From the IMG/VR virus record IMGVR_UViG_3300036785_000557, positions 1-56,583 of that record: a stretch of 56,583 nucleotides of DNA. One strand, written 5' to 3'. The stretch is from a virus. Its lineage: Duplodnaviria; Caudoviricetes. Under the pieces are notes generated by a model. That model saw only the letters and a program-made list of their open reading frames with translations, did not search any database and was not told the origin of the DNA. The position numbers were made by a program, and so were the translations under genes. Numbering within the stretch: the first letter of the stretch is position 1; every line of letters begins with the position of its first letter. This document shows, one piece after another, positions 1 through 56,583 of this stretch.

Positions 1-127
1 GATGGACAATGGCATGAGCGCGAGGGTACGTGCCGCGCTGAAGAAAGGATTTTTTGATGGGCTATCCGAGGAGGGATGACCATGAAATTGCAAACGGCAC
101 GGATATTCCGCCGTAATCTGCGTCTGC
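1..127 (+). repeat. Terminal direct repeat, copy 1 (assembly circularisation overlap)
   Basis: Identical to 56457-56583; 127 nt is a common assembler k-mer length. Confidence 0.95.
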
Positions 128-228
128 TCATGCACCGCGCCATGGTGCTGACGTTGGGGGTGGCGGGGCTTATTCTATTTGCCGCCCTGGTGCTGGAGGC
201 ATGGCACGCGATACAGGTAGGCCAATGA
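82..228 (+). CDS. Small membrane protein (48 aa, MKLQTARIFRRNLRLLMHRAMVLTLGVAGLILFAALVLEAWHAIQVGQ)
   Basis: GAGGAGG SD upstream; one hydrophobic segment; stop overlaps the next ATG (ATGA). Confidence 0.65.
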   Translation: MKLQTARIFRRNLRLLMHRAMVLTLGVAGLILFAALVLEAWHAIQVGQ

Positions 229-428
229 GGCAGTGGCGTGACGGCGAATTATACCGGCTGGAAGTGGACCGCGTGCGGGTCCGCATCATGCGTTTTATTG
301 ATACCCACTGGATTCACCTGGAGCACCCCGATGACGACACGGTGCGCAATGACTTGCAGCGATTGCTGAAGCTGGAGATCCGGCGCTTCGATCATGCCAT
401 GTCGGTCTGGTTTCGGTCTTACAGATAG
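225..428 (+). CDS. Hypothetical protein
   Basis: ATGA coupling to the upstream ORF. Confidence 0.5.
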   Translation: MRQWRDGELYRLEVDRVRVRIMRFIDTHWIHLEHPDDDTVRNDLQRLLKLEIRRFDHAMSVWFRSYR

Positions 429-431
429 ATT

Positions 432-710
432 TTGAGGATATTTTCAGTGGCTAAAGAATTTTTGACGGTAAACGAATATCTGGACATCATCGGCTGGACC
501 AAGCCAGCGCTTTCCGAGCGCCTAGATGTTGGCTTGCGCATTATCCTGCGCTGGGCAAATGGCCAGAATGATACCCCTGTGGTGGTGCTGGAATGGCTGG
601 ACACGCTGGCAACGGTGCATCTGGCCAATAAGAAGCCCGTGGGCTGGGGTGGGCTGCGTTTAGCCCCTGCACCCGACAATTTTGCTGGAGGGGCATACAG
701 CCGTGGCTGA
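432..710 (+). CDS. XRE-like HTH protein
   Basis: IIGWTKPALSERLDVGLRIILRWANG HTH pattern; true start may be slightly downstream. Confidence 0.6.
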   Translation: MRIFSVAKEFLTVNEYLDIIGWTKPALSERLDVGLRIILRWANGQNDTPVVVLEWLDTLATVHLANKKPVGWGGLRLAPAPDNFAGGAYSRG

Positions 711-966
711 CGTGCCAGAGCGCATACGTTTTGAGGACTTGGTGTTTGCGGACGAACATGGCGTGCTGTTGCCGACCATACGGCCGGTGATGGTCAGGCG
801 GTCACCCTACGGGGTGTTGCATTTTCAGATAGACAAGGTGGGCAACGGGCAGGATCTTTGGATTACGGTTCGCGCGCCGGGACAGCTTGTTTTGGGAGCT
901 GGCCTGAATCAGCCATGGGAGAAGCTGCATCCGTTGCTTGGATCAATTTTAAAGGACAAATTATGA
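703..966 (+). CDS. Hypothetical protein
   Basis: GGAGGGG SD with GTG start; overlaps both neighbours. Confidence 0.5.
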   Translation: MADVPERIRFEDLVFADEHGVLLPTIRPVMVRRSPYGVLHFQIDKVGNGQDLWITVRAPGQLVLGAGLNQPWEKLHPLLGSILKDKL

Positions 967-1181
967 GCGGACAAACTGACAACGTGATGTTGAAATCTAT
1001 TTTGGAAATTGAAAAATTGCACGCTGAAACTGTGAAATTGCAGGCCGAGACGGTGCGTATTAACCAGGAGATTAAGGCGCATCCTTGGTTGCCGGTTGTG
1101 CTGGTATTTTTGCCAGCCATACTTGGCAGTGCGGGCATCGGCGGCGGGATTGTCGCACTATTCATCGCGTATCACAAATAA
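963..1181 (+). CDS. Coiled-coil plus C-terminal TM small protein (paralog of 53441-53626)
   Basis: EIEKLHAETVKLQAET heptads, PWLP motif, hydrophobic tail ending YHK. Confidence 0.7.
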   Translation: MSGQTDNVMLKSILEIEKLHAETVKLQAETVRINQEIKAHPWLPVVLVFLPAILGSAGIGGGIVALFIAYHK

Positions 1182-1182
1182 C

Positions 1183-1383
1183 ATGGCACTTGGTCCTGGA
1201 AAATATGACCATCTGGCAACGCATGTGCGCGAGCAAGCAAAAGCGCGGGGTGTGATCTTGCTTGTTGTTGATGGTGAACACGGGATGGGCTTTTCAGTCC
1301 AAACCGATCTTGAAGTGCTGGTGGAGCTGCCCGGAATCTTACGGCGGCTTGCTGATAAAATCGAATCAGACATCGGAGGTTAG
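1183..1383 (+). CDS. Hypothetical phage protein (MALGPGKYD...)
   Basis: Last gene of the plus-strand early cluster; converges on rep. Confidence 0.6.
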   Translation: MALGPGKYDHLATHVREQAKARGVILLVVDGEHGMGFSVQTDLEVLVELPGILRRLADKIESDIGG

Positions 1384-1388
1384 GCTGG

Positions 1389-2522
1389 TCATAGCCAATT
1401 GGCCTTCAGGGCGGGGGTGAAATAGGCCAGCCCGCCCGGCGTTTTATAACCCGGCTTGGCGCAGATCCGGCGCAATTCCGGCAAGAGATATTCCTTCCAC
1501 GGCTGGCCTTTTTCATCGCACAGCCCCGCCCGCGCCCACTCTACCAGCACATTCCAATCGCCCCGAGGCTCATTCGGATCTAGCCCGGTGATTTCGCAAA
1601 TATCCAACGCAAAGCGGTCTAAAAAGCTGCCATTCACTTCGGGGTGCATCGAGCCGTCTTCGGCCGCGCTCATCTTTTCGGCCAGCGGTTGCCATGCCTC
1701 TGGCGGCGCGCTGGCGGCAATCTTGAAGCCCCGGCCGTTGACGTGCCCCTGCGTGATTTCGGCTGAGGAGAGGCCGGGCAATAATTCATCGAGCCAGCGC
1801 TTGTGCTTCAGCCAGCGTTCGGGATCTGGAATGTATTCTACGAGCGTGGTTTTGGTGAGAAGGCCCACAGCGACCATGATGTCCTCGTGGGAGATCTCTT
1901 TGAGCGCGCCGGGGTAGAGTTTTGAGGCTGCATCCTTGCCGATTTTGCGCATCGCGCCGTTCTCTGTCCGGCGAGCTGGATACGCTGCCCAAAATTCTTC
2001 AAAGCGCTCATCGCGCGAAGAATCACTGTTACTATTCTTTGTATATTCTTTACTATTAGGGTGCAATTGACTGCGTTTTTTTGTCGTCAGTTGCACCCCC
2101 CCTGTTGCAGATTGCACCCTCCCCCCCGGTTTCGGTGTCGTCAATTGCACCCCCTTTTCGTCATCTTGTGCAGTCAATTGCACCCCTACAGGCAATTCAC
2201 CGCTTGCCATTTCAGCCTCCCGTTCTTCACCTGGGGCCTGTTCAAGATCCTCTTTGTTGACGCTGGGCATGTGCAAATAATACCTGGAGGTCATCATGCG
2301 GCGCGGCTGGATGGCAATAATTTCCCGCTTTTCCAGCTCTTTCAAAACGGCCTGGACGGTACGCCGGGTAAGCCCCGTGTCTTCAGCAATCCGGTCTAGC
2401 GATGGCCAGCATCGGGCAACCGAATCGCAGCGATGGGCTAAATTGGCGAGAATGGCTTTTTCCGAGCCGGAGAGTTTTTCGAGCGAATAAGCCCATTCGA
2501 CACATTGCCAGCTCATTGCCAA
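1389..2522 (-). CDS. Phage replication initiator (N-terminal HTH, lambda O-like role)
   Basis: KAILANLAHRCD..CWPSLDRIAEDTGLTRRTVQ HTH; FEEFWAAYP and PERWL..KRWLDE motifs; internal iterons; adjacent DnaB. Confidence 0.85.
   Translation of the reverse strand: MAMSWQCVEWAYSLEKLSGSEKAILANLAHRCDSVARCWPSLDRIAEDTGLTRRTVQAVLKELEKREIIAIQPRRMMTSRYYLHMPSVNKEDLEQAPGEEREAEMASGELPVGVQLTAQDDEKGVQLTTPKPGGRVQSATGGVQLTTKKRSQLHPNSKEYTKNSNSDSSRDERFEEFWAAYPARRTENGAMRKIGKDAASKLYPGALKEISHEDIMVAVGLLTKTTLVEYIPDPERWLKHKRWLDELLPGLSSAEITQGHVNGRGFKIAASAPPEAWQPLAEKMSAAEDGSMHPEVNGSFLDRFALDICEITGLDPNEPRGDWNVLVEWARAGLCDEKGQPWKEYLLPELRRICAKPGYKTPGGLAYFTPALKANWL
2020..2186. repeat. Origin of replication: iterons GTCAATTGCACCCC plus adjacent AT-rich tract
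   Basis: Direct copies at about 2086, 2107, 2140 and 2173 (spacing 21/33/33); inverted copy at 2059-2074; AT-rich 2020-2058; lambda-like position inside the initiator gene. Confidence 0.8.
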
Positions 2523-3985
2523 AATCCTTCCTGTGGATTGTCCTGGTGTGTGATTTCATGGAAGCTTGTGGTGGGGCCATTGAAGGCCAGATATTCGGTG
2601 CCGGGCTCATCATCGCGCACCTTGGCAAAGATGATTTCCGCCTTGCCCGCCGCCTGTTTACGAAGCTCTTGCCATTGGCTGGCCTTGTTGGCGTTATATT
2701 CGGCCGGCCGATTTGGCGTGGCCGGTGGCGGCACATTTCCGAGGTAATATTCCTCACGGTAAATAAACATGACCGCTTCCGCGTCCTGCTCAATTTCGCC
2801 GGATTGTCGCAGATCCTCCATCGTGGGCCGCTTATCCTCGCGTGCCTCAATGCGTTTGAGCTGGGCCAGCGCCAGAATCGGGATGCCCATATCCTTCGCC
2901 AGCCGCTTCAAGCCATTTGAGACCTGCCCGACGCCCCATGTCGGCCCCATACGGGTGGTGGCCACGTCCTGCCCGACAATGTGCAGATGATCCACGATCA
3001 GGAGCCCCAGCCCGTGCTTGCGCATGGCGGTGCGGGCCTTCAGGGCGATTTGCTGGATGTTGACGCCGCTCTGGTCATCTATCGTCATGGGCAGGTTGAG
3101 AAGCCGCGTGCGGGCTTCCAGGATGCGCTGTGCCTGGGCTTCATTCCACGCCCCTTGGCGGATGACTTTCTGCGGCAAACCCGCCAGCCATGCCAGCGCG
3201 CGCCGCCCGAGCTGCGGGGCCTGCATCTCCAAGCTGACAAGACACACACCAACGCCGGTTTCTGCCACGTTGATGCCGATTTCCAGCCCGAGGGCAGTTT
3301 TACCCATGCCCGGCCGGGCCGCCAGAATATACACTGCCCCGCCTTCCAGCCCGCCGAGACGCCGATCCATGGATTTGAATCCGGTGTTGATGGACAGGGA
3401 ATTCCCGGCCGCCGTGCGTTCGCCGGCTGTGACGGCTTTATCCACCGCATCGAGGAGGCTCATAGGTTTGGAGCTGGTGGGCAATAATGTGCGCTCAAGA
3501 TCCTTGATCCCCTTCAGCACCAGCTCACGCGGCGCTGTGTCGGTGGTTTGCGCCTTGATTGCCATCTCCGCCGCCGCGTCAATCACCGACCGGCGGACCC
3601 ACATTTCATAAATGACCGAGGCGTAATCACGGGCGTTTGAAACCCCGACCATGGCCCCGAGGAGCTGCGCCAGATACGGCGGGCCGCCGACTTCAGCCAG
3701 TTTGCCATTCAGCTCGAATTCACTGCGCAGCGTCACCGCATCAGCGGTTTGCCCCAGCACGCAGCGGCGTTGAATGGCGGCGTAAATCGCGCCATGCACG
3801 GGATCTGCAAAATGTTCGGGAGCAAGAAAATCGCCTACGCGGTCATAGGCTTTGTTATTGGCGAGCAGGGTTCCGAGGAGTGCCTGTTCGGCGTGGGTGT
3901 TTGATGGTGGGGGGCCGTCATTTGCGGCGGCCGGTGGTGAAATATCATCATCAAATAGCGGCGGTAAGCGTGAAGTATTCGCCAT
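2513..3985 (-). CDS. dnaB: Replicative DNA helicase DnaB-like
   Basis: AEQALLGTLL N-domain, Walker A AARPGMGKT, SLEM, IVDHLH, LAQL, DLRQSGEIEQDA; start taken at MANTSRL. Confidence 0.95.
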   Translation of the reverse strand: MANTSRLPPLFDDDISPPAAANDGPPPSNTHAEQALLGTLLANNKAYDRVGDFLAPEHFADPVHGAIYAAIQRRCVLGQTADAVTLRSEFELNGKLAEVGGPPYLAQLLGAMVGVSNARDYASVIYEMWVRRSVIDAAAEMAIKAQTTDTAPRELVLKGIKDLERTLLPTSSKPMSLLDAVDKAVTAGERTAAGNSLSINTGFKSMDRRLGGLEGGAVYILAARPGMGKTALGLEIGINVAETGVGVCLVSLEMQAPQLGRRALAWLAGLPQKVIRQGAWNEAQAQRILEARTRLLNLPMTIDDQSGVNIQQIALKARTAMRKHGLGLLIVDHLHIVGQDVATTRMGPTWGVGQVSNGLKRLAKDMGIPILALAQLKRIEAREDKRPTMEDLRQSGEIEQDAEAVMFIYREEYYLGNVPPPATPNRPAEYNANKASQWQELRKQAAGKAEIIFAKVRDDEPGTEYLAFNGPTTSFHEITHQDNPQEGFWQ

Positions 3986-4003
3986 AACATCACACCTGAA
4001 CGG

Positions 4004-4032
4004 TTGACGGTACGGACTGATTTCGATAACGG
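4004..4032 (+). promoter_or_regulatory. Sigma70-like promoter antisense to the dnaB leader
   Basis: TTGACG-17 nt-TAACGG. Confidence 0.55.
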
Positions 4033-4038
4033 TGAGAT

Positions 4039-4125
4039 AAAGAAATTTAAAATTTCTCACCATTGTTCGGGTCTCGTCCGACCGATGGTTAAGCCCCAGT
4101 GTTAGAAGCGCTGGGGCTTTTTCTT
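4039..4125 (+). ncRNA. Putative counter-transcribed (OOP/ctRNA-like) RNA
   Basis: Promoter upstream and a plus-strand intrinsic terminator, although both flanking genes are on the minus strand. Confidence 0.5.
4091..4125 (+). terminator. Intrinsic terminator
   Basis: AAGCCCCAGTG...CGCTGGGGCTT stem followed by TTTCTT. Confidence 0.7.
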
Positions 4126-4134
4126 ATGCCTGTT

Positions 4135-4587
4135 TTACGCGGACGACAAGCGATGATGTGACTCGCTCGCCGGCCGGTAACAGAGTTCACAATGCTCTTT
4201 GCACATGGATTTCCCCGGTTCGCTGGGCACATCACAATATATGGTGGTTGGTCTTAGTTCCAGTACATAGCTGCATGGTTCAATAGATGTGCGGCGTATG
4301 GTTGGTGCCGATAAATCAGCATTGCGCATGATACGAATTCTCTCCTGTTCTTCGGCCCGTGCATCGCGCAACAAAGCAGATTGTCGTTTTGTGATCCGCT
4401 TGCCGATGTAATCACCGGACGTAACCAAGCGGCGTTGGCGTAGATGCATCCGTTCCACTTTGCCGGAAACAGCATATTTTGTGATGCCAAGCCGTGAACC
4501 GATTTTGACGTAAGTGTCGCCTTTGGCCAAGCCGCGCATTAAAATCTCTACTTTGTCATCTGTCCATTGAAATTTTTCCTCACGCAT
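4135..4587 (-). CDS. gcrA: GcrA-like cell-cycle regulator
   Basis: WTDDKVEIL...IGSRLGITKYAVSGKVERMHL N-terminal HTH; C-terminal C..YC...S.C.EH...Y; GGAGGAG SD. Confidence 0.8.
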   Translation of the reverse strand: MREEKFQWTDDKVEILMRGLAKGDTYVKIGSRLGITKYAVSGKVERMHLRQRRLVTSGDYIGKRITKRQSALLRDARAEEQERIRIMRNADLSAPTIRRTSIEPCSYVLELRPTTIYCDVPSEPGKSMCKEHCELCYRPASESHHRLSSA

Positions 4588-4600
4588 TATCTCCTCCACC

Positions 4601-5380
4601 TTATTTTCGGACAGCTAGTTTGGTTTCCAGCACCCATTCCACCCCATCGACTACGGCGCTTGGCACGCCGGTTTTCTTGTTTTTGGAGACATCCATAACC
4701 GCCTTCAACACTTCCAGATTCGGCATCATGTACTCGCGCGGGATTTTCTTCGGGTCCACGATCTTCACCACCCATTTCCCGCGCAGGCTGGACATGCCCC
4801 CCAGATCCCCGCGCACCTGACTTTGCTGCCCGACCGGCGCTGCCGCTTCGGCCGCCGCGTCCATGGCGTCCTGCTCGGCCTGGAGTGCGAGCATAGGGTC
4901 GCTCGCCCGGCCCGCCAGCGCGATCTCTGCCTCGCGCGCCGCCCGCGCCGCCGCCGCCTGGGCCGCTTCCTGGGCTTGCCGGAGCTTGACCTTGGCGTAG
5001 GCATCCATCGGCCTCAGAAGATCGTCTATGGCCGCCCGGATCGGCCCGGCCAGCTCGGCATTCAGCACGGCATCGACAATCCGGCCGCCATGCAAGAATG
5101 GTTCTTTGGCGAGGGTATGCACACTGGCCGGCTTGCCATGGTAGGCTTCCAGCACGGTTTTGAGCTGCGCCACCTGTTCGGTGGCCGCGCCCTGATCCTC
5201 ATCATCTGCGATGCCGTGCGGGTGTGTGGCCTTCCAGTTCTCGGCCGCCGCCACCAGCGCCGCCTGTTCGGTAAACAGATGGGCATATGTGTCGCGCAAC
5301 CGCGCGGCTAGGGTCTCAAGATCAATGATTTCCTTGGGATCAAACGGTTGAAGGTTGTGCCCCTTGGCTGGCTCAGACAT
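4601..5380 (-). CDS. Conserved phage coiled-coil protein (Gp157/Gam-like, recombination-associated)
   Basis: AKEPFLHGGRIVDA, IVDPKKIPREYMMPN and VDGVEW motifs. Confidence 0.5.
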   Translation of the reverse strand: MSEPAKGHNLQPFDPKEIIDLETLAARLRDTYAHLFTEQAALVAAAENWKATHPHGIADDEDQGAATEQVAQLKTVLEAYHGKPASVHTLAKEPFLHGGRIVDAVLNAELAGPIRAAIDDLLRPMDAYAKVKLRQAQEAAQAAAARAAREAEIALAGRASDPMLALQAEQDAMDAAAEAAAPVGQQSQVRGDLGGMSSLRGKWVVKIVDPKKIPREYMMPNLEVLKAVMDVSKNKKTGVPSAVVDGVEWVLETKLAVRK

Positions 5381-5388
5381 GACACACC

Positions 5389-5709
5389 TCAGTAATGAAA
5401 TTCTGGTTCGGTTTCAGGTTCCTGGATGCCACAGGCTCCGCCCGGTACATGCATTCCGGGTTCGGGCTGTTGCTCCGCTCTACCCTCCTCCTGGGTTCTC
5501 ATCCGGGCTTCAGCATCAAAAACCGCCTGTTCGAGCTGCCAGACAATATCCTCACTCATCGGCATTATCATACCGCCTCGCCCGGCATCGACGATCCGGC
5601 CGACAAGTTGGAATGCCTCATCTCTGGCGCGCAGCACTTCATTCTCACGGCGCAGCACGCGGATCTCATCGGCGGCGCGGCGCAGGTAATGCTTCACGAG
5701 GTCTTCCAT
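5389..5709 (-). CDS. Hypothetical protein
   Basis: AGGAG SD; packed in the operon. Confidence 0.6.
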   Translation of the reverse strand: MEDLVKHYLRRAADEIRVLRRENEVLRARDEAFQLVGRIVDAGRGGMIMPMSEDIVWQLEQAVFDAEARMRTQEEGRAEQQPEPGMHVPGGACGIQEPETEPEFHY

Positions 5710-5718
5710 GGAATTCTC

Positions 5719-6072
5719 CTAAACAAAGATTAGAGGGGGTACGGGAATCTCGCCCTGATGCGGACGCCATAAATGAAGGCAGTGGGGGTGAATGTTGATG
5801 TGATCGGTAGGCGGTACGTGAAGCTGCATGGCGGTTTCATCGTCTTTGAAAAATAGCCGCTTCACGAAGTCCATTTCCGCCCATGTCGGCGTGCGGTTTA
5901 CAAGTGATACCGAGACGTGATCCCAGCCGTCGCCGTTGCTCGCAATGACCCGTAAATCTTTGCCGCTGGGCAGGTAACGGATAAGGAATGTGCCACCAAA
6001 AGCATAGCCGAGACCACCAAAACGCGTTTCCCCCTTAAACCTGTATTGATCCAGGATTCGTAGATCTCTCAT
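5719..6072 (-). CDS. Conserved phage His-rich protein of unknown function
   Basis: GWDHVSVS..RTPTWAEM..VK..FF...HINIHPHCLHLWRP, a motif I recognise from many phages. Confidence 0.75.
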   Translation of the reverse strand: MRDLRILDQYRFKGETRFGGLGYAFGGTFLIRYLPSGKDLRVIASNGDGWDHVSVSLVNRTPTWAEMDFVKRLFFKDDETAMQLHVPPTDHINIHPHCLHLWRPHQGEIPVPPLIFV

Positions 6073-6367
6073 GCTTTTCCCTTGCTATTTCCCTGCGGAT
6101 TTCAACCTCAACCGCCAGCACTGTGCTGAATTCCGGTTCATTGTCAAAGGGACGCTCGGCCAGGGTGGCAGCAATGTCGGCCGCCACATGCAATCCGCGC
6201 AAATAAGCCGCATCGGCCTTTTCCTTGGCGTACTCCATCACCGCCAGCCCGATGGCTTCCAGCCGCTTATCCGGCGGGGCCGAGATGCTTATGCGCGAGA
6301 TCCGGTCTCCCAGAATTTCCACCGGCCCAACCGGCAATTTGAGGCCGCCCATTACCCGAGTAACCAT
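6035..6367 (-). CDS. Hypothetical protein
   Basis: Overlaps both neighbours in the operon. Confidence 0.5.
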   Translation of the reverse strand: MVTRVMGGLKLPVGPVEILGDRISRISISAPPDKRLEAIGLAVMEYAKEKADAAYLRGLHVAADIAATLAERPFDNEPEFSTVLAVEVEIRREIAREKHERSTNPGSIQV

Positions 6368-6564
6368 TCATCATCGGTGGGGATGCCACAGGCTATGTCG
6401 ATTTCCGCCTGGACGGCCAGCTCCGCCATGCTTGGCTCATGCTCCACACGCGGCGCGCGTGGCATGGCTTCAGCCTCACCATGATGTTTGGCAATGGCGT
6501 GCATCGAAAAATTACTGAAAGTCGCAAAGCGTTTTCCGCACTTGCTACACCGGAGCCGTTTCAT
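6352..6564 (-). CDS. C2H2-type zinc-finger small protein
   Basis: CSKCGKRF...MHAIAKH. Confidence 0.6.
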   Translation of the reverse strand: MKRLRCSKCGKRFATFSNFSMHAIAKHHGEAEAMPRAPRVEHEPSMAELAVQAEIDIACGIPTDDEWLLG

Positions 6565-6827
6565 GGCCGATGCCCCAACTCGATGATACTTATCTCACTG
6601 ACATTCGCCACGCAGTTCTCAGTCATCTTATCCAAAACTTCGACCATATATGCTTTGTGATCCTCGCCAACGGCCATTATTGATACGGTTAGCACGACGA
6701 TGGTAAGTGTTAATTCCATAGCAACCAGCGCGTCTGACGAATCGAACCCAAGCTCTTGGGTGCAATTCAGGAATTCACGGGCGGTTTTGCACGCCAGACT
6801 GTGTATGGCTTCATGCTGCGTCATCAC
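6561..6827 (-). CDS. Hypothetical protein
   Basis: GAGGTG SD; ATGA coupling. Confidence 0.55.
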   Translation of the reverse strand: MMTQHEAIHSLACKTAREFLNCTQELGFDSSDALVAMELTLTIVVLTVSIMAVGEDHKAYMVEVLDKMTENCVANVSEISIIELGHRP

Positions 6828-6828
6828 C

Positions 6829-7176
6829 TCACCCCCCTATGGGTTTCATTAGCCGGCGGTTCACTTTTTCCTTTGGCCGCGCGCGTGGATCTAGCGGGTC
6901 ATTCTCGCGGTAATGGGCGTATCGCGCGAGCAGGTAATCATATTCGTCTTTTCTGATTTTTCGGCCCCAGAGCCAGATGTTTTGTAATTTGTCCGGGAAC
7001 GTCTTGTTGTCATCTACCTCACCATCCCTGACAGGTTCGCCATTGATGATACCACTGAAATTTCCGTCATCATCCTGGATGATCTGGGCGGCACTTTCTA
7101 CGGCACCACGCGTCAGTCTTAAAGCGTAAAACCCTGGCACCGGACTATCGGACTCGGTGCGGGGCCGGGGCATCAC
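6829..7176 (-). CDS. Conserved phage hypothetical protein
   Basis: PVPGFYALRLTRG...EYDYLL...DPRARP. Confidence 0.65.
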   Translation of the reverse strand: MMPRPRTESDSPVPGFYALRLTRGAVESAAQIIQDDDGNFSGIINGEPVRDGEVDDNKTFPDKLQNIWLWGRKIRKDEYDYLLARYAHYRENDPLDPRARPKEKVNRRLMKPIGG

Positions 7177-7352
7177 AACAACTCTGGCTGGTCAGACAAA
7201 AGCCTGCGGCAAATGGCATCGACTTCACGCTCTTGCTCTTTGCAATCGGCAAGTGTGCCGCGTGACCGGGTGTGAAAATATAGCTGCTGACTGATCCTCA
7301 GTGCCCTTACGATTTTGGCAAAATCCAACAATGTCATCTCATGCTCACTCAT
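7173..7352 (-). CDS. Small hypothetical protein
   Basis: R..QQLYFHTRS..TLADCKEQEREVD; first gene of the leftward operon. Confidence 0.6.
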   Translation of the reverse strand: MSEHEMTLLDFAKIVRALRISQQLYFHTRSRGTLADCKEQEREVDAICRRLLSDQPELL

Positions 7353-7415
7353 TGTGTATGCCGCCGCGTTAATATGGGAGCAATGATAAAAGCCGACCAC
7401 CAAGGCGCTACGCAT

Positions 7416-7656
7416 TTCCGCGTGCCTTTCACATGTCGATTGAACATCAAGTCATTATCCATTGAAAAATCTACAAAAGTCGATTTGACAATGTAAAGCC
7501 ATACGCGTGACTGTTACAGCTAATCCGGCACTTTATGCTATTAAATTTGCGGGCGCATGTAGCGGCAGAATTTCAAAATTGTAAAGCATTATTTTGACGT
7601 TCGTTTGACGTTATTTTGCTGTTGATTCGGCACGCTCTTAGGCATAGGCGATTCCG
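7416..7656. promoter_or_regulatory. Divergent AT-rich promoter region
   Basis: Strand switch; TTGACA/TTGACG hexamers; TGTAAAGC occurs twice. Confidence 0.55.
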
Positions 7657-7854
7657 ATGCAACTCCATGATTGGGTGAAAACTGACGAACGGAGCCAAGA
7701 TGAGATGGCCGCGTTTGTTGGCGTGCATTACACGACTTTTTCACGCTGGGTGCATGGCAAAAGTATTCCCTCAAAGCGCCATGCGCGTAAGCTCCGCGAG
7801 CTGACACACAACAAGGTCACCCTGATAGATTTTCACCAGACACACAGCGCGTGA
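7657..7854 (+). CDS. Cro-like XRE HTH regulator
   Basis: SQDEMAAFVGVHYTTFSRWVHGKSIP; first gene after the divergent region. Confidence 0.8.
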   Translation: MQLHDWVKTDERSQDEMAAFVGVHYTTFSRWVHGKSIPSKRHARKLRELTHNKVTLIDFHQTHSA

Positions 7855-7879
7855 CCGACTCTCGTAAAGGAACGAGTCA

Positions 7880-8467
7880 ATGCCTGAAGACTTTCAATCT
7901 AGTAATGTGACGGATGCGACGATCCGGGACTTCTATAAAAAAGCCGTTTCCGCCAAACAAGAGATGGAGCAAATTTCCGAGGCGCTGAAGTCCGCCACCG
8001 GGCGGTATCGTGTCATTCTGAAAGGCGCAAAAGCGGCCGGCATAGATCCAGACGACATCGTGTACGCGGTAAAGGTCCGGCACATGGATCGCGGCGATTT
8101 GGTCCGCCAGGAGCGCGGTAAAGCCCGCGTAATGCGTATCACCGGCCTGTGGCCAAAGATCCAAACCGAGCTGTTCTCCACCGACGCACCGACCACGGGC
8201 GCGCGCGAGGATGACACTATCGAGGTGGCTTACGATAATGGCCACCGCTGCGGCGTGACCGGCGAGCAGCGCGCGATCAACCCTTATTCCCCTGGCAGCG
8301 AGCAGTGGGCGGAATTTGATCGCGGGTGGTCCGTAGGCCAGGAAAAATTCACGCCTGCCAAGGGCGCCAAGGCCAAGGGCGTGAAGAAGGGTAAGGCCAA
8401 TCTGAAGCTGGTGGCCGATCCCACTGATATGCCCACTGACAGCGCGGTGGAACCGCTGTTCTCATGA
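7880..8467 (+). CDS. GapR-like DNA-binding domain fused to an RMF-like C-terminal motif
   Basis: Helical N-domain with AKAAGIDP..I...VKVRHMD; AYDNG..G.....NPY.......F.RGW. Confidence 0.55.
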   Translation: MPEDFQSSNVTDATIRDFYKKAVSAKQEMEQISEALKSATGRYRVILKGAKAAGIDPDDIVYAVKVRHMDRGDLVRQERGKARVMRITGLWPKIQTELFSTDAPTTGAREDDTIEVAYDNGHRCGVTGEQRAINPYSPGSEQWAEFDRGWSVGQEKFTPAKGAKAKGVKKGKANLKLVADPTDMPTDSAVEPLFS

Positions 8468-8895
8468 AATTCACCTATTCAGAATCGGTCGCCATGGAGA
8501 CCTATGCGTGCTGCAATTGCGGCATGTTATTCTCCATGACGGCTGATTTTGTGCAGCGGCGGCGGCAGAATCACGACAGCTTTTACTGCCCGCAAGGTCA
8601 TGGCCAGGTCTTTTCCGGTGACAGCGAAAAAGAGAAGCTTCAGCGTGAGGTAAACCGGCTGAAACAGGACGCCGCCCGACTGGAAGATCTGACGATAGCG
8701 GCGCAGCGGCGGGCAAATACTGCGGAGGAGGAAGCGCGCCGCGCCCGCAAAGAAAAAGCCCGCATCGAGAAGCGTATCCACGCTGGCATATGTCCGGATT
8801 GCAATCGCAGTTTCGTCAATGTTGCGCGTCACATGACCACAAAACACGGCCTGAAATGCGATGAGCCACCTAAGCTAGCGTTGGTGAAGTCATGA
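8464..8895 (+). CDS. Zinc-finger/coiled-coil phage protein
   Basis: CCNCG, FYCPQGH, coiled coil, GICPDCNRSF..VARHM..KH. Confidence 0.7.
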   Translation: MKFTYSESVAMETYACCNCGMLFSMTADFVQRRRQNHDSFYCPQGHGQVFSGDSEKEKLQREVNRLKQDAARLEDLTIAAQRRANTAEEEARRARKEKARIEKRIHAGICPDCNRSFVNVARHMTTKHGLKCDEPPKLALVKS

Positions 8896-9509
8896 CCGGC
8901 GAGCTAATCCACTACGATGCCATGTGCCACGCTATCGCCGCTGCTTATGAGGTCGATGAAGTGAAGGACATTCGGGACAAGGCCCTCGCTCTGGAAATGT
9001 ATGCCCGACAAGCCGGAAACATAGATGCCGAAAGCCAAGCGTGTAAAATTCGGCTACGTGCCGAGCGCCGCTGTGCACAACTGATACGAGAACGAGAAAT
9101 GGCCAGGGGCACGCGCGGCCAATTAGCCGGCCGCGAGGCTTCTGGCGGTCGCGTCATCCGACCGCCAGAAGACCAACCAAAAACACTGGCTGAAATGAAC
9201 ATAAGCAAGGATCAATCGGCTAATTGGCAAAAGCTTGCCAATATTCCCGAGGCGGAATTTGAAGCTGCATTAGCCGAGAGTGAGCGGCCCACCACCAACG
9301 GCATAATTGCAAAATTTGAGCAACGGCCTAAGAGCAAGACGAATGAACAATCTCTGTGGTTATGGGGCCGTCTTTTAGATTTTGAGCGTGACGGCCTGCT
9401 CAAAATGTCTCAGTCTGAAATGTTGGCCGAAATGTCGCCTCACATGAGGGAAACTATAATTCGCCTTGCGCCCTGTGTGGCCGCTTGGCTTTTGGAGTTT
9501 GTGCCATGA
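8892..9509 (+). CDS. Phage protein resembling the N-terminal domain of MT-A70-type phage methyltransferases, with no catalytic domain
   Basis: YDAM..AIA....VDEVKDIRDKA.A...YARQA...IRLRAERR; no DPPW motif. Confidence 0.55.
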   Translation: MTGELIHYDAMCHAIAAAYEVDEVKDIRDKALALEMYARQAGNIDAESQACKIRLRAERRCAQLIREREMARGTRGQLAGREASGGRVIRPPEDQPKTLAEMNISKDQSANWQKLANIPEAEFEAALAESERPTTNGIIAKFEQRPKSKTNEQSLWLWGRLLDFERDGLLKMSQSEMLAEMSPHMRETIIRLAPCVAAWLLEFVP

Positions 9510-9955
9510 CTGATGCGGAAGAATTAAGATCCATCGTGGTTATGATTATAGAAGATCATTCTGAGGTGATTAGAATGAGTCCTGATTGGATTGCCACTCA
9601 GGCGATGCAGGACATGAAGTTTGAGCGAGTAACACACCCTCTCGTTTACAGCGGATGCCATGCTCAACTTCAGCAAATCGCCCGTGAGAAATTACGCCGT
9701 AGATTTGATCTTACAGCGGATGATGCACCAACGCAGACCGAAATGTTTAGCGATGTCATCCAGCTCCGCTACCCCAAACACCACGCGCCCGGTGAAAACC
9801 CGGAATACGTTTATCGGGATTATATGACGGACGATGATATTGCTTTCAATGTCGCCCGAATGCGCGCCGTTGGCCGTGCGCTTTTGAAGCATGCTGACGC
9901 CTTGGAGCTATGGGGTCGTGAGAGGCGTTCTAGCGAGCCAAACGAATCAGCATGA
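9506..9955 (+). CDS. Hypothetical protein
   Basis: ATGA-coupled on both sides. Confidence 0.65.
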   Translation: MTDAEELRSIVVMIIEDHSEVIRMSPDWIATQAMQDMKFERVTHPLVYSGCHAQLQQIAREKLRRRFDLTADDAPTQTEMFSDVIQLRYPKHHAPGENPEYVYRDYMTDDDIAFNVARMRAVGRALLKHADALELWGRERRSSEPNESA

Positions 9956-10416
9956 ACGCTCCGGTCGAAATCCGCTTTACCGTGCCCGGCAACCCAGTGC
10001 CCAAGGGCCGGGCACGGTCGCGGATCGTCACGGCTAAAGACGGCCGCCAATTTGTGACCCATTATACGCCGCCAAAAACCGAGAGCGAAGAAGCGGTGAT
10101 TCGATATTACGCCAGCCAGGAGATGGCCGGGCGCGAGCTTATGTCCGGCCCGCTGGCAATCCATATTTGCGTGTATCGCGCTATACCAGCGAGTTGGAGT
10201 CACAAGAAAATCAGGCTCGCAGATGCCGGTGAGCTGTTCCCGGTCATCAAGCCCGATTACGACAATTACGCAAAGATGCAGGATGCGCTTAACAAAGTCA
10301 TCTGGAATGACGACGCGCAAATTGTCGATGCCCACATTTACAAGCGCTATTCTAGCCGCCCTCGTATTTCCGTCATCGTCAAACAGAAGCTCTCACCTGG
10401 AGGTCTCAATGTCTGA
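9952..10416 (+). CDS. rusA: RusA-family Holliday junction resolvase
   Basis: VPGNPVPKGRAR, KPDYDNYAK..DALN...WNDDAQIV. Confidence 0.9.
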   Translation: MNAPVEIRFTVPGNPVPKGRARSRIVTAKDGRQFVTHYTPPKTESEEAVIRYYASQEMAGRELMSGPLAIHICVYRAIPASWSHKKIRLADAGELFPVIKPDYDNYAKMQDALNKVIWNDDAQIVDAHIYKRYSSRPRISVIVKQKLSPGGLNV

Positions 10417-12235
10417 AGAAACCAAAACACCCGCGCCTACCCGCGCTCAGTTCAAACCGCTCAACAAGGTGGATAATCTTGCTGAGTTGTTCAAACATCC
10501 AGATTTCAAAAACCGCATCGCCTCGGCCGCGCCCAAGCACTTCAACGCCGAGCGATTGTTGCGCACGATGGTTCTGGCCACCCAGAAGACGCCCAAGCTG
10601 CTGGAGGTAAGCCCGATGCAGATGCTTGGCGCGTGCATCACGCTGGCCGCGCTCGGCCTGGAGCCGAATACGCCGCTACAGCACGCCCATCTGATCCCGT
10701 TCGAGGTGAATAAGTACAATCCCACCACCCGGAAATTTGAGCATGTCAGAACGGATGTGCAGGTGATTATCGGGTATCAGGGCTACTTGGATCTGATCTA
10801 TCGCTCTGGCATGGTCGAGAGCGTGCATTGCGATGTCTATTACCGCGATGAGGAAGAATCAGGCGCATTCTCGTATGAGCATGGGTCAAAACAGCATCTC
10901 ACCCATAAGCCCAACGGCAAGATCCGGCCGCCCGAGGAGGAACCGGCCGGCGCGTATATGTACGCCACGCTGAAGGGTGGCGGTGAAGTGTTTGAGGTCA
11001 TGCCGGCCGCTAAAATCCATCTCATCCGGTCACGCAGCCAGGGCTTCCGGGCGGCCATGCGCGCCCATGACAACGCCATCCAGGACAACAAAGACCCGCT
11101 GAAGGATAAGCGCTACACTGAAGCGCCCTGGATCAAAGATCCAGAGTCCATGTGGCGCAAAACACCGCTGCGCGCGGGCCAAAAATGGCTTCCCAAGAGC
11201 ATTGAGCTGGCGGCAGCGGTTGCGGCCGATGAACGGCCAATCGACTTCTCCCAGATCACCAGCGGCGATATGGTGCTGGAGGGTACATTTGTCGTGGAGG
11301 ATGACACCGTGCCCGGCGAGGAAGCGCCCGTTACCACCGCCGCCAATACGCCTGCGCAGGCCCGTGAGGCGGTTGCGGAGAAGCCCCGGCAGACCCGGAC
11401 CACAAAATCCGCCAAAGAGGCCCCAGCGGCGGAAAAATCAGCCCCAGCGCCCGCGTCAGATGATGCTGTCACTTACCCGCTGTTCAACCCGTTTGGTGAG
11501 AGCGATGATGGGCCATTCGGCCCGGCTACAGATCCGGTGGAGTTCGCCAAGGATTTCCGGCAGAGCTGGAATACCACCCTGCCAGAGCATAAGCAGGCGA
11601 TGATGGAGGCGAATGCCAATTCCGTCACCGAGGCGATGAATCGTGATCCCGAGGCCAACACCATCCTTCAGGTGTTCGTCATCGAGATGGCCCCGAAGCC
11701 GGCCGCGCCTGACAAGGAAATCATCGAAATTTTTCCCGAGGAGAAATACGAAATTTCCCGCGTAAAAACACCTAAAGGCTCTTGGGATGTTATCGACTGG
11801 ACCAACAAAGCCAAGGCTCTCATGTCCATGTTGACCGATGTGGCGCAGTTTGGCACGTTTTACGAGGTGAATGCCGCCACGATCAAAGCGCTGCCCAGCA
11901 CGGCCCGCACTATCCTGGACAACTATCGTGAAGATCGTTTCCGCACACTGTCCGGCGGTGAGACCCAGGATGATGATATGCCAGGGTATGACGATGTTCC
12001 CCTGCCGGGCGAGGAGGATAACCCACCGGCCGAGAAAGACGAATGGCAGGAGATGCACGACAAATTTGCGGGCGATTTTACCAAGGCGGAAAGCCTGGGG
12101 GCGCTGAGCGAGATTGCCCGTAATGCGGCTGTGAAGGTGCAGCTCCGCAAGCTACAGGAGACGCGGCCGGATCTGGCGGATAGCCTAAACCAGAGATACC
12201 GGGCGCGTGAAACCGAGCTGCGTGGGCAGTCTTAA
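10409..12235 (+). CDS. recT: RecT-family ssDNA annealing protein with a long C-terminal extension (608 aa)
   Basis: ALGLEPN...HAHLIPF, QVIIGYQGYLDLIYRSG, PW......MWRKT.LR...KWLPKS; GGAGG SD. Confidence 0.9.
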   Translation: MSEETKTPAPTRAQFKPLNKVDNLAELFKHPDFKNRIASAAPKHFNAERLLRTMVLATQKTPKLLEVSPMQMLGACITLAALGLEPNTPLQHAHLIPFEVNKYNPTTRKFEHVRTDVQVIIGYQGYLDLIYRSGMVESVHCDVYYRDEEESGAFSYEHGSKQHLTHKPNGKIRPPEEEPAGAYMYATLKGGGEVFEVMPAAKIHLIRSRSQGFRAAMRAHDNAIQDNKDPLKDKRYTEAPWIKDPESMWRKTPLRAGQKWLPKSIELAAAVAADERPIDFSQITSGDMVLEGTFVVEDDTVPGEEAPVTTAANTPAQAREAVAEKPRQTRTTKSAKEAPAAEKSAPAPASDDAVTYPLFNPFGESDDGPFGPATDPVEFAKDFRQSWNTTLPEHKQAMMEANANSVTEAMNRDPEANTILQVFVIEMAPKPAAPDKEIIEIFPEEKYEISRVKTPKGSWDVIDWTNKAKALMSMLTDVAQFGTFYEVNAATIKALPSTARTILDNYREDRFRTLSGGETQDDDMPGYDDVPLPGEEDNPPAEKDEWQEMHDKFAGDFTKAESLGALSEIARNAAVKVQLRKLQETRPDLADSLNQRYRARETELRGQS

Positions 12236-12447
12236 GGTGTGGGTGGCGCAGGGATCGCGGCGGTTGGCGGCGGCGGAAATTTGCCGCTGATAATCCGCTG
12301 CCCGACAAAATAGACGATCACCGTTAAGGCTGTAACGACATCGGGCGGCAGGCGAATATTCCAGAAAGTCAGCACATAGTTGATGATGATGACGATAGCG
12401 CCGGCAAGGATGCCTCCGCCACCAGATGCCAGTGTGGTGCTGTTCAT
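12232..12447 (-). CDS. Putative holin (two TM segments)
   Basis: 71 aa with two hydrophobic helices; last gene of the late operon. Confidence 0.55.
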   Translation of the reverse strand: MNSTTLASGGGGILAGAIVIIINYVLTFWNIRLPPDVVTALTVIVYFVGQRIISGKFPPPPTAAIPAPPTP

Positions 12448-12448
12448 T

Positions 12449-13099
12449 TTATGCCATCCATTTGAAGAAATAGGGTGCGCCTACAGTTGCTCCGTAAACA
12501 TATATCTGTTCGACATCGCAAACGGTGCCGTTCACATAATATAACCCGCCAATAGCGATCTGCATCCCGCTTGTCACACCGCCAAAGAACGGATCTGCAC
12601 CGCCATAGCGGTCGGAGGGGTCATTTCTGATCGTGACCCATGGGGCAAAAACATACCCCAGACCAGGATCATCTATCACGATGGAGGTAACCACGCCGGC
12701 CGTCAGGACGCAGTGCGCTTGAGCGGGGCGCGCGGGCGTTTGACCGACAAAAAAGGTGGGTGATGCATAGCCCGGCAAACCCGCGCCACCCGGTCCAGCC
12801 CCGACTTGCTGCGAATATTGCTGCCCGCCCTGAAATTCGATGAGGGGAGGTGCTGTGAAGCCCTTCCCCCCATTGATGATGTTCACAGCGGACACAACCC
12901 CGCCCGTGATGACCGCCACAGCCCGCGCACTACCAAACTCAAGCCACAAGACCGCCGTTGACGTGTTTTGAAACACGTAATGGCTGCGCGAGAGCGGAAT
13001 AGGGCTGACGATCTGCGATGCTGTGGCGCTGGCAATCGTACCATCGAGCCGGTAGGAAAGGTCCGGTGATTGCTGCCCCCTCGATCCGATGAGATACAT
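12449..13099 (-). CDS. Virion protein with GxGY(T)xxP beta-repeat
   Basis: IINGGKGFTAPP and IDDPGLGYVFAP repeats shared with other structural ORFs. Confidence 0.6.
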   Translation of the reverse strand: MYLIGSRGQQSPDLSYRLDGTIASATASQIVSPIPLSRSHYVFQNTSTAVLWLEFGSARAVAVITGGVVSAVNIINGGKGFTAPPLIEFQGGQQYSQQVGAGPGGAGLPGYASPTFFVGQTPARPAQAHCVLTAGVVTSIVIDDPGLGYVFAPWVTIRNDPSDRYGGADPFFGGVTSGMQIAIGGLYYVNGTVCDVEQIYVYGATVGAPYFFKWMA

Positions 13100-13110
13100 T
13101 TCGATTTTCC

Positions 13111-14292
13111 TTAGTTAAATTCCTCAACGATGACGATGCCGGGCTGTCCTGGTTGTCCTGCGATGGCGGGCTGTGTATTAACTGAGATGACGCCACCCAC
13201 GCCGGAGCCGTACCCGGTCCCGCCTGAGCCAGATGTTTGCGCTACGGTGGCGAGTATAATCCCTCCAGAGCCTAGTGCTGATGACCCACCCATGCCGCTG
13301 AGTAGTTGTCCCGCGCCTGTTCCTCCTGCCATGCCCACGCTGCCCCTATTGCCCGTTATACCTATAATCAGGATTCCTCCTGAAACTGTGCAGGCCGCAG
13401 GGGGCGGCGCCTGTCCTCCGACGAAGGCAAAACTTGTCTGTGCAACGGCTGTGCCTTGTGTGCTGGGAGGCCCGCCAGGGCAGGATACGAGACTGCCGAA
13501 AGATGAAATGCCGCCCGTGCCGCCCGGATTAGCTCCGGCTGCGCCTGCTGTGCCGCCCGCGCCTGCTGTCACGGTTACGCCGGAGAAGCCGGAGGTTAGC
13601 AGGTATTTGACGTATGATCCGCCCGATGATCCGCCTGAAGCACATATTTGCGTTGCGGTCGTAGCTGGACAGCCACTACCACCACCACCGCCTGCCTGGG
13701 CTTCTACTATGACGCTATTCGTGCCTGTGTCTGCTGTGTAAGTGCCACCCGTGCTGGTGCAGCCGGAAGCACAAAACGTCTGTATTCCGATCAAGCCGTG
13801 TCCCGGATAAAATGTGCCAGAGGCACCAAGCGCAAGCGTGTTGCCGCTGAGCGTGACTGTGCCGGTTGTCGAAAGCGTGGTCGCATGAACCGCTGCCGGT
13901 GTTGTGGCACCAATCGTGGTTCCGTTGATTGCGCCGCCAGATAAGGCAATCGTTGGTATCGTGACTGTGTTTGTAAATGTCGGAGAATTAATAGGCGCAT
14001 AAATTGCCGCCGCCCCCGCCGTGGTCAAAAGCGTTCCCGAGGTCGGGAGGGTTACGGTCGTGGTGCCCGTCACCGTGAACGTTGTCGAAAACGAGCCAGA
14101 GAAGGTGAGAGCGCCACCAACGCTGACTGGCGAATTGAATAGGTTGGTAATGGATGCGGTTTGCGCCGACGCGCCATTACACTTGATCTCAGAAAGATTG
14201 GATTGTGCTTGTAAAGGACCGAAACATTGTGCTGATGTTGAGGCTGGGGCGAGTCCTAGCAAGATAATGAGAGCCTTTAAGAGATGTACCAT
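13111..14292 (-). CDS. Glycine/threonine-rich tail fibre-like protein with an N-terminal signal-peptide-like segment
   Basis: YAPINSPTFT motif; Gly-rich C-terminus ending GQPGIVIVEEF; N-terminus MVHLLKALIILLGLAPASTSA. Confidence 0.65.
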   Translation of the reverse strand: MVHLLKALIILLGLAPASTSAQCFGPLQAQSNLSEIKCNGASAQTASITNLFNSPVSVGGALTFSGSFSTTFTVTGTTTVTLPTSGTLLTTAGAAAIYAPINSPTFTNTVTIPTIALSGGAINGTTIGATTPAAVHATTLSTTGTVTLSGNTLALGASGTFYPGHGLIGIQTFCASGCTSTGGTYTADTGTNSVIVEAQAGGGGGSGCPATTATQICASGGSSGGSYVKYLLTSGFSGVTVTAGAGGTAGAAGANPGGTGGISSFGSLVSCPGGPPSTQGTAVAQTSFAFVGGQAPPPAACTVSGGILIIGITGNRGSVGMAGGTGAGQLLSGMGGSSALGSGGIILATVAQTSGSGGTGYGSGVGGVISVNTQPAIAGQPGQPGIVIVEEFN

Positions 14293-14960
14293 TTTGCACT
14301 CCCGACAAATGTAAATGTGTTGTTGCCGCCGGATACGATGGTCACAGGAGCATTAGCCGCCAAAGTTTCTATGGCCGCGCTCGATGGGGGATAACAGAGA
14401 AGATTATTCGCACCTCTGTTTAGCACCTTTATGCTGGTGCCAATCGGCAAGGCATTACCGGATAAATTATGGACCGGGAGCAAGACGCCGGTTCCTGCTG
14501 CTACAATCGTCACCACATTGATGTTTGTAGCCAGAAGAAGGGCCGTCGCTTGGTTTGTCCCTGTTGCAGTTAAACCTGTTGCCGATGACTCTGATAAGAT
14601 GCCGCCGATCACCACGTCAGATTCTAGGTTGGCAATTTGGGTAGCGGTCAGCGTTGTAAAAGTGCCTGCTCCGGTAGCTGTGGGAAGTAAAATGCGGACC
14701 CACTGTCCGATGAAAGTGCCATATGGCGTTATATAATTGTAATTGTCATCAAGGTGCGTTCCCAAGGGATTCCAGTAGAAGAATCCACCATTTCCATCGT
14801 TGACAACCGCGATACCTGCCAACATCACCGTCATGCCCGGAAGGCCAGTGATCGTCCGAAGCTGTGATGCGACGGCACCGCCCTGTATAAATGTGTTCAG
14901 GTTATCGGCAGATGCTACACCCTGGCCTTGGATGAACACATTTAATGCGGGTACGGTCAC
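14277..14960 (-). CDS. Short tail fibre/spike with an N-terminal domain paralogous to 14957-16582
   Basis: PALNVFIQGQGVASADNLNTF versus PQLTRYIQGQGVVSGDQLNTF. Confidence 0.65.
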   Translation of the reverse strand: MTVPALNVFIQGQGVASADNLNTFIQGGAVASQLRTITGLPGMTVMLAGIAVVNDGNGGFFYWNPLGTHLDDNYNYITPYGTFIGQWVRILLPTATGAGTFTTLTATQIANLESDVVIGGILSESSATGLTATGTNQATALLLATNINVVTIVAAGTGVLLPVHNLSGNALPIGTSIKVLNRGANNLLCYPPSSAAIETLAANAPVTIVSGGNNTFTFVGSAKWYIS

Positions 14961-16582
14961 GACGATCCTCCACCAACGGTATTCCCCGTGCCTAGATTAC
15001 TCACATTGGTCGTGTTGCCGTTGTACGCATTGGACTGTACGTTCGTCAGGGACGACTGAGCGTTTAGCAGGATGCCGGTGGCCAGACGCTCGAACGTATT
15101 TCCTGAAATCATATTGGCAAGATTGTTCGGGTTTGATCCAATATCTACGCCAAACGCATTCGTGGTTGTGCCGGGGCCAATAAAGGTATTTCCCGTGATG
15201 ACGGTAATCTCATTTGTTGAGATAAAAAAGCCGGCTGCCCCGGTGCCACCGCTTTGTCCGACATACACGAGATTATTTGACAAATTCACGGGACCGCAAG
15301 GCGTCAAACAACGGATGCCATAGTTGGCGCAATTAAATTGGCTATTAACCACGGATAATTCAGCCAGATTTCCTCCGCCCGCTGGAATGTCAACGCCTAT
15401 ATTGCCCCCGGTAAAATTACATCCGGTGATGGATAGACCTTGGATTTGCGTTCCATAGGTTATGCCGGTTCCGATGCTCGTAAAATTAGAATTTGTAAAG
15501 TTGTAGACGACACCAACGGCCGTTGACGTACCCACAATGCCAACACCAAAACCATCGGAAACAAATCCGCCGCCGAATGGACCATGACTATAGCAGTTGA
15601 TATTCTCGAAATTGATTTGAGAAACCGAGTTAATTTGAATGCATTGTTTCCAGTAATTGGTTCCAAAATAGGTATCGTTTCCATAGAACGATAAATTGCT
15701 TAGCAGATTTAATGAGCCGCTGGTTGCATTTGGGAGGTTGGTATCCGTCTGATTTAAGGTAAGCCCGGTGTAGAGCCCTAATCCGCCACCTCTAATCGAC
15801 ATGTCGCAGATCATGCTGGTATTATAAAGGCCGACATAGTTGATGGTGAGGCCATTGCTCGCAGGGAAATTGAGTGTGGAAATATCAATGCCATCGCCTA
15901 CCATGCTGAATGCCCATTCGCCGCCTGGGAATGTCAGAGTGATCGGTGAATTGCAGAGGTAATTGCCTGCCGCTATGCGTGCTTGTTGTATGCTGTTCAT
16001 ACAATAAGTCAGCGTATTCTGAATCGCTATGGTGTCATCCGTAACTCCATCACCCTTGGCCCCAAACCATTTCACAGAAATCGGGAAACTTTGCGTTTCG
16101 CGGTGGTATCTATGATTGGCAGCGTCGATAATGATGGTGCCGCCATTATCGGCGCTGGTAATATCGGTTGGGTTGTAAACGAACATGCCTTCGCCGCCGT
16201 CAGCCAGCGTGTAATATCCTTCTACCCAGACAACAGGCACGGCACCACCGCCGAAGAATGCACGTAATGATGCGATATTGGTAATGGCCACAACGCCAGT
16301 CTGTGAGATATTTAATCGTAACCAAGCCCCCGGCACACCCGGCTGCGGCACAATGACCGTGGCGCCATCATCGGGGCCAAGGGCCGTCGCATTCCAATAA
16401 AATGGGCCAGCGCCACCATCGCCGGGCGCCACATAGCCACGAATAAACACCTGCATACCCGTGACGCCGATCAGCGCCCGGAGCTGCACCACATTGTCAC
16501 AGGTTTGTTCAAACGTGTTGAGCTGATCGCCGGATACGACACCTTGACCTTGGATATATCGCGTGAGTTGCGGCGCGGTCAT
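14957..16582 (-). CDS. Tailspike / polysaccharide depolymerase with a pectate-lyase-like beta-helix
   Basis: ISVKWFGAKGDGVTDDTIAIQ motif followed by Asn/Gly-rich beta-helix repeats. Confidence 0.85.
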   Translation of the reverse strand: MTAPQLTRYIQGQGVVSGDQLNTFEQTCDNVVQLRALIGVTGMQVFIRGYVAPGDGGAGPFYWNATALGPDDGATVIVPQPGVPGAWLRLNISQTGVVAITNIASLRAFFGGGAVPVVWVEGYYTLADGGEGMFVYNPTDITSADNGGTIIIDAANHRYHRETQSFPISVKWFGAKGDGVTDDTIAIQNTLTYCMNSIQQARIAAGNYLCNSPITLTFPGGEWAFSMVGDGIDISTLNFPASNGLTINYVGLYNTSMICDMSIRGGGLGLYTGLTLNQTDTNLPNATSGSLNLLSNLSFYGNDTYFGTNYWKQCIQINSVSQINFENINCYSHGPFGGGFVSDGFGVGIVGTSTAVGVVYNFTNSNFTSIGTGITYGTQIQGLSITGCNFTGGNIGVDIPAGGGNLAELSVVNSQFNCANYGIRCLTPCGPVNLSNNLVYVGQSGGTGAAGFFISTNEITVITGNTFIGPGTTTNAFGVDIGSNPNNLANMISGNTFERLATGILLNAQSSLTNVQSNAYNGNTTNVSNLGTGNTVGGGSS

Positions 16583-16585
16583 GCA

Positions 16586-16678
16586 TTATCTCCTGATCGG
16601 CGGGCGTGGGGATTTAATCGGCCACCAGCTCGGCCACACCGGCATGGGCACCCAGCGGAAGGGTGGCCCTGTCCACAT
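16586..16678 (-). CDS. Possible Trp/Pro/Arg-rich 30-aa peptide ([30 protein letters not shown])
   Basis: TGATG coupling to the upstream gene; fills the gap exactly. Confidence 0.35.
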   Translation of the reverse strand: MWTGPPFRWVPMPVWPSWWPIKSPRPPIRR

Positions 16679-16842
16679 CACCTGTAACCCCGACGCTTTG
16701 ATGCACGCTTGCGCTTGCCGCCCGTGCGCCGGGCATTGGATAGTGCGGCGGCGACGGCCTGTTTCTGCGGCCGGCCGGAATTGACCATCTCCCGGATGTT
16801 CTCGCTGATCGTGGCGCGGTCAGAACCGGATTTTAGGGGCAT
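16678..16842 (-). CDS. Small basic phage protein (54 aa, [39 protein letters not shown]...)
   Basis: Matches the widespread phage motif MPLKxGxSxxxISxNIxExxxxGxPQKQAVAIAL; missed by the ORF track (under 60 aa). Confidence 0.75.
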
Positions 16843-16851
16843 GTTTTCCCC

Positions 16852-17046
16852 CTATTTCCGGCCGTAGGAGCGCGTTGTGCGGGCTGGCGAGCGCAATTTG
16901 GGCGATAAAGCCGCCCGCGAGAGCGCGGAATAAGGGGATGCCTGGACGGTCTCTACCGGCCTCGCGGTAGCGCGAGCATTGGCCAGTGCCGTTGGGGCAC
17001 CGGGACCGCCTAAAACCTCACCCAAGGGGCGCGCGACGATGGCCAT
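16852..17046 (-). CDS. Small basic protein (MAIVARPLG...)
   Basis: AGGAG SD before the ATG at 17046. Confidence 0.55.
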   Translation of the reverse strand: MAIVARPLGEVLGGPGAPTALANARATARPVETVQASPYSALSRAALSPKLRSPARTTRSYGRK

Positions 17047-17048
17047 GG

Positions 17049-17561
17049 TCAGTCTCCTTTCATGGGTTTGCCCCGGTATTCCAGAACAGCCACCGGGAAG
17101 ATGAACAGCAAAGCGTAAACCACCAGCACCACCACGCTTATGGGCGTGCTTTGGTGAAGCGCGGACAGCGCCAGAAAGAAACCACCACACAGGGTCAGCA
17201 AGAGGATCAGGCGCACCGCCAGGAGGCTTGCAATGGCCTGGAAGACCCCGAGCGCCGCCCCGATCACGGACGCCGCTACGGCGCTCTTACCGGCTTGATT
17301 GGCCTGTTGCCGGTTTTTCTCAAGCGTTTCCCGGATTTCCAACATCATCGCCGGCATCTCCCCAGAAGGGGGCGGCAATGCTGCCGTTGGCAGCGAGGCT
17401 ATGTGATCCGCTAAAAGATCCGCTATCCGGTTGGATAACCGGGCCTCCAGTTCGTCCATTGCTTGGGTCAAATTGACTTTCGGGAAGTCGAGGACGGCCG
17501 CGCTTCTTGCCGGTTTTTTGTCCGGGATTTTCCGTACTGACAGCCGTTCCGTGGTTCCCAT
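17049..17561 (-). CDS. Membrane protein with multiple C-terminal TM segments
   Basis: Long hydrophobic C-terminal half; start uncertain. Confidence 0.6.
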   Translation of the reverse strand: MGTTERLSVRKIPDKKPARSAAVLDFPKVNLTQAMDELEARLSNRIADLLADHIASLPTAALPPPSGEMPAMMLEIRETLEKNRQQANQAGKSAVAASVIGAALGVFQAIASLLAVRLILLLTLCGGFFLALSALHQSTPISVVVLVVYALLFIFPVAVLEYRGKPMKGD

Positions 17562-17793
17562 TCAGCATCTCCTCGAAATCGCTCGGCTTTTCCGGCGGCG
17601 GCGGGATGATTTTAACCTTTGACTCTAAAAACTTTGTGCATGTGGCTACGAGTTTCAGACGTTCCTCAAAACTCACAGCGGGCGTCTTGATGACCTTGCC
17701 ATCGTCATCGGTTATTTCCCGCACGCTGGCCTTCGCTTCAGTGAGAAGCACGGTAAGCAGGCTCTCGATGCCATCCAACAGAGGATCTGACAC
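17320..17793 (-). CDS. Hypothetical protein (MSDPLLDGIES...)
   Basis: AAGGA SD with GTG start; 3' part overlaps the next ORF. Confidence 0.5.
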   Translation of the reverse strand: MSDPLLDGIESLLTVLLTEAKASVREITDDDGKVIKTPAVSFEERLKLVATCTKFLESKVKIIPPPPEKPSDFEEMLNGNHGTAVSTENPGQKTGKKRGRPRLPESQFDPSNGRTGGPVIQPDSGSFSGSHSLAANGSIAAPFWGDAGDDVGNPGNA

Positions 17794-17855
17794 TACAATT
17801 TCCTTTATCACGCAGCTTTTACGCCTCAATTAGCGAGGCGGGTAGAAAAATCTTG

Positions 17856-20201
17856 CTAACGCTCGTGCTGCTGCGCTGTTTCCGCCGTGGCTGCGCCGAG
17901 CGCCGCTGTCAGAGGGGTAGCCATGGAAGCGCGGGCAGGCAGTGGAATCGCATCGCCTTTCAAAAGCGATAGAGCCTTCTCTGGATCTGTGGCGAGACGC
18001 ACAATCTCCTCATTCACCGCCGCGTTTTGGAGCGGATTGAGTTTTTTAACCAAATGCAGAGCTGACGCCAACGCGCCCCGATGATTGCCAGTAGCCGCAT
18101 CTATTACCCCCCGCACGGCATGAACCGCGTCATCCATACCATGTTCTACATCCTCCCCCTGCCGCCCGGCCGTTGCAGAGCCGCCAAGGATTGACTGCTT
18201 GGCACCGTAAATGTCGCGCTCCCCCTGTACCGCACTCAAAAAATCATCGAGCTTTTTCTTGTTGTCGAAAATTGGCATAAGCCGCCGCCGCGCCCATAGA
18301 GCCGTCTCATCCTCCGTAAGATCGCGGACAGCGGATGAAACCACACCGCGCTTTGAAAGCGCATCTATATAAGCCTGCGCTGCGCCGATCTTATAATGTT
18401 GCTGTTCAGCCGGCGACATCTCCTCGAAAATCTTCTTAACGTCTTCAGGGTGTGAATCCATAATCTTACTACCTTGGATCATGGCCCCCAGACTCGCTGC
18501 CGGCCCGGCCCATGCTTCGCGGGCGGCCTTATAAGCCGGATTGATACGGTCAACCTCGTTGAGTAGTGCCACCCTTAATCCTTCTATTGTTCTAAGGTGT
18601 GCATCCCATTTGATTTGCCCGGTCAGCGTGTCGCGCTTGGCTTCTATCATCGCGTCCAAACCTTTTTTGGCCGCATCCAAGAGCCTCATATTCGGTGTGC
18701 CGGAGATAATCGGATCTCCTTTTTCATCCACGCCTGTAACCGCGTAATCCATCGGCTTAAAAGGAATATATTGGGCGTCCGATTCATTCTTCATAATCTC
18801 CAAGCCCTGCTTGACGCCTTCAAGCACGTTGGAATTCTTCAGCAAAACGGCAATATGCGGACTCCAAATCCCGCGTACCCCGCTGGCATCGGCGGCCACC
18901 GCTTGCTGCAACCGGGTAAGGATTTCCGCATGGCGAGCCTCGACATCCTTTAAGGCGGCCTGTGCGCTATCAACCCCAGCTTTTGCGGCTGACACCTCTC
19001 GCATGGCAGCATCATTTGCACCCATATTGCTTACAGAGGTGCTGACCCTGGTGTTAAGTTTATCGACCGCTTGCGTCAGCGTGTTTTTGGCGTTGTCTAA
19101 AGCTGCCGCTGCGGCTTTTTTAGCCTGCGACACCTGCTCAAATGCCGGCTTAAATTGATCTTCCATCGGCGATAGAATGTTTGGGTTCATCGCCTCCGCA
19201 TAGAGCGGCGCTGACGATTCTATTTGGCTGTCCTTGAGCGCGTCATGGACATCACGACTTGTTTCCGGTGAATCAAACGCCGTCCGTGCTGCGGCCACAA
19301 GACGGTCCTTGACGGCCGTAAGCCTGCCGGCAACTTTGTTTGTGCCAAAGTTATATTCAAGAATCGCATCGCCAGCGCCTAGACCGCGTGCCGCCGCACC
19401 CACCGCGCCGCGTACTTTCCGGCCACCAGCTTCCAGAAGCGATGTTGGCACGCCGAGCGCGTGATTGGTTGTGACGGCCTTAATGATGTCATCTACTTTA
19501 GCCCCGCCCGCCTTCTCATCTTGGGCGACTTTTACCATAAGTTTGCGTGTCGCTTCAGATTTTATGAAATCGGGCTTGTTGCGTGCAGCCCATTTGCCGA
19601 AGCCAGATTTAACGATACCCAAACCTTCAGCGCCCGCCCCAAACGCCTCACTGGCGGCAACATTGATGCCCGTTTCAAAGCCTTTTGCTTTCCAATAGTC
19701 TGCGCCGGTCTTATTCGGGTCTATCGGTTGCTCCACACCGGCCACGCCGCCAATGCGCGCCGCTTGCAGCCCTTTACCGACCAATGTAGCGGCTGGTGCC
19801 ATCTCCCCTTCTGGTGCAATGGCGGCGGCCGGTAACGCCCCGGCCACCTCGCCCACGCCGGTTGCGATTGGGTGTGCGGCGCTGTACGGCGCTTCCTGTT
19901 GCGCGACCGTGGCTAAGCGTTTGGCCGCATCGGCGGACAGAAACCCACCAACACGCCGATCAATTCCACCGGCTGGGCCATAGAGATCACCGATGGCGGA
20001 AAGTCCCTTGCCGGCGAGCTGTTCCGTGCCCAGCACTGCCCGGCCAATACCAGCGCTTGCACCCTCTGCCGCTGATTTCAGTGTACTCGGCGGCGGGTGC
20101 GCAGCGGCATAGGTCTTCATCACCTTACCGATGACATCCTGGCCGGTGCCATTCGGAAAAACATGCTTGACGCCATCGGCACTGACTGCGGTGATGGTCA
20201 T
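17856..20201 (-). CDS. Internal virion / DNA ejection protein (781 aa)
   Basis: Ala/Gly-rich and helical; last of three large ORFs after the nozzle, as in P22/T7 layouts. Confidence 0.6.
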   Translation of the reverse strand: MTITAVSADGVKHVFPNGTGQDVIGKVMKTYAAAHPPPSTLKSAAEGASAGIGRAVLGTEQLAGKGLSAIGDLYGPAGGIDRRVGGFLSADAAKRLATVAQQEAPYSAAHPIATGVGEVAGALPAAAIAPEGEMAPAATLVGKGLQAARIGGVAGVEQPIDPNKTGADYWKAKGFETGINVAASEAFGAGAEGLGIVKSGFGKWAARNKPDFIKSEATRKLMVKVAQDEKAGGAKVDDIIKAVTTNHALGVPTSLLEAGGRKVRGAVGAAARGLGAGDAILEYNFGTNKVAGRLTAVKDRLVAAARTAFDSPETSRDVHDALKDSQIESSAPLYAEAMNPNILSPMEDQFKPAFEQVSQAKKAAAAALDNAKNTLTQAVDKLNTRVSTSVSNMGANDAAMREVSAAKAGVDSAQAALKDVEARHAEILTRLQQAVAADASGVRGIWSPHIAVLLKNSNVLEGVKQGLEIMKNESDAQYIPFKPMDYAVTGVDEKGDPIISGTPNMRLLDAAKKGLDAMIEAKRDTLTGQIKWDAHLRTIEGLRVALLNEVDRINPAYKAAREAWAGPAASLGAMIQGSKIMDSHPEDVKKIFEEMSPAEQQHYKIGAAQAYIDALSKRGVVSSAVRDLTEDETALWARRRLMPIFDNKKKLDDFLSAVQGERDIYGAKQSILGGSATAGRQGEDVEHGMDDAVHAVRGVIDAATGNHRGALASALHLVKKLNPLQNAAVNEEIVRLATDPEKALSLLKGDAIPLPARASMATPLTAALGAATAETAQQHER

Positions 20202-22141
20202 TGGATAGGATTCCCATTCGCATCATAATTGATCGTGGTGTTGCCTGCATTTGATCCAGCGGTGGAATCGCCCCCAGAATCATCGGCCGGGGCCGCGCTG
20301 GGATCAGCAACCGCTGGCGGGGTAGAGGCAGCGGCGTCTGCCGCTGCCGAAGTCACACTTGGCGTTGCAATGGGAACGGCGGCGTTTAGTGCGGCGGGCG
20401 GTGCGATTGGCTGAATGGTTTGCAAGAGAGCTTGCGTAGGGGCATCCAAGTATCTGGATGAAAAATCATCCAATCCCGTGCCTGCCTCATATTGCTTCTG
20501 CAACCCAGCAAGTTGGCCCGCTGCAAGCCCCTCCCAGGTTTGTATCGCCTGGGTAAACTGAGCCGGAGACATCGCTTTGTTAATCAGGTCATCAGCACTT
20601 GTACGATCAGCCAAGGCACCCGGCCCGCCCGTAATTGCTTTAACAAGTTCATCTGCCACAAAACCCTTAGCAGCATTGAAATTTGTCATCTGCGGGTCGC
20701 CAAATTGTGCAGAGAGTTGGTTTGACAAAGAATTGACCGCCTGCACATCGTTGTTTTGCAGCGCCATGCCGAGTTTTTTCAAAACATCGAGATGCTGCAT
20801 GAGAACATTATACGATATGACGGATTTGGATTGTGAGCCTTTATCATACGCGAGAACCGTTGCGGCTTTACCTAAGTAATTGGTCACGTCATAATCTGGG
20901 TTAATTTTCATGACCATTTGCATAACCGCAGTATTTCCAGATGAACCCATTGCGCCCGCTGTTGCCGCTGGCAAACGATAAGTAGCGATTAACTGCCCCT
21001 TGTCATAAGCCGGCGGATCAACGTTACGGAGTTCCCCCAAGGGTGAATCTGGGGCTGGATTGGCACCAAGTCCCTTGCCAGGGGTTGGCCCCATTAACCC
21101 AGCATCTATAGACGCCTTAACCGCATTGTATTGATCTTGCTTCGCCGGGGCGAGTGGCCCCGTGAATCGAGTTACTTCTTTATTGATACCCGACATATCG
21201 CCTAAAACTAAATTCCTCATAAAGTTATTTGATACGCCGGTAACAGGATTTGGGATGTCACCAGGATCTTGCGTGCTGCCTGAATTGGAAATTTGTTGGC
21301 TAAAGATCCCTGCCATCGCGTGGTTTTTATCATCTTGCCACTGCGATTTCTTGGACGGGTCAGCCGGTTCTGGATGTGCTTTCATCCATGCCTGGGCTTT
21401 ATTTTCCGAATCCTGATATTGAACACCAGCCGCCGCCTGTTGCGCCGCATTGGCTCCAGCACCGGCCCGCTTGGCGGCGAGTTCAGCGGCGAAAAGCACA
21501 CCCTGGCTTTTAATAACGCCCAGCATAACGTCGTCTTTCAGCGCCGTGGCGGTAGTGGTCATAGCGGTGGTTAGTTCCTGAATGTCATCCTTATGCGCCG
21601 TGATTGCTTCTTTATATGCCTCAGTCTCATATTTTTGCAGGTTAATCGCATTCGTGGTTTCAGCTTTCCATGTTGCCATCGCAGCGTTGGCCGCGTCGGT
21701 ATCGCCCTGCTTGTGGGCATTCATCACGCCGGCCGCCGCGTTCAATGCATTGGTCATCGACCCACGCGTGAGCAAAGAGCCAAGCGTGGCAATTATCATC
21801 GCAGACGAACCCCACGCCTCCACCGGATTATATTGCTTGGTCTGCGGGGCTGGCGGCGGAACATACGGTACGGGTGGTTGTGGTGTATTTTCTGGGCTAA
21901 GTTTAGTGCGGATCTGATCCTGTAAAAAACGAAGATATTGGTGCATATCCGTAAAGTCGTCTGTGGCGGCCGATGTGGGCGGCACGGCTGACGTTGGTGT
22001 GGCCGGTACAGGCGGTGCTTTAGGAATGGGCGTTATTGTTGCAGGTGCCCCAGCCCCCGCTGGCTTTGTAAGAACCGCACTGGCAGGGGCATTTTTAGGG
22101 CCGATTGCTACGGCCAGCGGCGATGGATTGTTCAGGGCCAT
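20198..22141 (-). CDS. Internal virion / DNA ejection protein (647 aa)
   Basis: Composition and synteny. Confidence 0.55.
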   Translation of the reverse strand: MALNNPSPLAVAIGPKNAPASAVLTKPAGAGAPATITPIPKAPPVPATPTSAVPPTSAATDDFTDMHQYLRFLQDQIRTKLSPENTPQPPVPYVPPPAPQTKQYNPVEAWGSSAMIIATLGSLLTRGSMTNALNAAAGVMNAHKQGDTDAANAAMATWKAETTNAINLQKYETEAYKEAITAHKDDIQELTTAMTTTATALKDDVMLGVIKSQGVLFAAELAAKRAGAGANAAQQAAAGVQYQDSENKAQAWMKAHPEPADPSKKSQWQDDKNHAMAGIFSQQISNSGSTQDPGDIPNPVTGVSNNFMRNLVLGDMSGINKEVTRFTGPLAPAKQDQYNAVKASIDAGLMGPTPGKGLGANPAPDSPLGELRNVDPPAYDKGQLIATYRLPAATAGAMGSSGNTAVMQMVMKINPDYDVTNYLGKAATVLAYDKGSQSKSVISYNVLMQHLDVLKKLGMALQNNDVQAVNSLSNQLSAQFGDPQMTNFNAAKGFVADELVKAITGGPGALADRTSADDLINKAMSPAQFTQAIQTWEGLAAGQLAGLQKQYEAGTGLDDFSSRYLDAPTQALLQTIQPIAPPAALNAAVPIATPSVTSAAADAAASTPPAVADPSAAPADDSGGDSTAGSNAGNTTINYDANGNPIQ

Positions 22142-22150
22142 AATCGTGTC

Positions 22151-23362
22151 CTATGCATTGGCGCTGGCGAGATCGCTGGCTGCACCAGCGGTCGGGGTGG
22201 CGGCTGGCGCACTGGCGTTGCCTGGAATCATGGCGGTGGCAAAATTACCAATCGCAGTTCCGAGGTTGTTATCCTTCTGCAAATTCTCATTCATGATGTC
22301 GGCATAGAGCTGCGTGCCAAACTCGTTCTCGCTGATGCCGGTTTGGAGGAGCTGCGTGGCCAAATTCGTCGCCTGGGTCACGCCAGCCATTTGCGCCGCC
22401 GCGATGTCCTGCGCCTCGGCTGAGGAACCTGACATGCCCATGGACGCGTATTGGCTGCGGATGGACGCCTGGGCGGCGGCTGTAGCCTGATTAATGGCCG
22501 CTTGCGCGCCGGGCGGCAGCGTGCCGCTCGACAGATAATTTTGAAGTATCTGACCTTGCTGCGTGTCCTGCGCCGCCGCCGTGTTGAGCTGGTTCTCGCC
22601 CTTCACCGGCTGATTGCCCTTCAGCGCATCCATGAGCAGGCCAGCACCGGACAGCAATGTCCTTGGACCACCGATGTCCGCAAGCCAGCCACCACCCCCG
22701 GCCGCCGCTGCGCCCGCCCCTGTGGCATAGCCCGCCGGAGCTGCAACAGCACCACTACCTTCCAGAGCTGTGGCCAATGCCGGATTGGAAACAACGCCGC
22801 CGGCTAAGCTTTCGGTTGTACCAATCCCAACATCCGCGCCCAGAGCGTTGATGCCACCGCCGATAAGTGTGTTACTGCCGATAGCATTACCGAGGAGCGT
22901 GCCTGTTCCGGCGGTGCCAAGACCGGAGGTGGCCGCACCAATCCCAACATCCGCGCCTAACGCGTTGATCCCGGCGCCGACAAGCGTATCAGCACCGATG
23001 TAGTTACCGAGGGCCGTACCCGTTCCAGCTAAACTACCACCCGCCGCTTCAGTCGCCGCTGCACCCGCCGCCCCCGCTGCCGCCGCGCCGTATAATTCCG
23101 CACCGCCATAGGCTATGGAGGCTGCTTCAACACCCGAAAGCGCGGATTTTTCCCAGCTTTTTCCCTCAATCTTTTGGCCGGCTGCTTCACCCAAACCAGC
23201 GCCAACGGCCGCACCCGCCGGACCACCCACAAGAAAACCACCTACCCCACCAACAACGGCAGTGACATCTGGCACAACCTGTTTCAGCGAAAACATATTG
23301 CCGAGAGATTTACTTGGATGGGTGAAAAGCCCCTTGCTCCCGCCGAGTGACAGACCGTTCAT
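22151..23362 (-). CDS. Gly/Ala-rich pilot / ejection protein (P22 gp7-like position)
   Basis: GGPAGAAVGAGLG glycine-zipper segments; 39-aa internal duplication (INALGADVGIG twice). Confidence 0.6.
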   Translation of the reverse strand: MNGLSLGGSKGLFTHPSKSLGNMFSLKQVVPDVTAVVGGVGGFLVGGPAGAAVGAGLGEAAGQKIEGKSWEKSALSGVEAASIAYGGAELYGAAAAGAAGAAATEAAGGSLAGTGTALGNYIGADTLVGAGINALGADVGIGAATSGLGTAGTGTLLGNAIGSNTLIGGGINALGADVGIGTTESLAGGVVSNPALATALEGSGAVAAPAGYATGAGAAAAGGGGWLADIGGPRTLLSGAGLLMDALKGNQPVKGENQLNTAAAQDTQQGQILQNYLSSGTLPPGAQAAINQATAAAQASIRSQYASMGMSGSSAEAQDIAAAQMAGVTQATNLATQLLQTGISENEFGTQLYADIMNENLQKDNNLGTAIGNFATAMIPGNASAPAATPTAGAASDLASANA

Positions 23363-23790
23363 AGCCCTTCCTCCGCATCAAAATTATAGGATTGCACTTT
23401 GGTATGCGGCCCTAACCGGCGGGCGATGACGGCAAAATCATGCTCCGTGAGAGAGCCAATTGTGAAGCGAAAAGCCCCGATCCGGTCACGCCACAACATC
23501 ATCTCACGGATCAGCGCAATAACCTCCCAGACGGGGCCAAACACCCATTGTTCATGCACCCACGGCCGGGGCTCGAAATGCGTCATGTCGATGTTGGCGC
23601 AACCAAACGCGTGATCCGTGCGAATCAGGAGGACGTTCATATTATCCACGTTTTCAACGCACACGTCATACATGCCCTGAAGGTCCATATATGGCAGCGC
23701 TTTACGGAAAGCGTGTTCCGCCTGCATTTTGCACTCATCAAGATCTGCTACAGTCATGCGCCGGACACGATGATGTGGTGCGATGAACAT
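23359..23790 (-). CDS. Possible GNAT-fold virion-associated protein
   Basis: VRRMTVADL start; position matches T7 gp13-like genes. Confidence 0.45.
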   Translation of the reverse strand: MFIAPHHRVRRMTVADLDECKMQAEHAFRKALPYMDLQGMYDVCVENVDNMNVLLIRTDHAFGCANIDMTHFEPRPWVHEQWVFGPVWEVIALIREMMLWRDRIGAFRFTIGSLTEHDFAVIARRLGPHTKVQSYNFDAEEGL

Positions 23791-23799
23791 ATTCGCCTC

Positions 23800-24378
23800 C
23801 TAAATCCCCAATGCTTGACGGCAAGAATTGTGATCCTGGATGTGTAAAAATAGCCAGTGTTCCAGCTCACTCGGACTATCGAAATTCAACGACTCCTGAT
23901 CGCTCCCTGGCAAATTCAGGGCATTAAGCATGTCTTGATGGGTTTGCTGGTGCCATGTGAACCATTGGTCCAGAGCATTCTCCGGTATCGGATCAAGCGG
24001 ATAGACCGTGAGATTCTGATAATTTACCGTGGCCTGCGCAAAGGCGCCGCTGCCGCCACCGCCGATAATTGCCACAGCCGGGGCTGAGAAGTAACCGAGC
24101 CCCGGATTGATGATGCTGATTGTGATTTGACCCGATGCCGATAGGGCGGCCGTGGCGGTGGCTTGTGTGCCAGGAATGCCATTCGGCGCGCTGATTTGCA
24201 CCGTGGGCGCAGACGTATAACCCGTGCCCTGGGCCAGCACCGCGATGGATTTTACCACACTGCTCTGCCGCTTGATGGCATTGCGGATCTCATCATGGTC
24301 CACCTTGTTGGCAAGACTCCAGACCGCCCGTTCTTCAACGGTTCGCGGCACATTCCAGAGGTTTGCCGTGGTGACCAT
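23800..24378 (-). CDS. Virion protein with GxGY beta-repeat insertion
   Basis: AQGTGYTSAPTV and INPGLGYFSAPAV repeats; W...HQQTH and WLFLH..H motifs. Confidence 0.6.
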   Translation of the reverse strand: MVTTANLWNVPRTVEERAVWSLANKVDHDEIRNAIKRQSSVVKSIAVLAQGTGYTSAPTVQISAPNGIPGTQATATAALSASGQITISIINPGLGYFSAPAVAIIGGGGSGAFAQATVNYQNLTVYPLDPIPENALDQWFTWHQQTHQDMLNALNLPGSDQESLNFDSPSELEHWLFLHIQDHNSCRQALGI

Positions 24379-24642
24379 TTACTTTTTCAACTTCCGAGAA
24401 ATGGGCAACGCGCTTGGGATCAGTGAGAACGGATCACCGTTATGCTCCGGCATGGGGTTATGACCCCAGCGATCCCCATCCGCCGATGGTTTCCAATGAT
24501 ATTCATGCCCATCACCGCCGCACACTTCATCTGCCTTGGGATAATAGGTGCCCGAGGGCGCATGAACGGCCAGACCGTCAGGATTTTCACCCTTGGCCAC
24601 CAAGCCCGGAAAGTCGATGTTTTTACCTGCTACATTTGCCAT
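24379..24642 (-). CDS. Hypothetical protein
   Basis: AAGGAG SD; abuts both neighbours. Confidence 0.6.
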   Translation of the reverse strand: MANVAGKNIDFPGLVAKGENPDGLAVHAPSGTYYPKADEVCGGDGHEYHWKPSADGDRWGHNPMPEHNGDPFSLIPSALPISRKLKK

Positions 24643-24645
24643 AAC

Positions 24646-27201
24646 TTAGCTCCTTTGATTCGGTATTTCTTCGACTATCCCCGACACCTCAAGCCCAGGT
24701 GACCCCATTGCATGTGTCGAAAGCACATAGGACAATCCTAGATAGTTCAAAGTGATGTCCTCGGCGGTTGTTGAGAGCGTCAGCCCCAAGAACATACCCG
24801 CGCCGTCATTCAGACCATACGAAAATACGGGATACCCTATCGTGTACGCATTGGCCAAGGAAAAGGTCATTGGCTCACCATCGTTGAGCGGATAAGAGCC
24901 CGCTTCCGTGTCCAAACTCACAGTCATCGGGATAGGCGCACCGCGCGTCCCGAGGTTCTGCGCCGTTATCGTCGTGGTCCAGACCTGCTTCACGAGATAG
25001 GGCACGCCGGCCCCAAATAACTTGGTGGAAAGCGTGCTGGTGATGGCGCTGCTTGGCGTCTGGAACATCTGGTAGAGATGAGTGCCATCCGTGCCCCAGG
25101 CTGAAAGGTCCGAATTGATCTCCTGCGTGCCAATAAACGTCATTTTTGGCGATTGCGAGGCCACGCACCACCCCTGCTCATCCCACACGATCATTTTATT
25201 GGCCATAGTCAGGGTGACGGGGTTCTGCATGGTCAAAAGCAGCAAATAATACTTTCCTCCAAAAATGTTGGCAGCGGCCGATGACGGGCGCAGGCCACCG
25301 TTCACCGGGAAAACTGCGTTGGTGAACAGTGGGTCGAGATCCTTGGAGATTTTTGTCGCAGCGCCGCCATAGAGCGCGTACACGCCAAGCGCGTTGGCAA
25401 ACACGATGGCACGGCCAAAGTCCTGCACGCTGTCCCGCCATGGTGTGCCCACCTGCGGGTCGGTGTTCTGGTACTGGAATGTGGTGGTGGGCGGATTTCC
25501 GGCCGTATTCACGCCGGAGATGATGGCCACCGAAGAATCACCAAACGGGTAGAGATAACCGTTGCTCTGCCGCAAGTTGGTATAGGTCTGGCGCAGGAAA
25601 CGGTCGGATGAAACATAGATCAACCCACCATCCGAGGTGGCAAAATCACTGATCGAACCGGGTGCCGACACCAGGATTTTGTTGTTGTTGTTTTTTGATG
25701 GCGGTGAGTTTGGCGGCGTCCAAGGCGCTGCGATAAACACCCGCGATTGGAACGTCTCAATGGCGATGCCCGATACGCCGTAAGGCATGAGGCTGACAGT
25801 GGCCGAGGCAGAGCGGTTGATGGCCGATTCCACGATCACCGATGGCGCGGTAAAATAGCCGCTACCGGGGTTCGTGATCGTGACACTGCTAATCGAGGTC
25901 GGTGTTAGCGTGGCAATTGCCCCCGCGCCCGTGCCGCCACCGCCGGTTAGGGTGACGACTGGCGGGGCTGTATAGCCAGACCCGGCGTTGGTGATGGTGT
26001 ACGAGGCCACCGCGCCGTTGGCGATGGTGGCGGTCGCCGTGGCAGTCACGCCGCCCGCCTGTGGTGCTGCAATTGCCACGGTCGGGGCCGAGGTGTAGCC
26101 GGAACCCCCACCCCCCGCGATGCTGGATATGGACGTGGGGGCCAAATTGGCGGTCGCGGTCGCGTTTGTGCCGCCGCCGCCGGTTATGGTCAGCACGGGG
26201 GCCAGCGTATAGCCAGTGCCGCCATTTATGACGGATATGGACCCGATGGTGCCTGGATTCAGTTCGGCTGTTGCGGAGGCCCCAGATCCGCCGCCGCCGG
26301 TAAATGAGACAATTGGTGCCGAGACATAGCCACTGCCTGGATTAGTCAGGGTCACGCTGACGACTTGGCCGCCGGAGATGTTCGCCGTGCCCGAGGCCCC
26401 GGTGCCAATCAGCGCCGCGAAGTTGACGGCCGGCGGGCTGGTATAACCCGAGCCGCCACCCGTGATGACGATGGTGGAAACGCCGGTTGATTGCACATTG
26501 GCGGAAAGCAGCGCTTGGTTATCGGTGCCGCCGCCGGAAAACCCCAGCGTCACACTGTCATTGATCTGGTAGCCCAACCCTGGGTTTGCCACCGCGAGGC
26601 TCACCACTGAACCATTCACCACCTGCGGCACCAGCACGATGCCCGAGCCGGAGCCACCAATAACCTGGATATTTGGTGCGCCTGTATATCCGGTGCCGCC
26701 ATCCGTGATCGTCACGATGGGTGAGATGCCACCGGCTGTGTAAAGAATTGCGCCGTCCCAAACAAAATAAGCGTTCTGGTTGTGGTTGTTGCCAATGAGA
26801 AGATATTGACTGCCCCATTGCGCACAAGCCGGGAGACTTCCACCAGAAAGCATAAAAGTGCCGGGCGCGTTGCTGATAATGGTACTGGCACCTGTCACCG
26901 TGTTGATCTGAACAGCCGTGCCATCGTTGTAGAAAACGGCAACATAATTTGAGCCGTTGATATTGTAGAAGAAGAAAAACACTATGGTTTTTCCAATAGG
27001 TGCGGTCCAAAGCGGGGATGCCACATCCCATAGGGTGCGCAGATTTCCCTCGCCCACCAAAATCCAATTCTCGGAATAGAAGAATTGCTGATCGCGGATG
27101 GCGATACGGCTGGCGGACAGGTTCATGCCCGCGAAGGGGAACATCACCGCTTGCTGGAGGCCCGGTGGTAACCCTAGATCATCACCTTGTCTCCTGGCCA
27201 T
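24646..27201 (-). CDS. Tail nozzle / packaged-DNA stabilisation protein (P22 gp10 / T7 gp12-like) with about 8 inserted GxGY repeats
   Basis: FAGMN start and beta-rich body; synteny after the adaptor. Confidence 0.65.
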   Translation of the reverse strand: MARRQGDDLGLPPGLQQAVMFPFAGMNLSASRIAIRDQQFFYSENWILVGEGNLRTLWDVASPLWTAPIGKTIVFFFFYNINGSNYVAVFYNDGTAVQINTVTGASTIISNAPGTFMLSGGSLPACAQWGSQYLLIGNNHNQNAYFVWDGAILYTAGGISPIVTITDGGTGYTGAPNIQVIGGSGSGIVLVPQVVNGSVVSLAVANPGLGYQINDSVTLGFSGGGTDNQALLSANVQSTGVSTIVITGGGSGYTSPPAVNFAALIGTGASGTANISGGQVVSVTLTNPGSGYVSAPIVSFTGGGGSGASATAELNPGTIGSISVINGGTGYTLAPVLTITGGGGTNATATANLAPTSISSIAGGGGSGYTSAPTVAIAAPQAGGVTATATATIANGAVASYTITNAGSGYTAPPVVTLTGGGGTGAGAIATLTPTSISSVTITNPGSGYFTAPSVIVESAINRSASATVSLMPYGVSGIAIETFQSRVFIAAPWTPPNSPPSKNNNNKILVSAPGSISDFATSDGGLIYVSSDRFLRQTYTNLRQSNGYLYPFGDSSVAIISGVNTAGNPPTTTFQYQNTDPQVGTPWRDSVQDFGRAIVFANALGVYALYGGAATKISKDLDPLFTNAVFPVNGGLRPSSAAANIFGGKYYLLLLTMQNPVTLTMANKMIVWDEQGWCVASQSPKMTFIGTQEINSDLSAWGTDGTHLYQMFQTPSSAITSTLSTKLFGAGVPYLVKQVWTTTITAQNLGTRGAPIPMTVSLDTEAGSYPLNDGEPMTFSLANAYTIGYPVFSYGLNDGAGMFLGLTLSTTAEDITLNYLGLSYVLSTHAMGSPGLEVSGIVEEIPNQRS

Positions 27202-27204
27202 GGA

Positions 27205-27867
27205 TCATGGCCCCCCAGCCGGCGTTTTTGCTGTTGCATTCAGCTTCGCTTGCAGCCCGGAAAGCGTTGGCGTGCTGCGGGCGAGAGCGCGCATGTTGGG
27301 GAGCGAGTCATTCCAGATCACTTGCCCGCCCGGTGCCACCAGCTCGTTTTTGTCATTCCAATCTGGCGCGGTTGCCGGGTTTGCATACTGCGATTGCTTA
27401 GAGAAAGTCAGATCGTATGGCGTTTTCCAGGTATCAGGATAGTGCATCTGCCCATCATTTGGATCTACCGCGCCCTTGGCGCGCGGATCGCCGGATTGCA
27501 GCGCCTTCCAGAAGCCGCGCATGTCATAATCAGGCTGTGCCTGGGTTGGATCAAACGGCACCTTATTATCAGCCACCCATGTTCTGAATTTCTGTTCTTC
27601 CTGCGGCTGGAGCTGGGTTTGGTAATTGCTTGCACCGGGCTTCACCCATGCCTGATTGCGCGCGTAAATTTGCTGCGGCGTGTATTCTCCGCCTTCACTC
27701 CCATAATAGGGCTGTGCTTGCGCCTGGGGCTGCGGTACGGGAGTCGCGGCGGCTGGCGTACCCGTCATCTCTCTGTGAGCCTGCAAGAGTTGCGGCAGTA
27801 AAGCCACGGCCGGATCTTTCGGTGTGTTGACGAGATACGTCAGGAGACTGGTGAGGTGGTCGCTCAT
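27205..27867 (-). CDS. Conserved phage protein with a DYDMRGFW...HYPDTWKTP...TFS..SQY domain
   Basis: Motif seen in phage virion-associated proteins; TGATG coupling. Confidence 0.6.
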   Translation of the reverse strand: MSDHLTSLLTYLVNTPKDPAVALLPQLLQAHREMTGTPAAATPVPQPQAQAQPYYGSEGGEYTPQQIYARNQAWVKPGASNYQTQLQPQEEQKFRTWVADNKVPFDPTQAQPDYDMRGFWKALQSGDPRAKGAVDPNDGQMHYPDTWKTPYDLTFSKQSQYANPATAPDWNDKNELVAPGGQVIWNDSLPNMRALARSTPTLSGLQAKLNATAKTPAGGP

Positions 27868-28613
27868 CAGTACGCGTACCATTGGGCCACGCGGCCATGG
27901 TCGGTCGCAGAGCGCCCACGGCGCAGGGTGGTCATGAACAGATCCAGATACATCTCCGCGAGCTGCGGCCTCATCGTGGAGAGGTAGGAGAGATATGCCG
28001 AGTAATATTTTACAGCGTTCTCAAATGGGTGCGGGATCGCATCATAATCTGAGTCCGACACAAGCGGCGATGGCGAGCAACTGCACTGCCATTCCATCTC
28101 CTCGACCGTGCTGGGCACTGGCCACAACCAAACATTGGCGTTCGCGCCATCGCCGTCCGTCGCCCATTTCAGCGGGAAACTCGACACCAAATAATTGTAC
28201 GAGCGCGCATGGGCCTGAAGATCTTCCCACGGCATATATTCCATCGCCGGCCGCATGGAGCCCCAGGAAATCGCCATCGAGGTCACATCAAGCACATGGT
28301 CAATCCCGGCGTTTGCATTCTGGATCTGCGCCAGCGCCATCGAAAATGGGTATTTTTCCTGGTTGATGATGGTCTGAAACGGCGTGACCGGCGCGGACCC
28401 TGGCGTGCCGCCGCCCGGCACCATGATACCCGCCTGCGCAGCGTTTCCGAACGGCGAAAGGCCGGTGGCCAGGAGACTGATACAGCCGGTTTGGTAAGCC
28501 ACCTGCCGCCGCCCCTCATTGATCCAGCGGGTGAGCTGCGGAACGGAAATCAGCAAGCCCAAATTGTCGTGCAGGAGCGTCTGTGAATCATTGATATACC
28601 AGGAAAGCTGCAC
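27867..28613 (-). CDS. Head-tail adaptor protein
   Basis: LTRWINEGRRQVA, WLWPVP, IPHPFENAVKYY motifs; AGGAGG SD with GTG start. Confidence 0.7.
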   Translation of the reverse strand: MQLSWYINDSQTLLHDNLGLLISVPQLTRWINEGRRQVAYQTGCISLLATGLSPFGNAAQAGIMVPGGGTPGSAPVTPFQTIINQEKYPFSMALAQIQNANAGIDHVLDVTSMAISWGSMRPAMEYMPWEDLQAHARSYNYLVSSFPLKWATDGDGANANVWLWPVPSTVEEMEWQCSCSPSPLVSDSDYDAIPHPFENAVKYYSAYLSYLSTMRPQLAEMYLDLFMTTLRRGRSATDHGRVAQWYAY

Positions 28614-28637
28614 GGCGCTGACCTCCTACGACTCTCC

Positions 28638-28675
28638 AAAATAAAACCCGGCGCCCGATAGTCTGAGCGCCGGGC
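28638..28675 (-). terminator. Intrinsic terminator after the capsid/decoration genes
   Basis: CCCGGCGCTC...GGGCGCCGGG stem followed by TTTTATTTT on the minus strand. Confidence 0.75.
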
Positions 28676-28695
28676 TATGTGGTTTCAAAGACCGC

Positions 28696-29772
28696 TTACT
28701 GCGGGTTCAGATAGTTCGTGTCTGTGACGCCGCCCATCGTGAGCGTCACCACGGCGGCGGTGGTTACGATGCCATTGCCACCAAGGATTTGAATTGTCCC
28801 AGCCGTGGGCACGGCCTCGTATGACCCGCCATCGAGGACATTGCCACCGACCAAAATCCCGCCCGCCGCCGATGTGGGCGCCACGATTTGTGATAGGCGC
28901 GGCCGTGGAAAACCTACCTGCGAGGACGGATTGATATAGGCCGACACGCCAGCGGTAAGCAGCGGTGCTGCCGAGATCGTTACCGCGCCAGCGGCGGCCG
29001 TATAACCCGCGCCTGCCGTGGTGACGGCGTAGCCGGTAACCGCGTCATTCATGATCGCGGTTGCGGCAGCGCCCGTGCCCCCGCCACCCGAGATCGTGAG
29101 AACGGGAACAGCGCCGCCTGCGGTCGGCGTGCCATGGTTATTACAAAGAACCGCCGTGACGGTGCCAAGCCCGGTCAGGCTGGCCACGGCAATGGCATTC
29201 GCGCCCGTGCTATCGCGCGGATCGTTAATCAGCGTCACCTGCGGCGGGAAGGTATAGCCCGCCCCCTGGTCAATGAGGGTGATGGCGGTGACCGCACCAG
29301 CGGTGATCGTCGCAAAGGCCGTTGCCTGGACGCCGGGCGACGGCGGGGCCTGGATCACCACTTCCGGTGGGAATTGGTAATTTGAACCGCCTGAAGGCAG
29401 AGCGATGGTGCTTACCACCTGCCCGAGAATGGCCGTCCATGTTGAGTTACCGGCCGAGGCAACGACAAGCGGCGGCGTGGTGTAGCCCGTGCCTGCGGCG
29501 GTCAGAAGCGCCGCGACGGCGCAGCCGGACGTGTTGGCAAGCCGGGTGTTCACGCCATCGCAATACCAGAAGGCATTGGCATTCGGCGTGGAGGTCGGCC
29601 GCCAGATGTTGCCGATGAAGTCAAAAGATTGGATGTTGGTATATTTGCCAAGGATGGCACGATACCAGTTCGCGGGCGGCAACCAAGCCTGACCAGCTTC
29701 CAAAGCCACCAGATTCGAGCCGAGCGTGCCGAGGTTATTTGCAACCCCAGGACCACCAAAACGAGTAGGCAT
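28696..29772 (-). CDS. Capsid decoration-like protein with GxGY repeats
   Basis: Directly after the MCP and before a terminator; repeated AGTGYTTPP/GAGYT. Confidence 0.55.
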   Translation of the reverse strand: MPTRFGGPGVANNLGTLGSNLVALEAGQAWLPPANWYRAILGKYTNIQSFDFIGNIWRPTSTPNANAFWYCDGVNTRLANTSGCAVAALLTAAGTGYTTPPLVVASAGNSTWTAILGQVVSTIALPSGGSNYQFPPEVVIQAPPSPGVQATAFATITAGAVTAITLIDQGAGYTFPPQVTLINDPRDSTGANAIAVASLTGLGTVTAVLCNNHGTPTAGGAVPVLTISGGGGTGAAATAIMNDAVTGYAVTTAGAGYTAAAGAVTISAAPLLTAGVSAYINPSSQVGFPRPRLSQIVAPTSAAGGILVGGNVLDGGSYEAVPTAGTIQILGGNGIVTTAAVVTLTMGGVTDTNYLNPQ

Positions 29773-29789
29773 TTACTGCGTCTTTCCTG

Positions 29790-30854
29790 TTACAGAACAG
29801 CCGGAGGCCCGGCGACATTCGGCCATGCCGGCGCGGCAAGGCCCGTGATGTGCGCGCCAGATGAAGGCTTGGCGCAAACCAGATTAAGCGCGGTGAGCAA
29901 CACGCCGATGGAGGCGAGCTGGCCGAGCGGGATCAGAGATTCAAAGCCGGTGAAGATGAAGGGCGCGGCTTCAGACACGTACATGGCGAGGTAGCGCGAA
30001 TTGATCGCGTACATCTCACCGCGCGGGCACCACGGATCTGGGAAGATCGGCGTGTTCAACACCTGGATGGCGCGGAAGCCGGAATTCACCACATCGCCCT
30101 TGCCATAGCGCGAGCGCGGGTTGGTCATGAATTGCTCCAGACCCATGAAATCAGTCATGAGTGTGGCCCAATCGGCGGGGTTCATCACCGCAAAATCGGC
30201 ATCCTCGCCGCCGGCCCCGGTCATCACGCGCGTCAGGGTGATGGCCATGCCACCACGGGACGCCACCTGCCCGACACCGCCGGAATTCGGATAATACTGG
30301 CCCTGCCAGAAGGCGTTGGTTTTGGCGATGCCGCCGTAAGAGGCAACATTGGTGCCGTTATCGTAGGCCCCGAGGAGCGAATCCAGCGCATTCGGATTGT
30401 TGGTGTTGTTGGTATAGAGCGCCTGCGCCAACGCCTGTTTGATGACGATTGCCGCGTCCGCCGTCACCGCGCGGAGTTTCGGAATAATCACCTCGGAGGA
30501 TTGTACGATGGCTTCCAGGTTGAAGAAGCCAATCGGCACCATGCCGATTTTGAGGTTGAAGGTCGCATTTTGAATAGCGGCCTGATCCTCGGGCATCGGG
30601 AAGTCGCCCGCGAAGCTACCCCAGTTGAAGGAGGTGAAGGACGATCCCTGCGTGGGGATGGTGATCTGCGACACACCACCGCGCGCGGCTTGCGCATTGG
30701 CGAGGAGCAAGGAGAGCAACGGATGGCTCTGGTAGATCTGGACAAACAACGAAGGAACAACGGCGCGGCGCGTGATGTTCTGGAGTTGCTGACCTAGTGC
30801 CCCAGTTGGGGTAAGGCCGCCAGACAGGCCAGCCGTAAAGGTGGTTTGGGACAC
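29790..30854 (-). CDS. Major capsid protein
   Basis: 354 aa after the scaffold; YGGI....NAFW and PIFPDPWCPRGEMYAINSRYL motifs; GAGGAG SD. Confidence 0.8.
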   Translation of the reverse strand: MSQTTFTAGLSGGLTPTGALGQQLQNITRRAVVPSLFVQIYQSHPLLSLLLANAQAARGGVSQITIPTQGSSFTSFNWGSFAGDFPMPEDQAAIQNATFNLKIGMVPIGFFNLEAIVQSSEVIIPKLRAVTADAAIVIKQALAQALYTNNTNNPNALDSLLGAYDNGTNVASYGGIAKTNAFWQGQYYPNSGGVGQVASRGGMAITLTRVMTGAGGEDADFAVMNPADWATLMTDFMGLEQFMTNPRSRYGKGDVVNSGFRAIQVLNTPIFPDPWCPRGEMYAINSRYLAMYVSEAAPFIFTGFESLIPLGQLASIGVLLTALNLVCAKPSSGAHITGLAAPAWPNVAGPPAVL

Positions 30855-30888
30855 GTTACTCTCCTCTAGCCTCTAAGCGAACGTCGCG

Positions 30889-31485
30889 TTACGCGGCGTC
30901 TTCATTCATAATTTGGGCAGTCATCTTGTCCTGCCACGCGACTGGATCTCGATGCAGTTCCGCAATACTCTCGTCCGAACCGCTGGTGTCGCCAGTGCCA
31001 AACAGATTCATTTTCTGCGGCAGATATCCGTTGCCTTTGAGCGGCGCGGGCGGCTTCGGAAGCGTTTCGATGAAGGCTGGTGCTGCCAACGCAGGATCGG
31101 CGGTGCCCTTCTCCGTCATGAAGGCGATGAATTTTTCCTTGGTCTCGCCTGTGAAGCCGCGTGCGGTTGCGATGCGATCAACGTCCGCCTGCAAACCGCC
31201 AAGCGCCTTCTCATTTTGCGAGGCAAGCTGTTGCGCGTCGTAGGTTTCCTGAAGTTTTTTCAGGGCGGCGCGTGTTTCCTCCAACTCGGACTTCATCGGC
31301 GCAAGAAGCTTCTCGCCTTGGTCGATGACGGGGAAGTTGAGTTTTGGATCAAGCTTCTTCAGGCGGCGCTGGATGTCGAGACCATCCTCGCCGGACGTGA
31401 GCTTGTCCAATAACGAATAGGCAGTGCGCAGAGCGGCCAGTTCGGACGCGGGAATCTGCTCAATCTCATCTGGTTTCCCGGCCAT
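30889..31485 (-). CDS. Scaffolding protein (putative)
   Basis: Coiled-coil, acidic, immediately upstream of the MCP. Confidence 0.6.
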   Translation of the reverse strand: MAGKPDEIEQIPASELAALRTAYSLLDKLTSGEDGLDIQRRLKKLDPKLNFPVIDQGEKLLAPMKSELEETRAALKKLQETYDAQQLASQNEKALGGLQADVDRIATARGFTGETKEKFIAFMTEKGTADPALAAPAFIETLPKPPAPLKGNGYLPQKMNLFGTGDTSGSDESIAELHRDPVAWQDKMTAQIMNEDAA

Positions 31486-31487
31486 GA

Positions 31488-31667
31488 TTATGTACCGTTC
31501 GTGGAGTTACCGACATGCGGAATCGCCATGCCGGTATTACGCGTGCCGTTCGGCATTCCTGCCGGTGTCGCGCCAATAGCGGTGGTGTCGAATGGCACCA
31601 CCTTCTGAATCGGTTCCTTGCCCTCGGCAGGAACGGTGTTGACGTATGGGCCTGGACCTTTAGCCAT
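31488..31667 (-). CDS. Small protein (59 aa, MAKGPGPYVNTVPAEGKEPIQKVVPFDTTAIGATPAGMP...)
   Basis: GAGGAG SD; fills the gap exactly; below the ORF-track cutoff. Confidence 0.7.
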   Translation of the reverse strand: MAKGPGPYVNTVPAEGKEPIQKVVPFDTTAIGATPAGMPNGTRNTGMAIPHVGNSTNGT

Positions 31668-31682
31668 CTTCAGACTCCTCGA

Positions 31683-32201
31683 TTAAGCCGCTTCTTGATC
31701 TGGACCGGGGCCGCCACCGGGCGGTCCTGGCGGTGGCGCCGCTGGCGGCGGCGGTGTCATTGCCGGCGGCGCATTCGGTGGCGCTTGCGCCATCTGCGCG
31801 AGCTGCGCGTGCGGTTGCTGTTGGGCTACCTGCTGGGCGGCCATGCGAAGCTGCTGGATCTGCTGTTGATCGGCGCCCACACCCGTATCTGGAATGTGCT
31901 TGGCGAGCTGACCAACTGTCTTTAGCAGATCGTTATGAAAATCTGATCCCATCGGGATGGCGGGCAACGCGGTCTGGATCAGCAATAACGCTGTTCGGAC
32001 CTTTGCAATGGCCGCCAATGTGTTTCCGGGATTGCCTTGCGGGCCTGCTACTCCACCCGTGCCGGGTGGCGCGGCCATCATGCTTGGCGGTAAGGGGGCC
32101 GGGCCAGCCGGACCCCCTGGACCTGGACCGGCAGGGACTCCACCACCACTCCGCATGAGCGCGGCGAGTTGCGGGGGGACTTGGCCCTGCGCGGCTGACA
32201 T
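31683..32201 (-). CDS. Pro/Gly/Gln-rich head-module protein
   Basis: TAATG-coupled to the upstream peptide ORF; central helical core. Confidence 0.65.
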   Translation of the reverse strand: MSAAQGQVPPQLAALMRSGGGVPAGPGPGGPAGPAPLPPSMMAAPPGTGGVAGPQGNPGNTLAAIAKVRTALLLIQTALPAIPMGSDFHNDLLKTVGQLAKHIPDTGVGADQQQIQQLRMAAQQVAQQQPHAQLAQMAQAPPNAPPAMTPPPPAAPPPGPPGGGPGPDQEAA

Positions 32202-32239
32202 TACTTGCGGCCCTTACGGTGCCCTTTGCGACGTGCCAT
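32201..32239 (-). CDS. Basic micropeptide 2: MARRKGHRKGRK
   Basis: AGGAGG SD; TAATG overlap with the next gene; paralog of 32295-32330. Confidence 0.75.
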   Translation of the reverse strand: MARRKGHRKGRK

Positions 32240-32294
32240 CGAATCCTCCTCGGATTAAATTATTGCGGGAAAGGCGAAACAGTCTCAGGGACCG

Positions 32295-32330
32295 TTACTT
32301 ACGGCCCTTGCGGTGACCCTTACGTTTCAT
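32295..32330 (-). CDS. Basic micropeptide 1: MKRKGHRKGRK
   Basis: GGAG SD 7 nt before ATG; over the shared nine codons it differs from peptide 2 only at synonymous sites. Confidence 0.75.
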   Translation of the reverse strand: MKRKGHRKGRK

Positions 32331-32485
32331 GACACAGCTCCACTTGGGTTGTGGGGAGTCCGGGCAACCCGGTCCCTTTGTGTTTCGCCCATATCGGCGT
32401 CCGAGACTCGTATTCCCAAATCGGCAAAAAAGTCAATTAAATTGGAATATTATTCTCCAACATGACTCTCATCGCAATTATTTTT

Positions 32486-34366
32486 CTAAGTTTTTACGAG
32501 TTTTGGTCCCGATGGCGGGCCGCCCGCCCCTGGCTTTTGCTGCTGTGCCTGGGCTTGCGCCGCCGCCTGCGCCGCCTGTGCCTGCGCGGCTTGCGCAATC
32601 ATCGCCTTCACCTCGGCCTCGTGCGCGTCAGCCACAATTTCATCGACATTCTGCGGGTTAATCATCTCGATAAATTGCTCTGGCGAGATCGCACCCGCCT
32701 TCTTCAGCACCAGCGCCTTCTGTATGCCCTCATCGCCAAAGGCCGGGCTGGCACTATGGCTGTCCACCATGACGCGGATGGTCTGCGGCAGATCGTGCAT
32801 TTTGAATTGCACAGGGCGCATCCCATCGGCCGGCGGCACCAGCGTCGGATCATCCGGGATACCCGCCGCTTCATCCGAGGCGGGCGGCATGTACCAGCCG
32901 ACCAGCGTATCAATGCTCTTGGCCCGCAAGAGATCTGTAACAATGGCGGCAGATTTTTGAATCGCGCGCTCGATGCGGATGGCTTTTTGCTTGAAGCGTG
33001 GCGTGGCGTTTTTAGTCATCTGCTCCGCCTGCCCTGCCGTGCGTACCGAGCCCGACGCCATGCCCTGCAATGTTGGCGTCATGCCGGTCATCACATCGAA
33101 CATGCGCTCAGATTCCTTCAGGCTCTCATACAGCCCCGGCGGCAAGGTCGGTGCCAACATCACGGGCGGTTTAGCGGTGATGTCATTCTCATACAGCCAG
33201 CCGCCCGGCTTGGTCAGCTTGGACTTCTTCTGTTGCGTCATCGTCGTGCCACCCTGGAACCATGCGGGCGGATCTTCCTGAAGGCGCAGGAGCCGGTTGA
33301 TGCCGTTGACGCGTTTATTTACTGAAGATTGCAGCAAAGCAAGATTTGCTATTTCACTGCGGCCCCAGAAATAGCCGGCCAAACGGTTGGGGCAAAACTC
33401 CACGAAAGGCTGCTTGAAGGCCAGCGGATTGCCCTCATCCGGCGCGCGGTGAAATGTCTTATTGTTCGGGTCGAGCATGTCAGCCCAGATATTCATGCGC
33501 TGCTCCCGGCCAAAGATGATGACGTTGCCGACCAACTGAAGCGTCGTCCACTCCCGCCGGCCTTCATCGTCCTGGCGCGCGTCATCCTTGATCCACAGCT
33601 CGTCCACGCGGATGAGATCGGTGATAACCTTGGGGTCGAAGCTCGGGTACGGCCCGGCCAGCCATTGCACCATGCCGTTGGGGGTCTGCGGATTGGCGCT
33701 GCCGATGCCACCCTGCCCCTGGTACGGCTGGAAGCCACCCAGAATTACCTGCTTGAGTAAAGCGGCCTGATCCGGCGAATCAGCGCTGCGGGTCTGCGTG
33801 GCAAACCCCATCGCGCGCTTGTAGATCTTCTCTTTATCGGGATGGTCGCGGATCAGGAGCTTGAATTGGTCGGTGGTGATGTAGGTTGAATGGGTGAAAG
33901 CCTCCTGCTCATCGAGCGTTTGCAGATCCGGCCGGTACACCCCCATGAATTCCGGCATCACCAGCACGGGTTCAAGCCCGTTCACAGACCAGAGGTGCTT
34001 GATGAAGGTTTTGCCCAGCACCAGGGACCAGCGCGTGGCCTCCTCATACTGCGTATCCAGATCGCAGGCCCGCGATTGCTCCAGCACTTCATCGGCCGCC
34101 GCCGCGCCCTTGGCGCGCTCCACCTTACTGCCGCCATACCGGAATTTGACCTTGAATCGGAGGTCCACCGAGCTGCATAGGAACGATGTCATGTCCTCTA
34201 TGGCGTCGAATGTTTTGTTGAAAATTTCAGCATCGCCTTGCTCGTTCCCGACGAGGTAGAGATTGCGGAAAAAGGCCGATTTTTGCAGCCGGTCCATACG
34301 GTCGGACGTGCAGATGTTGGCGATCTCGCCGCACCACTCCTCCATGCCACGATCTGGAATAATCAT
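32486..34366 (-). CDS. Portal protein
   Basis: 626 aa downstream of the terminase; PFVEFCPN...YFWGRS and MTGMTP..QG motifs typical of podoviral portals. Confidence 0.75.
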   Translation of the reverse strand: MIIPDRGMEEWCGEIANICTSDRMDRLQKSAFFRNLYLVGNEQGDAEIFNKTFDAIEDMTSFLCSSVDLRFKVKFRYGGSKVERAKGAAAADEVLEQSRACDLDTQYEEATRWSLVLGKTFIKHLWSVNGLEPVLVMPEFMGVYRPDLQTLDEQEAFTHSTYITTDQFKLLIRDHPDKEKIYKRAMGFATQTRSADSPDQAALLKQVILGGFQPYQGQGGIGSANPQTPNGMVQWLAGPYPSFDPKVITDLIRVDELWIKDDARQDDEGRREWTTLQLVGNVIIFGREQRMNIWADMLDPNNKTFHRAPDEGNPLAFKQPFVEFCPNRLAGYFWGRSEIANLALLQSSVNKRVNGINRLLRLQEDPPAWFQGGTTMTQQKKSKLTKPGGWLYENDITAKPPVMLAPTLPPGLYESLKESERMFDVMTGMTPTLQGMASGSVRTAGQAEQMTKNATPRFKQKAIRIERAIQKSAAIVTDLLRAKSIDTLVGWYMPPASDEAAGIPDDPTLVPPADGMRPVQFKMHDLPQTIRVMVDSHSASPAFGDEGIQKALVLKKAGAISPEQFIEMINPQNVDEIVADAHEAEVKAMIAQAAQAQAAQAAAQAQAQQQKPGAGGPPSGPKLVKT

Positions 34367-34896
34367 GAGATCACATTCCCTTTCGCATCACGAGAATTGA
34401 GCAATGTCACGTTGGGCCGTGTGCGCGGCGCCTGCACCATGGCAATCGGGTCGGGCACGCTGGGGTCTTTCATGGCGGCAAACGCCCCCATCCCGGTCGG
34501 CGTGCGCGCCATCGCGGCGAGTTGGCGCATCCGCTGCTGGATGGGGTTCATGCGGCCGGCACCAGGGCCAAGCTTGCCAGTAAACATGTTGTCGGCCGCT
34601 TGCTGAAGGTCCGGGCGAAGGTTCGGCGCCATGGTGGCCCCCTGGCGGCCATCGGATTTCAGATCCGTGAGGCCGTGATCGGCCATGGTGATGTCCGCCG
34701 CGATGTCCATGGCTTTGACCGCCGGGTTTGCCCCAACAACGGACGGCGCGCGGCCCGCCGCAAGGTCAAATTCCCGATGTTCCTTTTGCGTGCCGCACTG
34801 CGGACAGGGTTCATCGGGCACAGCGGCCGATGGCGCGAAGAAATGGTACTTGTTGCCGCACTCCAGGCAGCGGCATGTGATTTTGAATTTACTCAT
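34363..34896 (-). CDS. Zinc-ribbon (FmdB-like) protein
   Basis: CLECG...CPQCG at the N-terminus. Confidence 0.65.
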   Translation of the reverse strand: MSKFKITCRCLECGNKYHFFAPSAAVPDEPCPQCGTQKEHREFDLAAGRAPSVVGANPAVKAMDIAADITMADHGLTDLKSDGRQGATMAPNLRPDLQQAADNMFTGKLGPGAGRMNPIQQRMRQLAAMARTPTGMGAFAAMKDPSVPDPIAMVQAPRTRPNVTLLNSRDAKGNVIS

Positions 34897-34900
34897 GGCT

Positions 34901-35284
34901 TCACCAGAAGGCTCCCATGCGCGGGTTCGCGCGCCAAAATTTGGGTTTCATGCTGATCTCGGCACGGGTGATCGGATCTACCCACGACATCCATGGCTTC
35001 CATGAAAAACCAATGCGCTTGCGCGTGCTATACCACATTGCCAGCACACCGGGGGTGGTTTCGTCCTCGCTTATCATCACCGGAGACCCATTGAATGGTC
35101 CCTCGCCTGTCCCGGCGTTGGCCATATCAAGCGGTTCATAATCAAAGACTTCCGGTTTTTCGGTGGTGTTACCTTGTCCTTCCTCTTGTCCCTCATCATC
35201 GGGATCATAGAGCGGTGGCAGGGGGCGTGGCTCTCCGCCGATCAAATTCAGCGCCTCGGCTGTCTGTCTTGCATGTCGCGGCAT
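34901..35284 (-). CDS. Hypothetical protein
   Basis: AGGAG SD; operon packing. Confidence 0.6.
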   Translation of the reverse strand: MPRHARQTAEALNLIGGEPRPLPPLYDPDDEGQEEGQGNTTEKPEVFDYEPLDMANAGTGEGPFNGSPVMISEDETTPGVLAMWYSTRKRIGFSWKPWMSWVDPITRAEISMKPKFWRANPRMGAFW

Positions 35285-35294
35285 CGTTTTTCTC

Positions 35295-37145
35295 CTAAGC
35301 TAAACCCCTATCCGATAGATATTGGTTGGGTTCCGGCTCATCGACGGGGGCGTTAAGCATGGTGAAAATCTTAGCGTTCAGGATCTCGGATATTTTAGCT
35401 TCCAGATGATCGGGCGTGACCATCACACGGTTGTAGGTAAGGCCCTGGGAGATCAAATTCGGGCGAAACCACTGCTTCCAGGCGACATCGGCCAGCGCAG
35501 CGGCGAACACGCGGTCATCATGCAGGCCGGAGGGTGCGCCGATCTCCCCGCCATCCTGCACCACGGCCATCATTTCCTTCAGGCAAGGCACCGAATGCAC
35601 CGCGAGCTGCGAGGTGATGAGGGAATCACGCAGGCCGGAGAGCATCGTCCACTTGCTGCGGTGCGTGGTCTCCCAGTTATAGGCGTAGCCCGGCCCCATA
35701 GAGTCCGGCCGGTGGTAGAGATACCAGCGCATGGTCTCCAGATAGTCCGACGCGCCGTCATGCCCGATGGCCTTCTGATATTCCTCAGAACGGAGCTGTT
35801 CACGAAGCGATTTCAGCTCATTCATCACCGCATGACCAGGCCCCCCGATCTCCAGGTTCACCATGCAGTTCTTGTAATAGCCCGCCATATACGCCAGCAC
35901 CCAGGCCACTTGCCGCGTGTCGCATTTATTGTCGGCATATTCCGCCACCTGCACCATTTTATCCGCGAAGCACCGGAACACGCTGATGCAGTGCCGGTCG
36001 TTATTGTCGTTGCGGCCGAATGCGGGGTCTGCGCCGATCACGTATTGCGCGCCATCCGCCGGTTCGGTCCAAACACGCAGCTCCACCTCGGCCACGCGCC
36101 GTGCATCGTCAATCCACTCCATTTTGGAGGCTTTGAAATCATTCCCGAGGTAGAATTTGAAGCCCATGAAGGGCACTTCGCGGGCCACCTCAATGAGATC
36201 TGCCACATTGCGGGTCTGGAAAAAGCTGTAGCCGGTCTGAATGAAGGCATCATTCTCAGTCCACGGCTGGCTTTCATCCAGACTTTCGGCCGTGGTGGCT
36301 TTGCTGCTTTCACGCCAGCGATACCACGCCAATTGTTCGGCCGAAATCTTGTGATTGTAGAGGTCTTTGACGGCCTCGATGCGCTCTTGCTCGCGCGGGG
36401 TTGGGTGCGCGGCGCCGAACACCTTGAAACGCGGGTCGCGGCGCGAGATGGCGTTCTGCGGCTTGGCCCACCAGCCGACAAAGATGCGGCCACGGGTGAA
36501 AATATCCTCGCCGGCATCCTCCCACATCCGCATCCAGTGATTCATGCCGTGCGCGGTGGACTCGAACAGGTAAAGCCGGTCGGGATTATGCTCGGAAAGG
36601 GTCTCCATGAAGGATTGCAGGCCCTCGGCCCGCCCGTATTTGGAAACCTCGGTGAGCAACGCCACGGTGTAGGCGCGAGATTCACCCCATGTCGTCTTGC
36701 TCTTGCCCGCCACCAGGAAATCCAGGCGCGAGCCATTGGAAAATTGCATGTATTTCGAGTTTGACGCGGTAATGGTGAAGGCTTTGCCAAAATACTGGGT
36801 CGGAAAACTGTCCATGTAGCGCGTCAGAATGTCGCGGAACACGTCGCGGTTGGGATCGTTATCGACCACCAGCGCGCCAAAGATCCGGGGATGCACGGCC
36901 AGCCAGAACAGCAAGATGGCCAAGGTAACGGTGGTCACGCCGAGCTGCCGGGATTTCAGAATATAAAAAACGTGGACACCATTGGTCAGGCTGGTGCCCA
37001 CGTAATTCAAAACCCGGCTCTGACTGTCCCATAAGACCAGCTTGGAGCCCCGCTCATCGGTCGAAGGGGCTTCTTTCGAGACAATCCGCAAATTGTCTAT
37101 GAAGTTTGAGAATAGCGGCAACCATTTTTGCAGCTTACCCGCCAA
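35295..37145 (-). CDS. terL: Terminase large subunit
   Basis: Walker A ILKSRQLGVTT, ESTAHG coupling motif, nuclease IGADPAFG and HDDRVFA. Confidence 0.92.
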   Translation of the reverse strand: MAGKLQKWLPLFSNFIDNLRIVSKEAPSTDERGSKLVLWDSQSRVLNYVGTSLTNGVHVFYILKSRQLGVTTVTLAILLFWLAVHPRIFGALVVDNDPNRDVFRDILTRYMDSFPTQYFGKAFTITASNSKYMQFSNGSRLDFLVAGKSKTTWGESRAYTVALLTEVSKYGRAEGLQSFMETLSEHNPDRLYLFESTAHGMNHWMRMWEDAGEDIFTRGRIFVGWWAKPQNAISRRDPRFKVFGAAHPTPREQERIEAVKDLYNHKISAEQLAWYRWRESSKATTAESLDESQPWTENDAFIQTGYSFFQTRNVADLIEVAREVPFMGFKFYLGNDFKASKMEWIDDARRVAEVELRVWTEPADGAQYVIGADPAFGRNDNNDRHCISVFRCFADKMVQVAEYADNKCDTRQVAWVLAYMAGYYKNCMVNLEIGGPGHAVMNELKSLREQLRSEEYQKAIGHDGASDYLETMRWYLYHRPDSMGPGYAYNWETTHRSKWTMLSGLRDSLITSQLAVHSVPCLKEMMAVVQDGGEIGAPSGLHDDRVFAAALADVAWKQWFRPNLISQGLTYNRVMVTPDHLEAKISEILNAKIFTMLNAPVDEPEPNQYLSDRGLA

Positions 37146-37803
37146 GGAAATTCCCTCTTAATATCGAATCAACCAATGACATCACAGGAGGGGGTGGGTG
37201 TGTCTTAGCGCGTTCCACCTCAAATTCATATTCCATTAAAATTTCAATGGCTTTGTCGGCGGCTTTGAGGTTGCGATCCTGAAAAGCGATCTGCTCCGCG
37301 CAACTCGTGATGCGCCCCGCGATCATCGCCTCCAGCAAATTTGGCTCATCGGATTTATGGCGGCGCTTGAACCGACGCACGAGCCGCTGATTCACAGCCC
37401 GTATGCGCTCGATGTTGGTTTTGTTATCGCGCGCAGACTGCTTATATTTTTCCAGACTATACTTCATCCGAGACACAAGATTGAATGACGTGATGAAATC
37501 AACGCCAGAATTCTTGGCGATGTCGGCCATCACCTCATCAAGCGCGGTTGAGACCAGATTCATGGCCTCGGCAAAGGCATTGTCGGGGGATTTCTCGCTG
37601 CAATCGCCTGTGGCATCGTACTTTGCCCGGCGCTCTGCATCGCCCAGAATATCATGCGCCAACTTCACCAGAGCAAAGCTTTCCGCGCTGCCGGTCTCCT
37701 GATTATCCGGGTGCGCCTTCTTCGCTTTACTGCGATAAGCACGGTGGATGGCCGCCTTATCGGCGGTCTTTGGTACGTCTAAAATCTCATATAAGTCCTT
37801 CAT
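37135..37803 (-). CDS. J-domain (DnaJ-like) protein
   Basis: DLYEILDV...AYRSKAKKAHPD...F..VKLAHDILGD.ERRAKYD. Confidence 0.9.
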   Translation of the reverse strand: MKDLYEILDVPKTADKAAIHRAYRSKAKKAHPDNQETGSAESFALVKLAHDILGDAERRAKYDATGDCSEKSPDNAFAEAMNLVSTALDEVMADIAKNSGVDFITSFNLVSRMKYSLEKYKQSARDNKTNIERIRAVNQRLVRRFKRRHKSDEPNLLEAMIAGRITSCAEQIAFQDRNLKAADKAIEILMEYEFEVERAKTHPPPPVMSLVDSILRGNFLGG

Positions 37804-38113
37804 CCTGCATCCTTCTGATCGTGCTATCCTCTGTAATTTCCAGCTTCACGCGCTCACCAACGAAGGCCGGCACAAGCACGTTTGGGATGCGCGGATGCCA
37901 AATATCCCAGTCGCAGCTACTCGATTCATCGTCATCCCAGACCACGATGGCGAAGCCGGCGATGGGGTTTGCCAAATTCTCGCACATGAATTTCACACGG
38001 CGCGTGATGAAATCCGGCCGGTTCAGCTCATCCGGCTGGTGCAGACACACCACCCACAACGCGGACCCGTGCGGCTTGTACCGACGAATGCGCGTGCGGG
38101 CGATCTGGCTCAT
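37787..38113 (-). CDS. Hypothetical protein
   Basis: ATGA-coupled. Confidence 0.55.
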   Translation of the reverse strand: MSQIARTRIRRYKPHGSALWVVCLHQPDELNRPDFITRRVKFMCENLANPIAGFAIVVWDDDESSSCDWDIWHPRIPNVLVPAFVGERVKLEITEDSTIRRMQDEGLI

Positions 38114-38466
38114 TGCGAGAATCGAGGGCCGTTGGGCGCAGGAGAAATGATCGGCATTTGCGAAGTGGCCCGCTCCACCTCTTTCTGCATGATCTGTTGG
38201 CCCCTCACATTCTGCCGGGCATCGCCGGCCATGAAGCGCTCCAGATCAAGCATCTGCGTAAACAGAATACCGTGCGCCGGGACCAACGCCGTCACGCCAA
38301 AATCATCCTTGAATTCCTCGGTGACCGGCTTCTCATCGTCGGATGCCTCGTGCCAGAGTTGGCGCTTCTGCAATTTACCGAAGGTCACCAGGGCATCGCC
38401 CAGCAAATTGTAGCGCAGGAACAAAGTCTCCCCGATGCCCTGCATTACTGCTTTCACTAAATACAT
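38110..38466 (-). CDS. Hypothetical protein
   Basis: Operon packing. Confidence 0.55.
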   Translation of the reverse strand: MYLVKAVMQGIGETLFLRYNLLGDALVTFGKLQKRQLWHEASDDEKPVTEEFKDDFGVTALVPAHGILFTQMLDLERFMAGDARQNVRGQQIMQKEVERATSQMPIISPAPNGPRFSQ

Positions 38467-38469
38467 CTT

Positions 38470-39108
38470 TCATTCTCCCACTTGTGATTCCAACTCCACT
38501 TCCGGTGCCCTGGCGGAAACGATCTCCCCCAGGATACGCAACACCGTGCTGTGGCCGGTGCCGGTGGCCTTATGCACGGCCCACGGTTTGGCCCCGCCCA
38601 CCAGCATTGACCGCACCAGCTCGTACCGTTCGGGATCGGCTACCTCGATACGCTTAGGCCCTGGCAGCTTGCCCTGGGCTTTGGCCCGCGCCATCCCCGC
38701 CTTCACCCGGTCACGGATCAGTGACCGCTCAAACTCCGCAAACACCCCGATCATCTGGAACATCGCGCGCCCGGCCGGCGTGGTGGTATCGACGTTCTGC
38801 TGGTGCAGGTAGAGATTGACACTGGCCGCATCCAAATCCGCGAGCATCTGAAGCAGGTTCATCACGCTGCGCGCCAGACGATCAACACTCCAGCACATCA
38901 CCACGTCAAACTTTCCTTGTGCTGCTGCTTTCAACATTTGATGCAAGCCCGGCCGAGACCCCCGATCCTTGGCCCCCGAGATCCCGTGATCCGAATATTC
39001 CTTCACAATTTTCCAGCCGCGATGGGCGGCAACGGCGCGCAATTCGCGCTCCTGGTTGAGACATGTCTGATCGTTTGTGCTGACCCGGCTATAGATTGCG
39101 ACCCGCAT
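38470..39108 (-). CDS. Small serine recombinase (resolvase/invertase family)
   Basis: YSRVST (catalytic Ser), SGAKDRGSRPGL, DRLARS, AEFER..IRDR..AG, C-terminal HTH; 212 aa, no large-integrase domains. Confidence 0.93.
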   Translation of the reverse strand: MRVAIYSRVSTNDQTCLNQERELRAVAAHRGWKIVKEYSDHGISGAKDRGSRPGLHQMLKAAAQGKFDVVMCWSVDRLARSVMNLLQMLADLDAASVNLYLHQQNVDTTTPAGRAMFQMIGVFAEFERSLIRDRVKAGMARAKAQGKLPGPKRIEVADPERYELVRSMLVGGAKPWAVHKATGTGHSTVLRILGEIVSARAPEVELESQVGE

Positions 39109-39446
39109 TAGCCGATTTCACCGATCTTGCCCGGCCGCATAGGACTCTCGCCGCCCAAATGCTCCGTGGCGTAGCGGTGCTGGTAATGGCCCTTCACATT
39201 CATGTTGAGCGCCTTGCCCACGCTCGGCGCGCGCTTCACATCCTCATGAACGGTTTTCGGCACGCCGGAATAAATCGAGGTTTTGCCGCTGGCCCAGGCC
39301 ACATACAGTTCTTTTTTGGCCTCGTCATAGCCGATGGCATCCACTTGCGAGCTTTGCACCTTCTCCATCTGCGCGCCGGTCTGGCTCTTGGTGGCTGACG
39401 CTTGCGTTGGTCCTTGTTGGCCTAAAGGCTGGGTATTTCCGACCAT
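39108..39446 (-). CDS. KTSC domain protein
   Basis: VQSSQVDAIGYD....LYV.W.SG....YSGVP........APSVGK..N..VKG.Y. Confidence 0.85.
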   Translation of the reverse strand: MVGNTQPLGQQGPTQASATKSQTGAQMEKVQSSQVDAIGYDEAKKELYVAWASGKTSIYSGVPKTVHEDVKRAPSVGKALNMNVKGHYQHRYATEHLGGESPMRPGKIGEIG

Positions 39447-39463
39447 GTTTCTCTCCCGTTGAG

Positions 39464-39532
39464 GTCATCGTAAATGGGTAGTGGCCTATCTACCCTCATC
39501 GGCGATGAGTATGCAACACCATTCAAGATGAG
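39464..39532. promoter_or_regulatory. Three palindromic operator-like sites (CYCAT-N5-ATGRG consensus) over a minus-strand promoter
   Basis: Sites at 39464-78, 39495-509 (perfect) and 39518-32; TTGCAT-18-TAGATA on the minus strand. Confidence 0.6.
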
Positions 39533-39622
39533 TTGAGTCACATTTTTTCAATTTTTTACCTATTGCATTGTTATACTGCGATGTGATTAGTGGTTACCAC
39601 CAGCAACCACGAGAGAGGATCT

Positions 39623-39862
39623 ATGACTTTAGCGACAAAACCCACCACCCCTGCCCCGCCGATCATCTGGTTGCGCCGCCAAGCCGTGGCGGCGGAGCTG
39701 ACTGAGCGCGGCTTTCCCATCAAAGCCGCCACACTCGCGTTCAAAGCCAGCCGTGGCGGCGGCCCGCCGTTCAGAAGGTTCGGTAACAAGGTCTTTTATG
39801 ACCTGACCGAAGCGCTGGCTTGGGCGAGAGCCCAGACGGTGGACGTGACACCGAAGCCGTAG
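39623..39862 (+). CDS. Excisionase/MerR-like winged-HTH DNA-binding protein
   Basis: LRRQAVAAEL..RGFPIKAATLA..ASRGGGPPFRRFGNKVFY...ALAWA. Confidence 0.8.
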   Translation: MTLATKPTTPAPPIIWLRRQAVAAELTERGFPIKAATLAFKASRGGGPPFRRFGNKVFYDLTEALAWARAQTVDVTPKP

Positions 39863-39869
39863 CCCCTTG

Positions 39870-39940
39870 CCTAGAATCTTCCTTTATTGCTAGGCGTAAA
39901 TCGGTAAACCATGAAAGCACCCAAAAGCATGAAAACAATA
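39870..39940. repeat. parS/operator-like octamer repeats at the parA start
   Basis: TAAATCGG TAAACCAT GAAAGCAC ..AAAAGCAT GAAAACAA with 8-bp period. Confidence 0.45.
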
Positions 39941-40588
39941 GTGATCGCCTCACAGAAGGGCGGTAGCGCCAAAACCACGCTAACCGCCCTCCTCTCCGTG
40001 GCGGTGGAACAAGCCGGCGATGGCCCGGCCTGGATCATCGACACCGACTACCAGGGCACTCTGGCCCGCTGGCATGAACGCCGGGAGAGCGAGGTGCCGC
40101 AGCGTGCCCATATGCCGTGGCGGGATCTCCGGGCTGGGCTGGTAACCATCGCGGACAAGCACCGTGGCGCATATTGCTTCATCGACACCGCACCAACGGT
40201 CCAACACGACAACGCCGCAATCATCGACTTGGCCGATCTGGTTATCATTCCCGTACAGCCCTCGCCGCTTGATCTGTGGTCGGCCGCTGAAACCATTCAA
40301 ATGGTGAAAGACTTAAACAAGCCTTTCATGTTTGTCCTCACCAAATCCAATGCACGGGCCAACATCACAGCCCAGACCGTGGCGGCTTTATCGAACCATG
40401 GCCGGGTGGCCGCCAGCTTCATTGCTGACCGCGTGGGCTATGCGGTGGCCATGGCACGGGGCAATACCGCGCCGGAATTACAGCCAAATGGCGTGGCCGC
40501 CGACGAGGTTTCGCTACTTTGGAGTGAGATTAAAGCAACATTTACCCCAATCCGCAAAAGAGCAAAGGAAGTATTAACCCATGGCTAA
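39929..40588 (+). CDS. parA: ParA-family partition ATPase (type Ib, no N-terminal HTH)
   Basis: SQKGGSAKTT deviant Walker A, IDTDYQG, IDTAP, DLVIIPVQPSPLD. Confidence 0.92.
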   Translation: MKTIVIASQKGGSAKTTLTALLSVAVEQAGDGPAWIIDTDYQGTLARWHERRESEVPQRAHMPWRDLRAGLVTIADKHRGAYCFIDTAPTVQHDNAAIIDLADLVIIPVQPSPLDLWSAAETIQMVKDLNKPFMFVLTKSNARANITAQTVAALSNHGRVAASFIADRVGYAVAMARGNTAPELQPNGVAADEVSLLWSEIKATFTPIRKRAKEVLTHG

Positions 40589-40811
40589 GCTAGCCGACAT
40601 TGTTGGGAGCGGTGACCTCTCACCGCGTAGCCAGCGCACCAGCTCACTTCAGCGTGGCGAGGTGCCATCGGATACTCTGGTGCCGATGCAGTTCAAGATG
40701 ACCGAGGATTTTGCCACGTCCTTCCGTGTGGAAGCGACCAAACGCGGGCTGAAATACAATCAATTATTGAAAGAATGCTTCACTCTTTTCCTTAAAGAAT
40801 CAAAGAAATAA
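40581..40811 (+). CDS. Small ParA partner (ribbon-helix-helix centromere-binding, putative)
   Basis: 76 aa with flexible N-terminus, VPMQFKM strand and two helices; overlaps parA. Confidence 0.7.
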   Translation: MAKLADIVGSGDLSPRSQRTSSLQRGEVPSDTLVPMQFKMTEDFATSFRVEATKRGLKYNQLLKECFTLFLKESKK

Positions 40812-40824
40812 AGGATCAAATATG
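40793..40824. repeat. parS-like octamer array
   Basis: TAAAGAAT CAAAGAAA TAAAGGAT CAAATATG. Confidence 0.5.
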
Positions 40825-41112
40825 GACGATCAGATGCCCGAATCCCGATTCGACATCAAATGGAAGGACGCGGGCAGGGAACCGCAATCCACACCCAACC
40901 CGGCGTACCCGAACGGTATAGATCTGGACGCCTCCAAGGGCGCGGCGGTGACATGCGTTGTCGCGCTACCGTACCCGGCGCAGCGGTGTGGTGCCTATGT
41001 CGTGGCGTGCCTCATTTGCGGGATCAAAGTCGCCTGCACCACCGCCGGCCGGGTGGATGATCCCCGTTCAATCCGCGTTGCCTGCCGGGGCCTAAGCGCC
41101 ACACCGAGCTGA
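40822..41112 (+). CDS. Cys-rich hypothetical protein
   Basis: PNPAYPNGIDLD...C...LPYPAQRCG...CLICG..TTAGR.DDPRS. Confidence 0.65.
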   Translation: MDDQMPESRFDIKWKDAGREPQSTPNPAYPNGIDLDASKGAAVTCVVALPYPAQRCGAYVVACLICGIKVACTTAGRVDDPRSIRVACRGLSATPS

Positions 41113-41114
41113 TA

Positions 41115-41157
41115 TTTCTTTACTGCTTTACCGAATTATCTAAATCAACAAAGGACT
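41115..41157. repeat. parS-like octamer array (inverted plus direct)
   Basis: TTTCTTTA CTGCTTTA CCGAATTA followed by TAAATCAA CAAAGGAC. Confidence 0.45.
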
Positions 41158-41161
41158 CACC

Positions 41162-41368
41162 ATGACTGACAAGAAAACCCGCATCCTCCTCATCGCCATT
41201 GCCGGCGGCCTCTGGGCCAATGTGATGGTCTCCAGCATCAAACCCGCGCACGCGGATGACGACACCGACGCGGCGATCCAGCAAATGGCCAGCGACATCT
41301 CGGACATGCAGGGCGACATCAACGCCCTGGCCAACGGCACCTGCACCAACGGAAGACTCTGCAATTGA
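41162..41368 (+). CDS. Small exported protein
   Basis: Signal peptide ending PAHA; acidic coiled coil; C-terminal CTNGRLC. Confidence 0.65.
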   Translation: MTDKKTRILLIAIAGGLWANVMVSSIKPAHADDDTDAAIQQMASDISDMQGDINALANGTCTNGRLCN

Positions 41369-41631
41369 AGGCGGCGCGGCTGATTACCTGCCCGGTGTGC
41401 GGCGGGGCGGGGAAGATCAACCCCGACACACTCTCGCTGGGCGCGCGGTTCACGCTGGAGCGCAAGCGGCTGGATATGACGCAGGCCGAGCTTGCCGTGC
41501 AGATCAACATCGGCCGCGCACAGCTCGCCAATATCGAGGGCGACCGCTCAAAACCGGGCCTGGATGTGCTGATTAAGGCGGCCAAAGTGTTTGGCGTTAC
41601 AACAGACCATCTTTTGGGGATTTCATCATGA
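41365..41631 (+). CDS. XRE-family HTH regulator
   Basis: RKRLDMTQAELA...IGRAQLANIEGDRSKP..DVL...AKVFGVTTDHLLG. Confidence 0.85.
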   Translation: MKAARLITCPVCGGAGKINPDTLSLGARFTLERKRLDMTQAELAVQINIGRAQLANIEGDRSKPGLDVLIKAAKVFGVTTDHLLGISS

Positions 41632-41816
41632 GCGACCAGATGCCGGCAACATTTACGCTCAATTTCTATGCGCCGGAGATGTTTCGTCTCCTGCTTAAGC
41701 TGGAAAGGCACTGCCGAGTCAAAAGCGTCACGCGCCGCCCGGTACACGCGGCCGAGGGTAAACTCATCCGCGAGCAGATCCAAGAGCTGCTGAAGGAAAT
41801 GGGTGCGGTGATTTAA
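41628..41816 (+). CDS. Hypothetical protein
   Basis: ATGA-coupled. Confidence 0.5.
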   Translation: MSDQMPATFTLNFYAPEMFRLLLKLERHCRVKSVTRRPVHAAEGKLIREQIQELLKEMGAVI

Positions 41817-41876
41817 TCACCGCACTTAATCGAGACGGCAATTTAATCGTGACAGGGTTTTCGAGAGGGAAACACC

Positions 41877-42137
41877 ATGGAACCAGAGGGTTTTACACCA
41901 AAGGCGGAACATGTGGCGCTCTACAATGAGCTGATCGAAGTGGTGAAGCGGCACGCCGATCAGATCACGGCCATGGAAATCTTAGCCGTGGCGGCCAACT
42001 TTGTTGGCCAAATATCCGCGCTGCAAAACAAAAGCTTGATGGATGAGCAGATGATGCTGGATCTGATTATGTTCAACATCGAAGCCGGCAGCAAAGGTGC
42101 GATCCGCAAGATGAACCGGACGGAGGGCAACGCATGA
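41877..42137 (+). CDS. Hypothetical protein
   Basis: GAGGG SD; helical. Confidence 0.6.
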   Translation: MEPEGFTPKAEHVALYNELIEVVKRHADQITAMEILAVAANFVGQISALQNKSLMDEQMMLDLIMFNIEAGSKGAIRKMNRTEGNA

Positions 42138-42361
42138 GCGAGTTTATCCCTCTTGTAGATATTCTATTGGAAATCGGAAAACATTTTGAACCGTATGGGA
42201 CTATGGCAGAATTTAGCCGGGAACACGGCGTTTCAGACGAATATATCCGGCTGATCGTCAGAGGGGAGCGAACCATCCCGAATTGGATGCTTGAGCATTT
42301 TGGATATGAGCGCATCGTCAGGTATCGAAGAATCGAGAAACCCCGAGGGAAGGGGCGATGA
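42134..42361 (+). CDS. Small HTH protein
   Basis: MAEFSREHGVSDEYIRLIVRGER..P. Confidence 0.65.
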   Translation: MSEFIPLVDILLEIGKHFEPYGTMAEFSREHGVSDEYIRLIVRGERTIPNWMLEHFGYERIVRYRRIEKPRGKGR

Positions 42362-42600
42362 CCGATAGATGGTTTGTCGAGTATCGGCTGGCCTGGATCA
42401 GAGAGAGTGTGCTGATCTTTGGCCAGATCAACCGCGAACACATCATGTTGAAATTCGGCGTCTCACAGCCACAAGTCTCACATGACGTTAAAATGGCGAT
42501 GTTCCGCTGGCCGGATCTCATGACCTACAACAAATCAAGCAAGCGGTATGAGCGCATTGGGCCGCCGCCGGCTAAGTTGACGGGCCATGAAAGAGCGTGA
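42358..42600 (+). CDS. Stand-alone winged HTH of the CapW/BrxR (WYL regulator) type
   Basis: RLAWIRE....FGQINREHIMLKFGVSQPQVSHD......WPDLMTYNKSSKRY matches the N-terminal wHTH pattern of CapW/BrxR; no WYL domain. Confidence 0.7.
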   Translation: MTDRWFVEYRLAWIRESVLIFGQINREHIMLKFGVSQPQVSHDVKMAMFRWPDLMTYNKSSKRYERIGPPPAKLTGHERA

Positions 42601-42958
42601 GGTCGTAACCCCACTGGGCTATTTCAGGACCGGCACCGAGGCGGCGCTGGCGCACGGGGTCTCGCGCCAAGCTGTCTCCCTGGCCATCCTCTCAAGCCGC
42701 AAGCATTGGTCATTCTACAGCGAGGAGCGGCCAGAGGATGTGCCACACATCCCGAGGATGCCGCCGCCCCCACCACCGCCGCCACGCCCTGGTACGCATT
42801 ACTGCCCCGGTGAGACCGCCGGTCTGAAGCTGTGCGGGCAGACCGCCAAATACGAGGAAGACGGCCGGTTCTATTGCTACCGGCATCTGCCATCGCGCAT
42901 CGCCGCCGTGAACGAGCGGTGGATGCTGAACCCGCCCAAGCGCCGCAAGCCCTTCTAA
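42587..42958 (+). CDS. Hypothetical protein (NUMOD-like HTH, poly-Pro linker, Cys/His cluster)
   Basis: EAALAHGVSRQAVS; CPG...CG...YCYRH. Confidence 0.5.
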   Translation: MKEREVVTPLGYFRTGTEAALAHGVSRQAVSLAILSSRKHWSFYSEERPEDVPHIPRMPPPPPPPPRPGTHYCPGETAGLKLCGQTAKYEEDGRFYCYRHLPSRIAAVNERWMLNPPKRRKPF

Positions 42959-42993
42959 AGCCTCTTTTTTTTATGGGACAAAACTCCGGGTAA

Positions 42994-43614
42994 TTATGGC
43001 CCGTGATTTTGCTTGACAGGGTTTTGCCCCATCGCTTGCTGGAGTCGCGCCAACGCAGCATCGAGTCCGCTGGGCGGTTTTTCCTTTAAGATAAATACAG
43101 GGATGGTTGGTGACCGTTTGCCGGTATCGCTAGGCGGCGTGCGGGAAAGGTCGCCATGTTCGGCCCGGTCGGGCAGGGGATTGTTGAGCCGGTAGGCGTT
43201 GGTGAGCTGCACCACGCGGTCAGCCCAGACATGCCGGTTCAATGCCGCGCTCCAGATCTTGCCCTGCACGCGTGTCATACGCCGGACCCGCTCGATGAGG
43301 CCCGCCCGCTCCAGCCGGTCGAGCGCGGTCTGCGCCGTGGAGCGCGCGACATTGGCGGCGGCGGCGATGCTGGCAATGGAAGGATCAAGCCGACCGCTCA
43401 CGACATTGTGAAACTTGGTCACCAGGGCGCGCAGCACGGCCAGGGCAGGGCGGCCCAGCTCGCCGCCGTGGCGGCCCCGCCGCTTGGTGCGCTGATCCAT
43501 TTCCTCGGCTAAACGCAGGATTTTGCCGCGCTGGCCCCGGTTTAGAGGGCGAAAATGAGTCAAATAGACGCTGCCACCACGGCAACCACGCTGCGAAATC
43601 GTCTCGTAATTCAT
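42994..43614 (-). CDS. Plasmid-type HTH replication initiator (putative)
   Basis: GELGRPALAVLRAL...F....GRLDPSIASIA....VARST...AL.RL...GLI...RR...VVQLTNAY, resembling Rep proteins of small alphaproteobacterial plasmids; GGAG SD. Confidence 0.7.
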   Translation of the reverse strand: MNYETISQRGCRGGSVYLTHFRPLNRGQRGKILRLAEEMDQRTKRRGRHGGELGRPALAVLRALVTKFHNVVSGRLDPSIASIAAAANVARSTAQTALDRLERAGLIERVRRMTRVQGKIWSAALNRHVWADRVVQLTNAYRLNNPLPDRAEHGDLSRTPPSDTGKRSPTIPVFILKEKPPSGLDAALARLQQAMGQNPVKQNHGP

Positions 43615-43697
43615 AGCCTGCCTCTCCAAAAGCAAGCCGCAGGGCAGGGGGCACGCAGCGCGCAAGCGCCCTCAACGCGGAAAGTAACTATTCCCAC

Positions 43698-43800
43698 TTG
43701 ACGAGGCGGTAGAGATGCAGGAAAAACAAACCACCACAGAGTGTTTTCCTGATCTTTAGCCGATATGCTGCCCCGCCTTGTGCGGGGTTTGCTGTTTCTG
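43698..43800 (+). ncRNA. Putative counter-transcribed RNA (with promoter) in the rep leader
   Basis: TTGACG at 43698 with a weak -10; CCCCGC-cttgt-GCGGGG hairpin plus T-rich tail on the plus strand. Confidence 0.45.
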
Positions 43801-44006
43801 GGGTTGAAACTCCATTGAAATGCCACACACCAGGGCGAATCCCTGGCGCGTTTGCCATTCCTGCCATCACAAACGGCCCATGTCGAGTTGATTTTACGGC
43901 ATTCACGCCCGCCGGCCGGGGGCAAATCGGGGCGCTTGACGAAGATGTGACTGGTGCAGGGCAGGGGATTACATTACAACTATGCAATCAACCAAGGAGT
44001 CTCCCC

Positions 44007-44168
44007 ATGCCGGACGCCTATGATACCGTGATTGCCGACCTCACCAAGCGCCGCGAGGACATTGATACCGTCATCCGCTTGCTGCGCATGATGAAGGCGA
44101 TGAGCAACACGATGGCCGCCATCCCGATGCCCGCGCCATCGCCGGGGCGCGAATTCGAGAGCGTCTAA
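44007..44168 (+). CDS. Small coiled-coil protein (MPDAYDTVIADL...)
   Basis: AAGGAG SD. Confidence 0.6.
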   Translation: MPDAYDTVIADLTKRREDIDTVIRLLRMMKAMSNTMAAIPMPAPSPGREFESV

Positions 44169-44172
44169 GCCG

Positions 44173-44565
44173 ATGGTGGCCTATAATTTCCAGGCGCGGT
44201 TTGCACCGGATATTACCTCCGGCAAGAAGTGCCAGACCATCCGCGCCAACGGCAAGCGCCGGCACGCCCGGCCCGGCGAGACCGTGCAGCTCTACACCGG
44301 GCTACGCAGCCACGACTGCAAGCTGCTCAGACTTGGCATCTGCCTATCAGTGGAACCATGCCACATCACCAGCAATGATATTTTACTGAGCGGGCGGCCG
44401 GTCCAAAAGCTTGACGACTTTGCCCAAGCGGATGGCTTCACCGACTTTGCCGCCATGCAGGCGTGGTTTAAGGAAATGCATGGTTTACCGTTTGAGGGCG
44501 TTTTAATTAAATGGATACTCATGGGTGACTTACCCCCGGCGCGGCGTGAGCCTCATGCGCTTTGA
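44173..44565 (+). CDS. ASCH/PUA-like domain protein
   Basis: F...I.SGKKCQTIR...RPG..VQLYTGLR...FAQADGF. Confidence 0.8.
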   Translation: MVAYNFQARFAPDITSGKKCQTIRANGKRRHARPGETVQLYTGLRSHDCKLLRLGICLSVEPCHITSNDILLSGRPVQKLDDFAQADGFTDFAAMQAWFKEMHGLPFEGVLIKWILMGDLPPARREPHAL

Positions 44566-45046
44566 AACGATAGCGCAGGTTGAGTGGGCGGTGGCCATGA
44601 TGATCGTGCGCGAGGCGCTGCGTCTGGGGCACAACATCACCGTCTGGGATGCCGAGATCAACCGCACAGAGATCAACCATGCGACCGATGAGGCGGCGAT
44701 CCTGGAGATGTTCTGGCGGCAGGACCAAAGCCTGTTGACCATCTACGCCGCACACGGCGCTGAAATCGGGACAATCTGGCTGTCCATCGGGGGCCGCGAT
44801 CTGACGGCCATTATCCGAATCATGCAAACCAAGGTCAGTGATGAGCTGCGCGCCGTGCTCATGCCGGCGGCAAGCATGTTGGAGGGTTGCGATCCTTCGC
44901 GGCGCGAGCCTTACACGCGTGGCCTGCATTTCGGCCTGACGCGTGACCGGCGGGATGCTATCATGATGGGCCGGCGCTGGAGTGCGGCGCGGCGCTACCG
45001 TTGTGAAACGCCACCACCAGGAGATGACCTATGTTCATCGCTGTAA
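44555..45046 (+). CDS. Hypothetical protein
   Basis: Operon packing. Confidence 0.5.
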   Translation: MRFETIAQVEWAVAMMIVREALRLGHNITVWDAEINRTEINHATDEAAILEMFWRQDQSLLTIYAAHGAEIGTIWLSIGGRDLTAIIRIMQTKVSDELRAVLMPAASMLEGCDPSRREPYTRGLHFGLTRDRRDAIMMGRRWSAARRYRCETPPPGDDLCSSL

Positions 45047-45213
45047 ATCTGCCCGATGGCACCCAGATCTACGTCAACCCGGATACCGTGACGTGGTTCC
45101 AACCCCAGATCGACCAAGCGCTGCATAGCGTGCTGCATTTCACGGACGGCACCGAGCTGACCGTGGCGCAGATCCCGGCCCAAATTATGGCCCTGATCCC
45201 GAGCGGCCCCTGA
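45031..45213 (+). CDS. Small beta-rich protein (FlbD-like pattern)
   Basis: AGGAG SD; IYVNPD.V....F.DG..LTV. Confidence 0.55.
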   Translation: MFIAVNLPDGTQIYVNPDTVTWFQPQIDQALHSVLHFTDGTELTVAQIPAQIMALIPSGP

Positions 45214-45218
45214 CACAT

Positions 45219-45355
45219 AAAAAAACCCCAGCCGGGGGGCAGGGGGGTTAGGTGACTGGCTAAGCCTATTATTTTCCGGGTGCCAGAACCATTCGAGGGC
45301 GTTGCAATCAAGCATCGTTGGACGGAGAGGGAACGGGATCTCTCACAGCCCTGGC
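45219..45355 (-). ncRNA. Putative ~135-nt small RNA
   Basis: TTGACA-18-TAGCTT promoter (45391-45362); internal stems; ends in GGCTGGGG followed by U7. Confidence 0.45.
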
Positions 45356-45498
45356 CTCATCAAGCTACGAGGTGCCGGCCGGGACTGTCAACCACTTATC
45401 CACAGGCCCAACGACGATGGGGGCCAACCCCCCGTTCATAAGGATCAGCCCCCATCAATCACCATGTTTACCACCGGACCCCTCCGATGAGTAACCCT

Positions 45499-45528
45499 GC
45501 ATTAGCTCATCGCAAATGGGTCCGTCAA
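45499..45528 (-). promoter_or_regulatory. Promoter TTGACG-18-TAATGC with a CTCAT-N5-ATGGG palindrome in the spacer
   Basis: Same geometry as the promoter at 39487-39516. Confidence 0.55.
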
Positions 45529-45891
45529 GCTAATTAAGATGAGCTTGCTTTTTCAACCCCATCGGGCGTAGCCTTCCGCCGTTATGTTTACCACCCTCGC
45601 CTCCGACAACCAGCGCCTCGATAGCCTACGTGGTGACACGTACCCAGGGACAAGCAAGCGCGCCTGACAGGCCAATCCCTGAGAGATCCGCTGACAATCG
45701 GTAGTCCGGAGAGCAAAGACAGAGGGTCCAGACCATCCTTCTCCGCCCGCAACATCTGGGAGAAGGGGGGTTTGGGGGGTTATGGGTAGAAACCTCTCCA
45801 CGAATACTTCCTCCTCTCCATCTGTCATAGCCGGCTCCATCAAGCCGACCCGCACGATGCTTCAGGCGCTCGCATTCCTCCAGAGACCCAC

Positions 45892-45995
45892 ACGCAGTCA
45901 ATTGCACCCCTGGTACTGATAATCACAGAACCATGCAGTCAATTGCACCCCCTACCACCCAAAACACCCATATGATGTCGTCAATTGCACCCCCC
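45892..45995 (+). repeat. Second iteron cluster (3x GTCAATTGCACCCC)
   Basis: Copies at 45897, 45938 and 45980 (41/42-bp spacing); 18-19-bp identity to iterons inside the rep gene. Confidence 0.85.
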
Positions 45996-46565
45996 ATCGC
46001 GCACGGATACAAGGTGGTAGAGCGGAGCGGTCGCATCCAACTCGTGCAAAAAATGCAAGAGTTCGGCTGGTCACCTTCTCCTCGTGCCCCACCAAAACAC
46101 CTCCTTCCCCCAGACCCGTCACAGGCGCGAAAACGCCCCGCCTTCAAAGCACTATCACTAGGGTTCCAAAAATTTCCCGCGAAATAATGGGATGGGGAGG
46201 ATTTTTTTTTCATCATAGATTGTCCCAGCCGGCGGAATTCGGGGTAGTTTTGCCAAGGCCGGGCGGCGCAGGCAGGCAGTGGCAGGCAGTACACTACCAC
46301 CCCCCCCCGCCACCCAATGAAAACAGGGGCTTAGGGTGCAGAGTCGTGCATCGCTATTCATCTCAATTGCGATGGGCGCGGCTTGTTAGTGTGTCACGCA
46401 TAACCCATTGAAATGTCACGCGCGGATTGCGCACGCATCGGGCAATAACGGGCAGCAATTGCGATGGATGGCAGCACATCCGGCCGCGCCACATTGCACA
46501 CCAGGGAAGCACCGCCACACCAGGAGTCGCCACGGCGCCGGGCTGATAGTGACTCCGGCAATGGT

Positions 46566-47117
46566 TCATTCGTCACGTAACAGCGCATAGGCTTTGCTCT
46601 CGTGACTTGTGGCTTGCCGCTCTCGTGTGGTGCGTCCGATGTCGGCCAGCTCTCGCGGTGGCAGGGGTGCGCGTGGATTGACATAGGGGGCTTTGGTGAC
46701 TGGCCTAGCGTGCCGTGTTGCTGGCGTGGCGACATCGTGCAAATTCTTTTCGGCTTCAGCTATAGCTGCGAGTTTTTGCCTATGCAGCGTACCAGCCCGG
46801 CCGCGCATTCCCTTGTCACGCATGGTTGCGGCATATTTGGCGCGTTTGGCTGCAAGGGCTTGATATCGGCTGGCAAGCAATGGCAGCAATGCCGCAATGG
46901 CTGGAGTCACCTCGCGTTTAATGTGAGTCCATTGGCTGGAATTCATGCGCGCAAGGGCAGACAATGCCATGTCATCCAATGCCTTAGCCGGACATTCAGC
47001 TTGCCAGTAAGAAACAGCGATGCACCATGCCGCGCGATACGCGGCGCCGGACATGAATTTAAGCGGCGGATGTCGGTCTATTATTTCCAGGGGGCAGGGA
47101 ATGCGGCCGGTTTTCAT
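46566..47117 (-). CDS. YdaU/DUF1376-like protein
   Basis: MSGAAYRA...I...YWQ..C...LDD..L..LAR....QW pattern; start taken at MKTGRIP. Confidence 0.55.
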   Translation of the reverse strand: MKTGRIPCPLEIIDRHPPLKFMSGAAYRAAWCIAVSYWQAECPAKALDDMALSALARMNSSQWTHIKREVTPAIAALLPLLASRYQALAAKRAKYAATMRDKGMRGRAGTLHRQKLAAIAEAEKNLHDVATPATRHARPVTKAPYVNPRAPLPPRELADIGRTTRERQATSHESKAYALLRDE

Positions 47118-47253
47118 GCTGCCATATATAGCACGCGTGCGCGCATATGGGCGCATGTGAGTAAAAATGGCTGTTTCCCTAGTGTTTTCCGGCCATGCTG
47201 CATTTATTTTCAAATAAAATGCTTTTTTTCGTATTTTGTTGGATTAATACGTG

Positions 47254-47284
47254 TTGACATGTTTTGAGAGATGTTGTTTAAGCT
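47254..47284 (+). promoter_or_regulatory. Candidate promoter of the early gene cluster
   Basis: TTGACA-19-TAAGCT in AT-rich divergent DNA; spacer longer than consensus. Confidence 0.45.
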
Positions 47285-47333
47285 TACTCATGGAAGCACG
47301 GCACTGGCCGGGCAGAACCAACGGAGAAACCGA

Positions 47334-47576
47334 ATGACTGACTACACACCGCGAGAAGTTAGCTCGAAAGATTTGGCAGTATTGAAAGCGGCGGATATTG
47401 CCGGAATGGATTATGCCAAGGTTATTGTTTGTGAAAAGAATTTTGCTTTAGTTTCTGCCGTTGGCGGGGCTGGTACTACTGACTTTCTAAACTGGCGCGA
47501 GACTTGGTATTTTAATGGTGACGTGTGGCAGATTCGTGAGCTTATGAAACCGCCGGTCGATCCAAGCGAAGCGTAA
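47334..47576 (+). CDS. Hypothetical early protein
   Basis: GGAG SD. Confidence 0.6.
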   Translation: MTDYTPREVSSKDLAVLKAADIAGMDYAKVIVCEKNFALVSAVGGAGTTDFLNWRETWYFNGDVWQIRELMKPPVDPSEA

Positions 47577-47578
47577 TT

Positions 47579-47660
47579 CCAATATTTTTCTTAGTCAGGC
47601 TTTCGAGCCTGCCTTGGTGAAGCATTGGGCTTCTAGATGGCTGGAACGAATCAGCCGGAG
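47579..47660 (+). promoter_or_regulatory. Early-region hairpin element, copy 1
   Basis: Long imperfect hairpin, then CTGGAACGAATCAG, then GGAG. Confidence 0.5.
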
Positions 47661-47668
47661 TATATGCG

Positions 47669-48523
47669 ATGAGTTTTATAAACTCGCGGGGTAGGCTTGG
47701 GGCTTACACGCTGACAAATGACCAAATGCGGCATTATGCGCCGTCTATCTTTGCGGTGGACAAGCACACAAGCCGTTCTGAGCGTTACACGTACATTCCG
47801 ACGATTGAGATCGTTGATGGATTGCGCGCCAACGGTTTCGAGCCAACATTCGTGCGCCAAGGCAAGAGCCGGATTGAAGGTAAAGCCGAATTCACCAAGC
47901 ACATGATTCGCTTTCGGTGGCAGGGAGCAGAGTCGCAAACTGGTGTGCGCCGCGTTGGCGACGTGTTTCCAGAGGTGGCGTTGGTCAATTCACACGACGG
48001 CACAAGCTCATATCAGCTCAACGCCGCTCTTATGCGCCTTGTCTGCCTTAATGGGATGATGGTTTCAGATCGTCAATTCGCTTCCATCAAATTGCCGCAC
48101 AAGGGCGATGTTGTGAGCAAAGTCATTGAAGGCAGTTACGAAGTGATTGAAGAATCGCGTCGGGCTTTGCAGGTAGCGCGTGAATGGTCTGGCATCGAGC
48201 TTAAGCCGGAAGAATCGCGATTGCTTGCGGCGGCCGTGCATCAGGTACGGTTTGCGGATAGCGATGGTAATGTGGACACGCCCATACAGCCGGAGCAGTT
48301 ACTCGGCGTGCGCCGTCACGATGACCGGCCAAGTGATTTGTGGACAGTCTCAAATCGTATCCAGGAAAACGCGATACGCGGCGGATTGAGTGCGATGGGC
48401 CGCGATGCCTTAAACCGGCCGCGCATGACGACGACGCGCGAGGTACGCGGCATTGATGGCGACGTGAAGCTGAATAAGGCCATTTGGGAATTGACGGAAA
48501 GAATGGCGGCGCTAAAAAGCTAA
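47669..48523 (+). CDS. DUF932 domain protein
   Basis: APSIFA...H.SRSERYTYIPT, FTKHMIRFR, NSHDGTSSYQL...RLVCLNG, DLW...NRIQEN.IRGG. Confidence 0.9.
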   Translation: MSFINSRGRLGAYTLTNDQMRHYAPSIFAVDKHTSRSERYTYIPTIEIVDGLRANGFEPTFVRQGKSRIEGKAEFTKHMIRFRWQGAESQTGVRRVGDVFPEVALVNSHDGTSSYQLNAALMRLVCLNGMMVSDRQFASIKLPHKGDVVSKVIEGSYEVIEESRRALQVAREWSGIELKPEESRLLAAAVHQVRFADSDGNVDTPIQPEQLLGVRRHDDRPSDLWTVSNRIQENAIRGGLSAMGRDALNRPRMTTTREVRGIDGDVKLNKAIWELTERMAALKS

Positions 48524-48613
48524 GACGGCTTATGACGGGTGGCGGCTTGCCTGCCACCCATGATAAACCGCCATTAGGTTTACAGTCTGGAATTAACCGG
48601 GCTGGCATTGGAG
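48524..48613 (+). promoter_or_regulatory. Early-region hairpin element, copy 2
   Basis: GGGTGGCGG/CTGCCACCC long stem, then CTGGAATTAACCGG, then GGAG. Confidence 0.5.
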
Positions 48614-48621
48614 TAACCAAT

Positions 48622-48795
48622 ATGACTCGCAAAGATTTTTGCGCGATTGCCGAGACTGTGTGCCGTATGGCGATTGATGACACTGCCCGCGCGGCCGTGG
48701 CCAAGGGGCTGGCAGACAAATTTGCAACACTATATGCGCGGTTTGACTCCAAGCGCTTCATTGCCGCGTGCTGCGCCACGCCACGGGCGGTCTGA
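48622..48795 (+). CDS. Small conserved phage protein
   Basis: MTRKDF..IA...LAD.F....RFD..RFIAAC motif. Confidence 0.7.
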   Translation: MTRKDFCAIAETVCRMAIDDTARAAVAKGLADKFATLYARFDSKRFIAACCATPRAV

Positions 48796-48887
48796 GCGGT
48801 GGAGGTGACGTGCAACGCCACAATGGCGGTTAGCGTGCTAGGCGGCTTTATTCTGGCTTGCCTGCGTATCTCAGGGAGACTTTAGAC

Positions 48888-49067
48888 ATGGCGAATCGAC
48901 GTGCGCGCGAAGCGCTGGCCTTATGGCGTGGGATTGATGCCCGGCTGAAGAATGCCGGGCTGGCAGTGGCGAATTTTGGCGAGATTAACGCCTTGTTCCG
49001 GTCACGAGTAACAGAGTTAGATTCGGCCGTGTTCGCCATTGTGGCGCGGCGCATGACGGGGGGCTGA
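48888..49067 (+). CDS. Hypothetical protein
   Basis: GGGAG SD. Confidence 0.5.
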   Translation: MANRRAREALALWRGIDARLKNAGLAVANFGEINALFRSRVTELDSAVFAIVARRMTGG

Positions 49068-49068
49068 T

Positions 49069-49356
49069 ATGACCGATACACCAGTGATGAAAGGCTTGAT
49101 TGAGTCCGGCTTCATAGGCTTTGAAAAGAAGCCCGGACCAAAACGGCAAGTTAGCCCGGCCGAGCTGGAAGCATTGCGCGCATTCGCAGCGGCGCACGGC
49201 CGCCACTGGAAACACAAGCTGGCGAGCACGTATTGGTATAACGCGCGAATCTGGCGTGCTACCCCTGACGATAACGGCACGCATGGCACGGCCTTACATG
49301 GCTTGCGCAATGATCTGGGCAATGCATGGCTGGCCGGATTCAGGTTCCCAAAATAG
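49069..49356 (+). CDS. Conserved phage hypothetical protein
   Basis: AL..FA..HGR.WK..L...W...L..LRN.LG..WL motif. Confidence 0.65.
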   Translation: MTDTPVMKGLIESGFIGFEKKPGPKRQVSPAELEALRAFAAAHGRHWKHKLASTYWYNARIWRATPDDNGTHGTALHGLRNDLGNAWLAGFRFPK

Positions 49357-49422
49357 CACGCTATCAGATGCACAACGGGCTTGTGCATCGCATAGATTGC
49401 TGATTTTTACAGAGGACTCACG

Positions 49423-49731
49423 ATGTCAAACAAACATTCCGCGCGCTATTGCGTTACCTACGGCTTGTCAGGTTGCTATATGCCGGACTCGAATTCTGGC
49501 CCCCTGGAATTCTCCACGCGTAAAGAATTCGCGGCGTATATCCGGCATGAGCTGGAGTTTTACGATATGCCTGCGCGCCTATTTACTGAGGTAAATATTC
49601 GCAGGCTGTGGAGCGCGATTCAGCGGCATGGGTCTAGCGTCATGCATTTTAGCCTGGACCATGGCGGCAATACGTTGGGCTTCCATGGTCTGACTGAGGC
49701 TGAATTCTTGGCCGAGCAAGAGGAGGTTTAG
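49423..49731 (+). CDS. Hypothetical protein
   Basis: GAGGA SD; YGLSGCYMPDS motif. Confidence 0.65.
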   Translation: MSNKHSARYCVTYGLSGCYMPDSNSGPLEFSTRKEFAAYIRHELEFYDMPARLFTEVNIRRLWSAIQRHGSSVMHFSLDHGGNTLGFHGLTEAEFLAEQEEV

Positions 49732-49734
49732 ATC

Positions 49735-50061
49735 ATGCCTGTATTATTCAACGTCACGTATGACATCGTTACCCCTGAGTCGGCGCAATATGGAGACTAT
49801 GAGGAGTCCGGCTGGATAGCGCAGCACGTCACATTGCGCGAAGCGATTGCAGCGGTGTTTGAGACTCGGACTAGCCAAGTCTCTGGCGTGGAGTGCATCG
49901 AGGCAGACGAATGGCCTATATGCACGCCACGCTCTATCAAAGTGTGCAATGGCATGGAATTCCAGACTGGCGCGCAAGAGTCCCGCACTTTGCATATTCA
50001 GGACAGCGTGACTCCAGCATCGCGGCGTCGCATCGCCAAACTAATGGGCGTGCGGTCATGA
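49735..50061 (+). CDS. Conserved phage hypothetical protein
   Basis: TYDIVTPESA.YGD..ESGW...G..ESRTLH...TPASRRRI. Confidence 0.65.
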   Translation: MPVLFNVTYDIVTPESAQYGDYEESGWIAQHVTLREAIAAVFETRTSQVSGVECIEADEWPICTPRSIKVCNGMEFQTGAQESRTLHIQDSVTPASRRRIAKLMGVRS

Positions 50062-50225
50062 GAAAGATAGCGCTTGGTTTTGGGGCTGGCTTCAGCGTGG
50101 CGCTAGTGCTGGTGGCGGTTTTGTTTTGGGCTGGAGATGGCTGGCGGTTTGGTATGGCATCGCGCGACATGTACGGCGTGATTTGCCAAGGGTTGAATAC
50201 GGTTTGGTATGGGAGTGCAGTTTGA
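50058..50225 (+). CDS. Small membrane protein
   Basis: N-terminal TM; ATGA-coupled. Confidence 0.55.
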   Translation: MRKIALGFGAGFSVALVLVAVLFWAGDGWRFGMASRDMYGVICQGLNTVWYGSAV

Positions 50226-50413
50226 TGGCTAAGTATGTGGTGAAGCGCTTAGATGGTTCTGTGGTGCAGCGTGGCGATGAATTAGTATCGTTCCGTGGAG
50301 AGTATGAACCGTTTTATGGTTGCTGGCATCCTCGTAAAATTACCGTTGGCACCGATAACGCCATGCATCTGTATTACCCCAGTGTTTTTGACGTGACGAT
50401 TGAGGAGTCATAA
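50225..50413 (+). CDS. Small hypothetical protein
   Basis: SFRGE...YYPSVF; TGATG-coupled. Confidence 0.6.
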   Translation: MAKYVVKRLDGSVVQRGDELVSFRGEYEPFYGCWHPRKITVGTDNAMHLYYPSVFDVTIEES

Positions 50414-50634
50414 TGTTGCGTAACCCGTTACTGATTGCTGGTGTGTCTTTGTTGCTCGGTATGGCTGGCGGAAAAATTTCTACCGATTATCTGTCTGGCA
50501 TTGGCCGGTATCAGATTACGTCTAGCCATAACGTTACAACTTCGCTTGCATGGGTGGTGGATACCAAAACAGGCACAGTGCAATATTGCGTGGCAGAGCG
50601 CGGATGTTTCGCGGCTGACGCATCACCAAACTAA
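50413..50634 (+). CDS. Small exported protein
   Basis: N-terminal TM; GRYQI...VVDTKTG.V.YC. Confidence 0.6.
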   Translation: MLRNPLLIAGVSLLLGMAGGKISTDYLSGIGRYQITSSHNVTTSLAWVVDTKTGTVQYCVAERGCFAADASPN

Positions 50635-50645
50635 GAGGACTCCCA

Positions 50646-51485
50646 ATGAAGACTAAAATTATTTATTATTGGTTCAATACGTCTGAGCCTGACGACAAAG
50701 AAGCCTACGCCAAACTTGTGCTGGCGGCCGGAGCCCAAAAAGGTGCTGGCAATGCCATGGTGGCTTGGGATGCTGGCAAGCACGGCTATAAGGCCGGGCT
50801 TCACGAATTCGATGTCGAGCTGGAAACCAAGCACATATTTGGCAATCAGTGGACCGGCATTGTCGAGGGCAAGAGCTTGCGCGTGTTTGACTGGGCAGAG
50901 AGCGCACGCGGTGAGGGCATTTTTAATGTCAAGATTCGCACGGGTCATTATCTGGTCATGACCGACGACATGCGCGAGATACGGCGCAATACGATGGTGT
51001 GCGGTTATTGTGGCGCGCAAGAACCGGCCGCCAAGGGTTATGTATTTTGCCCGCACTGCCTGGACTCCGAATATCTGACAGAGAAGGATTTACCTCTGAC
51101 TCGTATGGTTTGCGCGGCCGACTCGTTCGATAAGAATCGCAAGCCATTAAGCAAAGCCGAGTCCGGCCATTTGTTGCCGCTCTTTCGCAGCGCCCAAACG
51201 CACGGCAATACGGAGCGGGGCAAGGTGCGGATTGCTGCCAAGCGTGCGCGGGTCGAGGTGGATTATGCCAAGGCAATTAAAAACGCCACTGTAGAGCGGG
51301 ACGGCATGGTCTGGCTTATGGACAAGGGAATCAATACTGACAACGTGATTTACTACGGCCATACAGGCAAGTTTGGTTTCGGCTGGCGTAAAAAATTCTC
51401 ACTCACGGCCTGGGATGACATGCAAGAGGCCATGGGTGAACCGTTTCCGTTTCCGTACAAAGTTGAATATGAGGGGTCTAAATAA
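50646..51485 (+). CDS. Zinc-finger-containing hypothetical protein
   Basis: CGYCG...FCPHCLDS. Confidence 0.7.
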   Translation: MKTKIIYYWFNTSEPDDKEAYAKLVLAAGAQKGAGNAMVAWDAGKHGYKAGLHEFDVELETKHIFGNQWTGIVEGKSLRVFDWAESARGEGIFNVKIRTGHYLVMTDDMREIRRNTMVCGYCGAQEPAAKGYVFCPHCLDSEYLTEKDLPLTRMVCAADSFDKNRKPLSKAESGHLLPLFRSAQTHGNTERGKVRIAAKRARVEVDYAKAIKNATVERDGMVWLMDKGINTDNVIYYGHTGKFGFGWRKKFSLTAWDDMQEAMGEPFPFPYKVEYEGSK

Positions 51486-51970
51486 TGTCTTACTGGGAAA
51501 TTGAGGTTACAGCGGCGGCGCTGGCTGACATTGAAACGGGCGATATGTCGCCATGCAAGCTTTACGCGTGGAATCTGGATGAGGCCAAGGAATTCGTGGA
51601 GGACATGCACGAGGGGATTGCTAATGGCTATGACTGGGAGCCGGATGTTAAAACGCGGGAAGGGGAGCCAACGTGCTACACGCTAGGCGACAAGGCAATA
51701 TTTATAATCGAGCGCGCTGGCATCGGGCCGAGTAAGCGGGCCTATGTCACAAGCGGCCGTAACGTGGTGCGCGCCAAACGCGGTTTTAATTCCGTCATGG
51801 CCTATGTTGATGAAATGGGCGATGTGCCTGGGTCTAATGAGTTGGACACATGGATGGCAGATTTGATTTGCGATTTGCACCATGCGGCGGCATCGCGCGG
51901 TTTAGATATGGAGGATATCATGCGCCGGGGCAAAAACCATTTTGATTGTGAAGGGCAGGGGTTCGAGTAA
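51485..51970 (+). CDS. Hypothetical protein
   Basis: C-terminal ADLICDLHH motif. Confidence 0.65.
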   Translation: MSYWEIEVTAAALADIETGDMSPCKLYAWNLDEAKEFVEDMHEGIANGYDWEPDVKTREGEPTCYTLGDKAIFIIERAGIGPSKRAYVTSGRNVVRAKRGFNSVMAYVDEMGDVPGSNELDTWMADLICDLHHAAASRGLDMEDIMRRGKNHFDCEGQGFE

Positions 51971-52365
51971 TGGCTGATACGAATGACGATCTGGTGGCGG
52001 CGCTGAAAGTCGCCAAGGCAGCGCGCGAGGAGTACGGCCGCACGGATAATCCGGGCGATTGCGAGGAGGCCACAACGGCGCTCTTTGATCTGGACCTGGG
52101 CGCGTTGATTGCCGCGCTACAGCCTCCCGCGCTGAAGCTGTTTTATATCCAATGCGAATGCGGCGGGGAGAATTATGATCTATTCGTCTGGGCAGAAACG
52201 GCGCTGAAGGCAGAGGAGCATTTTGTGGCCTATTACGATCTGGATATGGAAGACGCCACGAATCCGGATAATTATAAAACCAAAATCCGCGCGCTACCAA
52301 CGGCCGCACCTGACAAGGCCGGGGCAATCGGCTGGGATATTCTAAACGCAACGATGGAGTCGTAG
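51970..52365 (+). CDS. Hypothetical protein
   Basis: TAATG-coupled. Confidence 0.6.
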   Translation: MADTNDDLVAALKVAKAAREEYGRTDNPGDCEEATTALFDLDLGALIAALQPPALKLFYIQCECGGENYDLFVWAETALKAEEHFVAYYDLDMEDATNPDNYKTKIRALPTAAPDKAGAIGWDILNATMES

Positions 52366-52368
52366 GGC

Positions 52369-52563
52369 ATGGCATATCGGTTTTGGGTGGTTATAACGGT
52401 ACTTTGGGAGGCGTGGCTGGCCATTCTTTATGTCGGCACATACCACCATCACAACCCCAAAGACGGGCAAGATTTGGCAATCTGTGCAGCAATTCCTTTG
52501 GGGTTTCTGGCATTCGGCCGCGCCATTAAATGGGTATTTGCGGCGGGGAACAAGCACACATAG
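52369..52563 (+). CDS. Small two-TM membrane protein
   Basis: Two hydrophobic segments. Confidence 0.6.
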   Translation: MAYRFWVVITVLWEAWLAILYVGTYHHHNPKDGQDLAICAAIPLGFLAFGRAIKWVFAAGNKHT

Positions 52564-52648
52564 GGTTGCGTTTTATTGGCCGGGCTGGTAAGCCCGGCAT
52601 ATCAAGCGCAGGCTTGCGCGGCTGGAATGAACCGGCTGCACACTGGAG
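52564..52648 (+). promoter_or_regulatory. Early-region hairpin element, copy 3
   Basis: GCCGGGCT-ggta-AGCCCGGC within a longer stem, then CTGGAATGAACCGG, then GGAG. Confidence 0.5.
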
Positions 52649-52656
52649 AAACCAAG

Positions 52657-53229
52657 ATGTTTACTGCAAATTTCGACTCCTATGTCATTTCCGGCGAGTC
52701 CATCGAATGCATGGTGGAGGGTTTCACTTGCCGCGCCACGCTGCACGATGATGATTGCGGCGATGCCCCGTGGGAACGGTCTGAGGGCCATGGCGAGGTG
52801 ACGGAGTGGACATCGCGCGACAAGCGGCCGGGCGAGCTGGTGCTGAATAAGGACCGGGGCTTGCATCGCTTCTATGATTTTGCCGGGGCCTGTGCCACGG
52901 CGCGGGCCGATGGCTGGGGCATGACCGGGGGCCGCTTGGAAGGCGAGAGCGCGCGGGCCTACGCCGCACGGGCCGCCCGGCACGATTACGAGGTGCTGAA
53001 GGCATGGTGCGACGACGAGTGGACCTATTACGGCGTGGCGGTCGAGGTCCGCAAAGGTGAGGTGAAATTGACCGGCAAATACAGCCATGCGTGCTGGGGC
53101 ATCGAGGGCAATTATCCGGGGGCCGATAATAGCTATCTGGCGGAAATGGCCTGCCAGCTCTTGCCGGAGGCGCTTGACGACGCCAAGCTGGTGCTGGCCG
53201 GGCTGTGCGCCTGTGGAGGGGAGGGGTAA
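52657..53229 (+). CDS. Conserved phage hypothetical protein
   Basis: PWE...GHG.V..WT.RDKRPGE.VL...L.AWC.DEW.Y.GV. Confidence 0.7.
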   Translation: MFTANFDSYVISGESIECMVEGFTCRATLHDDDCGDAPWERSEGHGEVTEWTSRDKRPGELVLNKDRGLHRFYDFAGACATARADGWGMTGGRLEGESARAYAARAARHDYEVLKAWCDDEWTYYGVAVEVRKGEVKLTGKYSHACWGIEGNYPGADNSYLAEMACQLLPEALDDAKLVLAGLCACGGEG

Positions 53230-53429
53230 TGAGTACGTTACAGAGTGAGGTTTTCGAGGCATTCCGGGCTATCGACGTGCCAGAGGAGAAGGCCATGAAA
53301 GCGGCAACGGCACTGAGTCGGCGCGATGATGATGTATCATCGCTTAAGTCTGACATGCGGGTGCTGAAGTGGAGCAACGCCGCGATTTTTGCGATGGTTT
53401 TGGCGCTGTTTGCCAAACAATTTATTTAG
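53229..53429 (+). CDS. Small coiled-coil plus TM protein (DUF1640/CCDC90-like)
   Basis: EVFEAFR...VPEEKA.KAA...LKSDMRVLKW followed by a TM segment. Confidence 0.65.
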   Translation: MSTLQSEVFEAFRAIDVPEEKAMKAATALSRRDDDVSSLKSDMRVLKWSNAAIFAMVLALFAKQFI

Positions 53430-53440
53430 GTAAGAGTAAA

Positions 53441-53626
53441 ATGAGCGAAGAATCTGATATGTTGCATCGCAAGATGGATGCGGAAATTGCCAAATTATTG
53501 GCAGAGACGGCAAAACTCAACGCTGAAACTGGTACTATTCCGTGGTTGCCTCTCTTTACTACGGTGCTGGGCAGCACGGGCGTTATCGGCGCGATTATCG
53601 CGCTGGTGGTGGCCTTCCACAAGTAA
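53441..53626 (+). CDS. Coiled-coil plus C-terminal TM small protein (paralog of 963-1181)
   Basis: AEIAKLLAETAKLNAET, PWLP, ends FHK. Confidence 0.7.
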   Translation: MSEESDMLHRKMDAEIAKLLAETAKLNAETGTIPWLPLFTTVLGSTGVIGAIIALVVAFHK

Positions 53627-53939
53627 AAGGCGCTTGACGCAGCGCGCGGAAAGATTGCAGACTTAGTGCAATAGTAGAACGGATAAGCCCCGGCAATAAG
53701 CCGGGGCGGCTTTGGAAGGACCAAAATGAAGCCGGACCAATACAGCAAAATCAAAGGCTTCTGAGTGAAGTACGTGCTTTATCTCAACGATGCATGGCAT
53801 AGTGAGAATGAGAGCATGAAGGCAATTATGGCGGCGGTGAAAACCGCTCTCGCACTAAACTGGTGCGCCATGGTGCGGATTGAGAAACGTGGATAGGACT
53901 TCCACGGACCCACTCGAATAAACAACCGGAGGGCAAAAA

Positions 53940-54221
53940 GTGTCTTTTTTCTCGAATGATATAATTGACCAAGTGGAGGCGGTGGCAAAAATTCGCTACC
54001 TGGGCCGCGACGATGCCAAGCTATGGAACGATAACCGGCGCGGGGCCGAGCTGCGCCTGCTATCGGGCTGGATGTGGACCGCCAAGGATGGCAGCGCCTA
54101 CCAGCAAGGGCTGAAGACTTATTCGGCGGCCATTCGCGATGCCCATTATGCCCTGGTGGCGAAAACCGCTGTGCCGGGTAAAAACGCCCGCACCACGCCC
54201 AAGCTTAGGATTGTCGCGTGA
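53940..54221 (+). CDS. Hypothetical protein
   Basis: GGAGG SD with GTG start. Confidence 0.6.
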   Translation: MSFFSNDIIDQVEAVAKIRYLGRDDAKLWNDNRRGAELRLLSGWMWTAKDGSAYQQGLKTYSAAIRDAHYALVAKTAVPGKNARTTPKLRIVA

Positions 54222-54697
54222 GAGGCGCGATTGACCCGGCTACCCCGGAGCAGATTGCGATGTATGGTCACATTGCCGCCCGGCTACGCAAAGAGATGGA
54301 TACACGCGGCTGGAAAGTCGCGGACGTAAATCAAGCCATTGGGCGCGCTCTCACAAATAGCGCTGTTTACGTCTGGCTGGCCGCCAAGGGTGCGCCGGGT
54401 GCGGCAACGCGGGCCAAGCTATCGAAGGCGCTTAAAATTCCCGTCGCGGATTTAACGCCACGCGATGAAGCGAGCGGCGCTGTGATGGTACGAGCTGAAA
54501 AGGTGGTGCGCCGCCCGCGCGAGGATGAAGGCTATATTAAACCGCCCGCGCCGCGTGACGTGTTATCTTTTACGATTGATAATGAGGGCAACGCCCGCAT
54601 TCGGTGCGACGTGACACTTCCGGCTGTGAAGGGTGCGGCTATGTTGCAGATTCTGCTCAACGCTGGGATGGTTATTGAGGCTGACGATGTGGCATAG
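54218..54697 (+). CDS. XRE-type HTH protein
   Basis: LRKEMDTRGWKVADVNQAI...VYVWL....P......KLSKALKIPVADL. Confidence 0.7.
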   Translation: MRGAIDPATPEQIAMYGHIAARLRKEMDTRGWKVADVNQAIGRALTNSAVYVWLAAKGAPGAATRAKLSKALKIPVADLTPRDEASGAVMVRAEKVVRRPREDEGYIKPPAPRDVLSFTIDNEGNARIRCDVTLPAVKGAAMLQILLNAGMVIEADDVA

Positions 54698-54881
54698 CCC
54701 GGCCTATCTGACGGCCAAACTAACGGCTGATGCGTGCTTGCTTATTGCGGCGGGCATCATGCTTGCTCTCAATGTCATCCTACTATGGCGGGTGAAAATC
54801 CTAAACCGCCGCACACGAGAATTGTTGGCAGAGATCAAAATTATCAACAATGAGATCAATAAAAAGGCCAATTGGTCATGA
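54687..54881 (+). CDS. Small TM plus coiled-coil protein
   Basis: Hydrophobic segment followed by heptads. Confidence 0.5.
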   Translation: MWHSPAYLTAKLTADACLLIAAGIMLALNVILLWRVKILNRRTRELLAEIKIINNEINKKANWS

Positions 54882-55510
54882 CGCGGGCGCCGCAATCTCT
54901 TTGTGAATTTTTGGCCGCCAAGGGTGGCTTGCGGGAATTCCGTGGTCAACGTGATACCACGGGGGCATCGGATTTGCGCGCTATCGGCGCACGGGACTGG
55001 CACCGCGCAGCACCTTTCCGGCCCAAACTTATGCGCGTGGATTCCGGCCTGTGCCCGGATGACGCCGCGCTGATAGCCTGGGAAGCGGGCTATTTTCCGG
55101 ATTGCGTAGAGCGGCCGGAGATCCAGGACTTGATCGACGCCATAGACCGCGAGCTGGGCGGCCGGCCGGTCTATACCCTGGATGACGAACACACCCTGTA
55201 TGAGCTGGAAATGGCCGCCTGGGAGCGCGAACAAACGATGGCCGCGTTTCGGGCATCGGCCGAGCCACTGCCGGGCCGGGTTATTCCCGTGGGGGCCGTG
55301 GCCATGGCGGGCATGGCGGGCGATGCCGCCTATCTGTACGCGGTGGCCTACGTGACAAAAAAGACTGGGCGCCACGGGGTAAATCTGTACGCCAAGGCAT
55401 TCCGGGCGGGTGAGATCAAGCACGCGTGGCACCATGTTTTCCCGAATGAGCAAGCCCGGCTTGACGCGGTGAATGCATTTTTTGCCGAGAACCTAGAAGG
55501 GGTGTTTTGA
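54878..55510 (+). CDS. Hypothetical two-domain protein
   Basis: SL.EFL...GGL...D.AA..AWEAGYF...P...DLIDAI..EL.G domain. Confidence 0.65.
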   Translation: MTRAPQSLCEFLAAKGGLREFRGQRDTTGASDLRAIGARDWHRAAPFRPKLMRVDSGLCPDDAALIAWEAGYFPDCVERPEIQDLIDAIDRELGGRPVYTLDDEHTLYELEMAAWEREQTMAAFRASAEPLPGRVIPVGAVAMAGMAGDAAYLYAVAYVTKKTGRHGVNLYAKAFRAGEIKHAWHHVFPNEQARLDAVNAFFAENLEGVF

Positions 55511-55821
55511 CGAATCTCAAATACATTCTTCTGGATAACGGAATCGCCGTGCCATGCCCAAGCCTGAAGGCGTGGTGTGACTGGTATGAGACGCATGACC
55601 GGGTAATCAGACAGGAGGTAATCGGCCGTTCGATGGTCTCCACGGTGTTTCTGGGCCTGGACCATAATTTCTATGACGATGGACCGCCGATATTGTTTGA
55701 GACCATGATTTTTGGCGGGCCGCGCGACCAATCGGGATGGCAGTATGCAACACAAGCCGACGCCTTAGAAGGCCACAACAAAGCCGTTGAATTAGTGACT
55801 GGACCACCTTTAAATGCTTGA
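55507..55821 (+). CDS. Conserved phage hypothetical protein
   Basis: VSTVFLGLDHNF...PPILFETMIFGG......Y.T...ALEGH motif. Confidence 0.75.
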   Translation: MTNLKYILLDNGIAVPCPSLKAWCDWYETHDRVIRQEVIGRSMVSTVFLGLDHNFYDDGPPILFETMIFGGPRDQSGWQYATQADALEGHNKAVELVTGPPLNA

Positions 55822-55993
55822 AACTGACTTCACCCTTACCCCGCCGCAAGAGCTGGAGGCCGCCCGTAGCGAGGCCCCGCCCGCGCAAGGCATGTTATTC
55901 GCGCCGTACCTGGACAGGCAGCGCAAAAAGGCCGCGCGCTATGTCGAGCCGAGCTTGATGGACTATCTGGCGGACAATCCCCGTGGAGCTTAA
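55814..55993 (+). CDS. Small hypothetical protein (59 aa, MLETDFTLTPP...)
   Basis: Fills the gap and overlaps both neighbours. Confidence 0.5.
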   Translation: MLETDFTLTPPQELEAARSEAPPAQGMLFAPYLDRQRKKAARYVEPSLMDYLADNPRGA

Positions 55994-56513
55994 AATCACA
56001 ATGACGGAGGGCGAGCCTGCGCGTAAGTGTGGCGAATGTGGCCTGTGCTGCAAACTTTTGCCGGTTAAATCGCTTGGCAAGCCCGCCAACACACGATGCC
56101 AATTTCAGCGCATGAGCAAAGGCTGCACGATCTACGCCAAACGCCCGTTTGATTGCCAGACGTGGGCTTGCCGGTGGCTGGTGGACCCTGCCACAGCGGG
56201 TTTGCCCCGGCCGGACAGGAGCCATTATGTGGTGGACATCATGCCGGACTTTATCACGATAGATCAGCATGACGGAGCCGGGCCGGTGGATATTCCCGTG
56301 CTTCAGATTTGGGTAGATCCGGCGTATCCTGACGCGCACCGCACGCCGGCATTACGTGAGTACATGCAGCGCATGGCGGTTGAGGAGGGTATGGCGGCGC
56401 TGGTACGATGGGATTCTAAGAGGGCGGTGACGGTGTTTGCGCCATTCTTTTCGAGCGATGGACAATGGCATGAGCGCGAGGGTACGTGCCGCGCTGAAGA
56501 AAGGATTTTTTGA
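55983..56513 (+). CDS. YkgJ-like cysteine-cluster (CxxCxxCC) protein
   Basis: CGECGLCCK...C.....GCTIYAKRP..C..W.C.W. Confidence 0.8.
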   Translation: MELKITMTEGEPARKCGECGLCCKLLPVKSLGKPANTRCQFQRMSKGCTIYAKRPFDCQTWACRWLVDPATAGLPRPDRSHYVVDIMPDFITIDQHDGAGPVDIPVLQIWVDPAYPDAHRTPALREYMQRMAVEEGMAALVRWDSKRAVTVFAPFFSSDGQWHEREGTCRAEERIF

Positions 56514-56583
56514 TGGGCTATCCGAGGAGGGATGACCATGAAATTGCAAACGGCACGGATATTCCGCCGTAATCTGCGTCTGC
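56457..56583 (+). repeat. Terminal direct repeat, copy 2
   Basis: Identical to 1-127. Confidence 0.95.

Follow-up and report, generated by a model that had tools for sequence, protein, structure and literature searches.

Conserved polybasic micro-genes between the portal and capsid genes of a tailed phage lineage

Introduction

Small, strongly basic gene products associated with viral genomes have been described for several virus groups. Protein J of phiX174 (Microviridae) is a small, very basic DNA-binding protein encoded among the morphogenesis genes, which binds the genome and enters the capsid together with it. About 120 copies coat each replicative-form DNA, and the protein guides DNA between binding pockets (PMC13386984). 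In adenovirus, the basic core proteins VII, V and mu are bound to the dsDNA inside the virion, and the protamine-like protein VII condenses the DNA (PMC4189039). Mu is an Arg/His-rich peptide of about 19 residues, and mu and VII are cut from precursors by the viral protease. In heads of tailed phages such as T4, polyamines neutralize part of the packaged DNA charge; these small polycations are host metabolites without a sequence-specific motif.

Very short conserved ORFs can also be regulatory. Leader and arrest peptides such as TnaC, SecM and ErmL are encoded by very short ORFs in the 5' leader of an operon, with conservation counted from the stall or stop site and often a hairpin downstream, and the E. 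coli leader peptide PepNL arrests at its stop codon (PMC11890864). Furthermore, the arginine-rich motif of the lambda N protein is encoded just downstream of the boxB hairpin on the same transcript and upstream of terminators. In this study, two mini-ORFs encoding 11- and 12-residue polybasic peptides in the head module of an uncultured phage were analyzed and compared with these systems. The literature searches, which were limited to abstracts, found no description of polybasic mini-genes in phage head modules.

Results

Two polybasic mini-ORFs are located between the portal and capsid genes

The analyzed stretch of DNA (the window, W) comprises 56,583 nucleotides of the IMG/VR record IMGVR_UViG_3300036785_000557 (Duplodnaviria; Caudoviricetes) and represents a complete 56.6-kb phage genome. 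The features of the region, all on the minus strand, are as follows:

32486..34366 (-), portal gene (626 aa), upstream neighbour
32408..32436 (-), promoter-like box read from the sequence: TTGACT (32436-32431), 17 nt, then GGGAATACGA
32386..32399 (-), predicted leader hairpin 1 (CGCC...GGCG), probably near the 5' end of the transcript
32353..32376 (-), predicted leader hairpin 2 (GGGA-CCGGG-TTG-CCCGG-AC-TCCCC), whose 3' arm is anti-SD-like
32338..32341 (-), SD of ORF1 (GGAG), predicted to pair with the upstream CCUC in the leader fold
32295..32330 (-), mini-gene 1 (ORF1), MKRKGHRKGRK plus TAA
32245..32250 (-), SD of ORF2 (AGGAGG), 5 nt before the ATG
32201..32239 (-), mini-gene 2 (ORF2), MARRKGHRKGRK plus TAA, whose stop overlaps the start of the next gene (TAATG)
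32202..32373 (-), hypervariable cassette comprising hairpin 2 and both mini-genes
31683..32201 (-), p172, a Pro/Gly-rich 172-aa protein with a predicted three-helix core and a weak SD
30889..31485 (-), p198, an acidic protein predicted to be all-helical, in the scaffold position (inferred)
29790..30854 (-), major capsid protein (354 aa), used as the anchor for the family survey

The sequence-only reading, which had described two tandem ultra-basic mini-ORFs, each with its own SD and the second coupled to the next gene, was correct in its observation. Over the shared RKGHRKGRK codons, five differences were counted, all at third positions and all synonymous. In 400,000 simulations of five random substitutions, the probability was 3.45e-4 for all being synonymous and 1.56e-3 for all being at third positions. 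Among 813 ATG mini-ORFs of 5–25 aa in the window, only three feature a K+R fraction of at least 0.5 and at least 8 aa, namely these two and the 8-aa MRRRAGLK at 19519. A stricter scan requiring an SD and a basic C-terminal 9-mer returned only the two.

Regarding the neighbouring genes, the portal ORF matches phrog_156 (E 2.3e-6), with sub-threshold Pfam hits to P22_portal and SU10_portal, and the capsid ORF matches the major head protein family phrog_9953 (E 2.9e-19). For p172, no PHROG or Pfam family was found; its structural model (pLDDT 64) features helices 58-81, 87-102 and 108-138. The p198 protein (pI 4.8, net charge -8) was modelled with a pLDDT of 76 and a long helix 52-108. Foldseek searches with both models returned nothing at E <= 0.001 in BFVD or PDB, and the scaffold designation for the genes in between is inferred from position and helical models only.

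The mini-genes recur at the same site in related phages

In order to evaluate conservation, which had been named beforehand as a criterion, related loci were surveyed with the capsid protein as anchor. The same site downstream of the portal gene holds one to three such mini-ORFs in 87 of 89 non-redundant related loci and in 68 of 72 loci of a more distant set. Moreover, they are present in 6 of 7 MAG-binned contigs and in two GenBank phage genomes (MW202753 and MW202825) featuring only 36% capsid identity, where they are unannotated and opposite-strand CDS calls are present instead. In a search at 1e-5, no cultured phage matched, and the only two hits were metagenome-derived records. A blastn search of the region against 50,697 phage records found no match. 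The seven MAG contigs carry seven different taxon labels (Eisenbacteria, Ramlibacter, Opitutales, Acidobacteriaceae, Geobacteraceae, Rhizobiales, Methylocapsa), and four of them are 48.9–64.0 kb, about the size of a whole phage genome; the labels were interpreted as binning noise that does not identify the host.

Tandem copies occur in 25 of 89 loci, and in the loci L098 and L119 of the survey a second copy is located elsewhere in the module, at about -620/-630. Five or six lineages lack the mini-gene, indicating that it is not strictly essential. In the lineages without it (survey loci L161, L162, L215, L224, L136 and L111), no neighbouring protein carries a polybasic tail. A blastn comparison of W with its nearest relative, L002, aligned 34223-32374 (83.2%) and 32201-29701 (82.6%), but nothing in between; L002 nevertheless encodes three basic mini-ORFs there. 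The cassette is swapped between both genomes, while both flanks stay about 83% identical.

Sequence evidence for coding capacity and selection

In 860,574 nt, 107 SD-preceded basic mini-ORFs were located on the gene strand, against 1 on the opposite strand, and 97 of the 107 fall in one 500-nt interval. In the more distant set, 0 hits were obtained on the opposite strand of the same regions. As controls, lambda and P22 yielded 0 hits, and 50 kb of SU10 yielded only 2 off-frame intragenic hits. In 32 nearest-neighbour pairs, differences at the three codon positions amounted to 55/43/108, and ORF divergence was 0.17, against 0.49–0.50 in the flanks. Furthermore, the K+R count differs by a mean of 0.34 between nearest relatives, against 2.22 under random mutation (0 of 300 replicates as low).

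Based on duplex energies, the SD of ORF2 (-11.8 kcal/mol) is stronger than that of all 69 long ORFs of the genome, whereas the values for ORF1 and p172 are -5.6 kcal/mol and -4.9, respectively. Family medians are -7.4 for the mini-ORFs, -6.3 for the capsid gene and -3.3 for p172, the latter having a weak SD in 32 of 52 loci. The gap from the mini-ORF stop to the ATG of p172 is mostly 45–90 nt or an overlap, with stop/start overlaps or gaps of 4–27 nt in some clades. Codon use resembles that of the capsid gene: CGT+CGC make up 0.81 of Arg codons, against 0.72 in the capsid gene and 0.55 in long ORFs, rare Arg codons make up 0.04 against 0.21, and TAA stops account for 55 of 74 against 298 of 625.

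Each peptide of W comprises 11–12 residues with seven Lys/Arg, one His and no acidic or hydrophobic residue and ends in the family core described below; the family features a median net charge of +7 and a composition of R 0.37, K 0.25 and H 0.07. The peptides share a C-terminal core R-[KR]-x-x-R-x-x-R-K-stop, with Arg at positions -9, -5 and -2 (0.76, 0.80 and 0.89) and Lys at -1 (0.77) in 128 distinct peptides, whereas N-terminal length varies from 9 to 23 aa. Some lineages add a short hydrophobic (e.g., MFTIPGV...) or acidic N-terminus to the basic tail.

Promoter-like and RNA structural context

TTGAC is located within -120..-41 of the first mini-ORF in 36 of 62 distinct upstream regions, against 73 of 1240 random windows (6%). 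A sigma-70 scan did not score this box in W, but two other promoter-like sites, 32477-32449 and 32288-32259. All four pairs of leader hairpin 1 are kept in 10–11 of 11 sequences of the close clade without covariation, and it folds alike in 11 of 11. Hairpin 2 folds in 11 of 11 clade members with at least five different inner-stem sequences and with compensatory changes, and its outer GGGA/UCCC pairs were recovered by RNAalifold. Stem and loop are not conserved in other clades, and no leader hairpin precedes the first mini-ORF of MW202753 and MW202825. Rfam 15 returned 0 matches at E <= 1 for positions 31500-33000.

On the downstream side, 34 of 64 mini-ORFs are followed by a strong hairpin, with stop-to-hairpin offsets of 0–29 nt. 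Only 3 of these 34 show a T-run within the 50-nt window examined, which cuts some tails. W has no significant hairpin after ORF1 or ORF2 (z = +0.6 and +0.8), and several further clades also lack one. In MW202753 and MW202825, hairpins and a TTGACA box separate the mini-ORFs from the next gene.

Discussion

Based on these results, the mini-ORFs are genuine, selected genes of a conserved micro-gene family of this phage lineage, representing the first cistrons behind a promoter-like box just after the portal gene, at the head of the head-morphogenesis genes. This much rests on the comparative data; their efficient translation is predicted from SD strength and codon use, and any DNA binding, presence in virions or ribosome stalling is inferred. 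The interpretation given in the sequence-only reading is partly supported: selection on the peptide is strongly supported by conservation of position, strand, SD, charge and C-terminal motif across more than 150 related loci, escape from gene callers is supported by the GenBank relatives, and duplication is correct for this genome and 25 of 89 relatives, whereas the proposed protamine-like DNA-condensing or RNA-binding function is plausible on present evidence, but hypothetical.

The leading hypothesis, held tentatively (probability of about 0.4), is that the free peptide acts in trans as a polycation on a polyanion, most likely the phage's own DNA while it is being packaged or once inside the head. 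It would serve as counter-ion or anchor, similar to protein J, the adenovirus core proteins or polyamines in T4 heads. In this view, two tandem copies that differ only at synonymous sites would raise the dose without leaving a long identical DNA repeat, and in this genome the second copy would also pass ribosomes to the weakly initiating next gene through the TAATG overlap. A high dose is suggested by the SD strength, codon use, TAA stops and tandem copies, and the position in the head module fits a head-related role, as inferred from phage gene order. Moreover, the varying hairpin layout, the promoter-like box downstream of the mini-ORFs in MW202753 and MW202825 and the swapped cassette indicate that the family is not tied to one RNA layout. 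However, Arg and Lys are not interchangeable, which is more specific than a plain counter-ion needs, conservation is anchored at the stop codon as in nascent-chain arrest peptides, and the hairpins, the predicted pairing of the ORF1 SD in the close clade and the weak SD of p172 would also fit a regulatory leader. In addition, free 11-mers are good substrates for cytoplasmic oligopeptidases.

Compared with protein J, the longer family members share the two-part design of a non-basic end and a basic tail. However, J belongs to ssDNA phages whose packaging is coupled to synthesis, is longer (37 aa in phiX174, about 24–25 aa in relatives) and has a hydrophobic capsid-binding end; the peptides of W have no hydrophobic residue, and there is no detectable homology. 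The composition of the family is close to that of adenovirus mu, but the peptides are encoded directly as 11–12-codon genes with their own start and stop, without a precursor, and host, virus lineage and motor-driven phage packaging all differ.

The main rival, though doubtful, is a cis-acting leader or arrest peptide, in which the nascent basic chain, read at fixed distances from the stop codon, would slow or block termination. The parked ribosome would then control formation of the downstream hairpin (read-through into the scaffold-capsid genes) or re-initiation at the SD-poor next gene, and the free peptide would have no role. This reading is favoured by the location of the ORFs as the first on a putative leader behind the TTGAC box, the downstream hairpins (a few with T-runs), the stop-anchored motif with its variable N-terminus, and the weak SD of p172 with a gap of mostly 45–90 nt or an overlap before its ATG. 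R/K-x-R/K nascent motifs are arrest-prone when a ligand sits in the exit tunnel (PMC12583479), and most known conserved ORFs of less than 20 codons in bacteria are regulatory. On the other hand, W lacks hairpins after both ORFs, offsets are spread, T-runs are few within the 50-nt window examined, and the total charge is conserved rather than only the residues near the stop. Tandem identical peptides, the strongest SD of the genome and capsid-like codon use suggest yield rather than sensing, and the box between the mini-ORFs and the next gene in the GenBank relatives as well as the displaced copies in L098 and L119 also argue against it. The known bacterial examples are not polybasic, not tandemly duplicated with identical peptides and not the best-initiated ORFs of their genome, and a limited literature search for polybasic arrest in bacteria found no ligand-free case. 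A leader peptide sensing Arg/Lys-tRNA charging was set aside, since it would not explain the fixed Arg versus Lys positions and makes little sense for head genes. Lambda bar-type minigenes, comprising 2–3 codons, were set aside because of length.

A trans-acting RNA-binding peptide of the arginine-rich-motif kind, binding hairpins of its own transcript (leader hairpin 2 or the downstream hairpins) and tuning translation, mRNA stability or read-through of the head operon, is unlikely. The layout of promoter, hairpin, Arg-rich gene and terminators recalls pL-nutL-N-tL1 of lambda, where nutL lies just upstream of N. The fixed Arg positions, the close-clade hairpin just upstream of ORF1 with compensatory stem changes and short A-rich loops (GAAAT, CAAAG, GAGAA, GAGA), and the hairpins flanking the ORFs in many clades are in line with it. 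However, the upstream hairpin is not conserved outside the close clade, the loop of W is TTG, the GenBank relatives show no such leader hairpin, and no Rfam family matches. Moreover, lambda N is a protein of about 107 residues (the lambda annotation lists a 133-codon CDS) with further domains, and an 11-mer has no room for the NusA- and polymerase-binding parts that N needs.

Similarly unlikely is a trans-acting peptide with another target, such as a host polyanion or protein (ribosome, polyphosphate, nucleoid, an acidic defence or assembly protein such as p198). The evidence for a selected polycation, predicted to be abundantly made, applies equally and p198 next door is acidic, but nothing points to a particular target, the fixed position argues for a head-related role, and no fused form was found on neighbouring proteins in lineages lacking the mini-gene. 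A pure ribosome-loading upstream ORF, in which only translation and coupling to p172 would matter, is suggested by the stop/start overlaps and the weak SD of p172, but is very unlikely, since it cannot explain the conserved charge, the C-terminal motif, the five synonymous differences or ORF1, which is coupled to nothing. Chance ORFs without function, conceivable given their very short length, are contradicted by the comparative data.

A bolder and doubtful extension of the leading hypothesis is that a large clade of uncultured tailed phages (genomes of about 34–66 kb) directly encodes its own 'protamine', a 9–23-residue polycation with the core R-[KR]-x-x-R-x-x-R-K. In this view, it would be made in great excess from tiny, hairpin-bracketed messages and loaded with the DNA into the head, by the hundreds to thousands of copies, as a sequence-defined counter-ion or anchor, and would escape both gene callers and trypsin-based proteomics.

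If the peptide is a virion or packaging component, it would be the first gene-encoded polycation of tailed dsDNA phages and would give a handle on how packaged DNA charge is neutralized, a question so far answered mainly with host polyamines and salt. If it is instead a cis-acting polybasic arrest peptide, it would represent a new class of nascent-chain regulator controlling capsid-gene dosage. Either way, the finding shows that a nearly universal core gene of a widespread phage lineage can be only 11–13 codons long and be missed, or replaced by false opposite-strand calls, in deposited genomes, which matters for phage annotation and for virion proteomics relying on trypsin.

Two polybasic mini-ORFs downstream of the portal gene

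The two mini-ORFs reported in the sequence-only reading were recovered on the minus strand of the window as described there. Their elements are as follows:

32341-32338, minus strand: GGAG, preceding the first mini-ORF
32330-32295, minus strand: first mini-ORF (ORF1), ATG AAA CGT AAG GGT CAC CGC AAG GGC CGT AAG TAA, encoding MKRKGHRKGRK
32250-32245, minus strand: AGGAGG, preceding the second mini-ORF
32239-32201, minus strand: second mini-ORF (ORF2), ATG GCA CGT CGC AAA GGG CAC CGT AAG GGC CGC AAG TAA, encoding MARRKGHRKGRK; its stop overlaps the ATG of a 172-aa ORF (TAATG)

The nine codons shared by both ORFs differ at five positions, all of which are third positions and all of which are synonymous. 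In 400,000 simulated trials, five random substitutions were all synonymous with P = 3.45e-4. Since five of the nine third positions differ, the pair does not represent a fresh duplication or a recent gene conversion. Among 813 ATG mini-ORFs of 5-25 aa in the window, three reached K+R >= 0.5 with a length of at least 8 aa, namely these two and an 8-mer at 19519. A stricter family scan returned only these two.

Genomic context

The window represents a complete virus record of 56,583 bp with direct terminal repeats. Along the minus strand, the gene order comprises a J-domain protein (PF00226), the large terminase (phrog_2), two small ORFs, the portal gene (phrog_156, E 2.3e-6), the 285-nt spacer harboring the mini-ORFs, the genes for p172, p59 and p198, the major capsid protein (MCP) gene (phrog_9953, E 2.9e-19) and a gene for an Ig-like structural protein. 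Members of this module include the following:

37135-37803, minus strand: 222-aa protein with a full DnaJ (J) domain (PF00226, E 1.5e-17), encoded just upstream of the large terminase
31683-32201, minus strand: p172, Pro/Gly-rich protein
29790-30854, minus strand: major capsid protein

The N-terminus of the J-domain protein recurs in the related loci L004 and L005. For p172 a three-helix core was predicted, whereas p198 is acidic (pI 4.8) and predicted to be all-helical. Neither of them showed a family or fold match in the searches performed, and a scaffold role is therefore inferred from position. The capsid gene appears to start with GTG (VSQTTF...), or with TTG in the related locus L006, behind a strong SD (-9.5 kcal/mol).

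Occurrence in related phage genomes

Searches with the portal and p172 sequences identified five viral contigs. The three contigs reaching the site (L002, L004 and L006, with portal identities of 89-56%) each carry two or three basic, SD-preceded mini-ORFs there. Subsequently, an alignment of capsid proteins (A1) was used to retrieve 80 viral and 55 metagenome loci, of which 115 (860,574 nt) remained after removal of contained duplicates. In these loci, ATG ORFs of 8-22 aa with K+R >= 0.45 numbered 147 on the gene strand and 19 on the opposite strand; when an SD was required, the counts were 107 and 1, respectively. Of the 107, 97 are located between -1750 and -1251 nt from the capsid gene start. 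Among the 89 loci with at least 2000 nt of upstream sequence, 78 possess such an ORF (53 have one and 25 have two). Applying a relaxed filter, it was recovered in 9 of the other 11 loci, either with a longer non-basic N-terminus or displaced by an insertion, while L111 and L136 have none. In two loci of the survey, a further SD-preceded basic mini-ORF (MLRDRMKRMMGRRR in L098, MHRKSRKKMRK in L119) lies closer to the capsid gene, about 620-630 nt upstream of it. The micro-gene can therefore be located at a second place in the module.

A second alignment based on distant capsids (A2) provided 80 more loci, of which 73 are non-redundant and 72 have enough upstream sequence. Of these, 68 carry the mini-ORF. 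On the opposite strand of the same regions 0 SD-preceded hits were found, and 6 were found elsewhere in 454 kb. The two sets overlap slightly, as the first locus of the second set is the same contig as one locus of the first. Furthermore, contigs were deduplicated only by exact containment and close relatives were accordingly counted separately, so that the number of distinct peptides (64 in the first set; 128 over 163 loci) is the fairer measure. Controls applying the same scan gave 0 hits in lambda, 0 in P22 and 2 off-frame intragenic hits in 50 kb of SU10.

Furthermore, two GenBank phage genomes with 36% capsid identity (MW202753 and MW202825) contain two tandem mini-ORFs following the portal gene and a 54-aa ORF. 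They encode MRKAYKKTRKTRR and MARAKRKGRKARK in one record, and MYKKHKRSRKTRR and MARKARKTRKGRK in the other. Instead of these, both records annotate opposite-strand hypothetical proteins over the stretch holding the two SD-preceded mini-ORFs (3419-3717 in the MW202753 locus and 3435-3695 in the MW202825 locus), which are probably false calls. Moreover, six of seven contigs binned into MAGs (L141-L147) carry the mini-ORFs, the seventh having too little upstream sequence. These MAGs are labelled with seven unrelated taxa, and the labels should not be used as host assignments.

Coding signatures

In 32 nearest-neighbour pairs of equal length, differences were distributed 55/43/108 over codon positions 1/2/3. 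The ORFs diverge by 0.17 per site, compared to 0.49 and 0.50 in the 36-nt flanks, although the flank comparison is ungapped and indels inflate it. The K+R count differs by 0 (21 pairs) or 1 (11 pairs), corresponding to a mean of 0.34, whereas random mutation of the same extent gives 2.22; 0 of 300 replicates were as low. Codon choice equals or exceeds that of the capsid gene. CGT+CGC account for 0.81, compared to 0.72 (MCP) and 0.55 (long ORFs), rare Arg codons for 0.04 compared to 0.09 and 0.21, and AAG for 0.78 compared to 0.78 and 0.64. TAA stops were observed in 55 of 74 cases, compared to 298 of 625.

The SD of ORF2 (-11.8 kcal/mol) is stronger than that of all 69 long ORFs of the genome. 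Across 52 loci, median SD values are -7.4 for the mini-ORFs, -6.3 for the capsid gene and -3.3 for p172. In 32 of these 52 loci, p172 has a weak or absent SD, and it starts 45-90 nt after the last mini-ORF or overlaps it. Most homologues of p172 (alignment A4) and of p198 end in Ala-Ala.

Composition and C-terminal motif of the peptides

The peptides are composed of R 0.37, K 0.25, G 0.09 and H 0.07. Lengths range from 9 to 23 aa, and His is present in 88 of 128 distinct peptides. Aligning these 128 peptides from the C-terminus revealed the following residue preferences.

Main residues by position, counted from the C-terminus (128 distinct peptides)
Position -1: K 0.77 (basic 0.96)
Position -2: R 0.89
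Positions -3 and -4: G, K, R or H
Position -5: R 0.80
Positions -6 and -7: variable
Position -8: K or R, 0.73
Position -9: R 0.76

The resulting core is R-[KR]-x-x-R-x-x-R-K-stop, and RKGHRKGRK of the genome under study (W) fits it exactly. Arg and Lys are therefore not freely interchangeable, which points to a specific contact rather than bulk charge alone.

RNA context

In the close clade (11 sequences), the portal terminator hairpin is followed by a TTGAC box, hairpin 1 (CGCC/GGCG) and a CACA/UGUG-closed domain. This domain holds hairpin 2 (GGGA, an inner stem with at least five different sequences, then UCCC) and a small CCUC/GAGG helix pairing the SD of ORF1. Thereafter, ORF1 and a hairpin, ORF2 and a terminator-like hairpin, and finally p172 follow. 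Across the family, TTGAC is located upstream in 36 of 62 distinct regions, compared to 6% of random windows. A leader hairpin is located near -38 in many clades, but its sequence is not conserved.

A strong hairpin (z < -2) follows 34 of 64 mini-ORFs. Its offset from the stop ranges from 0 to 29 nt, and few have T-runs within the window examined. W has no hairpin after either ORF. In L061, L047, L055, L066, L070 and L072 (100 nt upstream of the listed mini-ORF), a canonical-looking terminator with a stem of 11-15 bp, a tetraloop such as GAAA, GTGA or GCAA and a T-rich tail is located between an upstream longer mini-ORF ending ...HRKGRK and a second, Cys-containing mini-ORF.

Between W and its nearest relative L002, the flanks align at about 83% identity on both sides, whereas the sharply bounded stretch 32373-32202 does not align at all with L002 positions 1848-2152. 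Nevertheless, both versions of this cassette encode basic mini-peptides. L002 holds three mini-ORFs, two of which are Val/Ser-containing (MARRVHVRSHTRRR, MRKSVRVSVRRRRR).

Interpretation

Based on the comparative analyses, the mini-ORFs are conserved, strand-specific, SD-driven and codon-optimised, and their charge and C-terminal motif are under selection. By contrast, the function of the peptides, including their actual production and any binding to DNA or RNA, is inferred. Of the sequence-only reading, the claim of selection on the peptide is strongly supported, whereas the protamine-like DNA-condensing or RNA-binding role is plausible.

A trans-acting polycation that would bind the phage DNA during or after packaging is tentatively favored, with a probability of about 0.40. 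This proposal rests on the dose features (tandem copies, best SD, best codons), the independence from any one RNA layout, the cassette-like turnover, the position within the head module and the two-part design of the longer members. The main rival, a cis-acting leader or arrest peptide, is considered less likely. It is favored by the stop-anchored motif, the promoter-leader-hairpin setting and the SD-poor next gene, and precedents exist in PepNL (PMC11890864) and in the arrest-prone R/K-x-R/K motif (PMC12583479). An ARM-like RNA binder is improbable on present evidence, and another target in trans only marginally more doubtful. A pure coupling uORF is very unlikely, and chance occurrence can practically be dismissed.

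Literature searches, evaluated at the level of listings and the beginnings of abstracts, returned nothing on such genes. The nearest known systems, such as protein J (PMC13386984) and the adenovirus core proteins (PMC4189039), are analogues and not relatives. Although the micro-gene may turn out to encode a new kind of leader peptide, it is therefore regarded here as a new form of the small basic viral nucleic-acid-binding peptides.

Follow-up and report, generated by a model that had tools for sequence, protein, structure and literature searches.

The described systems closest to the locus analyzed here include phage mRNA leaders and translational operators that sequester the SD sequence, such as those of T4 gene 32 and the MS2 replicase; leader-peptide attenuators of the trp, his, and pyrBI type; and type I toxin mRNAs with 5′–3′ long-distance pairing, as in aapA1 and the fbi element of hok. 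Further points of comparison are the RNase III sites of phage T7 and late-gene antitermination modules, i.e., λ pR′-6S RNA-tR′, N/nut, and HK022 put. The text of an intergenic survey of IMG/VR describes candidate structured RNAs, 8,495 motifs in all, with cis-regulatory ones upstream of phage genes, including capsid genes (PMC10690425).

The window, i.e., the whole stretch of DNA analyzed, represents an entire phage genome of 56.6 kb (the virus record is complete and carries terminal repeats) from a group known as uncultivated and from metagenomes only. Between its portal and capsid genes, flanked on the same strand by TerL, portal, and the major head protein, lies a cassette of two tiny polybasic-peptide genes that opens the head-gene block; 3′ of it come a 172-aa protein without a family match and then the major head protein. 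The two micro-ORFs are as follows:

32295–32330, minus strand: micro-ORF 1, 11 codons plus stop, polybasic, with homologs in all 11 close loci.
32201–32239, minus strand: micro-ORF 2, 12 codons plus stop, its TAA overlapping the ATG (32201–32199) of the 172-aa gene.

The best match to a deposited phage record was 36% identity over the capsid protein. A DNA similarity search of 31600–32800 against deposited phages gave no match, and a portal search of genome contigs gave no relative. In GenBank MW202753.1, the equivalent place is occupied by minus-strand ‘hypothetical’ CDSs instead of micro-genes, and two loci with a portal 41% identical (L023 and L024) carry opposite-strand genes after the portal and are hence not comparable. 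Across five relatives, identity is 90% in the leader, 96% in micro-ORF 1, and 60% in the spacer. On balance, we lean toward reading the region as a promoter-proximal leader of the head-gene block with a conserved local fold, to which a long-range helix enclosing micro-ORF 1 is a lineage-specific addition. The block would then open with two tandem polybasic micro-cistrons.

The micro-ORF 1 peptide has 11 residues, which after the initiator methionine are only K, R, G, or H, without a hydrophobic stretch; micro-ORFs 1 and 2 are near-duplicates, and in loci with an identical peptide, all nucleotide changes are synonymous. Family-wide, unannotated polybasic micro-ORFs were found in 45 of 68 loci, an enrichment of about 280-fold, and encode arginine/lysine-rich peptides of 9–21 aa. 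These sets come from a composition filter on length, K/R share, SD word, and distance to the capsid gene, without cleaning by hand, and the first picks of L047, L048, L051, L056, L061, and L073 are probably false. Our literature search, mostly at the level of listings and abstracts, found no description of such micro-ORFs or of the leader. The leader goes together with conserved, unannotated polybasic micro-genes whose position within the head module is fixed. Should these peptides have a structural or regulatory role, they would make up a class of phage gene product missed by gene callers and proteomics.

The promoter-like site upstream is made up of two elements:

32431–32436, minus strand: −35-like hexamer TTGACT of a sigma-70-type promoter-like site.
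32408–32414, minus strand: weak −10-like element, AATACG or ATACGA, 16–17 nt after the −35 and overlapping AGTCTCGG.

The initial annotation had pointed to TTGACT, and this part of it has gained weight. TTGAC is aligned and invariant in eight of nine leaders (L005 has TGGAC). In 36 of 50 distinct leaders, it precedes the first micro-ORF by 40–140 nt, as compared to a frequency of 7.5% in 5000 random 100-nt windows, which suggests a conserved promoter-like −35. The best −10 hexamers of close relatives match TATAAT at only 3–4 of six positions, and those of distant relatives, which fit better, are of the TAnnnT type. A consensus promoter scan listed another site, TTGCGA-17-AATAAT at 32477–32449, and the TTGACT site was absent from its list. 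Transcription would start just before hairpin A, described below. Since AGTCTCGG falls within the −10/discriminator, it would probably be found in the RNA only of read-through transcripts.

The functional RNA itself would be local and consist of a 5′-proximal hairpin followed by a three-way junction, in which one helix closes a second hairpin and a short anti-SD:SD helix. These four helices are common to 11 homologous leaders:

32386–32399, minus strand: hairpin A (P0), CGCC-GATATG-GGCG, with a stem invariant in all relatives.
32379–32382, minus strand: 5′ strand of the closing helix (P1), CACA, pairing (CACA/UGUG in RNA) with TGTG at 32336–32333, between the micro-ORF 1 SD and ATG.
32354–32376, minus strand: hairpin B (P2), with a GGGA/TCCC outer stem, a 2-nt bulge, and a CCGGG/CCCGG inner stem.
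32341–32353, minus strand: anti-SD:SD helix (P3), anti-SD CAC (32353–32351) with GTG (32343–32341), abutting the SD GGAG (32341–32338).

We built a covariance model of this fold (R1) from seven relatives, leaving the window out, and used it to search 64 sources totaling 561,258 bases. The window leader was recovered at 55.6 bits and three more non-seed relatives at 40.5–51.9 bits. In that search, nothing further scored better than E 0.4, more distant family loci included, so the exact P0–P3 motif is limited to the close subfamily. Of 211 pair cells in an alignment of the 11 sequences (A7), 97.6% hold standard pairs, and both sides have changed in 7 of 20 pairs. None of 500 shuffles reaches any of five measures, a count that is not a probability, the sequences being related, and registers slid along the alignment are 33.7–55.8% paired; because A7 was fitted to R1, all these counts lean towards structure. 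RNAalifold returned the same four helices, with both-side changes in 8 of 20 pairs. Single-sequence leader folds gave hairpins A and B in nine of nine sequences and the closing and anti-SD helices in eight of nine. The window’s own MFE differs: in its leader-only fold, UGUG takes as its partner not the P1 strand of the model but another CACA, located further downstream.

Hairpin B, which the initial annotation had drawn as GGGA-CCGGG-ttg-CCCGG-ac-TCCC at 32376–32354, is present there and is kept in the 11 homologs with compensatory changes: four of its nine pairs change on both sides, and its inner stem occurs in four or more sequence versions. P3 has no unpaired cell, and both sides change in two of its three pairs, with C-A-C/G-T-G in the window and C-T-C/G-A-G in six relatives. 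P1 has three of four pairs invariant and one with a both-side change (in R1, A7, and RNAalifold). In P0, two of four pairs are constant, and the only departures in the remaining two are unpaired cells. This lack of variation in hairpin A and most of P1 leaves them without support from covariation, and they could be DNA-level signals; to read hairpin A as a DNA palindrome, i.e., an operator, is equally open.

Closure of P2 and P3 by P1 would leave the micro-ORF 1 ribosome-binding site partly buried. The mean unpaired probability of the SD region is 0.32 for micro-ORF 1 versus 0.46 for micro-ORF 2 (Wilcoxon p 0.042, n = 11), consistent with a predicted burial that is moderate and incomplete. Two findings are those looked for in an SD-sequestering leader, namely the compensatory changes in P3 and the position of the P1 3′ strand between SD and ATG. 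The junction may thus damp or gate initiation at micro-ORF 1. The anti-SD:SD pairing proposed in the initial annotation is conserved with compensatory changes; its companion idea, that formation of hairpin B frees the SD, fails in the covariation model, where hairpin B and the anti-SD:SD helix coexist in one junction.

A search of Rfam 15 with 31500–33200, both strands, at E up to 10, gave three matches only, of 14–18 bits versus gathering scores of 39–60. When 22 distant leaders were aligned with MAFFT, RNAalifold gave no consensus structure, because stems of different length fell out of register. A flank-complementarity test replaced that alignment; it used 22 leaders selected by eye (18 out of 39 listed, and four others), and its fixed boundaries cut some stems, so its outcome is indicative only. 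Taken together, comparison of the homologs points to a real, new structured RNA, and the earlier suggestion of a structured leader ahead of the head-gene block is borne out by the conserved local helices in 11 homologs.

Each micro-ORF is followed 3′ by a hairpin, and every relative has one, of unrelated sequence, at the micro-ORF 1 stop. In the window, two local hairpins belong to this part of the cassette:

32289–32307, minus strand: hairpin GGGCCGT-aagta-ACGGTCC, spanning the micro-ORF 1 stop, found in MFE structures, and competing with the inner part of the long-range helix.
32242–32256, minus strand: hairpin AATCC-gagga-GGATT, holding the micro-ORF 2 SD.

The latter had been described in the initial annotation and is indeed present (32256–32242); among the homologs, 71.7% of its cells are paired versus 58.8% in shuffles and 60.9–67.4% in registers slid by 1–3 columns. 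Along the trailers, folding is stronger than background: the mean energy is −25.9 kcal/mol over 67 distinct trailers and −20.0 kcal/mol over 2010 background windows (Mann–Whitney p about 1e-6). In some relatives, the hairpin after a micro-ORF looks like an intrinsic terminator. For instance, L005 and L012 have GC stems followed by U runs after the ORF. Judged by eye from the tails, the hairpin is followed by a clear U run in L005, L012, L053, L042, L096, L086, and L101, and micro-ORF 2 by one in L008, L015, L025, L052, and L010. Most post-ORF hairpins have no U run, and no terminator-like site was found on the window minus strand between 31000 and 33500. The post-ORF structures, the long-range helix included, may serve to protect or delimit a short, abundant peptide mRNA.

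The long-range helix of the window is formed by two arms:

32370–32389, minus strand: 5′ arm, GGCGAAACA-caa-AGGGACCG, overlapping the P0 3′ strand, the P1 5′ strand, and the hairpin B 5′ strand.
32273–32294, minus strand: 3′ arm, CGGTCCCT-gagac-TGTTTCGCC, starting at the first base after the micro-ORF 1 TAA.

The helix has 9 + 8 Watson–Crick pairs around a 3 × 5 internal loop and encloses 75 nt, the whole of micro-ORF 1 included. Upstream, AGTCTCGG (32408–32401) pairs with CTGAGACT (32288–32281) through seven Watson–Crick pairs and one G-U, a pairing present in the 148-nt MFE. The described helices and TTGACT (32436–32431) are thus all present on the minus strand at the positions first assigned to them. 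A gapless inverted-repeat search with a 14-nt minimum did not list the long-range helix, because each half is shorter than 14 nt. Paired with the 43-nt trailer, the 5′ arm forms a duplex of −32.0 kcal/mol (z = −5.11; 0 of 300 dinucleotide shuffles of the trailer). Against the genome background, 1.34% of 14,106 sampled 26-nt windows on both strands reach −32 kcal/mol with a partner 56–156 nt downstream. The whole region folds only modestly better than shuffles (z = −2.59 for 286 nt and −1.03 for 148 nt).

For an RNA that begins with hairpin A, the predicted ensemble gives the outer long-range helix a probability of 0.78–1.0, the inner one 0.13–0.29, local hairpin B 0.52–0.74, and hairpin A at most 0.07. 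With the outer helix dominant and hairpin A near absent, P0 and P1 may not be the equilibrium state in this phage. The initial annotation had proposed mutually exclusive helices around micro-ORF 1, and for the long-range helix and hairpin B, which compete at 0.27 against 0.55–0.73, this holds in the window’s predicted ensemble; as a general device it is not supported, 9 of 11 homologs being without the long-range pairing.

Comparison with the relatives sets the scope of the helix. In the alignment of 11 homologs, the long-range pairs are filled in 56.0% of cells versus 54.2% for shuffled alignments, 76 of 500 of which attain the observed value. Covariation across homologs had been named from the start as one check, and it speaks for the local helices (both-side changes in 7 of 20 pairs) and not for the long-range one. 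In an alignment-free duplex test, the window stands at z −5.11 and the ten other homologs at z −1.44 to +1.72. The leader–trailer energy gain is −13.2 in the window, versus −4.5 ± 2.6 for shuffled trailers (0 of 150), and −10.7 in L001, the nearest relative (p 0.040); in the nine remaining homologs, it is not above shuffled trailers (z −0.03 to +1.31). The MFE of L001 keeps the outer nine pairs, with one A-U to G-C both-side change relative to the window, which hints at selection on the outer helix in the window/L001 lineage. Given this one compensatory change, ‘add-on’ should not be read as functionless. The 17-pair helix is at best lineage-specific, found in this phage and more weakly in L001. 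It cautions against taking a striking helix in a single genome for a conserved structure.

The helix would replace the local post-ORF hairpin of other relatives and compete with P0, P1, and hairpin B. A ribosome stopped at a termination codon covers the adjacent downstream bases, and one terminating at the micro-ORF 1 stop would melt the inner half of this helix, given that its 3′ arm begins at the very next base. Another reading is a real switch in this lineage, in which translation of micro-ORF 1 would flip the RNA between the long-range helix and hairpin B and so adjust how well the micro-ORFs, or the head genes 3′ of them, are translated. In its favor, the predicted ensemble contains both states, no shuffle matches the helix in either of two tests, L001 retains the outer half with its both-side change and marginal energy gain, and the 3′ arm is where a terminating ribosome would cover it. 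Even so, we regard a switch as unlikely. Nine of 11 homologs with the same leader and micro-ORFs lack such pairing, the 3′ arm lies in the least conserved and fastest-evolving segment (60% identity among five relatives), and genome windows of equal duplex energy are not rare. Moreover, the coexistence of hairpin B and the anti-SD helix in the covariation model contradicts an ON/OFF logic, and two sequences with the helix are too few for covariation.

The same sparse distribution fits a different origin, in which the helix is a functionless, chance by-product of a tandem duplication that gave rise to two micro-ORF cassettes. A second hairpin B would have decayed, and what is left of its 3′ strand would pair with the 5′ strand of the original. 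Micro-ORFs 1 and 2 are near-duplicates, the inner 3′ arm (CGG-TCCC) is identical to the hairpin B 3′ strand (CCGG-ac-TCCC) minus the bulge, and the word TCCCC is kept in the trailer of several relatives; the helix is missing in most relatives, and its energy is matched elsewhere in the genome. We consider this quite unlikely, as similarity between leader and trailer is not above shuffles in 10 of 11 loci, the outer nine pairs are left unexplained, and the outer helix of L001 survives with a both-side change.

A processing site of the RNase III type, where cleavage would cut micro-ORF 1 from the operon RNA or make stable ends, is improbable. The size and interrupted shape of the helix resemble the T7 sites, and hairpins after every micro-ORF in the family fit a role in processing or stability, but the helix is not conserved beyond the window and L001, it encloses 75 nt with a translated ORF where known sites are compact local hairpins, and a cut in the 5′ arm would break up the conserved leader.

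Little more can be said for a transcription decision point, in which the promoter-proximal hairpin would be a recognition or anti-termination element and the post-ORF hairpins terminators gating read-through into the head genes. The order of promoter, hairpin with a semi-conserved apical motif, short ORF, and GC hairpin recurs family-wide, and several relatives, including L005, L012, and L053, have the clear U runs listed above. Such a role is hard to reconcile with the lack of U runs at most post-ORF hairpins and of any terminator-like site in the window segment searched, with the overlap of micro-ORF 2 and the start of the next gene, and with the fact that no antiterminator gene was identified. 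It would be a long shot, too, to see the cassette as a self-regulating polycation factory, in which abundant micropeptides from a short hairpin-bounded mRNA act as protamine-like counter-ions for packaged DNA and also bind hairpin B of their own leader, the long-range helix closing the loop here; if true, binding of arginine-rich-motif-like peptides to hairpin B would feed back on translation or read-through.

The promoter-proximal leader with a conserved local fold is the reading that we carry into a comparison with known systems. The IMG/VR candidates (PMC10690425) come from the same data source and are the same kind of object, although the text of that survey mentions none that precedes micro-ORFs or lies between portal and capsid genes; overlap with its tables of 8,495 motifs is possible. 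Like λ pR′-6S RNA-tR′, nut, and put, the cassette places a promoter-like site and a short hairpin-bearing unit ahead of late structural genes, with terminator-like hairpins in some relatives; unlike them, its short unit is translated, and its terminators are inconsistent and absent in the window. The long-range helix resembles the T7 RNase III sites in having about two helical turns with an internal loop between phage operon cistrons, and differs in that it is long-range, encloses a whole ORF, and is not conserved in relatives. As in type I toxin mRNAs, the 5′ leader pairs just past a very small ORF and loops it out, whereas the peptide is polybasic rather than a hydrophobic membrane toxin, the SD lies outside the long-range helix, and the pairing occurs in 2 of 11 homologs only.

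Leader-peptide attenuators offer another parallel, with a short translated ORF preceded by an SD (11 of 11 close loci), a hairpin close behind it, alternative helices in the window, and, in some relatives such as L005 and L012, hairpins of terminator-like form 3′ of the ORF. They differ in that head genes lie downstream here instead of a biosynthetic operon for the enriched amino acid, conservation extends to the peptide sequence itself, loci with an identical peptide differing only synonymously, and the window has no U-run terminator between the ORF and the structural genes; moreover, the 5′ arm of the alternative helix (32389–32370) lies upstream of the ORF (32330–32295), and only the 3′ arm abuts the stop. 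SD-sequestering leaders differ from this one in their regulated cistron, which would here be an 11-codon polybasic micro-ORF, and our leader is without an Rfam match. What it shares with them is a ribosome-binding site partly contained in the conserved P3 and a compact junction just upstream of the start codon.

The window is a complete virus record bounded by direct terminal repeats, and the site lies on its minus strand among the features listed here; the arms of the long-range helix come from the pair list, and L numbers denote homologous loci from relatives.

37145-35295, minus: large terminase
between large terminase and portal, minus: two small ORFs
34366-32486, minus: portal
directly after portal, minus: studied gap, 284 nt
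32389-32370, minus: 5' arm of the long-range helix
32330-32295, minus: micro-ORF 1
32294-32273, minus: 3' arm of the long-range helix
32239-32201, minus: micro-ORF 2
32201-31683, minus: 172-aa ORF after the micro-ORFs, rich in proline, glutamine and alanine (also glycine)
between 172-aa ORF and major head protein, minus: 59-aa ORF, then 198-aa ORF
30854-29790, minus: major head protein
L014, 2334-2370 and 2480-2680: terminator-like hairpin and downstream cassette
L110 (GenBank MW202753.1), 2937-2978 and 3057-3098: micro-ORFs, unannotated in the deposited record

The 172-aa protein has no Pfam or PHROG match and is syntenic in all relatives; the overlap of its gene start with the micro-ORF 2 stop is seen in this phage only. 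A DNA search of deposited phages returned no match, and the best capsid match, at 36% identity, was to two uncultured 'Bacteriophage sp.' records. Relatives came from portal-based scans (5, 10 and 11 loci) and a capsid-based scan (80 kept of 119 loci in viral contigs, 6 in MAG contigs); just one of the relatives found is closely related to this phage. MAG titles in the capsid scan range from Methylocapsa to Acidobacteriaceae, a spread that may reflect binning.

Two tandem polybasic micro-ORFs with SDs occupy the same position in all close relatives having enough sequence, and L001 carries three instead of two. Among five loci encoding an identical first peptide, the micro-ORF is 96% identical versus 60% for the spacer behind it, and all nucleotide differences between identical-peptide loci are synonymous; the micro-ORFs are thus coding and under peptide-level constraint. 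A strict screen for ORFs of 7-25 aa with an SD word and a K/R share of one half or more, applied to both strands of the whole window, returned micro-ORFs 1 and 2 and no others. Across the family, at least one micro-ORF passing this screen was present in 45 of 68 distinct eligible loci within the 1-kb interval 1250-2250 nt upstream of the capsid gene, where density reached 0.82 per kb versus 0.0029 per kb in the remainder of the loci. The micro-ORFs are therefore placed, not scattered, and are kept at a fixed place in the head module across a large uncultivated phage family. Their peptides span 9-21 aa, mostly with two or three K/R at the very end, and may act as DNA counter-ions or RNA-binding peptides. 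MW202753.1 (36% capsid identity) also has two SD-preceded polybasic micro-ORFs between its portal and capsid genes; the minus-strand 'hypothetical' CDSs annotated over them (locus 2919-3056 and 3053-3217) are probably miscalls.

Eleven distinct leaders from the close set (the window, L001, L003, L005, L007, L008, L010, L012, L015, L025 and L052) share a TTGAC -35-like word, hairpin A (P0; CGCC-N6-GGCG) and a CACA spacer; common to them as well are a C/U-rich word, the SD, a UGUG word and hairpin B (P2), in which GGGA ... TCCC encloses an inner stem that varies. Hairpins A and B appeared in nine of nine single-sequence leader folds, and P1, the CACA/UGUG helix, closed a junction of P2 and the anti-SD:SD helix P3 in eight of nine; the window is the exception, its own leader-only MFE departing in detail from the consensus. 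A covariance model of the leader, R1, built from seven relatives with the window excluded and searched over 64 sources (561,258 bases), recovered its seven seeds and, beyond them, the window (55.6 bits), L001 (51.9), L012 (45.8) and L005 (40.5), with no further match there better than E 0.4. In the 11-row alignment, which was fitted to R1 and whose sequences are related, 97.6% of 211 cells are paired, as against 33.7-55.8% when registers are slid by 1-3 columns, and both sides change in seven of 20 pairs (four in the P2 inner stem, two in P3, one in P1). None of 500 shuffles reached the observed values on any of five measures, and RNAalifold predicted the same helices from this alignment. The leader thus has a local fold that is conserved and, in P2 and P3, backed by compensatory changes; the covariation check favored the local hairpin (P2) of the initial annotation and an anti-SD:SD pairing. 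Hairpin A and most of P1, invariant among the 11 leaders, could equally be DNA signals; a palindrome at about +1 is in a classic operator position. Rfam holds no family matching the leader.

The more distant leaders differ in sequence, and R1 finds none of them. In most, a hairpin still precedes the SD by some 10-30 nt; its apical word is semi-conserved, and its stems are unrelated in sequence. For 22 picked by eye (18 of 39 listed and four from another listing), complementarity between the 12-nt flanks of the apical word exceeded that of shuffles in 13 (p <=0.05) and nine (p <=0.01), which is indicative only; no column-wise consensus structure was obtained for them.

The elements that the initial annotation had named around micro-ORF 1 were all found on the minus strand, each where it had been placed. 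The long-range helix consists of 9 + 8 Watson-Crick pairs flanking a 3 x 5 internal loop, and its 3' arm begins at the base directly after the micro-ORF 1 stop. Also present are the local hairpin (32376-32354, minus), the AATCC/GGATT hairpin at the micro-ORF 2 SD, TTGACT (32436-32431, minus) and the AGTCTCGG/CTGAGACT pairing, with seven Watson-Crick pairs and one G-U, which is part of the MFE. All energies given here were predicted by a folding model for 37 C. The duplex of 5' arm and trailer, the RNA 3' of the micro-ORF 1 stop, reaches -32.0 kcal/mol (z -5.11; 0 of 300 dinucleotide shuffles); since 1.34% of 14,106 sampled windows of this GC-rich genome do at least as well, the helix is unusual without being unique. 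When the ensemble is predicted for an RNA starting at hairpin A, the outer nine pairs dominate (0.78-1.0) and hairpin A is displaced (<=0.07), while the inner eight pairs (0.13-0.29) and the local hairpin (0.52-0.74) compete, in keeping with the mutual exclusivity first proposed. For an RNA that reads through from the portal stop, the predicted outer helix drops to 0.32-0.39.

As a general device, the long-range helix was not supported, and three tests agree on this. The duplex of 5' arm region and trailer gave z -1.44 to +1.72 in ten relatives (smallest shuffle fraction 0.097). When the 17 pairs were placed on a MAFFT alignment spanning the entire region, pairing was seen in 56.0% of cells versus 54.2 +/- 1.4 in shuffles (76 of 500 reaching the observed value; slid registers, 29.1-43.9%), a test weak taken alone because the spacer aligns poorly. 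The energy gained by allowing leader-trailer pairs was -13.2 in the window versus -4.5 +/- 2.6 with shuffled trailers (0 of 150), marginal in L001 (-10.7; z -1.95, p 0.040) and at z -0.03 to +1.31 in nine other relatives, so the helix is confined to a small lineage of two genomes. The 5' ends of L007, L025 and L012 pair with the trailer in thermodynamic folds, no better than with shuffled trailers. L001, the closest relative (portal 89% identical), retains the outer nine pairs in its MFE with one A-U to G-C and one G-C to G-U change; the both-side change argues for some selection, whereas absence from nine relatives sharing leader and peptides argues that the helix is not essential to the cassette. 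A TCCCC word about 25-30 nt before the second SD in the trailers of L007, L008, L015, L025 and L052 resembles the hairpin B 3' strand plus anti-SD, perhaps as a remnant left when the cassette was duplicated; in ten of 11 loci, leader and trailer were no more similar than shuffles.

Of 50 distinct leaders, 36 have TTGAC at 40-140 nt upstream of their first micro-ORF, versus 7.5% of 5000 random windows; the -35 word is conserved. Distant relatives show TTGACA-N16-18-TAnnnT, and the -10 is weak in the window. AGTCTCGG falls within the -10/discriminator segment and so would be transcribed in read-through RNA only. A consensus pattern scan did not list the TTGACT site, listing instead a second promoter-like match, TTGCGA-17-AATAAT (32477-32449), kept in L001 too. 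Between the portal stop and the -35 word (32485-32437, minus, and the corresponding place in L003, L007, L008 and L012), an A-rich run precedes a small hairpin whose sequence is unrelated in several relatives, one of which, L008, has a U run; the terminase-portal transcript may end in this segment. Elsewhere, a perfect 16-nt inverted repeat (2059-2074/2170-2185, plus; 95 nt between arms) holds a TTGAC-like word in each arm, and the genome's only other TTGAC-N18-ATAS match lies about 70 nt past it (2257-2283, plus); together they may mark a region of early regulation close to the end of the genome.

Folding energies of the 72 nt that follow micro-ORF stops average -25.9 versus -20.0 kcal/mol in 2010 background windows (67 distinct cases; Mann-Whitney p about 1e-6; 43% below the background fifth percentile). 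A U run accompanies several of these hairpins (L005, L012, L053, L096, L086 and others), but not most; a scan of 31000-33500 listed no terminator-like site on the minus strand of the window, and its local hairpin across the micro-ORF 1 stop (32307-32289) is weak. In L014 (41% portal identity), a clear terminator-like hairpin with a T run comes after the portal, and next are TTGACG-N17-TATCAA, a leader unlike the others, a single micro-ORF and a GC hairpin of 10 bp; L014 thus keeps the logic of the cassette but not its leader sequence.

In the mechanism that we propose, transcription would start just before hairpin A, and the junction would limit ribosome access to micro-ORF 1, whose SD region has a predicted openness of 0.32 versus 0.46 for micro-ORF 2 (Wilcoxon p 0.042). 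Post-ORF structures would bound or stabilize a short peptide mRNA. This phage's trailer appears to have acquired complementarity to the leader, making the whole first cistron closable into a loop, and a ribosome terminating on micro-ORF 1 would melt the inner half of the long-range helix.

A literature search found no description of the leader motif or the micro-ORFs; the supplementary tables of an IMG/VR intergenic-region survey (PMC10690425) may include the motif. The micro-ORF family is a more surprising object than the RNA leader. The leader would work like an SD-sequestering phage leader. Some of its features recall attenuators, RNase III sites of T7 and the way type I toxin mRNAs close 5' to 3', but it departs from each of these in defining features.

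Follow-up and report, generated by a model that had tools for sequence, protein, structure and literature searches.

RESULTS

A stand-alone winged-helix gene in a run of small phage genes

The window analyzed here, the whole stretch of 56,583 bp, is a complete IMG/VR virus record that carries direct terminal repeats and is rated 100% complete. The gene for a winged helix-turn-helix (wHTH) protein of 80 amino acids lies in it as an intact ORF on the plus strand, at positions 42358 to 42600. Its start codon shares the tetranucleotide ATGA with the TGA stop of the 75-aa ORF upstream (42134 to 42361), and at its 3' end 14 nt are shared with the next ORF (42587 to 42958). The coordinates, the integrity, and the ATGA coupling of this ORF agreed with those given by the initial annotation. 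The features of the region are as follows.

38470 to 39108, strand opposite to the wHTH gene: resolvase, 3.2 kb from the wHTH gene
39590 to 42958, plus strand: same-strand run of 11 tightly packed ORFs, the wHTH gene being the ninth (ORF layout)
Within 39590 to 42958, plus strand: 90-aa ORF, first of the run, before ParA (gene order)
39911 to 40588, plus strand: ParA (family search)
40581 to 40811, plus strand: ribbon-helix-helix-like ORF, a weak match below the cutoff (family search)
Between 40581 to 40811 and the XRE HTH gene, plus strand: 96-aa and 68-aa ORFs (gene order)
41365 to 41631, plus strand: XRE HTH (family search)
Between the XRE HTH gene and the 75-aa ORF, plus strand: 62-aa and 86-aa ORFs (gene order)
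41803 to 41825, no strand: perfect palindrome (11+1+11) covering the stop codon of ORF 41628 to 41816
42134 to 42361, plus strand: 75-aa ORF, possibly Cro/XRE-like HTH (a lead only), joined to the wHTH gene by ATGA
42358 to 42600, plus strand: gene for a stand-alone WHD_BrxR-type wHTH protein (sequence family, profile, model, Foldseek)
42587 to 42958, plus strand: 123-aa ORF with a proline run and a Cys-rich C terminus, no family match

From its gene order, the run at 39590 to 42958 would be an early or maintenance operon. The large terminase, portal, and major head genes are on the strand opposite to the wHTH gene, and the record also encodes a resolvase, a KTSC-domain gene, a replication initiator, DnaB, and RecT. 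No tyrosine integrase was found among the ORFs scanned in the record, which, together with the presence of ParA and the resolvase, suggests a phage-plasmid lifestyle. The terminase of the record was at best 37.8% identical to another sequence, that of an uncultured phage. The matches to ParA in plasmids came from mixed taxa (the best from Pseudolysobacter, at 63.6%, and from Burkholderia, at 57%), and so no host was assigned. The neighboring ORFs had no informative family match in Pfam, PHROGs, PADLOC, or NCBIfam. Neither the wHTH protein nor its two neighbors had a PADLOC match at E ≤ 1, and the gene, unlike that of CapW, is phage encoded and lies in a phage run, not beside a defense operon.

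The wHTH protein resembles the DNA-binding domain of CapW and BrxR

When compared with Pfam (a copy without PF26109), PHROGs, PADLOC, and NCBIfam, the wHTH protein had no match at E ≤ 1. The family PF26109 (PF26109.1), named WHD_BrxR in the Atlas output, was precomputed for the wHTH protein and for its 22 near relatives, that is, for all 23; membership was taken from this precomputed assignment, the PF26109 model being newer than the local Pfam copy. A single-sequence search of 177,635 PDB sequences placed the CapW chains 7tb5 and 7tb6 as the top two matches, both weak (E values of 0.068 and 0.14). A profile of the 23 relatives matched three CapW chains with E values of 1.8e-6, 7.3e-6, and 8.8e-4, the match spanning positions 4 to 64 of 69 and the N-terminal ~60 residues of chains of ~299 aa. 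The same short-form profile reached BrxR 7t8k at an E value of only 0.052, so that support from sequence only is weak for BrxR; with a combined profile of short and full-length proteins, BrxR/CapW chains were matched at E values of 1e-52 to 4e-69. The wHTH part aligned without gaps to the full-length proteins from RW (residues 4 and 5) to KRY (residues 62 to 64).

The AlphaFold2 model of the wHTH protein (pLDDT of 87.3) was a classic winged helix with the order H1, strand, H2, H3, wing. Its helices comprised residues 3 to 21, 26 to 33, and 37 to 50, the last being the recognition helix, and its wing strands residues 55 to 58 and 63 to 66, followed by a disordered tail of residues 67 to 80. When this model was compared to the PDB with Foldseek, ranks 1 to 13 were all CapW/BrxR, with TMq values of 0.73 to 0.79, and the best unrelated wHTH was SSV1 F-112, with a TMq of 0.57; the top structural matches were those that the initial annotation had expected and not unrelated wHTHs. 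The N-terminal wHTH is shared with CapW (PDB 7tb5, 7tb6, and 9c5g; TMq of 0.73 to 0.78, 22 to 31% identity) and the wHTH fold with BrxR (PDB 7t8k/7t8l and 7qfz; TMq of 0.74 to 0.79). In BFVD, the sole viral predicted structure at E ≤ 0.001 was an uncharacterized 97-aa protein of Pantoea phage vB_PagM_LIET2 (UniProt A0A411AW77), which had a similar fold (TMq of 0.79) and only 18% identity to the wHTH protein.

The CapW/BrxR residue pattern by which the gene had originally been singled out was correct in its residues, all of which were found (R10 L11, I14, G22, I24 N25 R26, F33 G34 V35 S36, Q39, S41, D43, P52, Y57, S60, and K62 R63 Y64), and incorrect in its spacing, the number of dots being wrong by one from I14 to G22 and by two from D43 to P52. 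The likeness of the wHTH protein to CapW/BrxR is well beyond chance, and both its sequence and its fold are those of the WHD_BrxR family PF26109. The profile matches, the Foldseek ranking, and the complete virus record together support the earlier proposal that this is a phage-borne copy of the CapW/BrxR wHTH consisting of the DNA-binding part only.

The sensor domain is missing and the short form is shared by a family

The full-length relatives P0176 to P0178 have the domain composition PF26109+PF13280+PF26107, and such wHTH-WYL-WCX proteins were found only among the more distant matches of the wHTH protein. The initial annotation had stated that the ORF stops before any WYL or WCX domain, and this held. 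The C terminus consists of 16 residues past the wing, and nothing follows the wing region and tail, which end at residue 80, so that the linker helices and the WCX domain are absent as well. The WYL domain (PF13280) was absent at E ≤ 0.01 from every frame of the 56.6-kb record; control genomes searched for it gave matches. The linker helices, WYL sensor, and WCX domain of CapW and BrxR are thus all missing here, and, unlike CapW, which responds to single-stranded DNA, the sensor-less wHTH protein cannot do so.

The wHTH protein and the other short forms end where the full-length proteins run on into their linker, as would be expected of a decaying and functionless 5' piece of a full-length regulator gene. 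We regard this origin as scarcely credible. Hundreds of diverged short relatives share the same end point just past the KRYE motif, no trace of WYL was present in any frame of the record, and the downstream gene overlaps the wHTH gene by 14 nt. A pseudogene or a recent truncation was rejected on the grounds that the short form is conserved across the family.

The initial annotation had proposed a survey of solo homologues, and this survey returned a large set that was mostly short and mostly viral. The closest relatives formed 23 clusters of 68 to 97 aa with 17 invariant columns. At 50% identity, 266 clusters matched with E ≤ 1e-3 and 46 with E ≤ 1e-10. In the best 150 of the 266 clusters, 115 were of at most 100 aa, 31 were of 101 to 150 aa, and 4 were longer (that is, 146/150 were of at most 150 aa); the four longer ones carried unrelated additions (R67-DHFR-like and DUF551) or no recognized domain. 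Loci were fetched from contigs of viruses (9), genomes (2), and metagenomes (42), and an ORF was matched in 52 of 56 loci, the window region included; all of these ORFs were short, at 59 to 223 aa when the longest possible start was taken. In the Atlas clusters of 77 to 82 aa, PF26109 was assigned to 96 to 100% of the members, and 50 to 77% of the members were viral. The wHTH protein therefore belongs to a large, old, mainly phage-borne family of proteins of 65 to 100 aa. A tblastn search of 50,697 GenBank phage records at E ≤ 1e-3 found no homologue of it.

Where the context of a short-form gene could be read, it was that of a phage. The gene followed a CI/Cro pair in locus L006, lay near a terminase in L009, and was found in prophages with an integrase in L012; in the bacterial genome G629 it adjoined head genes and was flanked by two ORFs identified by eye alone, one methylase-like and the other of the replication type. 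The neighbors varied between loci, and the wHTH gene alone was common to them. The two neighbors that overlap the wHTH gene in the window had no homologue beside short wHTH genes in the 55 other loci. Among the PLSDB plasmids, 29 records matched, the organisms among the matches listed being Alphaproteobacteria, and most of the matches fell under genes annotated as WYL-domain proteins. An exception, among the matches inspected, was the Phaeobacter inhibens plasmid pP24_g, on which a 75-aa short form was present (the homologue there is WP_102869814.1), with a like match on a plasmid of P. piscinae. Plasmid pP24_g is a phage-plasmid, carrying RepA/RepB as well as terminase, portal, and tape measure genes.

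The only recurrent partner of the short-form genes was a serine recombinase of 222 to 262 aa. In 7 of the 52 loci its gene followed on the same strand, 0 to 1.2 kb downstream (7 of 45 groups once near-identical loci were merged; downstream sequence of 1.5 kb or more was available for 34 of the 52 loci). The recombinase and wHTH genes overlap in one of the seven, L067. Excisionases with a winged-helix fold provide an established precedent, and in the window both the resolvase (38470 to 39108) and ParA (39911 to 40588) lie within 4 kb of the wHTH gene. The protein might help to shape DNA, and not work as a transcription factor, either as an accessory or directionality factor for the small serine recombinase or in resolution, partition, or replication of the phage-plasmid. 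We consider this quite improbable: no recombinase was nearby in 45 of the 52 loci, the seven loci that have one may represent a single phage lineage, and the window's own resolvase, encoded on the opposite strand at a distance of 3.2 kb, shows an identity of just 24 to 28% to those seven.

DNA-contact residues and predicted pairing of the wHTH protein

In Sm CapW, the change R32A and the change of S42/Q45/S47 to AAA each abolish DNA binding, according to the published report (PMC9122588). In a gap-free pairwise alignment, R32, S42, Q45, and S47 of CapW correspond to R26, S36, Q39, and S41 of the wHTH protein, so that the residues that CapW needs for DNA binding are all kept. R26 was invariant among the 23 relatives, and S36 and S41 were at least 90% conserved. 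For Acinetobacter BrxR, 10 DNA-contact residues are listed in the structural paper (PMC9122589), and 6 of these 10 are identical in the wHTH protein (R10, S36, Q39, K45, K62, and Y64). The same source describes base-specific contacts by R38 of BrxR (PMC9122589); this base-reading residue is replaced by Q37 in the wHTH protein, and position 37 was variable across the short-form family. Judged from the sequences, the fold and the backbone contacts look intact, and the residue most likely to set specificity differs between family members.

The initial annotation had cautioned that, without WCX, the protein may not dimerize. The homodimer model scored 0.62 (0.61, 0.62, and 0.67 in the individual runs), compared with 0.00 for the best of three controls, a result that eases this concern and supports pairing of the wHTH protein as a homodimer without proving it. 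Of the proteins whose structures had been solved as pairs, 20 of 30 attained the mark used, as did 1 of 23 solved as single chains, and the pass may echo the solved CapW/BrxR dimers. The runs agreed in at least 93% of their contacts, and the partner pLDDT was at least 86. The modeled interface comprised residues 16 and 17, 19 to 21, 27 and 28, 31 and 32, 34, and 70 to 74. Residues 16 to 21 of this interface read ESVxIF in the short forms versus FRLFWE in the full-length proteins, each motif being conserved within its group, which fits a predicted pairing surface that is specific to the short forms.

The full-length CapW/BrxR dimers are held together mainly by their linker helices, WYL, and WCX, as described in the two structural papers (PMC9122588 and PMC9122589). 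A dimer of the wHTH protein would need a different surface from that of CapW. The wHTH domains do stand side by side in the CapW/BrxR dimers, by the account of PMC9122588, and the modeled self-interface of the short form is on the helix 1/helix 2 face. A lone wHTH could in principle pair with the wHTH of a host CapW/BrxR and distort or poison the host dimer, but we find this very improbable; equally remote is the corollary that the phage protein, instead of competing for DNA, would serve as a de-repressor or a locker. The face in question differs between the two groups (ESVxIF versus FRLFWE), and the principal contacts of the full-length dimers are located elsewhere, in the linker helices, WYL, and WCX.

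The full-length relatives and the question of host operators

The wHTH protein was 39 to 46% identical, over 59 to 66 residues, to 11 full-length alphaproteobacterial proteins. Four of these 11 had their surroundings examined, and all four adjoin defense genes, namely BrxA/B/C, HmaA/B, HmaC/B, and a ThsB-like TIR gene. A tree of 176 domain sequences placed 13 full-length proteins on one side of a single branch (support of 78) and the wHTH protein inside a group of 144 short forms, with weak support. The tree was made by a quick method from 67 columns, with 4 of 173 inner branches strongly supported and 111 unresolved; 13 of 189 sequences, P0176 among them, had been dropped for low domain coverage, and the full-length rows were nearly all from one bacterial class. 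The placement in the tree and the ranking of the relatives argue, as far as the sequences can tell, that the short forms are an old lineage and were not recently taken from a host. A recent origin by capture of a host regulator was not supported, since the nearest relatives are all short and the full-length ones stand apart in the tree.

Three bacterial genomes (G001, G002, and G629) were found to carry a short form; a full-length relative was found in none of them, and G001 lacked any WYL domain. This count has little power, since chance alone would yield approximately 0.2 co-occurrences and at least G001 and G002 are MAGs, so an obligate link is all that the result speaks against. Of the 401 genomes sampled from the class of G001 (a Rhodobiaceae MAG), 23 gave matches, at 24 places; 22 of these were in frames of 288 to 400 aa, one was a weak match in a 942-aa frame, and the only short one was that of G001. 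In 401 genomes of the order of G001, 31 had a match, and 2 of the 35 places were short (G001 and G629). A long-frame relative of the full-length type was present in 22 of the 400 other genomes of the class and in 29 of 399 of the order.

The initial annotation had suggested that the protein could keep host defense promoters off. Such a role would have the phage dimer occupy the operators of a host CapW/BrxR-type repressor without responding to the signal, which we view as possible but unlikely. In that event, BREX, CBASS, Hma, and Thoeris-type operons would stay at their basal level once phage DNA or DNA damage had freed the host repressor, an outcome that we likewise doubt, and it is to a similar degree doubtful that the protein would blunt the induced "priming" of defense or spare an induced prophage. 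The homology specifically to defense-linked regulators speaks for such a role, with the DNA-contact residues kept, with 39 to 46% identity to full-length regulators of which 4/4 adjoin defense genes, with a family that is mostly viral and found amid variable small genes, and with a homodimer model that passed its controls. A rationale is also in print: single-stranded DNA is sensed by CapW (PMC11662680), and BREX under the control of BrxR, when derepressed, lets cells overwhelm a phage inhibitor on a later infection (bioRxiv 10.1101/2025.11.13.688357). Against it, CBASS protection did not need CapW-dependent induction in the case tested, as reported in PMC9122588, and the wHTH protein belongs to a short-form clade, its nearest relatives being all short and the full-length proteins being confined to one side of a branch, with no sign of recent capture. 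An identity of 39 to 46% is low for a shared site specificity, and position 37, which is Q here and R38 in BrxR, is variable in the family. The short-form clade, the level of identity, Q37, and the 0/3 genomes with a full-length relative (a count of little power) leave the proposed repression of host promoters without support so far.

Search for operators

Palindromes with a CATAT core were present upstream of 6 of the 11 full-length alphaproteobacterial genes (L020, L021, L024, L025, L026, and L030). The gene run itself contains the perfect 23-bp palindrome at 41803 to 41825, which precedes the wHTH gene by 530 bp and is a candidate protein-binding site or RNA hairpin, any tie to the wHTH protein being conjectural. 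Two half-sites were tried in the window, one taken from this palindrome and one of the CATAT type modeled on the upstream regions of the full-length genes. These half-sites, GCGCATATG and GTGCGGTGATT, were not enriched in the window, with counts of 21 versus 27.9 expected and 28 versus 20.4 expected (a count reached by 6 of 100 shuffles). No inverted repeat stood out where the gene run (39590 to 42958) begins. Promoter-like and terminator-like sites were no commoner than in shuffled sequences.

DISCUSSION

The wHTH protein represents a known family of regulators in a form that lacks the sensor, and automatic annotation already catches it. A full-text search of the literature found no paper on the sensor-less short-form family, and full-text and in-paper term searches found no phage-encoded BrxR/CapW homologue in the portions of the papers that could be searched.

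The reading that we favor, to which we give about an even chance, is that of a constitutive dimeric DNA binder of the CapW/BrxR type that acts on phage promoters. We infer the dimer, its binding of DNA, the timing of its expression, and its target as follows. Expressed from the small-gene run that adjoins the genes for partition and regulation in a temperate phage or phage-plasmid, the protein would pair by a surface made up of strand 1, helix 2, and the end of helix 1. The pair would bind a palindromic double-stranded DNA site by contacts of the recognition helix and wing like those of CapW/BrxR. Without WYL/WCX, neither single-stranded DNA nor another ligand would release it, and its binding would be constitutive, with an activity that would track its own level of expression. 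Its targets would most probably be the phage's own promoters and not those of host defense genes, for example as an Aca-like autorepressor or a switch of the accessory or regulatory run.

Four observations point to such a phage-directed role. The gene is located among small HTH genes, with the XRE gene at 41365 to 41631 and the Cro-like lead upstream; its counterparts in other phages come after a CI/Cro pair (L006) or are located beside head genes (G629); the wHTH gene is constant while its neighbors vary, as in the Aca-type pattern; and the tree places the protein among short forms only. Aca-type regulators are small DNA-binding proteins kept in phages amid variable small genes, and the likeness extends to their position as a small DNA-binding protein in the same gene run amid varying neighbors. 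However, the Aca-type autorepressors belong to a different HTH family, and here the search for an operator at the start of the run gave none, nor is any neighbor known as a counter-defense gene. Core phage regulators usually hold a fixed place, which accessory or counter-defense genes do not.

Several results weigh against action on phage promoters. No operator was found for the wHTH protein, its gene varies in place and in neighbors like accessory or counter-defense genes, and its only detectable cellular relatives are linked to defense (4/4 of those examined). The dimer model, moreover, may echo the solved CapW/BrxR dimers.

To our knowledge, the WYL-type repressors BrxR and CapW are the best understood switches of bacterial anti-phage defense. 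Their release has been argued to prime cells against phages that carry inhibitors, as set out in a recent preprint (bioRxiv 10.1101/2025.11.13.688357). The results described above demonstrate a large and mostly viral family in which the DNA-binding head of these regulators occurs without a sensor. That this whole phage and phage-plasmid family consists of signal-blind repressors which block the single-stranded-DNA-triggered rise in defense, and thus provides counter-defense at the level of transcription, seems unlikely to us on balance. The phage-plasmid pP24_g of Phaeobacter inhibens P24, a marine bacterium that is harmless, offers a cultured system in which either target could be tested directly. 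If the short forms do bind host operators, phages could freeze defense at its basal level. If they instead bind phage DNA, they would constitute a new and common class of phage regulator, with the hint that the DNA-binding head of the defense regulators is shared with, or derived from, phages.

Small genes, palindromes, and structural proteins of the window

Two ORFs of the window overlap the gene for the short, sensor-less winged HTH (wHTH) protein, and both look like genes for DNA binders too. The first led to Cro/XRE-type HTH proteins, as an Atlas lead only. The N-terminus of the second product appeared HTH-like by eye; this protein also contains eight consecutive prolines and is Cys-rich at its end. 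With the wHTH gene itself and an XRE gene included, the number of small putative DNA-binding genes in about 1.6 kb would come to four.

41365..41631, + strand, XRE HTH gene
42134-42361, 75-aa ORF
42358..42600, + strand, short wHTH gene
42587-42958, 123-aa ORF

A perfect 11+1+11 palindrome lies within 41803-41850 (GTGCGGTGATT-T-AATCACCGCAC), spanning the stop codon of ORF 41628..41816, and is not followed by a T-run on the + strand. Its half-site had 28 matches elsewhere in the window versus 20.4 expected, which is no enrichment. The motif TTAATC(A/G) occurs three times from the centre of this palindrome into the 60-bp gap before ORF 41877.

Upstream of ORF 47271..47576 (+ strand) and of the DUF932 gene at 47669..48523, an AT-rich gap at 47094-47270 is a possible regulatory region or origin. 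TTGACA is also present there, and the gap holds three overlapping palindromes:

47094-47119, palindrome
47120-47133, palindrome
47138-47155, palindrome

Among the structural genes of the window, a pectate-lyase-like tail-spike candidate is encoded at 14957..16582. The structural proteins of 24646-27201 and 28696-29772 (both - strand) have repeated domains; these matched numerous PHROG families of the "virion structural protein," baseplate, and tail-fibre kinds and possibly represent Ig-like modules for decoration or fibres.

Neighbours and fusion partners of the short forms

In 7 of 52 loci (L056, L058, L065, L067, L068, L070, and L073), the short wHTH gene is followed on the same strand, 0 to 1.2 kb downstream, by a gene for a serine recombinase of 222 to 262 aa; in L067 the two genes overlap. 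The window resolvase (38470..39108, - strand) was just 24 to 28% identical to these seven recombinases. Three protein relatives carry additions to the short wHTH: an R67-dihydrofolate-reductase-like C-terminus in P0037 (271 aa), DUF551 in P0163, and an N-terminal extension in P0022. These partners are small phage-type modules.

The DUF932 protein of the window (47669-48523) has a 48%-identical homologue in metagenome locus L059 (800-1669), about 600 bp downstream of that locus's short wHTH gene, and locus L050 holds a homologue, 46% identical, of the window's 96-aa ORF 40822..41112. Both homologues are signs of shared accessory-gene pools.

Full-length relatives and a phage-plasmid carrying a short form

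The full-length alphaproteobacterial relatives in L032 to L035 (genomes G393, G076, G260, and G012) directly adjoin defence genes, namely BREX (BrxA/B/C), Hma (HmaA/B/C), or a ThsB-like TIR gene. In 6 of the 11 full-length genes, CATAT-core palindromes precede the start of the wHTH domain by about 45 to 100 nt.

A 75-aa short wHTH is encoded at 40118-40345 of the 41-kb Phaeobacter inhibens P24 plasmid pP24_g (NZ_CP010703.1; L036/L037). pP24_g is a phage-plasmid, with RepA/RepB alongside terminase, portal, protease, tape measure, and tail genes. It also encodes an acyl-homoserine-lactone synthase and receptor pair. This phage-plasmid provides a cultured system in which the short wHTH family could be tested.
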